Assembly (NCBI GenBank): GCA_965649765.1
Contig: OZ287756.1
Location: 930,001 to 994,000, forward strand
Reading direction: 5' to 3'
Source of the DNA: Bispira polyomma
Lineage: Eukaryota
Length of the DNA stretch: 64,000 nucleotides
The notes under the pieces were generated by a model, which saw nothing but the letters and a program-made list of their open reading frames with translations, ran no database searches and had not been told where the DNA came from. Shown here piece by piece: positions 1 through 64,000 of this stretch (within the stretch, counting starts at the first letter, position 1; each line of letters opens with the position of its first letter). A program made the position numbers and the translations under genes.

Positions 1-776
1 ACAAATACAAATATTCAGTTATTAGAAGAGTCATAACTTACTTAATTATAACTTTCATAATTAAAGAAGCCAAGTATATTTACAAGGGTTTATCTTCTCC
101 ACAATAGTGTTTCTTATGGAAAGCCATCTGTGTATAAATTATATTTTCTTTTGATGAATATCTAATGAAACATTCTTTAAAATCATTTGAGTTACTCATT
201 TCTCTCAGATAACTTATCAAGAAACTGTTTTGTAAAGAACCTTTGATTTATTTATTTCTTTCAGATAACTGCTCAGGAAAGTTAATCACTGTTGTAGTAT
301 TCCTCTTATATCATTTTAACTGTTTATTGCAATTGTAATTTTAGGAGAGCCTTTCAACCTATTTATCTTCAATCCCATCCTTCAACCCCCAAACCAATAC
401 TGAGTAGATTATAACACATTCATTTTAATTAACTAACAATAAAGGGTTTCTAAAGAGAGAGTGTGCTTATAAAAGATAATCGAAATTTAACAGTTTTATC
501 AGTCATTCCATATTTGTATGTCATGAAATAAATTAAAGCTACAACCTGTTTGCAGTTTTCCTTCATGATAAAAAAAGAAGCACCAGGCATTTTTTCCATT
601 TCTTTTGAAACAGACCAGGCTTTTTTCAACCAGGCATTTTTAGACCAAGCATTTTTCAACAAGGCATTTTTTCCGTGCACCGGTCTCTTAGAATCTTGTG
701 AAATATATTAAGGTGAAACTGTCAAACTAAATAACAAACTACAAGTATCTAGTTGTTTCCTTCTTATCAACATAGG

Positions 777-1034
777 GGGGGACGCGGTGGCCTAGTGGTT
801 AGCAAGCATTGCACTTCACAATCACTGGTCTCTCACCTCTGGGCGGCATGAGTTCGAATCTCGCCGATGCTTATGTGGGAAAGGTGGTAGTTCCTTACTG
901 TGGGCCGCTGGTTTCTCTGCAGAACCTTGACCGACTGTATGCAGTGTTTCCTCCAGCGTTTCCAACTACCCGTCCCAATATAACCTACTAAAAGGTACTA
1001 GAGTGGACGTTAGATATCCAAATTCAAATTCAAA
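777..1034 (+). mobile_element. tRNA-derived SINE (V-domain-like core), copy 1
   Basis: Pol III A box TGGCCTAGTGG, B box GTTCGAATC, GGTTTCTCT...GTTTCCTCC core and (AAATTC)n tail. 14-bp TSD cttatcaa(c/t)atagg at 763-776 and 1035-1048. Second copy at 61494. Confidence 0.9.
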
Positions 1035-2019
1035 CTTATCAATATAGGCACATTAAAAATAATTGTTGGAAAATTGAAAGTATTTTCAGAAGAGAACTAT
1101 TTTTCCTTTGATTAGGTCTAAAGTGAAAATTTACTGACAACAACCACTTTTTAACCTTAACCCTAACATATTGTATCTCTTAAGACTTTGTTTCAGGATG
1201 AAACATCAATCCTAACCTTAATGCTTCAACAAAATAATAACAATACAACTTAATGTACTACATACTAGATAGTAAAATTTTTCCCTGTCAATCCACACAT
1301 CCTTATCATCTTTTTAGGTCACATACTAAACTTTGGTGTGTCTGCATTATTGATATGACCTCACAGTGGAACTGGCGGTGTGCGGAGTGTGCTGGAACAC
1401 ACCAGATGACAAGCAAACAATAGTTAACAAATTGCCGGCCATTTCAGCCCAGTCATAAACAAACCACTCCTTATCCAACCGAGTGAATCTCTCACTGAGA
1501 AATCAGAATAAAAAATAGTGAAAAAGAAACCAATGCGCTCGGGCTTTAGTTCTATTTTGAGGTTCAGTGATAGACACTAGGATTGGAGGTTATTTACTGG
1601 CTGGGCAGTGTTTGTGGGCGATTAGTTGATAAGTAACATTGTGTTTGGGGGTTGAAATAATTATATGAGAGTATGACATGGGTAGTAGGGTCCAAACACA
1701 CTAGGTGTGATCAGGCAGGGTGGGGGAGTGGCACTCAAACATCAGTAGGTGGTGGAGATTTATGTCATATAATCAGGAAAAGGCTGAGGTCTCACTGTGT
1801 TCATTACCTGAACTGAATTAAAAGTGTAGAATATATTCTATAAATATTAGAAGATGTTCATGAAACAAAAAGAAAATGTAAATTTAGAGAGTGAAAGAGA
1901 GTGCATCAAACTGTATTGTATTCAAATATTAGAAGTCCAGTGGTTTCTAAATATGTGCTGATTTAGCTACCTGCACAAATCTTAGAATTATAATTAGTTT
2001 AGAATGCAGTACCTTGAGC

Positions 2020-2133
2020 AACTGGTAAGCACTGCTTACCACCAGTCAGACTGGTTGTTGTGGCATGGCTTATACAATGTGTTGTAAGAGACGTTTAACC
2101 CCAATTAATCAATCAATCAATCAATCAATCAAT
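2020..2133 (+). mobile_element. 3' fragment of a SINE ending in a (CAAT)n tail
   Basis: tatacaatgtgttgtaagagacgtttaaccccaa followed by (aatc)n; a similar tail occurs at 57610-57648. Confidence 0.55.
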
Positions 2134-5100
2134 AGAAGTATAATTTACAATAGACACATGATGATACCAGTGAGAACCAACTTGTCCGACTAAAATAAAT
2201 CATGTCAAATCTCTGTTAATATTGGATAACTCATATGTCATAGAAAGATTCCATTCTAAACTACCAGATATCTAAAGTACACTGGCTCTGTTTTTACTTC
2301 CCGCTGTAAAAAGGAAGGTTGGGGCTAGCCAGCTTTTAATTGTCACCTAACATGAAACAAAAAGATATAAAGGAGGAGAACAGACTTGTCTGTAAAAAGA
2401 CCTGGGACTAAATACTAAGCAAATAAGTCATGACAAAGACAGTCTGATGTATAGAGAAAAACCCAAAAAAAAAACATCAGCTCTTTGAGGCTCTCAGAAA
2501 ACCAAGCAGCCAGTGTGGCGATAAGAATGAATTGAATCCAAAAAACAAGGCCAAAAAGGGTTTAATTCGATAGGGTGTCTGGAAGAAATGACAAATTGGG
2601 GGTGGGGGAACTAAGACCCTCAGTATAATAAATAAGGGTGGCAATGAACCAGTAAAAAACACCAAAACTATACTCGAGTCTTGCACACTTTTTCTTCTGT
2701 GCTAAATACAGGCATTTTGTTGCTTTAATTAGGTGACTTTTTTCCTAAATGTGTTTCAGTGTAAAGGATATGTTTCTATGGCAACAGAGTTTGATAGGAA
2801 ATCTCTTAAGAACAATGGAGATTTTCTTCCTATACTGGGCCTTAGTAGTAGGTACAGTGATTTGAACAGAATAAAACTTATTATGTAAGACAACGTTTTA
2901 AGACCTTTAATTAAAAATCTATTAACGTATTTTAAACTTTAAAAAATGGTGACAGATAAACCAGTTGCCAACTATTTAAAAAGATATTTTATGATTAATT
3001 TTATAATTATTTATCATATGGAATAGCATATTTCCATGTTGATACTTACAATATTGATCTTTTTACATATAAAATTGAAAATATTATGGTATCGATAAGT
3101 GGTCCCAAACTCCAAAACCAATATATCTATTTAAAGTCAGCTAGTTCTGAACAAGTTCATACTTCAAGATAAGTTTCTAAATGCAGAGTCAAGAAGTTTT
3201 AACTTATCACAGAAGTACAGATTTTCCACAGCATAAATAAAGAACTCAAAAGGGAAGTTGTTACCTAGTATGATATGCATATTTTGTCGCTAAGGAGTTA
3301 CAATTTTTTACATTGCAATCTGTTTACAAAACTTGCCTGACTGCCCTAGTGTCTCTTAATTTGAACTACCCGTCAATAAGGTCACATGGATACATTGATT
3401 AGAGTCAATATGTTCTGATTATTCTCTACAGTTATCTACCTGTACACAAACGACCTCAGGTAAAACTGTCAAAGTAGGTCACGAACTACAAAAATATAGT
3501 AGTTTCCATGTAAACATATTTTTTGAGGAGAAGAAAAAATATATTTTTTTTTTCTATGATTAGTACTAAATTAGAAATTTACTCCACTGACTACCACTAT
3601 TTCTTGTGTCAGTAACAAATTATCCAATCTTCTCTTTGTTAATCAAAAGGAAAGTGCCTCAATGACAAAATTGTCACATGTGTGGTGTGAAAATACAGAG
3701 AACATCTTCATTTCTGGATTATGTTAATATTAACTTTAACGTAAAACAGTGGTCTAGTTAGAATCTTCTGGAGCATTAATAAAAATAGTTTGGTATTTAA
3801 TGTAAATGTATGTATTATTAGCTGTAACATAACAAAAACAAAAGTTAAATTGATGTATTCTATGTATTGTTAACTGTAACATAACAGAAACAAAAGTTAA
3901 ATTGATGTATTCTATGTATTAAAACAGTGTATTTTTCTTTCTTTTCGTTTTTTTTTTCTTTTGTTTTTTGTATTACTATGTTACTGAGGATAAATTAAAA
4001 AGAAAAAACCTGATCCCCAAGATTTCTCTGACCCAATGCACTGATAGACTGTTTGTGCTGTTACACTCATGACATCTACAAATGACAGGGTCTTTTACAA
4101 CTAACCTCTCTCATGTGTTATTACTACTTTAATATTTGAGTCACTAATATTTCTAGAGTGATAAATCACCCAACTAACCAGTAATTTGTTCCAATTGACC
4201 TTATTTGATCTTCACAACATTTTGGCCATAGAAATATACATGTACTTTACTGTATTAAGCTGCATAAACAAGGTGGCCTGGTGATCAAAAGTTCCCTTGT
4301 TTGACTCCCTGTCATTCTTATAGTGGTTGCTTGGTAAAAATATCTTTGGGCAAGATCTGATCACCCTGTTAACTACACGTAACTATTAATTTATCTCTTA
4401 AAATTTTGTCACAGAGAGAAAAAAAAGCTTTTGAGGATTAAACATCAATCCTAATACTAATGCTTCAAGAATAAAATGCTGAAATTAATTCTTTATATAC
4501 TATCGTAGTAAAATATTTCCCAGTCAATCCACAAATCCTTCCCATCGGTTTAGCTCACATACTAAGCTCCAGTGTGTGCATTAAACTGTCAGTGTTCGGA
4601 GTGTGTTGGAACAGACCAGATGACAGGCCCAACAATAACTAACAAACTGCTGACCATTTTAGCCATGCCATAAACAATTCACTACTTACCTAAGTGAGTG
4701 ACTCTCACATGGAAATCAGAATGAAAATATAGAGACAAAACATGCAAAAGAAACCAATGCCTTGTGGGTGGATTGAGTCCTATTTTGGGGTTTAGTGATA
4801 AACATCAGCTGGGGTGATTTAGTGGGGGAGGGTTGTGTGTGAGGGGGAGAGGAGGGGCTAATAATACATTTGGGGTGTATAGAAGACTGTAAATATTATA
4901 TAAGATTATAACATTTATGAGAAAACCAAAACACACTATTTGTGGTCATGCAGGGTGGAGGAGTGGTACTCAAACACTGGTAGGTGGTGAAGATTTAGGT
5001 CATATCATCATAAAAGGGCTGATCTCTCACTGTGTTCATTACCTGAAGTAAAATAAAAGTGTAAGATAGGTTCTATGAACATAATATTATGTTGCCTTTA

Positions 5101-5234
5101 ACAGAAAGAAAAGATGTCATCAAAGTGTCTCAAATTATAATGACCACAAATACCCATTGATACAACATCTTTGAATGTATGTCCTTATCTTATAGTACCA
5201 GACTTTGTTTACATATTGGAATTTGTGTTGAGGG

Positions 5235-5248
5235 GTTACCATGGTAAC
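5235..5248. promoter_or_regulatory. RFX X-box palindrome (related boxes near 2772 and 6033)
   Basis: GTTACCATGGTAAC is a perfect X-box; GTTTCTATGGCAAC is retained in both duplicated blocks. Confidence 0.45.
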
Positions 5249-6701
5249 AACTGCTATTTACTCTGTATTACTGTACGACCTCCGACTTCAATAAGCTCCA
5301 GGCGGGAGGAGGTTCTAGGTTAAAACACTGACATGGTAAGCATGTATTTGACGAAAATATATAATTTCATTGGTTTCAATAAAAGTATGTGTCCATTTTA
5401 CATCAATTCTATTCCATACATGGTGAAAACCGGTAATACAACAAACTTGCCTTGAAAGTAAATCATAAAAACCTCCTATTGTATTAGATACCATATATAT
5501 CACAAACAGATTCCATTCTAAACTACCAGATATCTAAAGTACACTGATACTGTATTTACCAGCTTTTGATCGTCACCTAATGTTAAACAAAATTATGTCA
5601 TAGAGGAGAACAGACTGAGAATAAATGCTATGCAAAAATGTCATGACACAAAAACAGTCTGTTGTACATAAAAACCAGAATCAGGTATTCGAGGTCCTAA
5701 CAAAATGAACAGCCATTATGGTGATGAGAATAAATTGAATTTGACTCAATACCTCTACAGTTTACCTCTACCCCCTAACCCAAACAGTGAGGGTTCAACT
5801 CAACACTGTGTCTGGAAGAAATGGGAAAAATTGGAAGGGGACAAACCGATCTTCTCAACTCAACAGATATGTTGTTGTTCAAAACATAAGGTTGGCAAAG
5901 AACCAGTAAAAACAGCACTTGGTCTGGAGATACTACACTAGACCTACACACGTTCTTTTCTAAGCTAATTACAGTCACTTTTTTGCTTTAATTAGGTGAC
6001 TTTTTGCTAGATCTGTTTCAGTGTAAGGGATATGTTTCTATGGCAACATACTTTGATTTAGAATTTTTATACAGAATAATGGCGATTTCCTGCCCCTAGT
6101 TGACCTTGTTCTTAGGTACAGTGACCTGAACAGGATAACACATTGGCATTTAGATGTTGTTTACAATGACATTCTACTGAGAAATCTATCATTATATTTC
6201 AAATTAAATGTTTTAAATAAGATCTTTCATAATTAATTTGATGAAAATTAATAAAATATGATAGCATATTTCATAATAATACGTTTTATATACCATATGT
6301 AGCACAATTCGCACATCTTTCCTATATTTTTACCTCACATACTTAACTCATGTGTAGGGTCTGCATTATTGATATGACTTTACGGTGGAACTGACTGTGT
6401 GCTCGAAAAAACCTGATGACAGTTCAACAATGACTAACAAACTACCAGCCATTTCAGCCTCGCCATAAACAAACCACTTCCCACTCCATAAACCCACCAG
6501 AAAGACTTCAGCAACTGGAATTCAGACTAAAAATTAGGAATTTGGACAAAGCATGTCAAAATAAATGTCCCTGGTTGGAGGGCTGTGTGTGTGAGGGATG
6601 GGGAGGGGCAGGAGTGATAAATAAATTTGTGTATTGTGTATTGTAGATATTATATGGGAGTAGGACACGGATGGGAGAGTCCAAACACTCTGGGTGTGGT
6701 C

Positions 6702-8330
6702 AGGCAGGGTGGGGGTCGGGAGAGGCACTAAAGCACTACTAGATGGAGGTGATTTATGTCCTGTAATCATTAACACTTTTTTCGTCAACTGAACTAAATT
6801 GTAGAAGTATCAACTATAACATCTGAACATGTTATCAGAAAAAGTTTGTGTTTGGATATTTAAAGCTATTCAGGAAACTGAAGGGGCTTCTTATTATTAA
6901 ACAATCTGATCATGTACATTTGGGAAAGAGAGTCGAAATAATAAAAGTTTAGAGGTTTCAATCCGGTTCTCCATATTCGTACTACCTGTACAAAGCTATC
7001 TTCCCAAGGACTGGTAAATGGGTAAACAGTTCTTGTAAAGATTTAGCATCTGGTTACTTCATGTGAACAAATATGGAATAAAAATATAGTGTAAAGTAAA
7101 AAAAATAAACCAGCAAGCGTTGCAATTAAAAAAACAGTGGAAGCTACATTCAGAAAACTTTGTGTAATATCAGGCTTTCAAATAATGACGTATATATGTA
7201 TTAAAAATTGCTTATTGCCTGACATAGCTGTGTATTTCTTATGCTTAGTATAATCTGGGATCTTGTCAATAAATTTACATATTGTGTTGGCAATAAAGTA
7301 TTTCGAGTAAATATGATTTGTTTGCCAGTGTATCACCGATACCCATTGAGATGGTTCCTTTCAGTGAAGGTCCTTATCTTATGTTGGCAGTCTTTTGGGA
7401 GATTTGTGTTGAGAGCTTGTGACAACGGGTGTTCACTGTGTGTTACTGTACAATATCCATCTCCATTGCATTCCAGACAGGAGGAGAGTTATACGTCACA
7501 CAATACACTTCCTATTCCAGAACAAAAGCTACATCTCAACTAGGACAGTTTAATGAGTAACATTCAGGACTAATTAGAACTGATCACGAGCGGCTCTTCT
7601 GTTTCCACAAAGTTCAATTGTATCCGGCAAAATGTTTCTACCACGAAAAACAGTCAGGGTTTTAGTTAATGAGGAGTTTGCATGTGGAATGGCTGTAAGT
7701 TGTTGACAGTGTGATGGGTGGAGAAAAAAATTCCTTCTCATAAATTAAGAGATATAAAATATATATACACTCACATATACAGTCATTCATACATATATAC
7801 ATCCAGCCATACATGGTGATGAGTGGAAGGAGAATTCCTTCTCATAAATAAAGAGATATAATAAATATCTAGACAGCCTTATATACAATCAGACATATAA
7901 TCTAGCCCCACACGGTGATGAGTGGGGGAAGTGTTAGTCATAAATAAAGACATATAAAATAAATATATAGACAGCCATATATATAACCAGACATATAATC
8001 ATAAAATGTGATGATTTAGGGAGAGTCGTTTGTCATATATCTACAGATATAGAGTAAGTGTAAAGACAACCATACAATCAGCCATCTACATCTAGCCACA
8101 CAGGGTGATAAGTTATAGCTGAAGGGATTGCTGTAATAAAAACAATGGACAGAAACAAAGTAGGGCGGTATAATGGTATCTATAAGAACAAAGAAACTTA
8201 TACATATACAAAGATCTAGAGTCAGTACTGCAGTAAACTGGGTGATACAATGATACATCAAACTAAATAGACAGTATCATGTACAATCACCCATACAATA
8301 ACTTATACCATTGGTAACCTTTTAACATTG
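6702..8330 (+). repeat. Host segment duplicated on both sides of the Ngaro element (left copy)
   Basis: Roughly 97% identical by eye to 14349-15278; ends exactly at the element terminus (taacattg|cagtcg). Confidence 0.95.
7710..8110. repeat. Degenerate ~100-bp minisatellite, 3-4 copies
   Basis: ggtgatgagtgg...ctcataaataaagagatata recurs at about 7711, 7815 and 7915. Confidence 0.7.
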
Positions 8331-8518
8331 CAGTCGCTTTCAAAAGTGGGTATATGACCTTCAAGGTCAGAGGTGATGACCTTGCAGGTTAGGAATTATG
8401 ATTGTAACCTTGAGTTGATAAATTTGATGCAGTTTGGGATAAATTTTATTATCATCAATAAAATTTCTATATACAGCTCTATACAAAAATTTTAAGATTA
8501 AAATTTTTAGAAAATGCC
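8331..8518 (-). repeat. Split direct repeat B2 (3' terminus of the element)
   Basis: 184/188 identical to 9338-9525; contains AATAAA on the - strand and the palindrome TGACCTTcAAGGTCA. Confidence 0.95.
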
Positions 8519-8892
8519 TGTCATGTAAACATGGCAAGTAATTACTTGGAGTGTAAGTTCTCCTTACAAATAAAATAATAAAATTACTTTAAAACATGCA
8601 TTATAGCAAGTATGGCCAACCTAGACCTATAACAAATAGTAATATTAAGAACATTTATATAAGCTTTGTAAAATAAAATGTTATTAAGCATACGGCTTGA
8701 TGTGAGTTCTTGTACTCAAGTATTATTTGTGGTATTTGCTAAACGCTAATATGTGCGTTTTCAAGATGGCCATTGTACAGCCTACATTTATGTCAAGATT
8801 GGCTGTCATACAGCTTGTAAGTGATGAGCCATTTGTGGTTTAGGTAACTTTGCTGTTTGTCAGTACATTATGTTTAGTGGTACGTCAATTTC

Positions 8893-9078
8893 TATCTCAA
8901 ACGAAATCTCCACCCAGATTGGAACCCGGGTCCTATGGCACCTATTCGCCTAGCAGTGAAGGTCCTCAGCTGCAGAGCTTTAATCCCCGGTAGCCCACAC
9001 CAGGGGGTAGTTGCAAGCTGAGGACCAGCACCACACGGATCCGGGGTCGAATCTGTTGGTGGGGACACTCGAGATATA
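8893..9078. ncRNA. Putative structured RNA (or ssDNA) element inside the Ngaro element
   Basis: GC-rich island with nested complementary arms: tctccacccagattggaacccgggtcc / ggatccggggtcgaatctgttggtgggga, ggtcctcagctgca / tgcaagctgaggacc, and tccccggt / accaggggg. Confidence 0.6.
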
Positions 9079-9133
9079 TATAAAGACAAGTTTTCGACCA
9101 TACTAAGTTAAGGGTGGTGGGTAGGGTGAAATA

Positions 9134-9337
9134 TTTTACTTGTTGTCTCGTTGCTTTCAAATTTTATAATGCTAACATAATAGGAAAGGCGGGAAAACGC
9201 CCAGGAATCAAAGTATTTAATTGGTCTTAATCTGCCATTTGATTGGCTTTAGGTTGGTATACAAATAATCGAACAGTAAACTTCTACTTTTTAGCACCTG
9301 AAATGCCATGCGAACTTAAGGTCTGCAGTGACGTTCA
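9134..9337 (-). promoter_or_regulatory. Repeat A2: promoter-like (2x CCAAT, E2F-like TTTTCCCGCC, TATAAAA)
   Basis: On the - strand: CCAAT near 9246 and 9224, TTTTCCCGCC near 9197-9188, TATAAAA at 9168-9162, about 30 nt before the end of A1/A2 identity. Confidence 0.6.
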
Positions 9338-9525
9338 CAGTCGCTTTCAAAAGTGGGTATATGACCTTCAAGGTCAGAGGTGATGACCTTGCAGGTTAGG
9401 AATTATGATTGTGACCTTGAGTTGATAAATTTGATGCAGTTTGGGATAAATTTTATTGTCATCAATAAAATTTCTATATACAGCTCTATACAAAAATTTT
9501 AAGGTTAAAATTTTTGGAAAATGCC
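9338..9525 (-). repeat. Split direct repeat B1
   Basis: Direct repeat of 8331-8518, starting 55 nt after the YR stop codon. Confidence 0.95.
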
Positions 9526-9579
9526 AAAGCCAATAGCAGCAAAGGTGGTAGGGATAATTGAAGCTGGATGAGAGGTAGC

Positions 9580-10494
9580 TTAAAGGTATGACCAAACTGC
9601 ATTAGATTTCCAACAACCATGTTTTTGTATGTGTTGTAACTTAATGTTAGAATTAGAAGCTAGTGAAGCACCTGATCTTCTAAAACAATGGAATGAGTGA
9701 CCTTCATGTGGTATTTGACTCTGTGTAAGTGTGTGTTTAAGGGCAAGCCTTAGTTTTGAATCTGTGAGGCATTTGTCTTGTTGTGTTGGATCAGCCAACA
9801 GTGGGGCTGTATCTTTCAGTGGGTATTTTTGAAACAACTGTGTAACTGTCTTAACTGGGTACAGCCAGTGGTTGCTTAATTCTGGGAGTTGTATAATATC
9901 AGGTGTATTTCTGCTTTGGTTGGTTTTCGACCATTTCAATATCAGGTGTATTCCTGGTGGGTGCAAAAATTATATCTGACCTTGTTATGTGTCGAGTTTG
10001 GTCAAAATCTACACCAGAGGTAGTTGTTAGGTTTGAAATTCTTAAGAAACCAAAGAATGCAAAAAGAAATGCTGTCCTGAACAGCTCAGGAAAGTGTAAT
10101 GAGTTACAATTTTTTGAAATCTGTTGTAATTGATGTAAATCAAAGACACCTTTGACCTTTGGTGTAAAGTTTGAGGTGAGTTGTAGTGACTTCAAATATA
10201 ATGATAACCTTTGGTCATATAGGCCAGTTTGGTGCATGTTGAAAACTTTACAGTTGTGTCTGAGGGCTGAAAGGTAGTTATTTATCACTTGATAAGAAAT
10301 TCCAGTTTGTGTCAGGAATTCAAGGAAGGCTATTATGCTGGTATAGCCAAAAGTGTCCTTAAAATCATAATATATGGTGAAACTCAAGAATAATCTAAAT
10401 TGATTGTCATATAATCTTGTCGTACGTGGTCTAAGGCTTTGTCGTATCCTTTCTCCTGCTGTCTGTACTAGACGTCTAGCTATAGCTGGTGTAT
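9580..10494 (-). pseudogene. Tyrosine recombinase of the Ngaro element (one frameshift near 9955)
   Basis: Catalytic residues R (GFLRISNL), K (WSKTNQ), HxxR (HCFRRSGA), W (GCWKS) and Y (WSYL), split over ORFs 9899-10387 and 9580-9966; the frame stays open to about 10500. Confidence 0.92.
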
Positions 10495-10505
10495 CTGAAA
10501 ATATA

Positions 10506-12267
10506 TTATATTTCTGTGTCCATTATAAACATGTCAATTAGTATGTCTTTAATGTCCAAGTTACCTAATGGTAAGTTTTCCTTATGCTGTCCATAATGTC
10601 CTGATTCGTACCACCTAGATAGTGTGTCGGCTATTGTGTTATCCTTTCCAGGGATATGCGCTATCATTAGGCCAATATTTTGGTGAGCACACAACAGCCA
10701 CATATTCCTTAAACATAGTCCTAAAAATTCGTCTCGTGTCCTGGATGAGCTAACAACAGCCACCACTGCCATATTGTCTGATAAAACTTTTATCTTTTTG
10801 TTTTTCCATTCGGGTGACCACAGTTTTAGTGCTATTAGTACACTTACCATTTCAAAATGTACTATAGTTAGGGTTTGAGTCAAAAATATTGGTAGTGCTG
10901 TCTTAAATGCTTTGTTTCCAGATACTCCACCAATACCTGTTAAGCAAGCGTCTACCTGAAAGAGTACTTCATGGGTTTTGTTTTTGAAGCTGTATTTAGT
11001 CGTTCCATTAAATTTTAGCAGGAATTTAATGAACCACTGTAAGTCCTTAAAATTACTATCCAAATGAATTTTTGCACTACTTTTTGAATTCCTTAACAAA
11101 GATAGCATGCGACACACATCTGTGTACATAGAGGAGTTTACCCAAGAGGGACTGATACTTGTATTTGGGTACTTTGGTTAGATTTTCAAAAGTGATACAT
11201 TCTTTATATATTGAAACCAATTTATCTTGATCTATACTCAATGTTTCTTCATTGACATCAATGGTTATACCCATGCAGGTAACCTGTTTACTGGGTGGCA
11301 CAAGTTTCTTTTTGTTAATGGGTAAACATAGGTCATTTAGAAGTTGTTGTAACGTTATGTATGCTAAATCTGCTGTGTTTTCATTTTCTATGATAAGAAA
11401 ATCGTCTATGTAGTTAAAGACTGTGAAACCTTTTTGTTTCATAATGAATCTTATTGTGTCTGATGCCATCATAAAAATGGTAGTGCCATGAGTTAATCCA
11501 AAAGTTAGGCTTAAATCTATGTAGTGTCTGTCTTTCCAAAAATAACCTAATTTTAAACAATCAAATGGATCCATTCTTAAATTTCTAAACGCATGCGCAA
11601 CGTCCACCTTTGCTATGGTAGCTGATTCACCTAAATTTTTAATATGAGTAGTGATCATGTCGATGGTGGGTAATCTTAAGTCAAATCTGACACCGTCATA
11701 TTCAGTCTTTACTGTACAATCATTCACTGAATGCCCCTTTGGGTATGACAGGTCTAAAATTAGTCTCCTTTGGTCAGTGTCCTTAGGTCTGGTCAGTAGA
11801 GGTGAACAATGTAGGTCTTCATGTAAATGTTCATTATTTGCTTCTATAATAGTACCTTTTGTAATTTCTGTCAAAAAATATCTATCAATTTCTTTAGGAA
11901 AAATTTTTGCTGAATAACGATTTTTGAGATATTTTTGTTTTATTCTATCTCTCTCGTATATTGAAATAGGGAAACCAAATTCCAAATATTGTAGTAGGAT
12001 TTGATTTGGGTAATCTCTTAAATGTTTCTTCCAATTGTCTATATTTAGATTACATTCAATTGGGATTCGTGATACTTTGTAGTTTGGCTGTTTTGTTCGC
12101 TTTATCGTTTCAGCTATGTTGACTAATTTTTCATAAGAATTTATGTTCACACTCTGTCTGGTTGGTCCTATGAATTGGAAGTCTTTAAAGCTACAAGGGA
12201 CAAAACCATAAGCCCTTTCCTTATTGTCCTTTTTATAATAGTCTTCATTTTCTAACACTGTTTCCAA
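10506..12267 (-). pseudogene. Reverse transcriptase + RNase H of the Ngaro element (frameshift near 11110)
   Basis: RLILDLSYP, AKVDVAHAFR, YIDLSLTFG and YIDDF RT motifs; VDACLTGIGG, HFEM, SDNMAVV and HIPGKDNTIADTLSR RNase H motifs. Confidence 0.95.
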
Positions 12268-12365
12268 GTATGTCAGTCCTTTGAAGTCTGGCTCCTTATT
12301 GGAGTCCTGTATGACTATGTTGTCCTGTTTTGTTATAATGTCCTCGTTTTTGTGTGATTTTTGTT

Positions 12366-12887
12366 CTAAATCATAATGTTGTGATAGAAGTTTTTATGTG
12401 TTATTTCTTTCTTTTGTGTATGTTTGTGTGTGTGTTCATTTGTCTGCTGTTGGCATGTTTTATCAATGATATTTAAGTAATAATCAGTATTACTCATTTT
12501 TGTTCTTGTGTGTGTGTTTCTATTTGTGTTTGTAAACTGTTGTCTTTTGAAACTGTTATTCTTTATAACAGTGGTCTTTGTAATAATCTCAGTTCTAATG
12601 GTGGTAACATATGTGACTGGCCACATGTGTTGAAGTTTCTTATTTGTCATGTTAAAATTCTGTTGGTCGTCCTTATATGTTAAGTTATAAACTCCTGAAA
12701 AACATGCATCACTTTGATATACAATATAATACAATGGTTCCATGACACTGTGTGGCTGTCCACTGGTCATGTGGATATCAATGTTAGAAAACTTTTTACT
12801 ATCTTTAAGTTCATTGTCAATCTCAGAATTATCTGAGTTAAAAGTAGCTTCATTAACACTGCTACTTTCATTGTCATTACATTTCAT
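12366..12887 (-). pseudogene. N/T/K-rich low-complexity ORF, probably the N-terminal extension of pol
   Basis: Lies between gag and RT on the element strand; no recognisable domain. Confidence 0.45.
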
Positions 12888-13049
12888 TGTTATTATATTA
12901 TCAAATGAATTAAAATGGTTCTCATTGTTCGTCCTTAACTTTTTGTGAATTTCATTGTCATATACTGTGTTAATTTTTGAACTCTCCCTTTAACTATTAT
13001 ACACTGACGTATCGACCCTGGTGGTGCTGGCTGATGTTAGCTGGATGTC

Positions 13050-14155
13050 CTATTGAGTAGTCGTTGTTCCTGGCTTTCCATGTAGCTTATAACATTTACT
13101 TTCAAGGTGAGGATTGAACCTCTTGTTGACCTTAAAACAATTCGCACAAGCGTGTTTGAAGGTTGCTGTCGCCCCCTCATGGTCTCCTTTGTGTTGGCAT
13201 TGGCCTTTCTGGAAATGCTTACAGGGGAGTTCTAGTTTCTTTGTAGACGAAGTGACGTCAGACGTGGAGGCGCTCGATAGTAGCGCTTGAGAGTAGGATA
13301 GACGATTCATTGTCCATCTGTTATCTTCAGTCCAAGTTAGGCGACCCTCTTCAATATCATGCATATTTGAAGCGTATGCACCGCGTGCTACTTGCCAAGA
13401 AATATTACCAGCTTCTTTTAAGGTATCGGCGAGGTGCTTTAGCATAGCTCTGGAAGTTACTGGGTTTTACACTTCTAAAGCATTCTGAAGTTGTCCGGCT
13501 GCGAATTGTGCCACTGTTAATTCGTCGTAAGATACACGTTTCTTACTGACTCCAGCGAGACATCCCTCATTTGGCCACCTTAGCGATGGATCAGTGGTGC
13601 AAATTTCAGAGACGTTAAACCGGCCTGATTTACGTTTTGCAGAAAGCAGCTTACCTTGGAAAGTTTCGTCGTTCGCCCAAACTCCATACTGTGCTAACCT
13701 TTGGCTGACTATTGTTTTAAAACTTCTGTGCTGGGGATGATGCTGTCTTGTAGAGCACGTTGTGGAAAGGTGTCTCCTATTGGTTGTTGTACTGTTGTAA
13801 GTTCACTCCTGGGGTTCGGTTCGACTGCGACTGGTTGTTTGTGTACATTAGATGTGTCATTTTTAAGGCTAGAGACGTCCTCTTGCAATTTTGAAACTGT
13901 TTTTACTAGCATTTCCATCATGGATTGTTGCCTTTCATAGCCTTCTCGATAGAAATCTCTTTCACTTTGTGTATCTGCCCTCTCGAGAGAGTCTACTACG
14001 GGGGAAGTATCTTCATCAACCATACTCATAGTACTGTGTAAGACGTTTTCTCCAGTATTCAGCTTACAACTGATTCCGACGGGGCGTTCGTGTACAATAG
14101 CACACCTTGAGCACAAAGCCGTTTCGGTCATGTTTCTTTTCTTTCCACGACCCAT
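13050..14155 (-). pseudogene. gag-like ORF1 of the Ngaro element
   Basis: N-terminal CxxC-x3-H-x7-C knuckle, coiled coil, YDELTVAQFAAG segment and C-terminal CKHFQKGQC...HACANC zinc fingers; frameshift near 13710 and stop near 13468. Confidence 0.85.
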
Positions 14156-14348
14156 AACTCAAAATTAATAGTACATATAATGTAAAATATCAATCATAAA
14201 ATCTTATTCTATAACAGAAAAATTAAAAACCTTATGTAAAACACACTAAAATCACTTGAGTTTGTAAAATATTTCATAAAATCCAATATGGCTTCCTTTT
14301 CTTCAAATTTTTTACTTGTTGTCTCGTTGCTTTCAAATTTTATAATAA

Positions 14349-15278
14349 AGGCAGGGTGGGGGTCGGGAGAGGCACTAAAGCACTACTAGATGGAGGTGAT
14401 TTATGTCCTGCAATCATTAACACTTTTTTCGTCAACTGTACTAAATTGTAGAAGTATCAACTATAACATCTGAACATGTTATCAGAAAAAGTTTGTGTTT
14501 GGATATTTAAAGCTATTCAGGAAACTGAAGGGGCTTATTATTAAACAATCTGATCATGTACATTTGGGAAAGAGAGTCGAAATAATAAAAGTTTAGAGGT
14601 TTCAATCGGGTTCTCCATATTTGTACTACCTGTACAAAGCTATCTTCCCGAGGACTGGTAAATGGGTAAACAGTTCTTGTAAATATTTAGCATCTGGTTA
14701 CTTCATGTGAACAAATATGGAATAAAAATATAGTGTAAAGTAAAAAAAATAAACCAGCAAGCTTTGCAATTAAAAAAAACAGTGGAAGCTACATTCAGCA
14801 AACTTGGTGTAATATCAGGCTTTCAAATAATGACGTATATATGTATTAAAAATTGCTTATTGCCTGACATAGCTGTGTATTTCTTATGTTTAGTACAATC
14901 TGGGATCTTGTCAATAAATATACATATTGTGTTGGCAATGAAGTATTTCGAGTAAATACGATTTGTTTGCCAGTGTGCCACCGATACCCATTGAGATGGC
15001 TCCTTTCAGTGAAGGTCCTTATCTTATGTTGGCAGTCTTTTGGGGGATTTGGGTGATAAGTTATAGCTGAAGGGATTGCTGTAATAAAAACAATGGACAG
15101 AAACAAAGTAGGGCGGTATAATGGTATCTATAAGAACAGAGAAACTTAAACATATACAAAGATCTAGAGTCAGTACTGCAGTAAACTGGGTAATACAATG
15201 ATACATCAAACTAAATAGACAGTATCATGTACAATCACCCATACAATAACTTATACCATTGGTAACCTTTTAACATTG
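14349..15278 (+). repeat. Right copy of the flanking host duplication, with a ~700-bp internal deletion and the empty insertion site
   Basis: Matches 6702-7406 joined to 8103-8330, then continues into unique DNA (taacattg|ttttcg). Confidence 0.95.
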
Positions 15279-18200
15279 TTTTCGCAGAATAAAAAGATGT
15301 AAAAAGAGAAATCTAACCTCATACAATCGCCACAGTGATCTGACTTAAGGTTGACATGGTGGGCTGCTTATCTTTCAAATACCAGTATATTGGCTCTCTG
15401 GTTTACTTGCTTAATAGTAAAACGTATCATTGTTTTGCATTTGTCTTAAAGCGGAGGGACTATAATTAAAGAATGTTAAAGGACTAAACAAAGTTGATAT
15501 GTGGGGTCTTAAATATTGTTAAAAATAATTATATAAGATATCGGGATGGTTTTTTAAAACAGTTCATTGAATTGTACAGTCTTATCTGCATTGTTATACA
15601 ATTATACATGTCATTTTTTTAACATTGCAAATACTGACTGAAAGAAACCTTTTTCCAAAACATTTACCGATTTCCAGATACATTTGAAATATTTGGGTTT
15701 AGTCATCCAATAATCTCTCAAAATGGGTAACAGAAAATATTTACTTCATATAGTAAGGAATTCACTATCTGTGGTAAGGTATCAGAGTGCAAAGCAAGTC
15801 TGGATCCACCCTATACAGGTCGCTTTCAAAATTTAAAAAGGATTCATCCATTGCCTATACTGCATCATACACCCAGATCTCATGCAAATCAGTTCAGCAC
15901 TGTTTGTGTGACTCCTTGTATCAACAAAATAAAATAGGCTAATGAAACTAATAAAGTTCAACCACTTCCTGGAGGTTACAGATACGCTGAAATAAACACC
16001 CACTCATAGACTGTGTCAATCATCAATACATTGATACATATAACCACAGTTACCTAACATATGGAACCATTTACAACATCACCACAAATACTGAAATACA
16101 TTTTGAAATGTCAATTATGACATTCAGATCAGATATTCTATTCAAAGAAATGGACTGACACATGATATTTTAGTTAATTATTAAATTTAGGAGATTATAA
16201 ATATATCATATTAGTATAACACGCAGTAATTTTTGTTTTTACTGTCTTTTGGGCATAAGGTCACCTTATAGCAATATGTACAAAATGTTCTCATGCCGTG
16301 TACTTTACTCACATTAAAATTATTTAAACTTAACTATTCCGAATTTATTAAAGGTCACCTCTGGTTTCACTTTAGGCTGTGTTAAACTCTTGGTGACCTT
16401 ACAACTGACTTAAGGTGGCCTTACACCTCTAGTTATGGTGGCTTAGCCCTCACCTTTAGGTGTCCTTCGCCATCATGCTAATGTGACCTTATGGCCATAT
16501 TAAACTTAACTGCATATATACATAGAGCTTAATGTTAATGTTACAGCTTAGCTTAGTAACTAATAAAAGTTCAACCACATTTCTTTTACTATCACTGGTG
16601 TTTTATAAATCATCTATGTCACTGAACCCCAAGGTACTGAGATCAGATATATTATTCAAAGAAACAGGTACATAATCATACCCAGGGGGGAAAAGTGGAA
16701 CAGGTATAATCCCCCATGAAATAGAACACTTATTCACAATAACAGTCTACCTGTGTAATTATAGAAACATTGCTCCAATTACTGGACCAATGATACTGGT
16801 GTAGCTTCAAGTGGCCATTTGTCTGTGATGTGTCTCTTTCCCCCACTCAGGTGAAACATCCCCTGTGTAACTACTAGAGATAGATGTCATTGTAGTAGAC
16901 TAATCATGACTAATGTAATCACTTAATTGGATCCTTACACAAGCTAGTGAGGGTATTTTATCAAAGCTTCTCATATTTCAATCTCACAATGATCTCAAAC
17001 TATGTTCTGTTGTATATTTGTGTACAAAAAAGCTCTATAAAATCTATATGTTTGAGGTTATTTTAAAATGGATGTCTGAACTATTCTTATAAATAAAGTT
17101 TAGGTTAGGGTTGGGTTAAAGTTCTCTGAAATAGGACGATATGTTTGAGGTTATATTGAGATCAATAGTAACATGTCTGAACTATTTTCATTAATAAAAT
17201 AATCTTCTCATGTGTGTGCTGTTTGAATTTAAGTATGAGCATAAGTTTAAAAACTTTGATGTATTCAATACCTTATTTAAGAACACCATTGTATATGGGG
17301 TATTACACATCTATCATTCACACAGCAGGCATGGGTTACATGAAACCTTCTTCCCTTATATTTTCCTCATATTTTCGTTTGTTTACATACAAGATGTTGT
17401 CGTTCTAGTCTAATCAATCGTTCTTACTACATGTAAAAATGGACTATTTGACTATTCCTAACAACTATCAAATTATGTGACCGTTAGGGTAGCTTAGCTT
17501 TTTAGAACAAATACATTTCGGGAATGAAAGGAAATGAACAATCTTGTTGGTAAATAACTTCTATATTTACAAAATATCACGTAAGTATCCTTTTGCATTG
17601 TTTCAGACTTTCGTATATAACAGGTCCTCCACAAAGTGATAACCAACCATTCCATGAAATGCAGGTTCAAATTGTGAATAAAATGACGCTTAGTATAATA
17701 GCACATTACTCTGCAAGCATTCCACAATTCCCCTCCAAAATATCCTGCTGGATGCGACCTTCCACCTAGATCAGCTCCTATATTTTAATGGGTTATATTT
17801 TGGAGTCTCTCCACCAAATTTTATATCAAACACTTTAATTCAGGTGTAACATAATATCTACTATCGCCTTTGCAAAGGATGAAACATGACTTTGGGAATT
17901 GCATATTGGACCTATAAAAGTCTAGTTTTCAACCACTTTGTTCATGATACAATATTGATGATGAGTTTGTGTGAGTGTGGTGTTGAGTGGTTCGTTGTGT
18001 TGACAGCTGGTGGTGATGAGCTAACTCAATTAACTAGAGGCAATGACTCCCACTAATGGGGCACAAAGGGGGTTTGTGGGTGAAGGTCACACTTACAGGT
18101 TGCTTACATATATTAATTAATGTGTCTGATTTATTGTACCACCAATGTAGAACTCAAGTAGAATCAGTAAATATCACGGAACAGTCTATAGACTGGTTTA

Positions 18201-18719
18201 GATGATGGTAAATTGGTTTGAAAGGGAAATACAATGCTTGTTTAAATGACTGACTAAATCAAGGTATTGTGATCTCCAGACATTGGAGGAAACTATTTTT
18301 ACATTAGCTGTGCTAGACATTAGATACCATCTGGCTAAGTGTGTGAATGAGCGGGTGTGACAAAATCCATACTTCTTTTAAGAAACTCCAACGCTCTCTA
18401 CAAGCTACTCTCACATATTCCTATCAGCAAAGTCTCCTGACTTGACACAACAATCTGGCTGCTTATTGGCATTGATTTTAAGCAAACACAAGCTGGTGAT
18501 CAAATAAAGCTTGTTTTACAGATTCAGAGTTTCTGCTAGGATCCCTGTGAAATATCCAGACTGAACCAAATGAAACAATGCTTGATTATAACTGATGGCC
18601 AGATGTAAAAGCTAAGCATTCAATTTCAGTAGCTGTGCCTTTTTCTACAGTACGTTAAGGTGGAGGCGTCTGGTATCAAATTTCTACAGTGGCTATATTT
18701 ATACGGTAACTCTTACATA

Positions 18720-18906
18720 NNNNNNNNNNNNNNNNNNNNNNNNNNNNNNNNNNNNNNNNNNNNNNNNNNNNNNNNNNNNNNNNNNNNNNNNNNNNNNNNN
18801 NNNNNNNNNNNNNNNNNNNNNNNNNNNNNNNNNNNNNNNNNNNNNNNNNNNNNNNNNNNNNNNNNNNNNNNNNNNNNNNNNNNNNNNNNNNNNNNNNNNN
18901 NNNNNN
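18720..18906. other. Assembly gap
   Basis: Run of N. Confidence 1.
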
Positions 18907-19162
18907 ACAAGGAATGATAGTAATGTAAATATTTATATATACCTCTTTGGTGTATTAGATCTTGTTCATTAGATAAGTCATATTATTTTAGATTGGACAT
19001 AAATACATTCAGCCCCATGTGTCTTAGTGTACAGATATGTCCCATTCCCAAAATGTGTACGTATATATTAAGGTGCAGTTGGTATCAACATTCTAGAAAT
19101 CTTTTCTGACAACCTAACCACCCTCTTCTTGTGGTTAAAGATGATGTAAGCATGTTCTGCAG

Positions 19163-19716
19163 TTTTGTTTTATATTTCAGATTGTATTGTTGCTATGTGG
19201 TCACTTTTATATCAAGTATGATTGTATTATGTTTTATATTGCAGATTTCATTGTTACTATGTGGTGTTGGTAACCTTTATAATAAGTATGATTGTATTTT
19301 GTTTTATATTGCAGATTTCATTGTTATTATGTGATGTTAGTAACCTTTATAATAAGTATGGATGTATTTGTTTTATATTGCAGATTTCATTGTTACTATG
19401 TGGTGTTAGCGACCTTTATATCAAGTATGATGTATTTTGTTTTGTATTGCAGATTTCATTGTTACTATGTGGTGTTAGTGACCTTTTAATCAAGTATGAT
19501 TATATTTTGTTTTGTATTGCAGATTTCATTGTTACTATGTGGTGTTGGTGACCTTTAGAATAAGTATGATTGTATTTTGTTTTATATTGCAGATTTCATT
19601 GTTACTATGTGGTGTTGGTAACCTTTATAACAAGTATGATTGTATTCTGTTTTATATTGCAGATTTCATTGTTACTATGTGGTGAACTTTAGAATAAGTA
19701 TGATTGTATTTTGTTT
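19163..19716 (+). repeat. 70-bp minisatellite, ~8 copies, each with a splice-acceptor-like tract
   Basis: Unit ttgtattttgttttatattgcag ATTTCATTGTTACTATGTGGTGTTG gtaacctttataataagtatga. Confidence 0.95.
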
Positions 19717-19824
19717 CAACATATTTATCTTGTACCTAAGTTATGCTTATATTCTATCAACATTGTAACCTAGAAGGTCACATTTACAGAATGTACACAT
19801 AAAGTATGTTTCTTGTATTTCTAG

Positions 19825-22800
19825 GAACGTTAGATGCGACAGAGGAGACTATATATGTTTCTTTAATGGGCTCAGATCAGGAGCATTGTGGCTCTATACA
19901 GAGCCCCTGTCGGTCTATTCTCTATGCTGTAAGTTCCTCTTCCTCAGACAGTTTACATATAGCTCTAATCTACCAACAGGACCAGACTTACTACATTCCC
20001 TGTACCAGTCTAAATCTCACTCTACACCGACACTTAAAGATCTCTGGGAACCAGGCTAAGATTGGCTGTCACTTCCCGCAGACAAGTATGCAAAATCCCA
20101 GGAAAGACAGCAGCATGATAACAATAAGGGGTTCTAAGGATATAAGGGGTCATATCACCCTAGAGAAGCTGGTGTTTGTCAAAGCTGACATCAGACTTAT
20201 TGACTGGCACGTTTCCATTACAAACTGTGAGTTTGAGAGCACACGACTGAGGTTGATCAATGAAGAGGGAGGGTTCGCAAACAGCAGAGAGCTTGCAATT
20301 AGAAACACCCACTGGTCGGGCTATACCTACTGTCAGGGAGATAACTGTGTGCCTTCCGGGGAGATCTCAATTAGGGGCCACTACAAAGACGTCAACATCA
20401 CAGGCAATGTCTTCTCTCACACTAACCTCACAGCTGAATTGCTGTCTAACTGCAAGGTGAGACTCACGGATAATCGTTTAACTAATGACCAATTACACCG
20501 ACCTGTGGAAAGCAGCATTTTTGTCAAGCTGGACATTAGCGCCAACGATAGCAAAATCTTTGTGACTAATTCGGTGTTTGAACACCAGTATCACTGGAAT
20601 CCCGTGGAGAGTGTGATGAACATCTATGAGGCCGCCCTCTTACTGAGATACAGCAGCCCTCCTCACATCATGGTCCCCAATAACATATCTGTCCTGATAG
20701 ACAACTCCACCTTCTACAACAATGAACGAGGGCTGACTTTTCAAGGGCAAATTGAACACATCACAATAAGAAGTTGCATCTTTCATTTCAATATGGCTAT
20801 GCATGCCGGAGCTGGGATTCTCTTACTTACCATGAAGCACGCTCTGATCCAGAACTCCACCTTTAAACACAATGCTGCAGGCCAGTTTAGGAAGGACAAT
20901 GTCAGATCTCCAGGGGATTACTTCAAAGTAGACAATGATGAGGCCTACGTGTACTCTGGCTGTTGTAAGGGGTCGATTTCACTGATAGGCAAAGGGGGAG
21001 CTATCAGGATTCAGAAGGGAGATGTCACATTAGTCGGCTGTGATTTCATTAACAACACGGCCACTATCCTGGGAGGGAGTATCTTTGTAGACAGAGATTG
21101 TAAGCTGATTATTAATGAGACTCAATTTATCAACACAGACTCTATCAGTGCTGCGGCCCAGCAGGGGGACATGTTATACTCTAACGGAGAGGTGAGGATC
21201 AACGGGGCCAAACTTTATGTCCAGTCAGCAGCCAATCACATCTCATTACTACAACACAGCGGCGAGCACTGGTCGGTAGGAGTTTATGACATCACCATTG
21301 ATTGTCCTATTGGCTATAGACTAAGGATAATGAATACTTCAGCCTACCAGGTGGTAGCACACAAGGGACTCAAGAGGTCCTACATGTTAGACCAGCTGGC
21401 CTACTTCTGTGAGTCTTGTCCCAGGTACAAGTACAGCTTAGAGAGAGGCTACTTCAAGTACCAGATGGACTCTGATGACAAGGGCTACTTTACCCTGATG
21501 ATTAATGGCGATAACCCCAACTCTGAATTCCAAGGGACGTATGTGTACAAAGATATAATATGCAAGAAATGCCCTTATGGTGGCAACTGTGACAATGACC
21601 AGCTCAAGTCTCTGCCAAACTTCTGGGGTTACGAGTATCAGACAGAGGTCAAATTCCAGCTCTGTCCTAAAGGTTACTGCTGTAGTTCAAAGTTCTGCCC
21701 TTCCTTTAATAACTGCGCTAAGTACAGGACAGGCCGTCTCTGTGCTGAATGTCAACACGGCTACTCCGAAGCTCTGTTCTCCTCAAAGTGTATCCCTAAC
21801 AGCCTCTGTGGGCCCGTCTGGATCTGGGTCTTCTCTTTTGGAATGGGCTTTCTCTATGCCATGTTGTTGTTCTTTCAAAAGGACATCAGAGACTTTATCT
21901 TTGCTATGCCTGAGCTGAGTTGCAAAGGGGAGGTTGATGAGACAGAGAAAGCAGATAAAGAGCTGGACGAAGAGCAACACTGTCTGCCAACAGACTCTCA
22001 TCAATTCAGCACCAACAATAGAAAGTTTGGCTTTACTGAGGCGTGTGATCAAAGTGACACACTGACAAAAGACGACAACTGGCAGAGGAATGGCCTGTCA
22101 GGAAAACAAGGGATTGAAGTCCTGGATACCTACGGTCGTATATTAGTGTCTGGAGAGAATGAGGGGGAGGAGGTGCAATGCTGTCAAGGGGATACAGAAG
22201 ATGGGGAGGAACAACCAACCTCTCAAGCCGCCACCGATTTTGGGGCCATTATGTTGATCACGATTCTGTACTACTTCCAAGATGCTCAACTTTTACATGT
22301 TAAGACAGCCTTTGCTGTGGAAGAAAACCCCAACTGGTCTCTTATTAAGGCCATTCTGCTCGGCCTGTTTAAGTTTAGGATAGAAATTGCCCATTTTGTG
22401 GACTCGGTGTGCTTAGTGGAGGGTATGAGTGCCAGCGTGAAGCTACTCTCCAGGACTTTGCTGGTGCCCTATGTACTGTTGTTATTTGGTCTTCTATATT
22501 TTGCACACATGGTGTGTAGCAAGCTATGTCTTGGTAACTCATTGAAGTCTAAGGAAGAAGTCAGTGAGCCAGAGACCTTCTTGTCTCGATTGGCCATGGG
22601 CTTTATGTTGGCCCTGTTGTTTACCTACCAAATGCTGGCCACCACGGCCTTTAAACTGTTGAACTGTGTTCCTGTCGGAGAGGACAGTGTGCTCTTCATT
22701 GATGCCACGGTGACCTGCTATGAACCCTGGCAGTATGGAGTCCTTGCCTACGCCATGAGTTGTATTGTACTCTTCTCGTGTGTTCTGATGCTGGGGCCGG

Positions 22801-23435
22801 GGCTTTTACAGGAAGGTCGCATATCACTGCCCACGTTCTTTACGGCCTGCATCTTCCCCTTTCCTTTTGTGATCTCCTGGATCCTAATTAGACTATGCAA
22901 GAGAAGTGATCTGTGTCTGCCCAAGAAGGACTCCTACCCCACAGGTCCTGGCCAGGTGGTCATTAAGGTGTTGCAGGGGCCTTTTAAGGAAATCAGTAGC
23001 CCATTGACGGGGCCCATTTGCTGGGCCGGGGTGTTGATCTTCAGGAGACTCCTGCTGGTGTTGCTTTACACTTTTATCAATGTCTCACTCCTCAGACTTC
23101 TGGCTATGCTCCTCACTTGTTTTGTCATCCTGCTCAACCAGGTGCATGTCAAACCGTACAGAGACTCTCGGGCGAACCAGGCAGGTAGTGCCTCTGTGGC
23201 CGCTCTGATGTTCGTCGGAGGCATCAACCTAGTAAGGGCGGGCTTTGAGGCTGCAGAGTACACGCCTCATGGACCCTACCAAATGTTGATCATCATTATG
23301 CAAGAGACAGAGAATGTACTGATGTTGTGGATACCTCTGGTCTTTATGGTGGTCATGGGAACCATCCTGGCCATTAAAATCGGTTGTCGTATTGCGATCT
23401 CTCTCAGAAAGTGTTGTTCTGGACAAAGCACATAA
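19825..23435 (+). CDS. Large coding exon of an uncharacterised membrane protein: pectin-lyase-like right-handed beta-helix ectodomain, Cys-rich region, ~8 TM helices
   Basis: 1209-codon ORF in GC-richer DNA. N-terminal YVS..GSD...CG....PC motif, FxxN and GG(A/S)I repeats, CxxCPxGxxC and CPxGYCC...RTGRLCxxC modules, hydrophobic helices in the C-terminal ~530 aa. Phase-1 acceptor ttgtatttctag at 19824, so the signal-peptide exon is probably upstream. Confidence 0.9.
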
Positions 23436-25566
23436 CTTATCCTTTCTACCCATTGCAATATGTAAATTAAATTCCTTAGATTCGGATGTGGAGAATGGAT
23501 TATATTTTAGTTTTTTGTTTTTTTTTATGTGGAGAATGGATTATATTTCTTCTTTTTTTTATTACAAGTTTTGTTAGCAGAAACACACAACACCATCTTT
23601 ACGAATAATTTGCATGCCAGTCTTTCTAATTAGTTTTTGCAAAAATAGAAAGCTTTTGTAATTATCTTGTCTATTGTTGTTATTTCTGTCGATATACAAT
23701 GTCATTATTAATTTATTTATTTTTTAAACATTCAAGACATCGCTCGGTAATTTTTATAAAGATATATTCCACCTATTAACAACTTTTTGCAGGCACCCTG
23801 TGCAAAGGGAAAAGGTTTACAAAACATGAAAAATAACAATTGAAACCAAACCTTATTATTTCATACCAGTAAGCGAAAATAAATCATTTTTGCACAGACA
23901 AAAACAGATAAATTGTGTTTATATCATATATTAATTTGGCCTGTGTGCATATCTAAATTTGTCCATCTCAATGTTAAGGTTGTTCGCTGCTATTTTTTTT
24001 ACCAAAAAAACAAATTTCAATATTTTTTATCAAAATTGCAGAAAATGTGCCTTGTTAAATTGTCTATTGGGAATGATGCTTCACTTTGCCCTTGTATAAG
24101 CCACTCTACTATAAATATAATGTTAATCTTCAGAAAAATGTGAGATGTTTCCCTTTAATTTAAATAAAAACATTTTGGGCCCTAAAAATTTTAAACAAAC
24201 TGAGATTTAAAAAAAAAACACACCATGGTGACCCCTGTTTTTTTCTTATATTTAGTTACAGTTTGTAATTTACCACAACTAAGGAGAAAAAAATTAAATT
24301 CTACACATTTTCTACCAATCTAAACAAATATTTGCCATTAATTTTGGCGTTTAAACTTTGATTTGCATTCTGTGTTATATTTTTCTCTAACTTCTAAGTA
24401 CACCATATAATTTGTTTAAAATGTTCTATGTTGTAAATATTTGGTTACAAATATAAAATACATGCAAGGTAAAATATATGATTTAGTATTCTATCATTAT
24501 TCCCTGTTTACCCGAGCAGGACTGATTTGGGTGTCACATAATGATCAATTAATAAATGGTCAATACTTTCAGGTGTTTTGTCACAAGAGTAACTTTTGTC
24601 TGAATCCTATATTTTGCAAATTTGTTTATATGTAACACTCTGTGCAGTATTTATACTGAAAGGTCTGTAATTTACTTTCAATAAAACACTTAAAGCTTAA
24701 TTACTAAAAAGAATTTACCTCATTTTCATCATCAATTTTATTCATCTAAAGATACAGACCATTTTTGCATACACTGTCTGATAACAGGCATTTTTTCAAA
24801 GTTTAAAAATAAAACCTATGGCATACTCTGCATATTATATTACTCAGTGTACATTTCTTGTTTATATTTTTGTTTGATGTAGTTTATTCTTTAGTGCTAA
24901 TTTCCACTCTTTGTGGATACAATGCTTTATACTATAGTAATCCACAAAGTTGATCCTCCTTTTCATTAAATTTATACTAGTTGTTTAAACCCACAGATTT
25001 CACCTGTATGTATTGATTCTTTCAATCGTTAAGACATTCTTTAAATGAACTTTTTAACCTTTGTAAAATTGTATTCTTAATAAAGTCTGCCTGGCACAAT
25101 GGATAACGGTTTTTTTTGGTCTTTATTTCTTATGCCTGCTTAATGAAAATTTATTTGAAACTTAATCCTCAACAACATGTGACCACAATATATAACTCAT
25201 GTGCAAACTGTGTTTTTGTTGGCTCATTTGTTGTGTTAATTGTCGGGTTTTACATTTGAGTTTTTGGAATGAATGACAAAAAAAAAAGACTTTACATGGA
25301 AACAAATCCGAAAACTGTCATTTATTAGAAAAAGTGCACCACGTGATATGTGCCAAGTATGAGTTTCATTATTTAGCTAATTTGAAATGAAAGTGTTTGG
25401 AAATGCATTTGAAAAATGCAAGCCCAGTTAAGGCTCTCACTCTACTTTGCAATAATAACTGATTTTACAACTTTATGTGAAAGTATTTCAAGTCTAAAGG
25501 TTTTTTATCAAAATTCTGCGATTATATAATAGTGTTCAATCACCAGCTGATATTCATTGAATTCAT

Positions 25567-25868
25567 TGGGGAGAGGGGGGGTAACCAAGTTTATGTACAA
25601 GGAGGGAACAAATTGGGAGAGGGGGTAACCAAGTTTATGTACAAGGAGGGAGCAACGTGGGGAGGGGGGGGGGGGGGGTAACCAAGTTTATGTACAAGGT
25701 GGGAGCAAAGTGGGGAGGGGGGTAACCAAGTTTATGTACAAGGTGGGAACAAAGTGGGGAGGGGGGTAACCGAGTTTATGTACAAGGTGGGAACAAAGTG
25801 GGGAGGGGGGTAACCGAGTTTATGTACAAGGTGGGAACAAAGTGGGGAGGGGGGGGGGTAATCAAGTT
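25567..25868 (+). repeat. G-rich ~42-bp minisatellite, ~7 copies
   Basis: Unit ggggagggggg(n)taaccaagtttatgtacaaggtgggaacaaagt. Confidence 0.95.
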
Positions 25869-25869
25869 A

Positions 25870-26700
25870 GAAGAGATTTAAGTGTTCTCCTAAACCCGGA
25901 AAGCGTTTCTAAGTTAAACTGGTAGACTATTCCATAACACAGGGACAGTCATTGAGAAAGCTCTGTGCAGCCATCTTGGTTGGTTTACCGGGGAAACTGA
26001 AAGTTTTTTATTCTCTGGTGAGAATTTTAAAGGAAAGATAATTAGCAAAGTTGGACAATGTTGAGCAATGACAGTTTTGAAAGTTGTCTGATATGATTTT
26101 TTTAATAGAATTCGATAATGAATAAAGCCAATGTAATGTTTTGAGGAAGGGAGAGACATGATGTCAGTACATATGTCCATACGAACAATGACTCTACATA
26201 GATGTATTTAATGGATTATAATTTAGTAATGGCTTTTTAACCTCAAATAGAAGGGAATTGCAGTAGTCAAGGAGGTATCCAAGTGGCAAATGATTTCCGA
26301 TTCTTTTGGTATCATGTATCGGTAACTGTCTTTTTCTCCTAACCGCAGACACATATTTGAGGATGACCTCATTGATCATTCTACTAGAGGTTCTCTGTGT
26401 TCCTAAGTAAATGTGTGTCAGCTGTTTAGCCTCAATATTTGATGAAATATGGCCTGTAAAAGGAACTAGATTCAGAAAGGGATCATCTCTTTATCTGTGT
26501 AAATAAAATCAATACATTTCAATGTCTTGCACCAAGTACATCCCTCATCTTTAGCCAATTTCAGGGCCAACCATCGTTCCACCCACACTCAACCCAAACT
26601 CCTTTCACGGATGTAATTTCATCACCATAACAATTTGCAAGCATAATTTAGGAAATGGATGTCAACGCTTTTATGTGCTTCACTTCAATCTTTTACAGAG
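25870..26700 (-). mobile_element. Highly decayed L2/Crack-type LINE ORF2 3' fragment
   Basis: LDYCNSLLF and RAFS...PVLWNSLP motifs in broken frames. Confidence 0.75.
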
Positions 26701-27451
26701 AGGGATATTTAAATAATACTCTGGATAGACTGATTCAACTGGGCAAGAAATTATTTCTTTGATAACAAAATGTCCTGGCCACATTTTTGCTGTTTTAACT
26801 TAGACTGGCCAACTTTGTCAAACGTTTGTCAATTGAGTAAACAAAGACATCAGTAGAATTAAAACAACTAAATTAATCCATCCATACTGTAAAATTAGTT
26901 CTGATAATAAACTTTCTGAAATCTGCTTAAATATATACAAGTATAGGAAATTTCTCCTGGGATAAATTTGCTGCAATCTTAAGTGTTGAGTAAACGACAC
27001 TTATTACCTAATTTGTGTGCAGGTATTGGGTGCCATCCAACAGAATGTACCTTAAAACAAAAAAATCTTATTCAATGTATTTTGCATGTGGCAGTTAATA
27101 AATCAGCATTAAATGGCAAAAGAATGCAAAAAACAAAATATAACCATTGGGTCCGGATTTATTAGAAATGTTTAAAATGTGATTACTTTACCCTATTTTT
27201 CTACACATATATATAATTTTCAAATCAAGCTGTATACAATGCATACAATCTCAGATATTTCTTCAAACTGCATTATTTTTGGCCATTAAACCCCAAGTGT
27301 TATGAAGACATAAATGTATCAATCCCTAATACACACACATACACACTTTCTAAAAAGAAATAAATGAGCAGTTCAGATAGGTGACATTACATATCCACAT
27401 TAAATGTACAACACTATATAACTTCAAGTTCTAAATCTTTTGACTACTTTT

Positions 27452-27660
27452 AGGGGGCTGTATTCACTATAGGTCATGATCTTAAAAAACTATTTCAGAA
27501 TGCCTACAGTTAGTCTTATTGTTCATTATAAAGTTATAACAAACCAAGATGTGTTATTACTGTCACTGGGGCTAAGATTTAAATCTGAACCATTTCGGCC
27601 AAAATCAAAGACTAAACTCTCAAGCTGGAAATATCCCAGGTATTTCGGCCTAGGAGAATA
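27452..27660. mobile_element. MITE remnant related to 62980-63462
   Basis: GGGCTGTATTC end; internal gggctaagatttaaatct...ggccaaaatc is the reverse complement of ~63292-63325. Confidence 0.55.
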
Positions 27661-27669
27661 CAATTAAGA

Positions 27670-27745
27670 ATTATTATTATTATTATTATGGATTTTTAAC
27701 GCGCTTTATTGATGCCAGGCATCTTCTAAAGCGCAACAGCAGAAT
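27670..27745 (-). mobile_element. LINE 3' tail (stem-loop plus (TAA)n)
   Basis: Reverse complement ttgcgctttagaa...aaagcgcgttaaaaa + (taa)n; same design as the tails at 47100-47173, 38195-38283 and 58130-58195. Confidence 0.55.
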
Positions 27746-29499
27746 CAGTGATCCAATCGTAAAGTCCATGGGCATAACAAGGAATAGTTAAAATGAGTTA
27801 TTAAATATTTAATGGCTAGCTGACTTCTGCTGACGTGGAAAATAAAATTGTGAAGCTTGATGCTGTTTACTAAATGTAATGGTTTCTCTATATTGTGCAT
27901 AACAGTCCTAATATTGAGTTTTTTGCTGCTAACAGGATGTATGAGTCCGTTATGATATCCAGCCTAGAATATACCTCCATATGTTTACTTTATGAGACAA
28001 TCGTGACCACTCAGAATCACAAAGTCCTCCTATAAGACGTGGAGATAAATATCCATTCTAAGGAAATTACCTCAACAAGAGATTAACTTTTCGCAAGGTG
28101 TCATTCATTTGTTCGGATTTAGACAAAAAAGACTAATCAGATTGCACAAACATTGAGGAGAGCAGGGACATGAAGCAAAACTTCTTACATTTTAGAGGGG
28201 TGCATAACCGAGGAGAAGGGCGGATTAAGAATCTTTCTTCCACTGATTTGGCACTGTGATGCCTTGGTGTATGTATGTGGTTTACTGAGTGTCCTAGTTT
28301 TGAATTGATAATCATGTATGTTCTGTCTAAATGCGCACACTTGTGGCGAGTGAGAAATGTTGTACTAAATATAGTTACGAATTAATCAGTTATTCAAGCA
28401 AACCCCACTTCCGGACACTGTTTTCCTGACTATAGTCTCTAAATACTTGCACTGAAAATATTGAACGGAACCTCAATAATGCATTAAATTTGAGGTAGCA
28501 TACAGTTTACTTTGTGGACAGTATGGGTAAGTAAATCACCTGACCAAAACGATGGCACTTAATATGGCCACAATGTACCATTTTGGCCACCAATGTATCA
28601 TTTTAAGTTTTTTTATATGTAAACCTGTTTTAAGGGAAAAACGTATTTGAAGTTACTTTATTGACAAAAGGGCTAAATCAAGACTTTGTCTTAAATCTAG
28701 TGTAGGACAATGTCTAGACTTAGCCCTTTTGTGAAGACCACCCCAGCTATCTAGTGTTCATTGACATAAATTTTCTTAGTTCCTTTTTACCTTTCTTACC
28801 ATAGACAAAGGTGATAGTAGTGTTTTCATCATGATTGAGAATGTGTGGGGAAATTGGATTTGTCACTAGACTATAGCCCTTACATTTGTTTCGAAGTTTA
28901 TGGGACCTTCTAAGCAAGCCTGGAACCTTGTTCCCTCCACACCATAGACGAATTACAATAACTGTGACAAAAGGTTTGTGACTAACCCTTTTATTTATCC
29001 TGGTGAACAAAATTAATACTTTAAACTTTGAGTACTGCAGGTTTATTCTGTTTTTTGTGTCGCCTATTGTCAAGATTTTTCCAAAGGTTGTCATTTTATG
29101 AATATTTTGGAGTCTGGAATGGATAAAAACTGTGAAATTCATATTGTAGATAAATTTGCTACAATTTACTTATTCAAATTGCCAATCTCTCAACAATTAA
29201 AAGAAGAATCTCTAAAATAGGCCTTTAGTTGAAAATAAACTAAGATTTTAGGAAATTTGCATTTTATTTTAACTGTGTGTATTGTTTTAACCCAAATTTA
29301 TTCCAAGTACACAAAATATCCTGCCTTTGAAGTACAAAATAAGAAATGCCTCATTGTTTGTAACATCTCAACAACAATGTAAATCATGAAAATGGCTGTC
29401 ACCAAAAATCAGTGATTTGATAGTAAAGATAAATACTCTACCCTGGTAGAGTCCTGTACTACTCTCATTAATGCCAACTGTACAACATTTAACAAGTAG

Positions 29500-29720
29500 C
29501 CACAGCAAGGCCTCAGTGATGTGGTGGTAACGCACTCGCCTCTCACCTTTACCATGGCTTCCAATCTTGGTTCTGGAGATACATCTCAAAGTTCAGAGTA
29601 GTCATACGGAGGGCCAGTAGTTTGCTAAGTAGCAAACCCTGATTTTCTCCACCAGTGAACTGCCAGTGTTGATAGCCAAATAATCTAATGTAAAGAGTAA
29701 CCACGGCATTATAACCTTGG
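29500..29720 (+). mobile_element. Degenerate tRNA-derived SINE
   Basis: A-box-like gtgatgtggtggtaacgcactcgcctctcacc and a V-like gattttctccacc segment. Confidence 0.45.
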
Positions 29721-30107
29721 TCAGGTTATGTGCTATATTTACTGGTTTCATATTTAGAGGATTAACAATGGTACAAACTGTACATGCATTTACATAACAC
29801 TACTGTATTTTATGTCCACTCCACTAACTGTTAACCACTTTACAAAGTCACTGCCATAAAACACTCCTGACACTTTAAGCTGTCTATGAAGTATATGATC
29901 ACATCGATACACATGCTCTTATCTCTCAGCCATGTTATATATAATGGCACGAAGACTTTCCTTAGTATATCAGGTCAAGATTTCTAGACACACAAATATC
30001 CCCTACATATACAAAATCTAAAATCAAGTTATTCATCACTAATCTTACTGAATATCTCAAATATGCTAATACTGGGACACACCTAACAAGATATCCAGGA
30101 TTGAACT

Positions 30108-31191
30108 ATGTCTGAATGTCTCAGGAAAATTATATGCTTCATACACCTAACTAGCATAATATTATACAGAGTGTTGAGTGCTGAAGGCAAATACTTGATC
30201 ATGTTCAGAAATACCCTACCGAGTACTGGTGAAGGGCTGGGGAAATCTGATAATGGATTACTACGGGATATAGACAACATCTCAGTAATACACACTTACC
30301 AGATTGGACAGTCGGTGACATTTCTTATAGAAAATAGTGGCGATGACATGGGTTCAATCCTAGAAAACCTTATAAACAAGGTTTATGTTGAAAAAGATTT
30401 ACAGATTGAGAAGTTTGACAGTTGTACAGATTACCCAGAATGCACCACTCAGTCTGTAGGTGACTACCTCTGGGGTTTGGGAAGGATCTCACACAGAGAG
30501 CCCAATACACAGAATGCACACACACAATACACCTACAATGTGTCTGAGAGTGTAGATGATGTGCACGTGTACATTATGGACACTGGTATATTCACAGAAC
30601 ATGAAGATTTTGAGGGCAGAGCGAGCTGGGTATTTACTGCATCCGGCATCCAAGAGGAAGGGGATCAGGATCTCAATGGGCATGGAACCCATGTGGCGGC
30701 GACAATAGGCGGGCGAATCCACGGTGTAGCCAAGACAGCACGTCTTTATGCAGTCAAAGTACTGGATCAATATGGAGTTGGCTCTATATCCGGAATGCTG
30801 GAATCAATAGAGTTTATTACAAACCAGTTTCAAGCCGAGTATGAGAGACTCGGTGAAAGGCCTAAGTATATTGTTAATTTGTCACTTGGGATGAAAGGTA
30901 AGTCCCAGATCTTAGAGAGTATAGTCCAAGAATCCATCGATCTCGGTATTGTGTATGTGGTGGCAGCAGGAAATGACAACCAAGATGCCTGTTCATGGAC
31001 ACCAGCAGGAATCAGTGATGTCATCACTGTGGGAGCTGTAGATCAGTCTGACGTCATGGCAGACTTCTCTAACTATGGACCTTGTGTAGATATCCTAGCT
31101 CCAGGTGTAGCAATCAACTCAGCCTGGATTGGAGGAGAGTTTAGTACCCTGGCAATCCAAGGCACTTCATCTGCAGCACCTCATGTCACAG
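30108..31191 (+). CDS. Subtilisin-like serine protease (S8A, proteinase K/PCSK9 type), exon 1
   Basis: Signal peptide, I9-like propeptide, catalytic D (MDTGI), H (NGHGTHVA), oxyanion N (AAGND) and S (GTSSAAPHV); donor ACAG|gtaagg. Confidence 0.95.
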
Positions 31192-31620
31192 GTAAGGAAT
31201 TCCAGGACATATACCTGGCTAACATAATAGGTATGATCGGATAGATACCTTGGGATCTGGGGCATGCCATCTGCAGTACGTCATGTCACATGTAAGCGAG
31301 TGAGTAGGACATAACAGATACCTTGGGATCTGGGGCACGCCATTTGCAGTACATCATGTCACAGGTAAGAGAGTGAGTATGACATAACAGATACCAGGGA
31401 ATCCAGGGCACTTCATCTGCAGCACCTCATGCCTCAGGTAATGAGTTCCAGGACAGATACCTGGTGATCTAGAGCATGCCATCTGCAGTTCTTCATGTCA
31501 CAGGTAAGAGAGTGAGTATGACATAACAGATACCTTTGAATCTAGGGCACGCCATCTGCAGTACATCATGTCACAGGTAAGAGAATGAGTGTGACATAAC
31601 AGATACCTGGGAATCCAGAT
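31192..31620 (+). repeat. Tandem copies of the exon-1 3' end plus splice donor (~65-100-bp units, 5 extra copies)
   Basis: ggcac..catctgcag.ac.tcatgtcacag|gtaag repeated. Confidence 0.9.
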
Positions 31621-32691
31621 TCTATTTCTTGAGTATTCCTTTAAAATGTATTGATATCTAAAGTAAGATTGTGAGTAGTTTTTTGAACAAGGGCTTAATT
31701 TGTAATCAAAGTTTGAATCAAGACAGTACACCTATTTATCCTAATAACATTACTGCAGTTTCAAAGTAATGAACTATTGAACTAATATTGTTGTAGATTG
31801 CCTATTGCAACTTTTACAACTAAAATGGTTTCCACAAAAGATCCTATTTGTTTGATAATAATCTTCTTACATATTAAAAAATCATTTCTACAAAAAGTAG
31901 TGGATATTCAAACAAAATGTATTATATTGTCTATTTCGTAGAAATATATTCACTGTCATTCCCAAGTGAATACTCATTATCTTTGTTAACCTGGTTTCGC
32001 ATGCACAATTTAACATTTTAACGATTTCAAACATTTTGGGAACAACACATACCTACTGTCATAATGATGTTTTGCAAAAAAAATGTTTATATATTCATGA
32101 AATTTGCCGAAAATTATGCAGTAAAATACAACCTTCATTGTTATGATGATTATAAACAAATGTCGTTTGTAAAAGTACTGTTTAAGGTAATAATTTATAA
32201 AGTCGTGAGCAAAAATATAAGATACTGCCAGCCAACAATTTGAGCACTTGTGATTGTATTTAACTAGATGGCGGCATTCAGCTAAAATTAGTAAGTAAAA
32301 TAGTACATAAACAAAAGTAATAATGGATACCCATATTTAAAGTTAAATATCTCAGGCATTTCTGTACGGATTTTGATGCAACAAGTTTTATATGTCAACA
32401 TGTATTTTAATATATATTTTTTTATTTAATTAAGAACTAATGATAATAAAATGTAGTATCTAGTATCGCTGAACTTCTAATTATCGATCATGTAAGCTTT
32501 GCCTTTTTATAGTTTCACTCCCAGTGATTGATAATAGGAGGTTTAACGATACAGATACTGTTTGAGAGCAAACCAGGTATGCCGCTCTAATGTTCAGCGT
32601 CCATCTTGTGTTACTGCTCATCCACTTATATGAAGTCTATATGAATACATATGCACTTGATGACACCTGCACCTCTCTCTCATCTTTCTAG

Positions 32692-33026
32692 GTGTCTTAG
32701 TCCGCCTGATGAGCAGTCAACATCACTCTAATGTCACTTGTTACTCTAGTCTGGTGAAGGAACTATCCACTCCCAACCTGGTAGAGATTCCAGGTGACAA
32801 GTTACTGACACCAAACTGGCTGGTCTATGTGGGATGTAATGCAGATCCCTATGCCGGTCGGTGCCTGGAGGAGCCAGTCTGGAGAGAGAGTTCTGAGGAC
32901 TCTACAAGGGTATATATGTATTCAGGTGTTGTTGCTGGGATTGTTGTCATCATCACAGTGGTGTGTATTGTGAGGGCAAGGATACAACACCGTAAGAAAG
33001 TAATGGCCGCCGAAATCACAGTTTAA
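32692..33026 (+). CDS. Subtilase exon 2: end of catalytic domain, TM anchor, short basic tail
   Basis: Acceptor ctctcatctttctag, phase 1, giving ...PHVTG-VLVRLMS...TPNWLVY...; hydrophobic GVVAGIVVIITVVCIV followed by RARIQHRKK. Confidence 0.9.
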
Positions 33027-35278
33027 ACCTAGTCTCTTTATTGGTATTTATATTGTACAATAAGAAATATATATATATGTACACAAATACATCACCATTT
33101 CGTCTTTTATTGAGTACATGAATGATGTAGGCCTATTTGATTATCCTAACTTTATCTAAAACGCCAGATTCATTGTTACTTTACCAAACTTAGTTATTCA
33201 TTTTACAAAAAAAATTATCATTTACATTCACTTCATATTTTGACTCTGAGATATCGTACTTCTAGCATATGTAGTTAATATCAGTACACATAACAGATCC
33301 ACTACCACTTAAGGCAAGATGGCCACACATTGTAACAAGCACGTTCTCGCTACATAAAATGTTTTAAAACATTTTTGTAGTTAAAGCTGAAATAGAATGT
33401 CTTCAACAATTGCATGTAAATATCTACTATGTGTTGTGTAGGGTACATCTGACAGATTACAAATACATTCTCTCCAAGTGATAATCAAATCTACTGATGT
33501 AATTCTCTGACATATTCCACAGAACACACCCGTATAGGGCCATACAATAACTTTTAAACAATTGATACTTCACTTTATTATCACAAAAACAAGACGTAGG
33601 AAATATAAATTACCAATAAATAAACTAAACTAAATTTATCGATCATTAGGTCACTGGCATTCATAACGAAACACTTTCTAAAATGATTTTCTAAAGTCAC
33701 ATTAGTTAATATAGTACCATCAAAACAAAACATTGTTTACTTTATCATTACTTCGGTAAACTACCATCAGAGTCTTTGTTAAATTAAATTTAATACTGAA
33801 TTTCTTGCTTTATACTTCCAAACTAGCGGCCATTAAAAGTACACCATGCACATTACCAAATAAACCTGCAAATAAATCACCAACAAAATCAGCCTAATTT
33901 GAATTTGTTTAATTTTAAACAAAACATCGACAAACATAGAAAACAGAATATTGGAGAAATAATACCCCATTGATTTACTCCATTTGCCATCCTAAATGTT
34001 TCAGATATGATTGATGAGTACTTTAATTGTAACAATTATAATACATATTCCATATATATTGCATGTGGACATAGATATGTGTTTAATTTATATATTGTCC
34101 TCCATCAAAGCCTCCAGTGGCTGGATAACCACTACACATGGACCTGTTCTACTGTTAGATTGCCATATTTGTATAAAATTACATTGGAAAAGTGTCATAG
34201 TTCCTGTCTCACTGTAAATTCTCAGAAGACAGCTGTATCTTTATCCTATATCTATCCAATTGCACTCAAGTGAATTGTGCTTTTGACATTGTTCATTAAA
34301 AGCATGTGTTAACAAGTAACAATATGACTTCAACACTAACGCCCCAAAAAGATATTGCTAAATAGAAACAATACTAAATGTATTTTGGGTTTTTGTGACA
34401 ACTTGATACCAAGTTAGTAATAAACCAGACTTAAAGCAACCTGCAAACAAACGGATATAAGAACAATACATGCATGTAAGCATCAATCAGTAGGAAACAA
34501 AAGTAACTGTCACATAATTTTTTTGGCAAAACACTAGTGCTGTACCACTAGAGTTTAATTGTTTTGTACATATTTTACATTGACATTACTAAAACTTGAA
34601 GTATCTGTAATTTATTATTGTAAAGACGATTTACATATTTTACTAGTGATTAATGAGAATAATAAAATATAAAACATATTCATTTAAAAAGCTTATTGAG
34701 AAATGCATTTACCTGAGATTAGAGCAGTCAAAAATATATTGGCATATACAATATATATAATTGTTTATGTTGATGAGTGCCCTAAAAAGGCCTTTTCTCC
34801 AATATGTTCATGGGTAATTGAGAACAAATATCTGGTGTACTACTATATTTTATCAAATAACTATCAATTCCCAAATACATATGTTGAGATGAATATAAAT
34901 ACTAGATGAAAGCCTTGTTAGGGATGAAGTGATATCAGCACCTTTTGACAAATAGGAAGAGACTTAAAATATGTTAAACATAAACATATTTCTTTAATAC
35001 AGAAGGATTCTAAATATGGACGGCTGGTCAGATTATGGTTGAAAATGTGTACTTTTAAGAGACGCACAATCTTATTATTTATCACTGCTTCATAATTTAT
35101 GTTAATTTTGTTTAATAGAAAAACCACCTTTTTCTCAAACAAGACGCAAAATAAAATGAAAATATGACAACACTGATATGTCTAAATTTTTATAAATAAT
35201 GAAAAAAAATGCGGGGCATAACATTATTTATAACAATGTATGAGATGCCAGTATCGTGTGTTATACACGTCAGGGTTC

Positions 35279-35903
35279 CTACACAAAACCTTTATTCTCA
35301 TTGCCTGCAAGCATATCATCACTGTTGGCCTTTGGGTTATTTTCGGATGACATTATAACACCATTGGTAAGTGTCCCTTTTGACTCAAGTTTAGATTGAG
35401 TTCTATCCAATCCAAATACAACACGACTATCATCAGTTTCAGAACAAATTGACTCAAGTATATAACTATTGTTGTGGCTTTGTTTGCTGACTGATCCAAG
35501 TCTAATGCCATTGTTTTCACTGTGTTCACTAACTGATCCAGGAACAATACCACTGTTTTCCCTTTGTTGACTAATTGGTCCCAATGTAAAGCTATTGTTT
35601 TCATACTGTGTGCTGCCTGATTCCAATGTAATTTCATTATGTTCACATAATGCACTGATTGAGTCCATCATAATGCCATTGGTTTCACTTCCATCAGTAC
35701 TACCAGCACCCTGTGATGTCACACTAAAATCGATCTCTGTGTCATTATAATTACCACCTGACTTGGGGTCATTGCCTTGACCTGGGGTAGAGTTTATTTC
35801 ATAGGCTACAGTCTCTGAACTGTCTGCATGAGAACACTTAGAACCCACCTCAATGGTGATGTTGTCACTACTGTGTCTGGAGAAGTTGACCTGCATGTCC
35901 ATG
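35279..35903 (-). CDS. amt: Ammonium transporter, last coding exon (disordered tail)
   Basis: Acceptor cccttacag, phase 2, in frame with exon 36435-36567; ends ENKGFV*. Confidence 0.8.
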
Positions 35904-36434
35904 CTGTAAGGGTATAGAATATAATGTGAATTATAATACCTGAGATTTAACTGGAAGTTTAATATAATTGACATTTTCACACGTCATATTGTTCACCCGA
36001 AGCCCAATTATAAATTTATGTTTTAAATGTATGTATTTAAACCGTTAAAGATAGACTTGTTGCAGAGATCTCCCCAACTGCAATAATTATTTTATTTATA
36101 CCTAATTACCTCAGAAATGTTTGGTAAGGAGTGATGTACTCAGGTAAAATCCTATTAATATTGTGTTGTTTGTAATTTTAACACAAGTGAATACTTTGAA
36201 TGTAGTCTACAACATTACGTAAAATCCTTTTTGGTGTGTCTAGTATAAACTGTAAGTTTACTTGCCATTTTCCTTCACTTCCTAATTTTCCATGACACAT
36301 TACAGTATTGGTAGTGTATTCCCTATCCATAGCTTTAGTTCACACATTTTTCTACCACCCTTTCATACTCTTTGTCCTTACCCAATGCTGTAGTGTCTTA
36401 TGATCTTACATCTTACAGTATTATATTATCTTAC

Positions 36435-36567
36435 CTATCACACAATGTTAAGAATCCTGCCATCAAGTCTTTGGCTTTTTGTGCAGAGTGTTCACTCTCT
36501 GATCCTTGTCCCTCATTGGAATCTTGTGGCTCTGTGACACTTTCACCTAACTGCTGGATGTGGTTTC
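36435..36567 (-). CDS. amt: Ammonium transporter exon (tail)
   Basis: cag...gtaag boundaries; open frame NHIQQLGES...LTLCD; phases 1/2 match the neighbouring exons. Confidence 0.8.
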
Positions 36568-36789
36568 CTGTAATGAGCATCAATTGTCAGTAAAAAATGG
36601 GTTTGTGTATCGTGGATTTACATTTTAGAAGCCATTTAGACTACTGTAACTCTCAATTTACTGTTATATCTGACCCTGAGTTGAATTCCCTCACGTTTTT
36701 TTCTAACTGTACAGTACCACCACCAGTAAAAACTCCATTGACTCCCAATTAAATTAAGAATTCAATTCAAACTGGCCTGGTTACATACA

Positions 36790-37100
36790 TAGCTCTTACA
36801 TATAGTCAACCAGTCTATCTTCAGAATACCCTTATACATCTGCCAGAAACATCGCTTGTCCAATGCACATATTTCTTCAGGATCCTAAGTCTGATATAAC
36901 CATCCACAAGTCTGGAATTATTTACCTGTACATATTGGATTCAGTCCCTCTTTTACCTTCTATTTCCATTAGCATACGCTAATTAAAACCTCAGAGTCAT
37001 CATCCACCGTCACATATCCCTGGCTTACTGACCCTATATATCTGTCAATTTTTCAGGGCCATAACAGCAAAGCCTTAGAGTCGTTTATAAGCAATCGTTT
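36790..37100 (+). mobile_element. Very decayed L2/Crack 3' end
   Basis: Resembles 46760-47140 (atccacaagtct..., gccttagag tail). Confidence 0.4.
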
Positions 37101-37330
37101 ATGATTTATTAGCAACAATTTTAGTACAATTGAGTCAAGGGTCTTCACCCTAATACAGGAGATAAGCCCCAGCATGTGATGTGTTCATCAAAATCACCTT
37201 ATGTTACCCACTGGATTAGTGATATATCATATTGCTTCTATGAGGGTGTATCTTAGTGTATTTTATGAGGGTATAAGTAGAAGGACATGGTTTAAGTCAA
37301 TCCTAAATACTATATATATAGATGACCTAC

Positions 37331-37478
37331 TCTGTGTGTCTGTGCTCCTATTATGTATGTTCTCCATATGTAGCACATCCATGTCCAATAGGTTGTGATG
37401 ACTACCATGCTCCACCATGTCAACTCCTAGATCTTCATCTTCTGAAGACAGACGCAGTCCGATAGTGAGGTCAATTAG
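37331..37478 (-). CDS. amt: Ammonium transporter exon (conserved C-terminal region)
   Basis: LIDLTIGLRLSSEDEDLGVDMVEHG matches the Amt LR...EE..G.D..EH motif. Confidence 0.92.
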
Positions 37479-37892
37479 CTAAAACAGTCATAGAATCCAC
37501 TAACACAGACTGCACACAGGTTGCACTCATTCAAAAATGTAGTATATTAGTTACTTACAAGTTTAGGTTCTTATAGATATTATGTACGATATATTGTAAA
37601 GAATGTAAAGTCGAAATTAAATTTGTCTCAAATTGTAAATGTTATTCTGGATTTTCAGTCGAGTATTGTAGATGTCATTGGAAAGTTATTGGTGAAAACT
37701 TTCTATTCGAGTGAGTATTGTGTTAATACAAGCTATATGTAAGGAATTGTCAAGCATCAACAAAAATGTCAAACTGTGATGCTGTGAATGTGCAAATAAC
37801 ATTGCATAAAACTGGTGTATTGCAAGTGTCTGCCTGCCTTCAGAGTCTTTCAAACGTCAATTGACAAATACAAAAAATTGTAAAGCAACCTG

Positions 37893-38557
37893 GGCCCTGT
37901 AAATCAAAACCTTCGTTAAAATGTCAACTAACGAATGTGTAGCGACAAAACTACCAGACAGAAGCTAAACAACTCTGTGGGTAAATGTAAACTACTGGTT
38001 AAGTTTTTGTTAGTTAATCCCAAATGAAGGTCTAACTAATGTGGTTATATAATATCATAGGATATGGTTAGAGTATAAATGTAGAGTTATGCCTATTTTA
38101 ACAAAAACCAAGACTTTAGATGTCTGACACAGAGTTATTGATCTATTTAGTACATCAAGAAGTTAGAAGTATCATACATTTAGCACTTTAACATATAATA
38201 ATAATATATCAGACTTTTTTAGCGCTTATTTTCGTTGTAACGAATTCTAAGGTGGAAAATTCGCACAAATTCTAAGGCGTATACGTAAAACACAATGTAC
38301 TCATCCACATCGCTTAACAAATCCTATCACAGATATCATGACAAATATGTACAAGTGCATTGACTAATCAAGTGGCGAAGAAAACAATATTCATATCAAT
38401 TTTTTATGGGCTAAATTGGACATAAAAGCCAATTATTAATTAATAATTACCATTTCCTTGTTCTTTTGAAGTTTTTACTGTTGTTGTCATTGATTTATTG
38501 TTGAATAAATGGTTTAACTAAAACCTAATGACAGGGTCTGAGTTGATTTACAGGCCC
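37893..38557 (+). mobile_element. MITE (PIF/Harbinger-like, CWG flanks), copy 1
   Basis: TIRs GG(C/G)CCTGTAAAT; CTG on both sides; inverted sister copy at 40175-40871; contains a LINE tail near 38195-38283. Confidence 0.8.
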
Positions 38558-38726
38558 CTGGTTATCAGCTGGCTGAAAATTTTGACTCCAGTTGTTCGTC
38601 ATTTTGGATAACCTATAAATCAGTGGCAGTATTTTGCTGGTAGTTTATATTTGGTGTTGCAAAATTTGATTAGGCATTAGGTTTACCTGATGTCTGTGTT
38701 TATGTAAAAACTCTATATACAAATAT

Positions 38727-39564
38727 AACTAGACCTAGCGCATCGGAGAACTGATGCATATTTGTATCCACCGGAAAAACAAAGGTAGCAAGTACCCTAG
38801 CTAGCACCCAAGCCAGAAGCCTATCATTTCCAAGTGACTTTCACATTACAAACCTGTGGGACCAATAATAAGTTTGAGATAGGCACTTTAAAGTCTGGCC
38901 TACCCGTTTGACCTTGCACGAGGGTCCAGGATCTAAACTGACCACAGCAAAATAATACCAGTCCATGATTTTCAATAAGTTGGTTTCACACCCCAAATCT
39001 CTATGACCAATAATAAGCCAGATATGGTTTTTTTTAAAGCTTGACCAAGACTGACTTTAAACAAGAGGCCCAAGGTCAAATCGGACAACATGAAAAGATT
39101 CCCACGACTTGATTGCTTACAGGTTGGCTTGATATTCCAAACCTCTAGAACCAATAATGAGTGAGATATAGGCACTTTTAAGTTTGGCCATCCACATGTT
39201 GACCTTGAACGAGGGGCCCAGAGTCAAATCGGACCACATCAAAAGATTCCTAGGCCATGATTTCCTATAGGTTGGTTTTAACATTCAAAACCTGTTTTAC
39301 CAAAAATAAGCAAAATATAGGCACTCCTAAGTTTGGGCAAAAACAGTCACTTGGGGTACTTTAGCACTCTGTCGATGATAGTCAAAATGAGACCAAAATT
39401 ACTCCTAGGCAAGCTTTTGTAATAAAGAACATTTGCTGTAAATTTCAGGAGCCTAGGTTAAAAGTTTTCCCAGGAGAGCGGTAACGGTAAAATCTCTACA
39501 CACACTGATGCGGCATAACAAAGCGAAATCCAATGTATCCACTGGAGTTTTTCGATGGATACAA
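38727..39564 (-). mobile_element. Non-autonomous Helitron2/Helentron with internal ~145-bp tandem repeats
   Basis: On the - strand: 5' inverted pair tgtatcca...tggataca, 3' subterminal tccggtggatacaa, hairpin gcatc...gatgc, then CTAG-tt. Internal unit (gatataggcactttaagtttgg...ttgacctt) x~4. Confidence 0.8.
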
Positions 39565-39720
39565 TTATCCTTCCCAAGCAAAATTTTGAATGTACATGTA
39601 TATAGACAAAACTGGTGAAGTCGTCTATATTCAGACTGGTGTGAATATAGAAGACTTACAAGTTTACAGGTATAATCTAAAATAAAGTCAAATACAATCC
39701 GTCAAAATACAGCAACTTAC

Positions 39721-39866
39721 CTTTAAGCATATATATGACATTACAGCGCTCCACACTGCTATGATGACCACAGTAAGTGTCTGTACCCCAAGGAGATAAG
39801 GCTTGCCCGTCTTGATTAGGCCACCTGTTCCGGGAAGTAAAGTCTCATGTTCAGGGGTGAACAGAC
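39721..39866 (-). CDS. amt: Ammonium transporter exon (TM11)
   Basis: GLFTPEH...GGLIKTGKPYLLGVQTLTVVIIAVWSAVMSYICLK; canonical splice sites. Confidence 0.93.
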
Positions 39867-40174
39867 CTAAAAGTCATCATAACATGTACCTATATAAGGT
39901 TATATAAAGGTATGGTATAAAGAGCTTTGGATGTTATATGACTTTTCAGAACTAACCAATTCAAAGACACGCTAATAAGATACATTTAAGACGCTTGGTT
40001 ATCTAGATATATCAAACATTTTATACACCATAAAATATTTCCCCAAATCTAAAAAAATCATGTAGTAAAGCATGTATGTCAGGATATTTGAGTATTGATG
40101 TAATTTGCAATACCTTCGATGTCGCTTCAGGGTAGCCAAAGGATTAGTTGTTTAAATGTAAAGATGTAAACCTG

Positions 40175-40871
40175 GGGCCTGTAAATTGGAGTCCTCGTTA
40201 CACTAACGATTTTGTCAGGTCTTGGTTAAGGCTTAGTTCGCAAAGTTTTGTGTAAATAGAAGCCTTAGTTAGTTTACTGTTGGTTAACTTTGTTCGTAAA
40301 ACCCCAAAATTGAATGACCCTGTCATTAGCTATTAGTTACACCATATATTCACCAATAAATCAATGAAAACAATGGCAAAGAGCCAGAAAAAAAAATTGA
40401 TGCCCAATTATGGACTATATTTGACTTTCTAGGTTAAAACAGTCTGTAAAAATCAAGCAAGGTAACACTTATTCACGTCTTTATATGGCCAATGCACCCA
40501 TACATATTTGTCATGATATCTGTCAGCAGATTTGTTGGGAAATGTACATGTTCATTGTGTTTTATGTATATTTTAAAGTTTTAGATATATGATAATTCAA
40601 CTTATTGGTACACTATATGAATCAATAACTCTGTGTAAGACATTTAAAATCTTGGTGTTTGTTTAAAGGGGTATAATTTCTACATTTATGTTATAACCAC
40701 ATCATAAGGTGCCGTACTATCACATTAGTTAGCCCTTCATTTGGACTGAACTAACGAAAACCTAAGCAATGGTTTCCATTTACCCACAGAGTTGTTTGGT
40801 TACTGCCTGGTAGTTTTGTCATTACACGTTCGTTAGTTGGCATTTTAACAAAGGTTTTGATTTACAGGGCC
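40175..40871 (-). mobile_element. MITE copy 2, inverted relative to copy 1
   Basis: 40700-40874 is the reverse complement of 37890-38050, and 40310-40560 of 38285-38540. Confidence 0.85.
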
Positions 40872-40949
40872 CAGATCAATCATCATATTTAATAATCAAC
40901 ATTAAACTATATTATCGGTAATACCACTTATTCATTGAAGAATTTGTTC

Positions 40950-41860
40950 AATGTAATTGTAATTAGACTTTTATAGCACTTAATCTCTCCTTTAAGAAGG
41001 GGACACTAAGGTGCAACAGCACCAAGACAGTGAATCAATTTTAATATCAAGGGACAGAAAAAAGGTCAATCACCACAGAGAATGCCAGGGGGTGATTAAG
41101 ACTAAGGTGGGTATGCCTTGGTGTACAGGTGGGTTTTTAAGCTGCTTTCTAAAAGAGGCTGGAGAGGGGGACGCACAAATCACATCAGTAACAGCATTCC
41201 AAACAATGGTAGCATTAAAACCAAATCTATAACTAAACTGTTTAACTGTCTTTTAAGTAGACGGGTAGAACTTTGGAACAACAAGGATATTACCATGACT
41301 CTGACTGTGCCCGGTACTGTAAGAGGAAAAATATGGGGCAAAATAATTGAAGAAACTGATCAAGTGTGGCTGTTTTAAACACTGAACGCTGTTCAACAGG
41401 AAGTTAATGCAATTTCTTAAGAACTGGAGTTATACTGGTGTATCGACTGGTGTTTGACAGAATTCTAGCTGCACTATTTTGAACACATTGCAATTTGCGC
41501 AGATTGAACCTGGAGAGATTTCTAAAAAGTGAATTACAGTAATCCTACCGACAACTGACAAAAGCATTAGCAACGAGTATAGAAGCATCATGAGTAACAA
41601 ACCGTCGAAGTTGCACAAAACACATTAAAAAAAGGAAAAATTAGAGCCGAACCACACGCTCAGGTTGACTTTATCAGCTGGGCAGAAGGGGCTACCCAGG
41701 ATGGCAATTAGGAAACATGCTTTCAACTTCTCTCACTGTCTTTTTGAACCAAAGAATATAAACTCAAATATAGGAATAAAAAATACAAACGAGTGCTTTA
41801 TGCGCATTTTAAACGATCGATGGGGTAGATTTAATGCACGAAGCCCGAAAAAATGGTAAA
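40950..41860 (-). mobile_element. Decayed L2/Crack-type LINE 3' fragment
   Basis: Reverse tail gcaccttag...taagtgctataaaagtctaattac; broken-frame VWNA.../FRKQLKTHL and RIQN-like segments. Confidence 0.75.
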
Positions 41861-41889
41861 CCAATAATGTTATAAACTAACAGAGATTT

Positions 41890-44135
41890 CTTACCTAAAA
41901 TGTACAAGCCACGGTCCCATTGTTATGGCTGTTCCATCATATAAACACACATGAAAACTGAGTCGCAAAACAAAACCCCTTCAAAATTTTGTGGGAAAAC
42001 ATACCTATAAGGTAGGACATAATATTCATGAAAAATAAACCTCAAGTACATGAAAACACCAAAACAGTAACAAAACACTTTATTTGTAGATATACAGCAT
42101 GAAGGTAAACATTATTATACAGAACTTAACATATGTACACAAAATCTTTCAAAAAGTCTATTTATTTTCCGAAATTAAAGTTTATTGTGAAATGTCCTCC
42201 AGTGATGGTGTTTCCTTCAAAAATTTTACTGGCCACTTCTGACCCCATAGATTTCTGCTGAGATACCATATTGTAATTATACCATTTATTTTGATTCTCC
42301 TTTAAGCTTTCATTTGGGCTACATTTCTCAGCTGAGCTTGATTTCTCATATGATCCACTTTGTGCCTCTATGACAGAACTATTCTCAGATTTTCCATAAC
42401 CATGCAAAACATTGCTCATTTGTTTTCTCTGCTTATTGCCAGTACTGGAAACATAGGGTAAGAGGCTTTGGGGATCTTTATGGCCGGTTACTGATATTAT
42501 AAAGTTGGAATGGGCTAAGACAGTACTTGTTGTTGCTCTAATGCAGTGGTTAGTGTAAAGCTTGCTCAATCCTGCATTTTGGAAAATAACTTTCATTTTG
42601 TTTGAAATCGTATTAACTCCAACTGCTTTGTTACAGTACCATATCAACTGGGTTTCTAACTTTGTGCCTGATCTGGGCTTTTGAAAAAAAGAATAATTCT
42701 CGGGGTGTAATTTGCTCAAGTATAGTTTTAATGATTTGACTGGACAGTTTGGATCTGCTGGCAAAGAATACATTCTCTGATCGGTTTCCCTTCCCTTAGA
42801 ATCGGTACCCTGATTTTTTTTGTTTTTTCATTGAAATTTAATGTTACATACTCAACATTTGGGTCTTGGTCGTCTGCTACAAATTCAAAGGAACTCTTCC
42901 TGAATGAAGGCCCTCCCTTCCCCTTCTACCAAAATGAAGGCACAATTAAAAAAATACCTTGTTTTGGAGAGCAAGAGGGTTACTAGTGCCCAAGACCCCA
43001 GAGCTATACATTTTGTCTATATCCCCAGAGGAGATAGCACTTTTGTGCTTGGTAACATCCAAACTGTTAGATCTATATAACTTTACACAGCCTGTTAATA
43101 TTTTATTGGACGAAATAAATTCTCTGTCAATAACAATGTTTATTATTCGGTTCCAAGGAGGGCTCTGGAGATATCTGTTCAGGCCAGCTCTAATCCCTAT
43201 CAGGGATGACCTTGAATAAGTCCCTGCTTTCTGAGGATTGACCTCGCCATAAAACTGTTGCAGCTTGAAAGCCAAGTCCTCAGCAGATAGCTGCTCAAAT
43301 TCCAGTTGGTCACAATGCTCTGCTAGCCAATCTGAATATCACAAAAATTAAAATCGCATCATTGAATGTGAGCAATAATTGCAAATCTCATAATTTAGGT
43401 AAATAAAACAATATTGCCGGAAAAAATTTGAAAATTCAGACAAACCTTTGAACAGCTTGACAGCCCATTTGGTGGAATAGGTAGTGGTGGTTTCATTATT
43501 TGCTGCAGCTATCTTATCCAAATCATCTACTTCAAGTTTGGTATGCCTTTGCCCGAGGAATTGACTGGTACTTGAAGTCTCACCACCATCCAAATGGTCA
43601 TCTGACAGACCTACTAACTCACTGATGCCCATATCAAAGGTTATATTTTCCTGTGGTGCCTCTTCCAAATCAGATAATAATCCAAGTGTCTCTAGATCAT
43701 TTTTTTGCAACATATTTTTAGTAGTCATAACTGTCTCCCCAGTGTCGATGTCCCATATCTTGTAGGTATTAAATTCAATATCATTCTTTTTAATCTCTAA
43801 AATCACACAATCTCTTCCATTAAACTTTACAATTTCCGATGAGAAATAATTTAATGGAGAACCAACATTTTTGTCCTTTTTTTGCATATTTTCACTGTTT
43901 TCCATCTTTAGTTAGTACGTACGTAATGCAGACGATATTAGTATTCGCGCATTTTACCGGTGTCCGAAATCGTACACATTTACAAAAATTTGGTTACCAG
44001 CCGAAATATTTGTACGGCTAGGGACTAACTCACGAGGATGGAACAGCCACACTTTATCTAGGCTGTTTTATACAGAATTTATACATTGCGCAAAAGACGT
44101 CCTTACGGGCGTTGCGCAGCCTACCATTTTAGAAT
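41890..44135 (-). mobile_element. Crypton-type YR DNA transposon (DUF3504/ZMYM-QRICH1-like), decayed, inside an amt intron
   Basis: TKWAVKLFK-DW, FYGEV...YSRSSL..IRAGLNRYL, CPVKSLKLYLSK, TNHCIRAT, TGHK and LPY. One intron at 43332-43445; stop at 42946 and frameshifts. Subterminal inverted tggctgttccatc (~41925) / gatggaacagcca (~44037). Ends are approximate. Confidence 0.88.
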
Positions 44136-44571
44136 GCTAATTAAAGTTGATATATATCTTAATGATATTTTAGTAGTATATATTATAAGGCCATATATAA
44201 TTATGTGTTGTCTATATAAGTACCTTATGCATGAGTCATATGTGCCAATGTTTACTGATGAACTTGCTATAACTATAAGAATTTATCTGGTAAATGTTAC
44301 CATCTGTTGAGCAATTGCAAAACATTGCATTAATACCATGTCGTTTAAGTATCGACTTCTAATAGGCAAGCCATTTAATCATTGTACTAGCAAATGTTAA
44401 GGCTTGTCAAATATCATGGTAATGTTAGTAAATGTAGTGTAAATCTGGGATGAAAAACCTGTGGTGTCCAATAATGTTTAGAGCTTGATAATATGAACAG
44501 AAGGAAATGTAGCAGGAATGTGTTAGAGAGACTGTAGAGGAAGTAAATGTGGTTACCCAAGACAGACTTAC

Positions 44572-44736
44572 CCACAGTCAGAAGTCCCCATATTGCACAT
44601 GTTAAATGGACAGGAATCACACCCACAGGGTCATCAATATTGAGCTTCAATAGCAGTAACTCGGTAGCACTAGTGAGTGCTGGAGCAATACAGCCTATAG
44701 CAAAGGCTTCCCATGGTAGACACAGGGTACAGACAG
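44572..44736 (-). CDS. amt: Ammonium transporter exon (TM9-10, second pore His)
   Basis: PWEAFAIG...IDDPVGVIPVHLTCAIWGLLTVG; canonical splice sites. Confidence 0.95.
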
Positions 44737-44819
44737 CTGAAGTATAGTATACATACATCGTAAATATAGGCTATAGACAGCTAAAATCTAGGTACATATA
44801 ACTAAACTATATGATACAG

Positions 44820-45400
44820 TTAGCAGAAATAGAGGTACAGACAGCTTAAAAAGGTACAAATAACTGGAATATAGGGTATTGATAGCCAAAATACAAGGTA
44901 CAGATTGCTAAAATATGGATTACAGATAACTGACATATAGGTACAAATAGTTGACATATAGGTACAGATGGCTGACATATGGAGTACAGATAGCTGACAT
45001 ATAGGTACAGATAGCTGACATATAGGTACAGATAGCTGACATAAAGGTACAGATAACTGACATATGGAGTACAGATAGCTGACATATAGGTACAGATAGC
45101 TGACATATAGGTACAGATAACTGACATATGGAGTACAGATAGCTGACATATAGAGGTACAGATAGCTGACATATAGAGGTACAGATAGGTGACATATAGG
45201 TACAGATAGCTGACATATAGAAGTACAGAAAGATAAAAATGTAGGGAAAAGACGGTTGAAATGAAAGATGAAATCTAGAAAAAAAAAGTGAAGACAATTT
45301 GAATATAGTATACAGCTGAAAAGTAGGGAAGCAGCTACAATTATCCAATATGGCACAGACAATTATCCAATATGGTACAGACAACTGAAACATATAGGCC
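44820..45400. repeat. 21-23-bp minisatellite derived from the amt acceptor junction
   Basis: Unit ggtacagatagctgacatata versus the true junction ggtacagacagctgaagtata near 44726-44746. Confidence 0.9.
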
Positions 45401-46619
45401 ACGTACAACTAACATAGAGTAAAAGCACCTGAAATATAGGATTCATAGACTTTATTTATATGGTTTACATATACCAAAAATATGGGGTACAGAAAAATAG
45501 AAAAGCAGGACAAACCATCAAACATCACAACCATCAGTAATACATAGACCTGTCAGCTTTAGGAAAATTATTAAATGATTCTATGGAAATATAATTAAGC
45601 ATTGTCATCAGCATAATATCAGTTTTATGCTCGTTTAAGTAGGCCTTAAAATATACAGCTAATAAGCCATAGTAACGATGATTAGCTTATATATAGAAAC
45701 TCATGGGCATCGACATGAGGTCATCACTATATATGTTGTTGGGTAGTGTGCTATGTTTAATGAAACATATAGTTCATTTGTACTCAAAGTACATTTTTGT
45801 TTTATAATATACAAACATGATAGGAACAAACAAAAACAGGAAAAAAAACAATAAAAAAAAACAAAAAAAAAACATAATATGTACATAATAAAGAATACTA
45901 CATGTTATATCATACTGTACATATGTATTTTAATATCTCATTTATTTCCTGATGGGTTAAAAAAGTATTTTCATCTTCCATCAGACTTAATAGGTCCTGT
46001 ATAATATTTATATGTACAACATCATCAACACTAAGCTTTTCATTCTCACAACAAAGGTTTTCATTATAATTAGAGTAATCACTTTGCATGCCTAGATTCT
46101 TCTATTTTCGACCACTAGTGGGTGTTTTTATACAAACTGTTGGAAATGTCTCAATAAGCTCCCGACATTATGTTTCTTTTTTTGGTTTTATGTTTATTAC
46201 TTTAGGTTCATTTTTAGTTTTCTTTGGAAGTTTATTTCAGGGTTTTTCAACATTTGTCTTCTCAAATTCAAAATCGCGTGTTCTACGGTTGGTACATACT
46301 AAGATATAGAGGTTAGATCTAAGGACTGCATTTCCTCATCACTAATGTGTGACCTCAGACCAATGATTATCACAGTAACCAGGTGTTTATTTGACAGATG
46401 AGCAAAGTTGTATTACCACCATTAAAACTAATGTAGTGGACTGTACCTTTAGTATTGTGGCCATTAGTGTCAATATGTTATTACTGTGTGGTGGAACACA
46501 TACACACAACACTTGATAATGTGTAGCAATGACCAAATATGGAATGTACAAAAGCCCTACTTCAGTTGATATCATTGTACACCACATACCTTTGGTAGGA
46601 TCATTAGATCCACAACTCC

Positions 46620-47173
46620 TTGGCACATATTGTGACCAAAACATCTAAATTTTCCCACATTACTCCTGTACTGAAGTCACTGCACTGGCTCCCAATAAAA
46701 TATCGTGTTGCTTTCAAAACAGCAACAATAATATATAAATTTCTAAATTCTGGATTACCCACTTATTTTAGCCCCCATCTATCCAAATATACATGCTCAG
46801 TCAGGACTAGGCGCAGTAACCCTGATAAATTATACCTTAACATTCCCACTTTCGACCCTCGCATCCACAAATCCAAAGTTCAGTTCAATCACTGCCTAGC
46901 TCATGATGGCCCCCTCATTTGGAACAGCCTACCTGATCATGTTCGCCTGGCTCAAACTTTCTCCTCTTTCAGGAGTAAGCTGAAGGCCTATCTTTTTGAA
47001 CAGGCTTTTCCACCTTAGCCGTCGCAACCATCTACGGTAGTCTCCCTGGTTACGACTTCCATCCGCCCACTATTTTTGATTTGCGATTAACGTTTTGGGT
47101 TTGTTGCGCCTTAGAATTTGTTGTACAAAGATTAAGCGCTATAAAAGTACGACTAGATTAGATTAGATTAGAT
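46620..47173 (+). mobile_element. 5'-truncated L2/Crack-type LINE
   Basis: HITPVLKSLHWLPI...WNSLP...FRSKLKAYLF, 3' stem-loop and (TAGAT)n tail. Confidence 0.92.
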
Positions 47174-47626
47174 TCCACATAGTCTTTAACAATGTCGCTT
47201 TGACACAATTTTGTATTCCAATTAATTCTCAGTACATTGTTATACCTTTGATCTGATATTTAAAGTGCTACTTAATCTTCTCTGTACTTTCGTAAGTACA
47301 GTCAGCTAGCACCAATAATTAGCATTCCATTGACTGACGAGAAAGGCTTGAGACTGTCCAATTATAAATGTTCCTAAGTCTCTTCAGTCTGTGATCCTTG
47401 ATGGGACTCAAATGACCACTATTTTAACTGGTAATCCAAGCCATTATGTAGCTGCATCCACCTGGCCACCTCAGGTTGGGATCGAACCCAGATTGTCTGT
47501 GTTACTAAGTGAGTGTGATACCCAAAATGTTATCCATAATCCAACCGTTAAAAAAAACATATTTCAATCTGTTATATGACAGGGAGAAGTTCTTATTACA
47601 GCATATTTCTGAGAGTGAAATTATGG

Positions 47627-49592
47627 TCCAGTCATTACACGTAATGACTGAAAGTATATTGAGCAGACAATAATATTATATATTATGATCACATATTTGT
47701 AATAAGAATTATGTGTAATAAGAAATGAAACAAAAAGAATAAATATGAGCTGGTGTTTATTACACACTGACATAGACATGCAATAAAGCATAAAACGTGT
47801 AACATAAAACATATAACTTGTTAAAATATGGAAAAAACACTCCTGTATTGCTGCCTATCAGTAATAAGCATGACATATCTACCATTAGTTCTACATATTA
47901 TTTGTATAAATTTGGTTAATTTACCAAGAATAAAGAAAACTGGTTAATTCTATTAGTTTCCCATTTAATGTTTTCACTTACAGCTGCCTGTAGAGGAATT
48001 GTTCTGGTCTGATTAACATCTGTTTCTTTCAGTAAGACATGTGGGCAAATATCAAACTGATTGCTAGAAAAATCTCCTTTATATGGCACCTGCCCAGACA
48101 CAGATGGTGTACTGGTCATTTTCATTACGACTTACAATGACACCAAGAATATTTCTGGAATCTCCACGACCTCTGTCCATAAGGAGGATTTGAACTGCAA
48201 CATTATCTCCAGGCTGTCCGGAAGGTAGCTCTACTTTGCTTCTTTTGACCCTCCAGTCAGCTTGAAGCCATTGAGAAGGAGTTGCTTCACTCCTTTCTGT
48301 GATAATGTTGGTTATCCGGGCATCCAGGATTTCATTATTTTCTGTAGACATTGCAGAACTCATAATTGGTGGTTCAGAGAATTCACGTAAAGCCGAGAGT
48401 GGAGGCGAGTACTGACATTTCCTAGGATCTGCAGCTGGTCTCATCTTTATAGGATGGCAATATTTGAAGATCATCATTGGGGGTGGCAGAGTGGGTTGTT
48501 TTCTCGCACTTGGTTTAGGGATGGGATCTGGTTGTTCCACCATTTCAGCCATTGAGGTTATCTCTGAATGATCTGGACCACGTAAAGCAGCTAAAAGATC
48601 GTCTTCACTATGCATTCTTTCAACTATCTCAGTTGGGAGGATGTGGACAATCCGACTTTGGCATCACAACCAAACATGGCAGTGTAGGGGGATCTTTGAA
48701 TTCCAGCATGTAAGCTAGAATTTTAAATGACTCTGCCATTATAACAATTTACACCAAATTATGTGTAACAGTTATATTAGACAAGTCATATTGAGGGGCT
48801 ATTCATACTCAAAAGTGTACTCCGGGTTGAGTTGGGGCTCAGCTAAATGCCTACTCAGGAGGATTAGGAGGACCTTTATGTGAAATATCCAACTAAATTC
48901 TCACTCAGGTAACAACACAAATAAGACAATTACAAAAGAAGGTATATCCTGAATTGCACTTAAAGCTATACCAGTGGACAAGATTAACTTCAACTACTTC
49001 TGGTTTCTTTGAACTTAGATTTCAAATAAAAACACACAAACATCAGAGAATTGGCCTTTTTAAAAATCAAACAAGTTACATTTAGAATTCACTTTTGGAG
49101 GACAATCTAAGAAATATTTATAAATTTGATCTTGTCATTAAGACAATATATAACCCCACTTGAGATACTTATAATGCATAAAATAATGTTAATTCACACA
49201 ATATAATTCACATCTGAGATACTTGTGTTGCATGAAATATTTATGAGTATAAACAATCCTTCATAGAATTTAAGTCCAACTGTTGCTGCTGAAAAGTTAC
49301 AGAAATAGGGTTGTGCATTTAAATATTCAAAGACATACTATATTGACTTAACACATCTTATCACAGTAAACTATTACAAACACCATTACACAGATTGAAT
49401 GAAATTTTATAATACTTATTAGACAATCTGCGTAAAAACTATTACCAACACCATTACACAGATTGACTGAAATCAAAATTTACTGATTAGTCAATCTGTG
49501 TAAAAATGAACCATTAATTTCAGTCATTACGCGAAATGACTGGAAATTTTAATCATTACGCGTACTGACTGGTTTCACTGACTGACTGTAAC
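47627..49592 (-). mobile_element. Relic of a Ginger2/KRBA2-SCAND3-like integrase DNA transposon
   Basis: GIQRSPYTAMFG and GDNVAVQI..DRGRGD.RNILGVI motifs (47950-48710). Imperfect inverted ends ccagtcattacacgtaatgactgaaa (~47628) versus ~49546-49573; right end reads ...gtaaca. Confidence 0.7.
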
Positions 49593-49690
49593 AGTGCCAT
49601 TAACAAAGAACAGATTTACCCCTTATTGCTAAATATTGGTAGGACCGGCCCTCTGTATGTATGTATATATTTCTGACACTTTATACTTAC

Positions 49691-49782
49691 ACGTAATTGA
49701 CACCAATGCCCCCAGCACACCACTAACGATCGTTCCAACATCGTATTTACTGTTTCGCTTTAGAACACGGTTGATCAACCAG
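49691..49782 (-). CDS. amt: Ammonium transporter exon (TM8)
   Basis: WLINRVLKRNSKYDVGTIVSGVLGALVSIT; canonical splice sites. Confidence 0.93.
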
Positions 49783-51089
49783 CTGTAAACATATAAACAA
49801 AGGGGAAGTTCAAATAGTTATAAAACAGTGCTTTAATTAAACATTTAGGGACAATTTACTGCAATAACAATTAAACCACTTTAAAATATACGCTGTTTTA
49901 ATGGTTTGAGACTGTTGATCAAGGTTTGTTCAATACAAATCTATAATCTTTATAGTGACATTTTAAGGTGGTGTAACCTAATCTAACTTATATATATATT
50001 CATCTCCGTACTAATACGATGAGACAGGAAAATACTTTTCATAATTTCAAATAACATTTGGACGATCGAAAATATTGACTGCGAAATATCAGGCAAACTC
50101 TCACTTGGTGACTTGGAGCGAAACAGAATAAATTCTGGTTTTAGGTGATCACTTCTAAGGGGAAGAAAAAGAGACAAATCATTTCTAAAAACTTGATCAT
50201 CAATACATTGTATGTAACCTTTGAAATAAACCAGGCCAATTGCTATACAAGACTTTTTTTCACTCTGCCCTACATACTTCCATAAATACTTAAAACAGTA
50301 CAAGTGCAGTGCTAATAAGCACTATCTATAACTCAAATGAAGGTTACACATGATAAAGGTTCATGTTTTATTACAGTTTTTGTCTTTTGATGATATTCTT
50401 CCTTGCGAACTGAACCTAATTTGCATCACCACACCACTTACATAACTTCAGTTGTTGACTGTTACCAGTCATTCTGGTGTATGTAAACAACAACACTTAC
50501 TACATCATAACCTTATATTTTAGTGTGCTCTTACTGTAACAGTTGGATAACAGCATTAACTAGCTATAGATACTCACTACAGTCATTTGTAATGCTGTAA
50601 AGGTGACCCCCACCTTTCTAAATCATACGCAGCCACAAATCTGTAAATAACTGACTTTCCTATCTGGTTATATATCTGCTCATTTACCTGTATGTTTTGT
50701 TCCTGTTGTCAACCATCACACATTGTGTGAGACACACAGACATGGTCCGATTACCTTGGCTTGTTGTGCTACTAACCTGGCTAAAGGCTTAATTTATTTG
50801 AGTAAATCTGGTGAGTTTAATCCAATCCATGTCACACTTTTGCCAGTGACTTCTACCTATATACTACAATTCCCATCTAAGTCTGGGAGATTGCGGCTAT
50901 CTTTATTCTAAATTTGAATTTCTGTTTAATCACAGATCTGTCATAATAATAAAGTTTTCGTGTGGTTAGTTTTCATGCATACATAGTAACGATAATTTAT
51001 AGTCACCTTATGTGACGTAATAAGTTCACTTAAGGAGGAACTCTTTCTGGGAACTGCTAATCAGTAGCAAATCATGTGTAACAAAATAT

Positions 51090-51320
51090 GACTGGCATTG
51101 TGGTGGGTAATATACTTGCATAGGAACACCGAGGACCTGGGTTTGATATCAGCCGGGAACTCCCAGGTACAGGCAGATAAACAGTGGCTCTGTTGACTAC
51201 TCCAAATGGTCGTGTCACCTGTCATTTGGACGTTATCCCCAGTCCCAGGTTAAAGAACCCTGAGGATGTGGAGTAATGGTGTTATTCCCAAGCCTCTGTC
51301 CCCAGATACAGATATGACAG
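51090..51320 (+). mobile_element. Degenerate tRNA-derived SINE
   Basis: tggcattgtggtgg A-box-like and gacctgggtttgatatc B-box-like segments; ttaaagaaccc core. Confidence 0.55.
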
Positions 51321-51888
51321 TCTCTGGGCCTGTTTGGTTGTACTTGTGGGTTAATACTGCCTTGAATACTACATAAAGTTAGATAAATGCGCCCAGTATA
51401 AAAAACATGCGAAAAGATTTTTATTTTGTTTTCATAGCCTTGAGCCTTGTGGAATACACAAATTGTAATTTCTCTTTTAAGTATGTTTTAGATGAAATAT
51501 TGAAGATTCCTCATTTTGAGTGTTGTTGAATGGAGCCTAATACCAGGCTGTTTTGTAGTCAGTATAGAGATCAGAGGATACTGCAGATATTAGGGTCAAT
51601 ATGGGCCGACTCGGCCTTTAATCAGCCTACTTCCTGTAGCCTTTCTGTGATAAGCTGTCGTTAGCCACTGGTGAACTAAGCACACCCAAAGCTCCCACAC
51701 AAATATGGTCATCCAATTGTAAACACAACGGAAAAAATAACCTCTATTTTCTTCTCAAACTTTTTTATAAAATCCAGGTTACATACACATATACATTGTC
51801 ACAACGTTATAAATAGAATTCCTACAAGAATACATTCCATTTACTAACAATAATCCTGGAAGAACATTAGATTGACTAACACTAATAG

Positions 51889-52290
51889 TGAGGTAAAGTG
51901 TATCATCCAGTTAACTCAACAACTCAAATTAGAGGTAAAGAGTATCATCCAGTTAACTCAACAACTCAAATTAGAGGTAAAGAGTATCATCCAGTTAACT
52001 CAACAACTCAAATTAGAGGTAAAGAGTATCATCCAGTTAACTCAACAACTCAAATTAGAGGTAAAGAGTATCATCCAGTTAACTCAACAACTCAAATTAG
52101 AGGTAAAGAGTATCATCCAGTTAACTCAACAACTCAAAATAGAGGTAAAGTGTATCATCTAGTTAACGCAACAACTCAAATAGTGGGGTAAAGTGTATCA
52201 TCCAGTTAACTCAACAACTCAAATTAAAGATAAAGAGTATCATTGACTGAACTCAACAACTCACACGGTGAGGTAAAGAGTATCATTGAG
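51889..52290. repeat. 42-bp minisatellite, ~9 copies
   Basis: Unit gaggtaaagagtatcatccagttaactcaacaactcaaatta. Confidence 0.97.
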
Positions 52291-54946
52291 TTGATTTTTA
52301 CTGCACCGGTGAAAATATATAGTACTTTGTTACTAATTGTATCTAATTGAAAGGACATTGTTTGTTAGCAAGTGGTCGAATATAATTACACTTGGACTTT
52401 GCTAATGGCTCATTGTAGGAGAGCAACAATATTTGTTTTGGTGTGTTAAGTTCAGGGTAAGCTTCCAGCAACTTATGGTTGAGTTGTAACAGATCAAAGG
52501 AAGAGTCTTTGTTGCTGAACTGCTCTTTTACTTTGTGACTAATATTAGCATCCACAAATAACCTGTGATGTTTAAACACTACATTTTCACAGAAAAACAA
52601 TTAACCGAAGTCAAAAGAGAAACAGTAAACAATGACTTATTGAGTGAATAATTGTGTTCCATCTTCTAAAAATACAGGAATGGTAGGACTTACAAGTAAG
52701 GTAAAAAAAATTATAGTCATGCCATGGCATAAGCACACCTAGCCCACTGATGACTATTTGCACACATGATTTAAACTGGTGAATTCCTGGATCATATAGA
52801 CTGGTGTTTTAACGGCCACTAGCTGCACTGAGGTCATGTGACATACAAATGTTGGATCAGGGTTAGGCTTCGACAGAAAGAAAGCTCTTAATTTAGTGTT
52901 TATGATGCGCTTAATACAGAAACTATTTAATAATTCAGGCTTTAAACACTACTCTTAAATTCAGGACAAAGACATTTTGTGAATGACCCAGATTTCCTGT
53001 GTGTGATTTCCTTGCGTTTAGTTTGTTACCAGCTTTTCATAGCCTCTTTGTTCTACTGAATATAGTGCTATGGCTTGTATACAAGTACCTGCTATCAATG
53101 TGGATGTACAGAGGATTGAGGTTAAATATTGTTTACATCTGTATGTGCACTTTATCCCCGTGTGACCCATTAGTTATTAAAGTGACTTAATTTAGACAAA
53201 TATTTACTATCACAACTTTCACATTTTTAATGATTCACACTAATAATACGCAAGGGTGTTTAGGGGGTTGCGGCCGTCGTAGGACACTGCTTTTGGTATT
53301 AATGGAAAGCTATGGCTCTAGAAACGATTATTCTGATGTTATTGCCCCACATTAGGATTTATATCAATTTATTTTGACCATTTCTTAACTCAAGACTTTT
53401 TTTTCACTTGGGGGAGTTTTATACTCAACTAATATTGTTCTACAATCTGTTACTTTATTAAATTTTATCTTCAAAATGTAGGCCATACCTGTGATATGAT
53501 TGGAAATATATGAATTTTGTTTTATTTATGTCTAATTCAAGTAATGTTTTTACAGTCACTCCACGTCACGTAAATTTATAGTGCGTACCGCCATTTTCTT
53601 CTCCTTTTTCCTACTGCGAAACGTCACAGTACCATCATGACGACGTACGGTTTGCAGGTCACGTCACAGGTTACACCACAAACCAGGAAGTAAAAATGGG
53701 TACCCTTTTTAAACTTAAATATCTCAGCCATTTCTTAACAGATTGTGATGCAACAAAAAAACACAATAATCGAAATAAAGTAAGCTTTCTCACCATATTT
53801 TAAACCATTTTTTACCCTCAGTGCTCGACTTCCGAAATGGTCCGAACACCGCTCGGAGCTGTGTAAACAGCAAAGAGTGACATCATCACAAGATGTCAGA
53901 TCTTGCTTCCGATAAATGAAAATGCTGCGAATTTAGTGAACAACCATCTTATTTTGAAGTAGAATATAACAATATACCTAACATACAACCAATTGAGCAA
54001 TTTTGCTGTTTTATAGCATATAATGAGTATTCTATCGGAACCGCGAGTACATAAAAATACAATTTTCCATGCATCTTCCAATATGAGGATATTGAACTGT
54101 TTCTGACTTTTGACTTAAATGGTGAAATATATTATAGTTTTAATAAAATACATTATTTAGCTCAAAGGATATTTGTTTGTCATAGATAGACACTAAATAG
54201 TTCGTAAAATTCAGCAGATTTTCTTTTTCACATAAATAAATGCAGTAGAAATTGATAGAATTCCAAATGAGATTCTCAAGAGTATAATAGGCAAATTTGA
54301 TTCTTCATAAGTTATTTAATTTCGCATCATATGGTTTGAAAATTAATTATAAAACCTATACCTAAAGAAGATGAGAAACATCATTATAATAATAATAATA
54401 ATAATAGAAGCATTTATACAGCACAAAATTGTTAAAAATCCTCTAATGTGCTGAATTCCAAGAAGGGATTATCATTTATAGACAGATAGACATTTTCTTT
54501 TTTGTTTTGACAAAAGTTGACAGGTCGACAGATAAAATATATATAAATTTTTACTTTTTAGGTAGATTTTTGTAACTTATAGGTTGACAGGTCAACAGAT
54601 AGACAGACAATTTGTTTTGTAACTTATAGGTTGACAGGTTTTTTGTAAGTTATAGTTCACTGTTTCAGACCGTTGACTCTACACAAACTGCCAACATACA
54701 AAGCAGTGCCTGTGGTACGGGCAACATCTAGTTAATGATTAATGTTTCTGATTCATTCTTTCAACTATAATTTAGGATTTTAAATAACAATATTTTGAGG
54801 CAGCCATATGAGGTAGGGGTGATGGTTGTTGATATACCTTACTGGTATAACAGATTGATTTACAAATATGCATAATGTATTTAATGCATAAGCTTACTTG
54901 TGTAATTGAGATAATAAGCGCTGAATTATTAATGTCCATTTCTCAC

Positions 54947-55006
54947 CTGATTCCAACACTAGTTATTCCCCCACCAATAGATGCCAGAATGGTATTCACT
55001 GCGGCC
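54947..55006 (-). CDS. amt: Ammonium transporter exon (TM7)
   Basis: AAVNTILASIGGGITSVGIS; cag/gtgag splice sites. Confidence 0.93.
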
Positions 55007-55084
55007 CTGTAAACATAGGAATAAGAATTAATAAATATCATTTGATATAGCACGGTCTTAGAACACCCATGTTATCTAATACAT

Positions 55085-55362
55085 TTTTAAATTATTACCC
55101 CAGTCTGAATGCTTTTACTAGTCAACCAATTGTTCAAGCTCAGCTCCCTCAGGAAGCATACTAGTCGTGTAGCCACATACGACCCACAACGACTAACACT
55201 CATTAGTTGGCCAGGTACCCATATATATGCCTGGGTAAAGAGGGACCACTTTGTGTAAAGTACCTTTTCCAAGGGAACAATCTCTAGGCCTGGATCAAAC
55301 CGGGGCTCTCAGATCATTCAGAGCCAAAGTTTGTCACTTTAACTGCCACGCCACAGAGGCCA
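55085..55362 (-). mobile_element. tRNA-derived SINE with a Deu/Nin-like core
   Basis: The - strand has tggcgtggcagttaa (A box), ggtttgatcc (B box) and ctctttacccaggcatatatatgggtacctgg core. Confidence 0.7.
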
Positions 55363-56111
55363 GCACTAAGTCCACAGGTAATTCATATTTTAAAGTACCT
55401 TTTTCACACAGAATAAATGATAATAAAATCCGCAAATGTGTTTGTTGTCTCAACTTTATGCTATATTGTCATCAATCTGTTTGAAAGTCGTCAAACTGTG
55501 GGAAGGGTTCTTGTATATATGTTTTGTTTGCAGTCACCTCGTCAATTTGATAAAAAGTTCAAGCAGAGGTTAGATATCAGATTGTGATAGTTGTAACAAG
55601 ACATGATAGTAAAAGATATGTTTGAGGTGTTTATTTTACATGTTAGTTTCTATATACAACCTAACAGAGGTCAAATATTATAGAGAAAACTGAAAAATTT
55701 CAAAGAAAATATAATTGTTAATGCCCCAGGCCAAAATACAGAGAAGGAAGGATGGAAGCAGCAAAAGTAAGAGGCACCACTGAGGCCGCTTGTGCAGATT
55801 TTTAAAGGTACGTCCAGACTGTAGAGGACTTCCAGAGTCCATGAGTCATAATGTTTAGTTACACTCTGGCGCTTTTGCATAAGTATACACTCTACTGACT
55901 CTACTGGGAAATATTTTAGACAATGCCTTTTACCATGACTTAGGCTTAAAATTGATTGCAAAATAACCTGTATCATTTTATATATATGACATATTTAACT
56001 TTTAACACTGTTGACAAAATGTGTTTGACACAAAATTTCTGGAAGAGGTACAGTTAGGGGATTCGAGCTAACTACATTTCTTGTGTGTGTGGGTACTGTG
56101 TGTTTACTTAC

Positions 56112-56186
56112 GTCACAGCATACTGCCACTGGGAGGAAGTTGAAACAATAAAGACACTTCCAGAGTTAAACCTCAGCCAACCCCAC
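56112..56186 (-). CDS. amt: Ammonium transporter exon (TM6, Phe gate)
   Basis: WGWLRFNSGSVFIVSTSSQWQYAV; cag/gtaagt sites, phase 2-2. Confidence 0.92.
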
Positions 56187-56622
56187 CTGAGTGACAGAAG
56201 AAAGGAGGAAATGGACTGATAATAACTTCCTTAGTTTAGTTATGGTTTATCATTTCTTTAAACATTTACATGTGGTGAAAGTTTGAACCAACAAGAGAAG
56301 AGGTTCGAGGTGAGACCATAAAGCATACAACATAGAGCCTCTTCATTACTTCTCTAAGTCACTAGATAAAGTGTTAAATTTACTTGTAATCCACAATTTA
56401 CAAATCATTTGTCGTTTACCTCAGAGACTAGGAGTTGAAATTCATCAAATTCCTCGATGTAGTAATGCATGTCAGTTAAGGTATGCCAATGGTTTGCAAA
56501 TATATCTTTCTATGTAGCACTTGTTTCATGCTAATGATAAATCCATCTGTAATATAACCTAAGATGTAGGTGACATGAAGACCAAATCAACTTACTTAAA
56601 CTGACATAGTTCTCTAACTTAC

Positions 56623-57178
56623 CAGAGCATAAACATTCCCAGAATGCACTTGACAGGGCCGTGTATGGGAGGCTTCTCATTCTTTTTTAATAACTCCACT
56701 GCTGAGCGCCGAGGACCAAGCATTATTGTAGCTATTAGGCCTGTCATCCCTCCAATGAGATGAACCGGTCCACAGCCGGCCACATCGATAACACCCATTT
56801 TGTAGAGGAATCCGCTCTCTGCCCACACCCAATGGGCGGGGATGCAGTAGATGAAGGTACTGATCAATGAGAAGACGTTGTAGGCCAAAAGCTTGGTCCT
56901 TTCTGTCATCGCCCCGCTGACGATGGTGGTCGCAGTGGTCGCAAAACTGAGTTGGAACAGGAACAGGGCGTAGATGTAGCCACGCTCTTCCTCGGGACAG
57001 TGCAGGAAGAAGTTGCCTACCCCGATGAAAGGATTGGTACCCTTGTCAGTCCCGAAACTGAAGCCGAAGCCAGCGGCCCAGTAGGTGAACCCTCCAAACA
57101 CCACGTCCAGGGCATTCTTCACCATGATGTTAATCTCACTCTTACGACTGACACAGCCGGACTCTAACAGACCAAAAC
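56623..57178 (-). CDS. amt: Ammonium transporter, largest TM exon (TM1 end to TM6)
   Basis: GFGLLESG, FQLSFATTATTIVSGAMTER, AHWVW, DVAGCGPVHLIGG and LGPR. Confidence 0.97.
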
Positions 57179-57480
57179 CTAGAGAGAAAAAGTAAACAGT
57201 GAAAAAGGTTAGAGGAAAAGGGGCAAGAGAGATGTCAGACTGTAACAGACCAAAACCTACAGGAAGAAACAGGAAGAATAAGGAGCAAGAGAGGTGTAAA
57301 CTGACCGACACAGTCAGACTGTAACAGACCAAAACCTAGAGACGGAAAAAACATTAGGAAAAGGTTAAACAAACAAGTGTAAACTGACACAACCAGCCTA
57401 TAGACAGGAAGAAAACAGGGAGAAAGAGACAGACAGGTGTCAACTGACTGAGACAGCCGGACTGTAACACACTAAACCTT
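57179..57480 (-). repeat. Duplicated copies of the amt acceptor/exon start
   Basis: tag|GTTTTGGTCTGTTA recurs near 57257 and 57336, and in degenerate form near 57477. Confidence 0.85.
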
Positions 57481-58070
57481 ACCGATGGTGTAGAACCAGT
57501 TCTAGCAGTGGTTTTGTTTGTTGATTCAGACTTACACAAAACTACTGGGGCCTCAGTGATGCATTACTAACACACTCTAATCCCAAGAAACTGTCAGTCA
57601 TGATATGAACTATACAATGTGCTGAAAGCGATATAATCCCAAATCAAATGCCCAAAACTACTAAGCTGAATTCTATGAAATTTGATGGTGGTATGCGCAG
57701 CATAATTTATATGGGTTTACTCCTTTTCATATTAGGTAAACCTGATAATAGTACAAACTCCCTTTTTCATTGTATGGATAATGTTTTGGCACCATAGCGG
57801 AGGAATGTGCTCCACTGAGTGTCTTAGTTAAACTGTTATTATTTTAAGCCCTCTATTTTCCTTTAGGTAAACCTAATAAATGTCTGGCCTCGTTGTGTCA
57901 TGTAAACGATACATGTAATCAAGTTGTCATGCAAGGAAAACCAGAGATGCTATTTTAGTCAATTGTGCTACCTACCTAGTAAATCCTCTTTAAATAGATT
58001 AGTATATGTAAATGTAGGATGTATAGTTTATACAGGTTAATTTATTTATTTTTAACCAGATGTTTGCGCA

Positions 58071-59796
58071 TATACAAACTCAACACCAAACAAGCTATTA
58101 TATACAAACTCAACCCTAAACAAGCTATTATTATTATTATATACAAACTTTTTGTGCGCTTAATTTTGATGTATTTCAAATTCTAAGGCGCGATAAAAAA
58201 AATAAGGGGTAGAGTCAATATTGTAAGTCCGTGGGAAAAAAGGGTCGGCATCAGAAAGCGTTTGGGCAGCAAGAGAAGAAGGTGCTAAGGGGGATAGACT
58301 TCATGAAACAGGTGAGTCTTAAGCTCAGGCCTGAAAGATGACAGTGTGGGGACAGATCGTACAGCAAGTGAAAGGCTGTTCCAAAGCCTAGATCAAAATA
58401 AGTTTTAGATTTATGAATCCGAGAATTAAAGGTGGGAATAATTAGGCATTTCTTTGTAGCCACAGTAGGTCTGGTATTGACAGAGGCTGTGTAATAATTT
58501 ATGTATTCGTGGAAGTACTGCGGCTGCCCAAAGTCCAAATGTTTGTAAATAAGGGTTGCAGTTTTAAAAGCGATTCTTTCATTAACAGGGAGCCAATGTA
58601 GAGACTTAAGCACTGGTGTAATGTGGGACCACTTGCGGGAACCTGTAACAACTCGTGCTAATGCATTTTGCATACACTGTAATCTTCTTAGGCTACCTTT
58701 GGATAAACCACGATATATTGAATTACAGTAGTCCAGTCTGCTACTGACAAGTGTGTTTGCCGCCGAGATGGCTACCATCCTTGGTAGGTACTGTCTAATT
58801 TTCTGTAGGTCTCGAAGTCCAGCAAAACATAACCTGCAAAAAGCATCCACCAGCTTTTTGAAACAGTAATAGCAGTTGAATATGACAGCCAGGTTCCCCA
58901 CTGATTCAGCCACCTCAAACCTCTTGCTAAGTATGTGGGTTGGGAATAGAGATTGTAACCATTTTTTATATGTAGGAGAGCTGTTTCTGTGTAGTGATAC
59001 TGTTTGTATGCTGACTGGTACACTGTGCCAAGATCATTTGAGCTGATATGATTTGTAACTTGAGCAGCAACTACCCTTTCGACAAGTTTAGACATGAATG
59101 AGAGGCCTGAGACAGGTCTTTAATTTTTTGGATCATCTTTTGAGAGTGTCTACTTTTTGATAATGGGTGTAACAATAGCCTTCTTGAAAGAGTCGGGAAC
59201 CATGCCTCCAGATAAACACAGACTAACCAATTTGGTGATAGAGGGTGCAAGAATTTTAATGCAGTCCTTGACCAGGAAAGTAGGCATAGGATCCAGGCTA
59301 CATGACGTTGTTGGTGATTTCAACATCAATTTCTTGATGTAGTCAACACCAACTTTAGTAAAACAGGTGAAACTAAAGTGAGTTGTATGAGGAGACTCAG
59401 TCGGATGACTATCTGAAAAACCACTTAGAATAAGTTCTATTTTCTTTTGAAAGTACTTGCAAAACATTTTTGCGAATGAAGTATCTGAGTTGTCTGAATT
59501 GACAAACTCAACCCCAAATAAGCTATTATATGCAAACTTAACCACAAACAAGCTATTATAACAAACTCAACCCTGGTTACAAAAACAAAAGTTTTATAAA
59601 AATGATGAATATGTGAGTATTAAAAAATAGAAAATCAAAACGAAACAATAAGAATCTGTATAATATATTACTTTCTTAGTAACAAATGGTTAGATTCATT
59701 TTAATTTCTTGTTCACAGATTTCAAAGTATATATATTGTATATAGAGGTATACCCCATATTTGTATATAATAGCTTGTTTAGGGTTGAGTTTGTAT
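58071..59796. repeat. 30-bp repeat/MITE end (tatacaaactcaaccctaaacaagctatta), direct copies plus one inverted copy
   Basis: Direct copies at 58071, 58101, ~59502 and ~59530; inverted copy at ~59762-59796. Confidence 0.75.
58127..59500 (-). mobile_element. L2/Crack-type LINE fragment lacking the RT core, inserted in a 30-bp repeat
   Basis: SCSLDPMPT, FKKAIVTPIIKK, SKLVERVV, QSAY..HYTETALL, then directly NLAVIF...SRLDYCNS...LHWLP; (TAA)n tail. Confidence 0.92.
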
Positions 59797-60829
59797 ACCC
59801 TATCTCGTTGTAAAGGCGAGATGGGGATTTCAAGACAAATGACGTCAGTGAAAGGTATCTTGGTTAGATGAATTGGTGTCGCGAAACTATCCTGGTATAT
59901 GGTGGTAGTTTTCTTAACATTTTACTGCATTGAATGGTTCTATAGTCATCAATATTTAACCTTAAATTTTGGTTTTTGTATCACCGGAAAGCTATTAATT
60001 TGTGTTTTTTGACAATCTAAACAGTTTCTAGACCCATGAATATTAGTTAAGCTTTTGTTGAAAATATCTTAAAAGTTTGGAGATAAAGCGGCATTGATAA
60101 AATTATGCTTATACTTACTTAAGCAAAAGATTTATATATCATGAAAGAGCATTTAATACACTTTCAGACCTTTTTCACAGAATATCCTTTAATATTGACT
60201 GAGATAGTAGACGTTATATTGTGCAACAAAGAGTTACGATAACAGACTAATAGAAATTGTAATTTTTAATTTTGATTTAAAAATTATGAAAGAGCAATTA
60301 ATACACTTTCTGAACCTTTTTACAGAATAGAATTTCCTTTAATATTGACTGAGATAGTAGTCGTTATACAACTAAGAGTTACGATAGCAGACAAAAAGAA
60401 ATTGTCATTTTGAAACACCGATTCGCTTCTTTCGGGGCCCCAAGACATTACGGACAAAAGCAGTATATGCTTATTCTGATAGCAAACGTCTGGTACGCGG
60501 TCATTAGTTTCTTTTTTCTTTTTTAAATTGATATACTAAAATAAATAATACAAATGTTATTACAGTCATATAAGATCATATTGCCATATATGTTTGAGAT
60601 TAAACAATAGATAACAGTGGACATGTGAAATGTATTCATATTTGTATACAGTATTTAGCACATGTTTGGAGGATTCCTGATGTGGTTATATAAAGCCTTA
60701 TAACATGTTGTATAAGTTGTCCCAACAGTAAATACTGCTATTGGAACATTCAGAGTTTTTGATGTAACTTCTTAACATATTCTGCCAATTTTGAGTATAG
60801 TTTAAAGCAAATAACAAAGGGTTATTGTT

Positions 60830-61227
60830 AATATTACCAGGTTTAATATTGAATAACCCCAAAATAAAGGCAATGGTATAACCAAACATTTCCAATGAAT
60901 TGTTGTTCTTACCTGACTGGTATAGTAAAGGGATACATACTGTTGCAGATGTTCTTGATGTAAATGAAGTCATGGAATTAGATCAAATAAGATTTCAGTA
61001 TTCTTTAAACTATATATTAAAGAACTTTTTTAAAAGAATAATGATCTAATTGTTTATAAATTTGTAATTGTTCCAGAGAGATGCAGGAATGAATTAACTA
61101 CTATATATTGTTTGAATGTAATGCAATTAATTTGGTATAATCAAAAATTGTATGTATACTTAAAAATGTATGAATTGTTTATTATATTGTACACATTGAA
61201 GAAAAAAAAATAAAAATATAAAAAACA
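60830..61227 (+). mobile_element. 5'-truncated L1/Tx1-type LINE fragment
   Basis: WYN...FLPDWYSKGIHTVADVLD peptide, A-rich tail and 14-bp TSD aaagggttattgtt at ~60816 and ~61228. Confidence 0.75.
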
Positions 61228-61493
61228 AAAGGGTTATTGTTGATCTAAAGTATCCTGACTCAATCCACTGTATTTTATACTTTCAGGATTTGTTTCTCAT
61301 TTCTGAGGTATGTACTTTAATATTAGTAACCAATGTTCTTTAGGTACAAACAATAACACTGACTTATTTACTTTGAATGTACAGTATACTTAAACTCATT
61401 TATACAATCACTATTTTTAACCTGCAAAACAACATAAATGTATTTCGAATGGCCGTCAGCATTTAATAGAGATGTTAATACGTCTGTAGATCA

Positions 61494-61742
61494 GGGGCCG
61501 CAGTGGCCTAGTGGTTAGCAAGCATTGCACTTCACAATCACTGGTCTCTCACCTCTGGGCGGCGTGAGTTCGACTCCCATCGATGCCTATGTGGAAAAGG
61601 TGGTAGTTCCGTACTGTGGGCCACTGGTTTCAGTGCAGAATCTTGATCAACTGTAAGCAGTATTTCCTTCAGCGTTTCCAACTACCCATCCCAATATAAC
61701 CTAAACAGGTAATAGAGTGGACGTTAAATATCCAAATTCAAA
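61494..61742 (+). mobile_element. tRNA-derived SINE, copy 2
   Basis: Closely similar to 777-1034; 14-bp TSD acgt(c/g)tgtagatca. Confidence 0.9.
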
Positions 61743-62969
61743 ACGTGTGTAGATCATGTCATTACCCATTATATGGCCAGTTATTTATTAAGTTATGCCT
61801 ATATCAACAACAATATGTTCATCTTTTGATAAAATATATAATATGCACATAGTCAAACATAAATTGTTGGTTGTTATATTAAAATAATGCTTTTTTTTGT
61901 AAAAAAAATCAGTAAAAAAAAAAAAATGGTAAAAAAATCAGTTCAGACAATTCGAGGGGCCAAACTGTCGTTTATTGGTGTCACTTTTGATTGTTATTTC
62001 AAAATAATGCTTTCTTTGTAATTGTTAAACAATCAGTAAAAAAAATGGTAAAAAAAAATCAGTTCAGACAATTTGAGAGGCCAAAAAGTCGTTTATTTGT
62101 GTCACCTTGTGGCAGTTAATACCCTTTGGAAGTATAACTAATACTCTACATTCTAGATATAGAATTTAAAAGCCGTCACTTGCCATCATGATGTCACCTT
62201 AAGTCCCAGGGATCAGGTGCCAGATAGACTGCAACTTCCTAATCACCTAAAGTCACATGTGCTCTCCACCCACATTTCCCATAACGAGCCTGACGTCATT
62301 CTATAATGTCTTTCACCGAGGCCAACACTAAACATACTCTAACCAACTCGACTAATTTGGCGTTCTCTTCAACTGTAGTGGGATTTATACATGCAAAGGT
62401 CCCAAGTCATAAGGTTTGGCCACCTTGAAATTGTCTTTGGAGAATTGTTACTATTTTAGACTGAAAATTGCCGTTCATGTATTCTTGATGAATTAATCTT
62501 TACAAGCAGCAATATTTTAATATGATTAGATATGAAATTTATTAAATATTAAACATTTTAACCATTTGCTTGTATTCTTCACAATCTTTAAATCCATCAA
62601 TTAGTGTTGCTCACTCTGTACAACATAAGTATATTTTACTGTATGTTGTATTGTGTTGTTTCAGTGAGCCCAGTGGCTCATCCATTGAAGGGCTAAAAGT
62701 GGTCGTCCAATTTCTGCCAACCAGCACCACTAACTGTCATTCATTTTAACTAAATACAGAGACTTTGGGATGACACCATTTATCAATGTCTAAATGGGTA
62801 TTTAGCCTGCCACTGGAGAGAGTACTGAATGACAGTTGTCAAATTTGAAGTAGTCACATTCAATCTAGCATGTATCTGGCTGTACCTGGGAGGTACAGGC
62901 TGGGCCTGAACCCTGTCAACCGTGTCACCCGCTAGTATTTTATTTGCCATTCAAAAACTGTCATTGAAT

Positions 62970-63462
62970 CTATAACAAGGGGCTGGGCTGTATTCACACC
63001 AGGTCTAAGTCTTAACTTAGTCTATAACAAGAGGCTGGGCTGTATTCACACCAGGTCTAAGTCTTAACTTAGTCTACAACAAGGGGATGGGCTGTATTCA
63101 CACCAGGTCTAAGTCTTAACTTAGTCTACAACAAGGGGCTGGGCTGTATTCACACCAGGTCTAAGACTTAACTTAGTCTATAACAAGAGGCTGGGCGGTA
63201 TTCACACCAAGTCTAAGTCTTAACTTAGTCTACAACAAGGGGCTGGGCTGTATTCACACCAGGTCTGAGTCTTAACTTAGTCTTAAGCTTAAGATTTTGG
63301 CCTTAGATTTTTAATCTTAGCCCAAGTGAAAGCAAGAAGAGATCTTTGGTGTTAACATTGCTCTTAACACTAAAACTAACAGTAGACAGTCTTAAATATT
63401 CTAGACCTAAATGTTAAGCTGAATAGCAAGTTAAATGCTAAAACATTTAAGGAATACAGCCC
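62970..63462 (+). mobile_element. MITE whose left end is tandemly amplified (52-bp unit x6)
   Basis: Unit aacaaggggctgggctgtattcacaccaggtctaagtcttaacttagtctat; TIR gggctgtattc / gaatacagccc (~63452). Confidence 0.85.
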
Positions 63463-64000
63463 CTGGATTCAGACTGAAGCTCAAACTGACTCAATGTTTG
63501 AATTTAGTGATGAAATTCTTTTTAACAAGAAGTCACACAATTACAGGTTATATTCAGACTTAGGAATTACACACATTGCCTTTGCTTTATTTCAGTTTGA
63601 CTTCGTTTTGAAGAATATGGGCCCAGATGTTTTAAGGTAAACTATTGGTCACAGCTTTATAAGGTAAACTATTGCTCAGAGCTTTAGGGCAAAGTGTTCT
63701 ATACCTACAAACATGACGTCAAAGTCATTAACATAATGAATATTTCTTACATTTTCGTCCAGCTCTACAACTTGCTTTTTTGCCACTAGTTCTGCGTAAT
63801 AAAACCCCACCCACCCATTCTCAGTCAAAACCCTTGATGACCTAGAAGGGCTGCTGGCTATGTCCATTAACTAACACCTGTGTACAAGGGATGTACCAAG
63901 TTCATATCTGGCAGACATAATTTCATACTACAGGTTAATAGGATCCATGTATTCGCAATTACAGAAAAAGACCTGTAGAACAAAAATCACATTCCAAGTA

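Follow-up and report, generated by a model that had tools for sequence, protein, structure and literature searches.

Ngaro retrotransposons, described from zebrafish, Xenopus and Cafeteria, carry split direct repeats in the order A1-[ORFs]-B1A2B2, accompanied by solo AB repeats (PMC9210276, PMC8547959). The lack of a methyltransferase separates Ngaro from DIRS1 and PAT. For the DIRS order, to which Ngaro belongs, neither the start of reverse transcription nor the choice of the template RNA is understood (PMC7192593). [quoted passage not shown]

Analysis of the window, the whole stretch of 64,000 nucleotides considered here, revealed on its minus strand an element of the Ngaro type. In its family, the split direct repeats comprise A1, at the 5' end, and B1, A2 and B2, downstream of the recombinase; B2 does not directly follow A2. 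The segment that parts them (u) appears to be the normal non-coding 3' spacer of a clade of Ngaro-type tyrosine recombinase (YR) retrotransposons and to hold two conserved cis elements. A C-rich box directly after A2, common to several assemblies, would be the first of these; a large hairpin, restricted to some of the families of this genome, would be the second.

Architecture of the element and its spacer

The order of the parts (Table 1) was obtained by self-comparison of positions 6000-16500 and by direct reading of the minus strand. B1 and B2 showed 97.9% identity across 188 nt in the window, and 55 nt separate the recombinase stop codon of this copy from the start of B1. The RVT_1 match of the window ORF lies above the Pfam cut-off; the RVT_3 match is weak in the window and above the cut-off in L032, a better-preserved copy. 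For the YR ORF of L032, similarity to Phage_integrase spans positions 5-160 of the 172-position profile, at an E-value of 1.2e-3 that does not reach the Pfam cut-off. Searching ENA assemblies with the L032 recombinase revealed 13 homologues, and those in other assemblies carry PF00589 and PF02899. Neither the ORFs of the window copy nor those of L032 gave a Pfam match to a methyltransferase domain, an absence that counts as weak evidence.

Table 1. Parts of the Ngaro-type element and sequence motifs, numbered from the first letter of the window
Feature	Position	Strand	Remarks
Remnant A1	14305-14346	minus	Last 42 nt of A, including the TATA-like box; 97.6% identical to 9129-9170
Internal region	9526-14304	minus	ORFs in seven pieces in the window copy
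gag-like ORF piece	13709-14155	minus	Within the internal region
RT	11077-12267	minus	Pfam RVT_1, E=4.4e-10
RNase H-like	10506-11129	minus	Pfam RVT_3, E=1.4e-3
Putative tyrosine recombinase (YR)	about 10441-9532	minus	L032 YR aligns to the window in two frames
Repeat B1	9338-9525	minus	AATAAA at 9457-9452
Repeat A2, 209 nt	9129-9337	minus	Two CCAAT, E2F-like site, TATAAAA
CCAAT (two) in A2	9246-9242, 9224-9220	minus	Direct reading
E2F-like site in A2	9197-9188	minus	Direct reading
TATAAAA in A2	9168-9162	minus	33 nt before the end of A
Unique segment u, about 615 nt	9128-8519	minus	Between A2 and B2
C-rich box opening u	9107-9128	minus	Near-invariant across subfamilies of the window's family
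Long imperfect hairpin, ~180 nt	8896-9076	minus	Fold, cross-family alignment, pair counts
Ultra-conserved core of the hairpin, ~125 nt	about 8919-9045	minus	Borders from loose ends
A+T-rich rest of u	8519-8895	minus	Not conserved between families; without conserved ORF
Repeat B2	8331-8518	minus	AATAAA at 8450-8445; element ends ...ACTG at 8331

The initial annotation had read the order A1-ORFs-B1-A2-u-B2 from this locus. For the window copy, the B1-A2-u-B2 part of this reading stands, but a complete A1 does not: only its last 42 nt are left, and the missing part has been replaced by an unrelated repeat of 930 bp. The two copies of this direct repeat (97-98% identical) bracket the whole element, at 14349-15278 and at 8103-8330 plus 6702-7406. 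The upstream copy meets the A1 remnant at a short microhomology; the downstream copy is split by a 696-bp insert, which contains tandem repeats of ~100 bp (7711-8000). Because none of the other element copies examined has the 930-bp repeat, it was assigned to the flank rather than to the element, and the locus was concluded to have been rearranged after insertion. The end of the 930-bp repeat belongs to a series of local repeat units of ~3.2 kb, 75-89% identical, found at 1191-6272 and 6397-6715. A tandem array with a 70-bp period is located at 19130-19716 (six 169-nt copies in register).

As the layout of the family, the full order was borne out, and the proposed check of other genomic copies and related families showed the A2-u-B2 layout to be conserved. 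The unique segment recurs in the genome at 68-96% identity, and B1-A2-u-B2 was present in all copies that retain the coding region. Two loci, L032 and L034, have a full-length A1 (204-209 nt) that leads directly into the ORF region, and u was never found after A1; u is therefore not a part of full-length A1. Six solo A-u-B units were detected that run precisely from the first base of A to the last base of B (the equivalents of 9337 and 8331), and no target-site duplication was present at any of the six. Their simplest origin would be recombination between A1 and A2, that is, as deletion products. A secondary insertion of u was rejected on the presence of u in all copies examined, on the exact solo A-u-B units and on the spacers of the relatives described below. 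A coding spacer was likewise rejected, since tblastx revealed no conserved frame between families and gave multi-frame matches only between two subfamilies of one family (c3); an ATG-to-stop ORF of 40 or more codons was present in u in one of six representatives. By these comparisons, u is a non-coding segment that regularly belongs to the element and is inherited with it.

Several smaller features were noted at the borders of the element. A 13-nt all-purine run directly follows A1 (14291-14303 in the window, 2905-2917 in L032) and was not seen in the relatives from other assemblies. The B1|A2 junction (9325-9345 in the window) forms, in the window's family, an imperfect palindrome of two 6-nt arms around a 3-nt spacer. 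This palindrome is a candidate core site of the recombinase, and the same junction was considered in L069-L072. The elements end in ...ACTG, and the 5' flanks of the insertions end in TT in six of seven cases.

Among the loci encoding the homologues of the L032 recombinase, five from two other assemblies (L069-L073) showed clean split direct repeats with A2-B2 spacers of 403, 339, 429, 145 and 145 bp, and the C-rich box opens the spacer in all five. Within the window's family, the box is near-invariant even between subfamilies that are 68-77% identical over u. For these reasons, the spaced A2...B2 arrangement is a feature of the clade rather than a peculiarity of the window copy.

The motifs of the repeats were evaluated across copies. 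Two CCAAT boxes, an E2F-like site and a TATAAAA about 30 nt before the end of A had been placed correctly in the initial annotation, the actual distance of TATAAAA being 33 nt, and the AATAAA claimed for the sense strand of B is present in both B1 and B2. TATAAAA, CCAAT and AATAAA are frequent by background in the window (0.4-1.3 per kb per strand at 36% G+C), so that only the conservation of the motifs carries weight. Both CCAAT boxes were kept in 13 of 13 family copies and the E2F-like site in 10 of 13; a TATA-like box occurs at the same place in all eight family copies inspected there. AATAAA is found at position 65-70 of B in nearly all of the 13 copies, and 65-78 nt into B in four families. 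A is, as far as its sequence tells, a conserved promoter-like repeat, and B carries a conserved poly(A) signal.

In the reading of the initial annotation, A2 would serve as a second promoter and B2 as its terminator, yielding a separate ncRNA of ~0.7 kb that would act in trans as primer, template-switch or packaging RNA. The predicted RNA would start near 9138 at the C-rich box, include the hairpin and end near 8425. In favour of it, A2 repeats the promoter-like sequence in full, including the conserved CCAAT, E2F-like and TATA-like boxes, identity between A1 and A2 stops ~33 nt past the TATA box, and B2 holds the conserved AATAAA; the C-rich box, moreover, lies exactly at the expected start in elements from three assemblies. 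In the relatives, however, anything between 14 and 45 nt separates the TATA box from the end of A, and the distribution of the hairpin, given below, also bears on this proposal.

Structure and probable strand of the spacer hairpin

The large hairpin that had been predicted in u is real. The whole of u folds at -165.8 kcal/mol (z = -6.2 against shuffled sequences), and the fold is dominated by one long rod. Folded alone, the representative of each family formed the same rod at -77 to -89 kcal/mol. RNAalifold reported nine pairs with compensatory changes. A 72-pair model, which was taken from the window sequence and favours it somewhat, was compared with versions in which the partners were slid by one to three columns: 88% of the cells were paired, versus at most 49% in the slid versions. 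Double-change cells numbered 147 versus at most 52, and the covariation score was 0.186 versus at most 0.082. The outer stems are wholly different between families yet still complementary. These results support structural constraint on the hairpin, with a stem backed by compensatory changes.

To assign a strand, the two orientations were compared. The consensus fold reached -47.7 kcal/mol in the sense and -24.3 kcal/mol in the antisense orientation. Counts of G-U versus A-C cells were 501 versus 95 in a sense-derived model, which is biased towards sense; an unbiased arm-to-arm comparison gave 67 G-T-type versus 41 A-C-type mismatches. The mean single-sequence fold was -80 kcal/mol for sense and -77 kcal/mol for antisense. 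The hairpin likely acts as a sense-strand RNA, the evidence for the strand being modest.

Action as DNA, through a cruciform or a fold of single-stranded cDNA that serves as recombinase site or second-strand origin, was considered as well and is very improbable. Bacterial tyrosine recombinases use folded single strands, and the two strands of the hairpin fold almost equally well singly, both of which speak for it. DIRS-order YR elements also go through single-stranded cDNA (PMC7192593). Against these points, A opens the element and B closes it, the hairpin forms neither end, and it is intact in every insertion. The consensus fold, moreover, prefers the sense strand, and the minus-strand cDNA would have the weaker, A-C-mismatched version.

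The hairpin was compared with known RNAs. With Rfam covariance models, 9 kb gave nothing relevant at E up to 1. When the 251-nt core was scanned at E up to 10, the sole match resembled mir-22, lay on the opposite strand and fell below threshold; a known RNA family or self-cleaving ribozyme was set aside because no Rfam match was found. T-arm-like words occur in the arms, and TGG opens the apex. A tRNA or primer-binding-site origin was nevertheless rejected, as ARAGORN detected no tRNA and a pattern search for a host tRNA gene with a 3' end complementary to the hairpin apex returned only a copy of the core. A Pol III unit was dismissed because the families share neither the B-box-like word nor the T-run that follows the hairpin. 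A literature search for the core words of the hairpin found no paper.

Distribution of the hairpin among element families

The apical 31-mer of the core gave at least 175 genome matches at up to two mismatches, versus none for the reversed control, and about 200 nt of u recur in many other places of the genome. In three DNA-like runs, with short contigs over the whole element, the core was ~30-40 times deeper than its flanks; in the same runs, the sequence diverges at 8919-8922 and 9039-9045, the borders of the core. A recognisable apical motif was present in 57 of 59 sampled loci, and clustering with the window copy gave five families and one solitary locus, L048. Within this sample, which is biased towards copies containing the hairpin, 57 of 59 hairpin copies lie inside the five YR-element families (c1, c1b, c2, c3 and c4). 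L048 (G000:C2:80242957-80245987) is a free-standing hairpin with its own outer stem and a direct repeat of ~22 nt at its flanks; it adjoins tandem repeats of ~160 bp, and no RT or YR was found within 1.4 kb. A first look at the genome (1.04 Gb) yielded 13,066 candidate tyrosine recombinases; open frames of 330-350 codons were frequent among them, and YR retrotransposons are unusually abundant in this genome. Given over 13,000 candidates, the families with the hairpin form a minority.

The core is 84-96% identical across the five families, the recombinases of which are only 30-67% identical. In c1, c1b, c2 and c3, the hairpin lies between the members of a B1...B2 pair (157-220 nt), and the recombinase ORF stops a short distance upstream of this pair; the recombinases of c1b, c2 and c3 are 40-67% identical to that of c1, and the rest of the module beyond the hairpin is barely alignable between families. 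In c4, a gap of ~530 nt separates the RNase H ORF from the recombinase ORF; the hairpin is positioned in this gap, and neither A nor B adjoins it. The core of c4 is 93-96% identical to that of c1, while the recombinases are 30% identical (RT, 42%).

The c4 arrangement implies that the hairpin can be carried in a long RNA without a cassette of its own, and the hairpin is thus found at two different places of the predicted long RNA. Its role would accordingly be independent of a separate promoter-terminator cassette. This speaks against the ~0.7-kb RNA introduced above, as does the finding that relatives have spacers of 145-429 bp without the hairpin, so that a hairpin RNA is no general requirement of Ngaro. 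A dedicated trans-acting RNA is therefore considered unlikely. If A2 is active, an RNA of this size may nevertheless arise as a natural by-product, and the two tandem cassettes would be a conceivable outcome of A2 repeating the promoter rather than a demonstrated design.

Seven loci from other assemblies were searched for the hairpin by BLAST and with a covariance model (R1) built from 31 hairpin copies, and it was found in none of them by either method. Since these closest relatives lack it, the hairpin is not essential to Ngaro replication. A recombinase tree, which holds unnamed relatives only and no named reference Ngaro RT or YR sequences, showed hairpin families interleaved with hairpin-less relatives: P0001 grouped with c1 and c1b, and P0002 and P0003 with c2 and c3. 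At least three changes of the hairpin label are needed on this tree. The near-identical core in diverged families, together with its absence from closer relatives elsewhere, is best explained by exchange of the hairpin module between families residing in the same genome, followed by retention. Compensatory change in the outer stems points to selection for the fold after transfer. Non-coding modules thus appear able to move between retrotransposon families inside one genome.

The hairpin could also be a selfish or passively carried module, by origin a small foldback, a MITE-like element or a piece of captured host sequence. It would have got into the master copies of several families and would hitch-hike there with no benefit to the retrotransposon, the covariation of the arms reflecting paired terminal inverted repeats or chance. 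The patchy spread on the tree, the different position in c4, the ~22-nt repeats flanking the solitary copy and the near-identity of the core in very diverged families are all compatible with such a module. We consider it improbable, however, because nearly all sampled copies (57 of 59) lie within YR elements and occupy the same position in u in four families. The asymmetric bulge and the loops are strongly conserved, which would be unexpected for inverted repeats, and the outer stems differ by family while remaining complementary. Young copies, with B1 and B2 99% identical, also keep the hairpin intact.

Proposed role and comparison with known systems

From the observed layout, conservation, covariation and distribution we infer that the hairpin may act as RNA and in cis. 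It is plausible, if somewhat short of probable, that it is a cis-acting structured module of the read-through genomic RNA that has spread among the resident families. Transcripts from the A1 promoter that stop at the poly(A) signal of B1 would be plain mRNAs; only those reading through to B2 would carry B1-A2, which is needed to rebuild the ends of the element. The same read-through RNAs would carry the hairpin along, which could thereby mark replication-competent genomic RNA for a protein. Candidate partners are the element's own Gag or RT, in packaging or RT recruitment, and a host factor, in export or stability, by analogy with the retroviral constitutive transport element. A common partner, for example a host factor, would account for the near-invariance across families more readily than a protein specific to one family. 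Co-evolution with the proteins of the element would be expected of a packaging signal, and the high identity of the core (93-96%) beside recombinases of 30% identity argues against such a signal. A narrower version, in which the hairpin is a portable module that is passed among the Ngaro-type elements of the host and docks their genomic RNA onto one conserved protein of host or element, is rather doubtful.

If this narrower version is true, the hairpin would be the first defined cis-acting replication signal (for packaging, export or the start of reverse transcription) of tyrosine-recombinase retrotransposons, and the C-rich box after A2 a second, clade-wide signal. The covariation-backed hairpin and the box at the A2 border offer two concrete targets for the question of priming and template choice.

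Among the cis-acting RNA elements known from the 3' non-coding region of retroviruses and their kin are the constitutive transport element (simian type D retroviruses) and the RNA transport element (murine IAP elements). The hairpin resembles these by analogy only: it is a long imperfect hairpin in the range of 150-230 nt with conserved internal loops, it would travel in genomic RNA that is not spliced, it can occupy different places in that RNA, and a host partner, not a protein of the element, would hold its sequence fixed. In sequence and by Rfam, there is no similarity to them.

The hairpin proposed for DIRS-1, as far as the account cited in PMC7192593 goes, likewise belongs to the 3' part of the RNA of a YR retrotransposon, in an order for which the primer is unknown. 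That hairpin, however, is 14 nt long and located at the very 3' end, whereas the hairpin of the Ngaro spacer is ~180 nt long and positioned ~450 nt upstream of the expected poly(A) site, and the c4 hairpin is situated in the middle of the element. In VIPER/SIRE of trypanosomes, as here, the end sequences of a YR retroelement also occur as a short, abundant stand-alone unit (PMC6681497, PMC7192593); the solo A-u-B units of the present family, in contrast, would most simply be products of A1 x A2 deletion.

The element was also compared with Ngaro itself, with which it shares the order of Gag-like, RT, RNase H and putative YR regions, the absence of a methyltransferase match, a 5'-terminal A, a 3'-terminal B1-A2...B2 and the lack of a target-site duplication. 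Its solo units recall solo LTRs and resemble the solo AB repeats of the Cafeteria Ngaro elements (PMC8547959). No description of a C-rich box or hairpin in the spacer was found in the Ngaro/DIRS literature consulted (PMC9210276, PMC8547959, PMC7192593). Unlike in described Ngaro elements, A2 and B2 are parted by a conserved spacer, ~615 bp here and 145-429 bp in the relatives, which opens with the C-rich box and in this genome holds the large conserved hairpin. The textbook B1A2B2 cartoon thus hides a regular spacer.

Follow-up and report, generated by a model that had tools for sequence, protein, structure and literature searches.

Active relatives of a decayed tyrosine recombinase (YR) retrotransposon of Bispira polyomma very probably make their recombinase as a fusion of the N-terminal half of Gag to YR, translated from a spliced subgenomic RNA. 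A conserved phase-1 splice donor within gag and a conserved phase-1 acceptor behind the RNase H (RH) stop together make such a fusion likely; in addition, close copies have YR frames that lack an ATG, and one genomic copy, L104, has lost the predicted intron. A sequence-only reading of the same DNA had proposed a fusion of the Gag N-terminus to YR by splicing, and these lines of evidence support it.

Results

The element and its relatives

The window analysed here is a 64,000-nt stretch of the B. polyomma genome (assembly GCA_965649765.1, contig OZ287756.1, positions 930,001-994,000, forward strand). Its minus strand from 14346 to 8331 is one decayed YR retrotransposon of the Ngaro type, whose parts are listed in Table 1. 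The 1.04-Gb genome is rich in such elements, a YR query returning more than 13,000 candidates at a first look; element loci fetched from it are given L-numbers (L001 and so on). Despite 97% identity to L001, the window copy is dead, with frameshifts in gag, pol and YR.

Gag, RT/RNase H and YR follow one another in that order on one strand, and the split direct repeats are arranged A1-[ORFs]-B1-A2-B2, with A1 truncated in the window copy (full copies have about 209 nt of repeat A at the 5' end). The pol domains match Pfam RVT_1 (RT, E 5.6e-10) and RVT_3 (RNase H-like, E 0.0016). The YR aligns with an HxxR motif and the catalytic Tyr, and the YR of a sister-family copy folds like Cre (E 7e-8). 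No methyltransferase domain was found after RNase H; PF05869 had 0 matches genome-wide, and the RH stop is only 11 nt from the YR exon. The element thus has neither the methyltransferase of DIRS1-like and PAT-like elements nor the inverted terminal repeats of the DIRS1-like ones. The layout and split repeats are those by which Ngaro elements are defined in the accessible part of PMC8547959, and absence of the methyltransferase is given as a Ngaro feature in that of PMC4157794. By layout, missing methyltransferase and YR motifs, the element therefore fits the Ngaro-like group (order DIRS); our YR tree is a quick tree of the YRs of the B. polyomma genome only.

Table 1. Parts of the retrotransposon in the window (positions are those of the window; a slash marks the predicted cut).
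Feature	Position	Strand	Remarks
Split direct repeat A1 remnant, 42 nt	14305..14346	-	98% match to 9129-9170; 5'-truncated element
gag (ORF1), broken	13050..14155	-	ATG 14155; natural stop TAG 13052-13050; premature stops
Exon 1 coding part (predicted): Cys/His motif, coiled coil, low-complexity linker, conserved helix pair	13655..14155	-	From alignment and model
Phase-1 donor CAAG/GTAAGC	13649..13658	-	Exon end 13655
Predicted intron, 3160 nt: gag 3' half and all of pol	10495..13654	-	Same interval absent from L104
pol (RT, RNase H), frameshifted several times	10506..13049	-	In frame behind gag TAG; stop TAA 10508-10506
Phase-1 acceptor TATATTTTCAG	10495..10505	-	Conserved first YAG after RH stop
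Tyrosine recombinase exon, family without own ATG	9510..10494 (end approximate)	-	1-nt indel near 9962; stop 9582-9580
Split direct repeat B1	9338..9525	-	98% to 8331-8518
Split direct repeat A2	9129..9337	-	Matches 5' end of full copies
Split direct repeat B2, element 3' end	8331..8518	-	98% to B1

Splice sites and reading frames in the window copy

The donor, the acceptor, the 3160 nt between them, the shared phase and the 11-nt spacer described in the sequence-only reading were all found as claimed. On the minus strand the donor CCAAG/GTAAGC (13655/13654) cuts after base 1 of a gag Gly codon in F-Q-G-K, and the acceptor TATTTTCAG/ATAC (10495/10494) leaves only two bases of the codon with which YR begins, so that both are phase 1. 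From the RT/RH stop to the end of the acceptor AG is 11 nt. The YR frame is, as the earlier reading had it, closed upstream and late in its first ATG: a stop at 10525-10523 lies 9 codons before the acceptor AG, and the first ATG (10237-10235) comes 86 codons past it. This ATG is private to the window copy, since ten of 11 close copies have Ile there and the eleventh has a deletion at that place; YR frames with no Met at all run for 332 codons in L001, 308 in L007 and 321 in L014.

Relative to L001, gag has lost 19 nt after 13711, which is the frameshift upstream of the donor that had been claimed. A previously noted 212-nt deletion turns out to be 207 nt lost in frame near 13799-13795 plus these 19 nt. 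Gag frames of 444-446 codons are open in L001, L004 and L014. The Gag N-terminus had been described as a zinc knuckle plus coiled coil. The coiled coil holds, and the Cys/His motif upstream of the donor reads C-x2-C-x3-H-x7-C instead of the C-x2-C-x4-H-x4-C of the retroviral knuckle. The C-terminal zinc fingers of Gag lie past the donor, and the predicted product would lack them.

The gag donor is conserved at the nucleotide level

Conservation of the donor was measured in 99 ten-kb loci spanning search hits, from which 57 natural gag frames were aligned; two that end before the site were dropped, leaving 55. Grouped at 80% identity, these make 26 families, whose median identity is 31% and minimum 19%. 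The donor column is GGT in 48/55 frames. Five frames, all of one family, have TAG/GTAAGA at this column in one alignment and are shifted in a second; L059 keeps the GT with a changed exon base, and L004 has lost the GT. Counted by family, Gly occupies the column in 25/26 and its codon is GGT in 25/25, the 26th being the TAG/GTAAGA family, although these counts overstate independence because the families are related by descent (60% identity gives 12 clusters for gag and 7 for YR). By comparison, GGT makes up 154/442 of the other Gly codons and the context R/GGT/A 30/442. The donor is the best or tied-best match to the donor consensus in most gag frames.

The residues on either side of the Gly are not fixed: the one before it may be Q, P, K, S or A, with a codon that ends in A or G, and the one after it K, T, M or N, with a codon that always begins with A. 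Since the flanking residues change and the bases are kept, the constraint acts on nucleotides. This bears on the idea that the sites are chance products of codon bias combined with constraint on the protein at Q-G-K, which together would yield AG/GT, with L104 a random deletion. AG across codons is indeed commonest in phase 1, and deletions ending near the acceptor do occur; nevertheless, the neighbouring residues vary around constant bases, three other conserved gag Gly columns use mixed codons (GGT in 5/16, 9/20 and 11/21), and the acceptor holds its position relative to YR down to 23% identity. We regard chance as exceedingly improbable.

The acceptor is fixed to the recombinase

Thirty-seven copies from 21 families, chosen by eye, have an RH frame that reaches its natural end. 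Of the YAGs that follow the RH stop, the first is phase 1 in 31/37 copies and 18/21 families, compared with 38% in a control started from arbitrary YR positions; phase 1 is also the commonest class among all YAGs within YR frames (237/539). Of the remaining copies, three have a first YAG in phase 2 and one in phase 0, these four having a phase-1 YAG at +19 or +23, and two have no YAG within 57 nt. The spacer from RH stop to acceptor ranges from 6 to 36 nt, while a phase-1 YAG stands 23-24 codons before the conserved YR motif T-x3-Y in 18/21 family representatives (the three exceptions are one without a YAG and two missed by the motif pattern). The varying spacer and constant distance argue that the acceptor is fixed to the YR protein and not to the RH stop. 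A GT donor and a YAG acceptor that are in phase and conserved have the sequence character of a GT-AG spliceosomal intron, and both sites and their phase are kept far beyond the window's own family.

The claim that the recombinase has no start codon needs to be narrowed. It stands for the window's family, where no near-intact close copy has a usable in-frame ATG. In eight copies the first YR Met comes only after 218-228 codons or is missing altogether. The claim fails for several other families, since six of 24 copies listed (L024, L052, L060, L062, L065 and L066) have an in-frame ATG one codon past the acceptor.

How is YR reached if not by this splice? Poulter and Butler (2015), as quoted in the accessible part of PMC13003380, have the YR start overlapping RT/RH in the -1 frame, with programmed frameshifts as the probable way of reaching it. 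YR would then be made as a Pol-YR fusion through a -1 ribosomal frameshift in the short RH/YR overlap, and the splice-like sites would be by-products. The YR frame is in fact -1 relative to RH in 25/37 copies, 24 of which overlap RH, but it is 0 in 7/37 and +1 in 5/37, and 9/37 have no overlap. The window's family is one of the +1 cases, and thus does not show the -1 overlap that is typical of, though not defining for, Ngaro elements. An in-frame slippery heptamer within the overlap occurs in 3/37 copies; clear heptamers occur in a different clade, retained where gag ends. A frameshift also leaves the fixed gag GGT codon and L104 unexplained. Because the RH-to-YR frame varies, frameshifting is not the general route, and we consider it very unlikely as the explanation of the sites, but it may be a second route where the frame is -1. 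Together with the ATGs next to the acceptor, these copies suggest that second routes to YR may exist.

Those ATGs raise another alternative, that the acceptor is real and mostly served by some other donor, such as that of a 5' leader exon, or that YR is translated from its own ATG by re-initiation past the RH stop, with the gag donor serving something else. Acceptor-like sequences before the gag ATG in L033 indicate that 5' leader introns may exist. Against this, the window's family and several others lack a usable ATG, the gag donor and YR acceptor share their phase throughout, and L104 pairs exactly these two sites. This alternative, too, seems highly unlikely, and splicing from gag to YR remains our preferred reading.

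L104 lacks the predicted intron

L104 (G000:C1:95304801-95311800) is one of eight fetched YR matches whose open frames are unusually long. Its sequence runs from A1 to B, shares 97-98% identity with L046/L051, and carries a YR that clusters with that of L046 in the YR tree. Aligned to the full-length L047, it runs to the donor base and restarts at the acceptor, only the shared AG being ambiguous, and the missing interval measures 3391-3411 nt in its family. One open frame crosses the junction (...WTTDESIQ-D-TSLLAT...), and every other match to this junction splits at that point. L104 comes from a family sister to that of the window copy, and the evidence for it is the assembly sequence. It is likely a retrocopy of the spliced RNA, in which the terminal repeats of both ends are retained.

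Because L104 was found through its long YR frame, a 3' breakpoint near the YR start was favoured by the search; the exact match at the donor is not so explained. Its parents have 260-272 AG dinucleotides upstream, so a deletion by AG microhomology would reach the donor in roughly one of 90 to 270 cases, and the probability of such an accident is small, not nil. Deletions in L101 and L102 end 2-4 nt before the acceptor and have no GT at the 5' break. These two, together with L108, L017 and L103, were rejected as spliced copies, being truncations or deletions.

Searches for a second spliced copy returned only L104, both with junction-spanning protein (best 150 of 3081 candidates) and with junction-spanning DNA (best 40 of 259 candidates). 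One degenerate junction motif, allowed 0 or 1 mismatch, matched nothing but L104. A second motif had 0 matches and then 6, compared with 3 in the control; these six were rejected as spliced copies, three lying inside the YR body and three matching neither gag nor YR in the part listed. Three read runs behave as DNA, with even depth over intergenic sequence, and gave no donor-acceptor joint and no contig bridging the L104 junction among the matches listed. No fused Gag-YR protein was found in databases among the best 150 of 4919 matches, the libraries consisting mostly of unspliced gene calls.

The predicted fusion product

The model of L001 Gag has a mean pLDDT of 61.5 and no PDB match at E <= 0.001. 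Residue 246, where the donor falls, is part of a linker modelled with low confidence, with the Cys/His motif, the coiled coil (68-103) and the conserved helix pair (215-240) before it, and a confident helical core (293-373) and the zinc fingers after it. The L104 frame is modelled at a mean pLDDT of 77, with a complete Cre-like recombinase past the junction. The splice would therefore put an entire recombinase in the place of the Gag core and fingers.

Discussion

Under the scheme that we propose, one transcript would yield Gag, Gag-Pol and Gag-YR. Unspliced RNA would be translated into Gag, and into Gag-Pol by stop read-through or by a -1 frameshift at the end of gag. One clade has pol in frame behind gag at CAA TAG G, and another has A AAA AAC at the gag end before a hairpin-like sequence; we take these to resemble read-through and -1 frameshift signals. 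The spliced RNA would skip the Gag core and all of pol, joining the 5' half of gag to YR, so that the rate of splicing could set the amount of recombinase, and reverse transcription of this RNA could have produced L104. On balance we favour the broader proposal that a spliced Gag(N-half)-YR protein is the general and ancient way in which Ngaro elements express their integrase, in place of the frameshift model, that the Gag half brings YR to the particle or target, and that the spliced RNA is itself mobile.

Retroviral env splicing has the same logic, in that a single intron takes out pol and places the final ORF behind the first start codon. The window's predicted intron would likewise remove pol and give the last ORF the gag start codon, but that ORF is a recombinase and not an envelope, and about 245 Gag residues would be kept where env splicing keeps none or few. 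Spliced subgenomic gag RNA of Ty1/Copia elements reportedly encodes Gag alone, with splicing setting protein ratios, whereas the spliced RNA considered here would encode a Gag-recombinase fusion.

The closest working analogue is the SD' RNA of MLV as described in the accessible text of PMC10496198 (also SDARE, or P50 for its product), in which a donor inside gag gives rise to a subgenomic RNA encoding an N-terminal part of Gag fused in frame to integrase sequence, and this RNA itself undergoes reverse transcription and integration. MLV P50 is, however, an accessory protein with only the C-terminal 116 residues of a DDE integrase, while the whole recombinase would need the splice here.

Ngaro-like YR elements in the accessible parts of PMC8547959, PMC4157794, PMC9210276 and PMC3783388 share the arrangement A1-[gag, RT/RH, YR]-B1-A2-B2, the absence of a methyltransferase and a Cre-like YR. 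The published descriptions, as far as they are accessible, have overlapping or frameshifted ORFs and do not mention splicing, in contrast to the evidence for a gag-to-YR splice in the element in the window. We found no such splice in the accessible literature on YR elements with splicing or frameshifting, a set that did not include the two main reviews or Repbase, and none in the accessible text of PMC7192593, PMC9341512, PMC3783388, PMC6681497, PMC3266345, PMC4157794, PMC4495291, PMC8547959, PMC9210276, PMC13003380 or bioRxiv 10.64898/2026.05.21.726589.

Translation of the third ORF of YR retrotransposons has so far been a matter of guesswork, a probable frameshift being assumed; a conserved splice has a precise junction that can be checked in any RNA-seq set. 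If the integrase is a Gag fusion, YR ORFs that were annotated from their first ATG are truncated. The splice would give these elements a retrovirus-like plan of Gag, recoded Gag-Pol and a spliced third product, and would offer a route for Gag to steer integration.

For the Gag half itself, the leading candidate role, which we put forward tentatively, is to let the fusion enter Gag assemblies by means of the coiled coil. It is less likely that the Cys/His domain helps in target choice, and somewhat less likely again that the Gag half mainly provides a start codon. Ngaro copies without ORF1 lose their target preference according to the accessible part of PMC8547959, a result that fits an aiming role for the Gag half without being a test of it; if the proposal is true, a Gag half that guides YR would explain the apparent control by ORF1 of Ngaro integration preference.

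Gag-Pol junctions and the gag leader

Two kinds of junction between gag and pol were found among the window element and its relatives at other loci of the genome (L-numbers). In the window (13055-13040) and at L041, L044, L045, L046, L052 and L055, gag is closed by CAA TAG with pol following in frame; in most of these copies the base after the TAG is G and GGACTG lies slightly further 3'. Judged from sequence, this context is a candidate signal for stop read-through. At L060, L063, L065, L069, L071, L073, L076, L085 and L097 the end of gag instead carries A AAA AAC, followed 3' by an inverted repeat of the CCACTGC...GCAGTGG type, and the two together are a candidate -1 frameshift signal for Gag-Pol. 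A pyrimidine tract with AG, resembling a splice acceptor, lies just 5' of the gag ATG at L033 (reverse strand) and in the window (about 14222-14210), where it might possibly end an intron in the 5' leader.

Copy structure and element borders

Internal deletions at L017, L101 and L102 have unrelated 5' breaks and a 3' break 2-4 nt upstream of the predicted YR acceptor; in L101 and L102 the deletion fuses pol to YR in frame. Many copies (L001, L003, L004, L005, L009-L012, L014 and L104) have a single terminal B repeat without A2-B2 (A1-ORFs-B). The decayed copies L009, L010, L011 and L012 are near-identical and lie near the starts of four contigs, which suggests that they spread together with a subtelomeric duplication.

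The window element is flanked on either side by the same host sequence of about 930 nt, in copies 97-99% alike. A stretch of about 700 nt (7407-8102) interrupts the second copy. At its 5' end the element is truncated where it borders this duplicated sequence.

Other features of the window

The C-terminal part of the 1210-codon frame is hydrophobic.

Features of the window outside the element
Feature	Position	Strand	Remarks
Old repeats	1200-7000		spacing about 3.2 kb
Duplicated host sequence, second copy	8103-8330 and 6702-7406		two pieces
Duplicated host sequence, first copy	14349-15278		
Tandem array	19130-19716		70-nt unit
Open frame	19803-23435	+	1210 codons; right-handed beta-helix region, PF13229, E 3.3e-7
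Tandem array	25576-25858		44-nt unit
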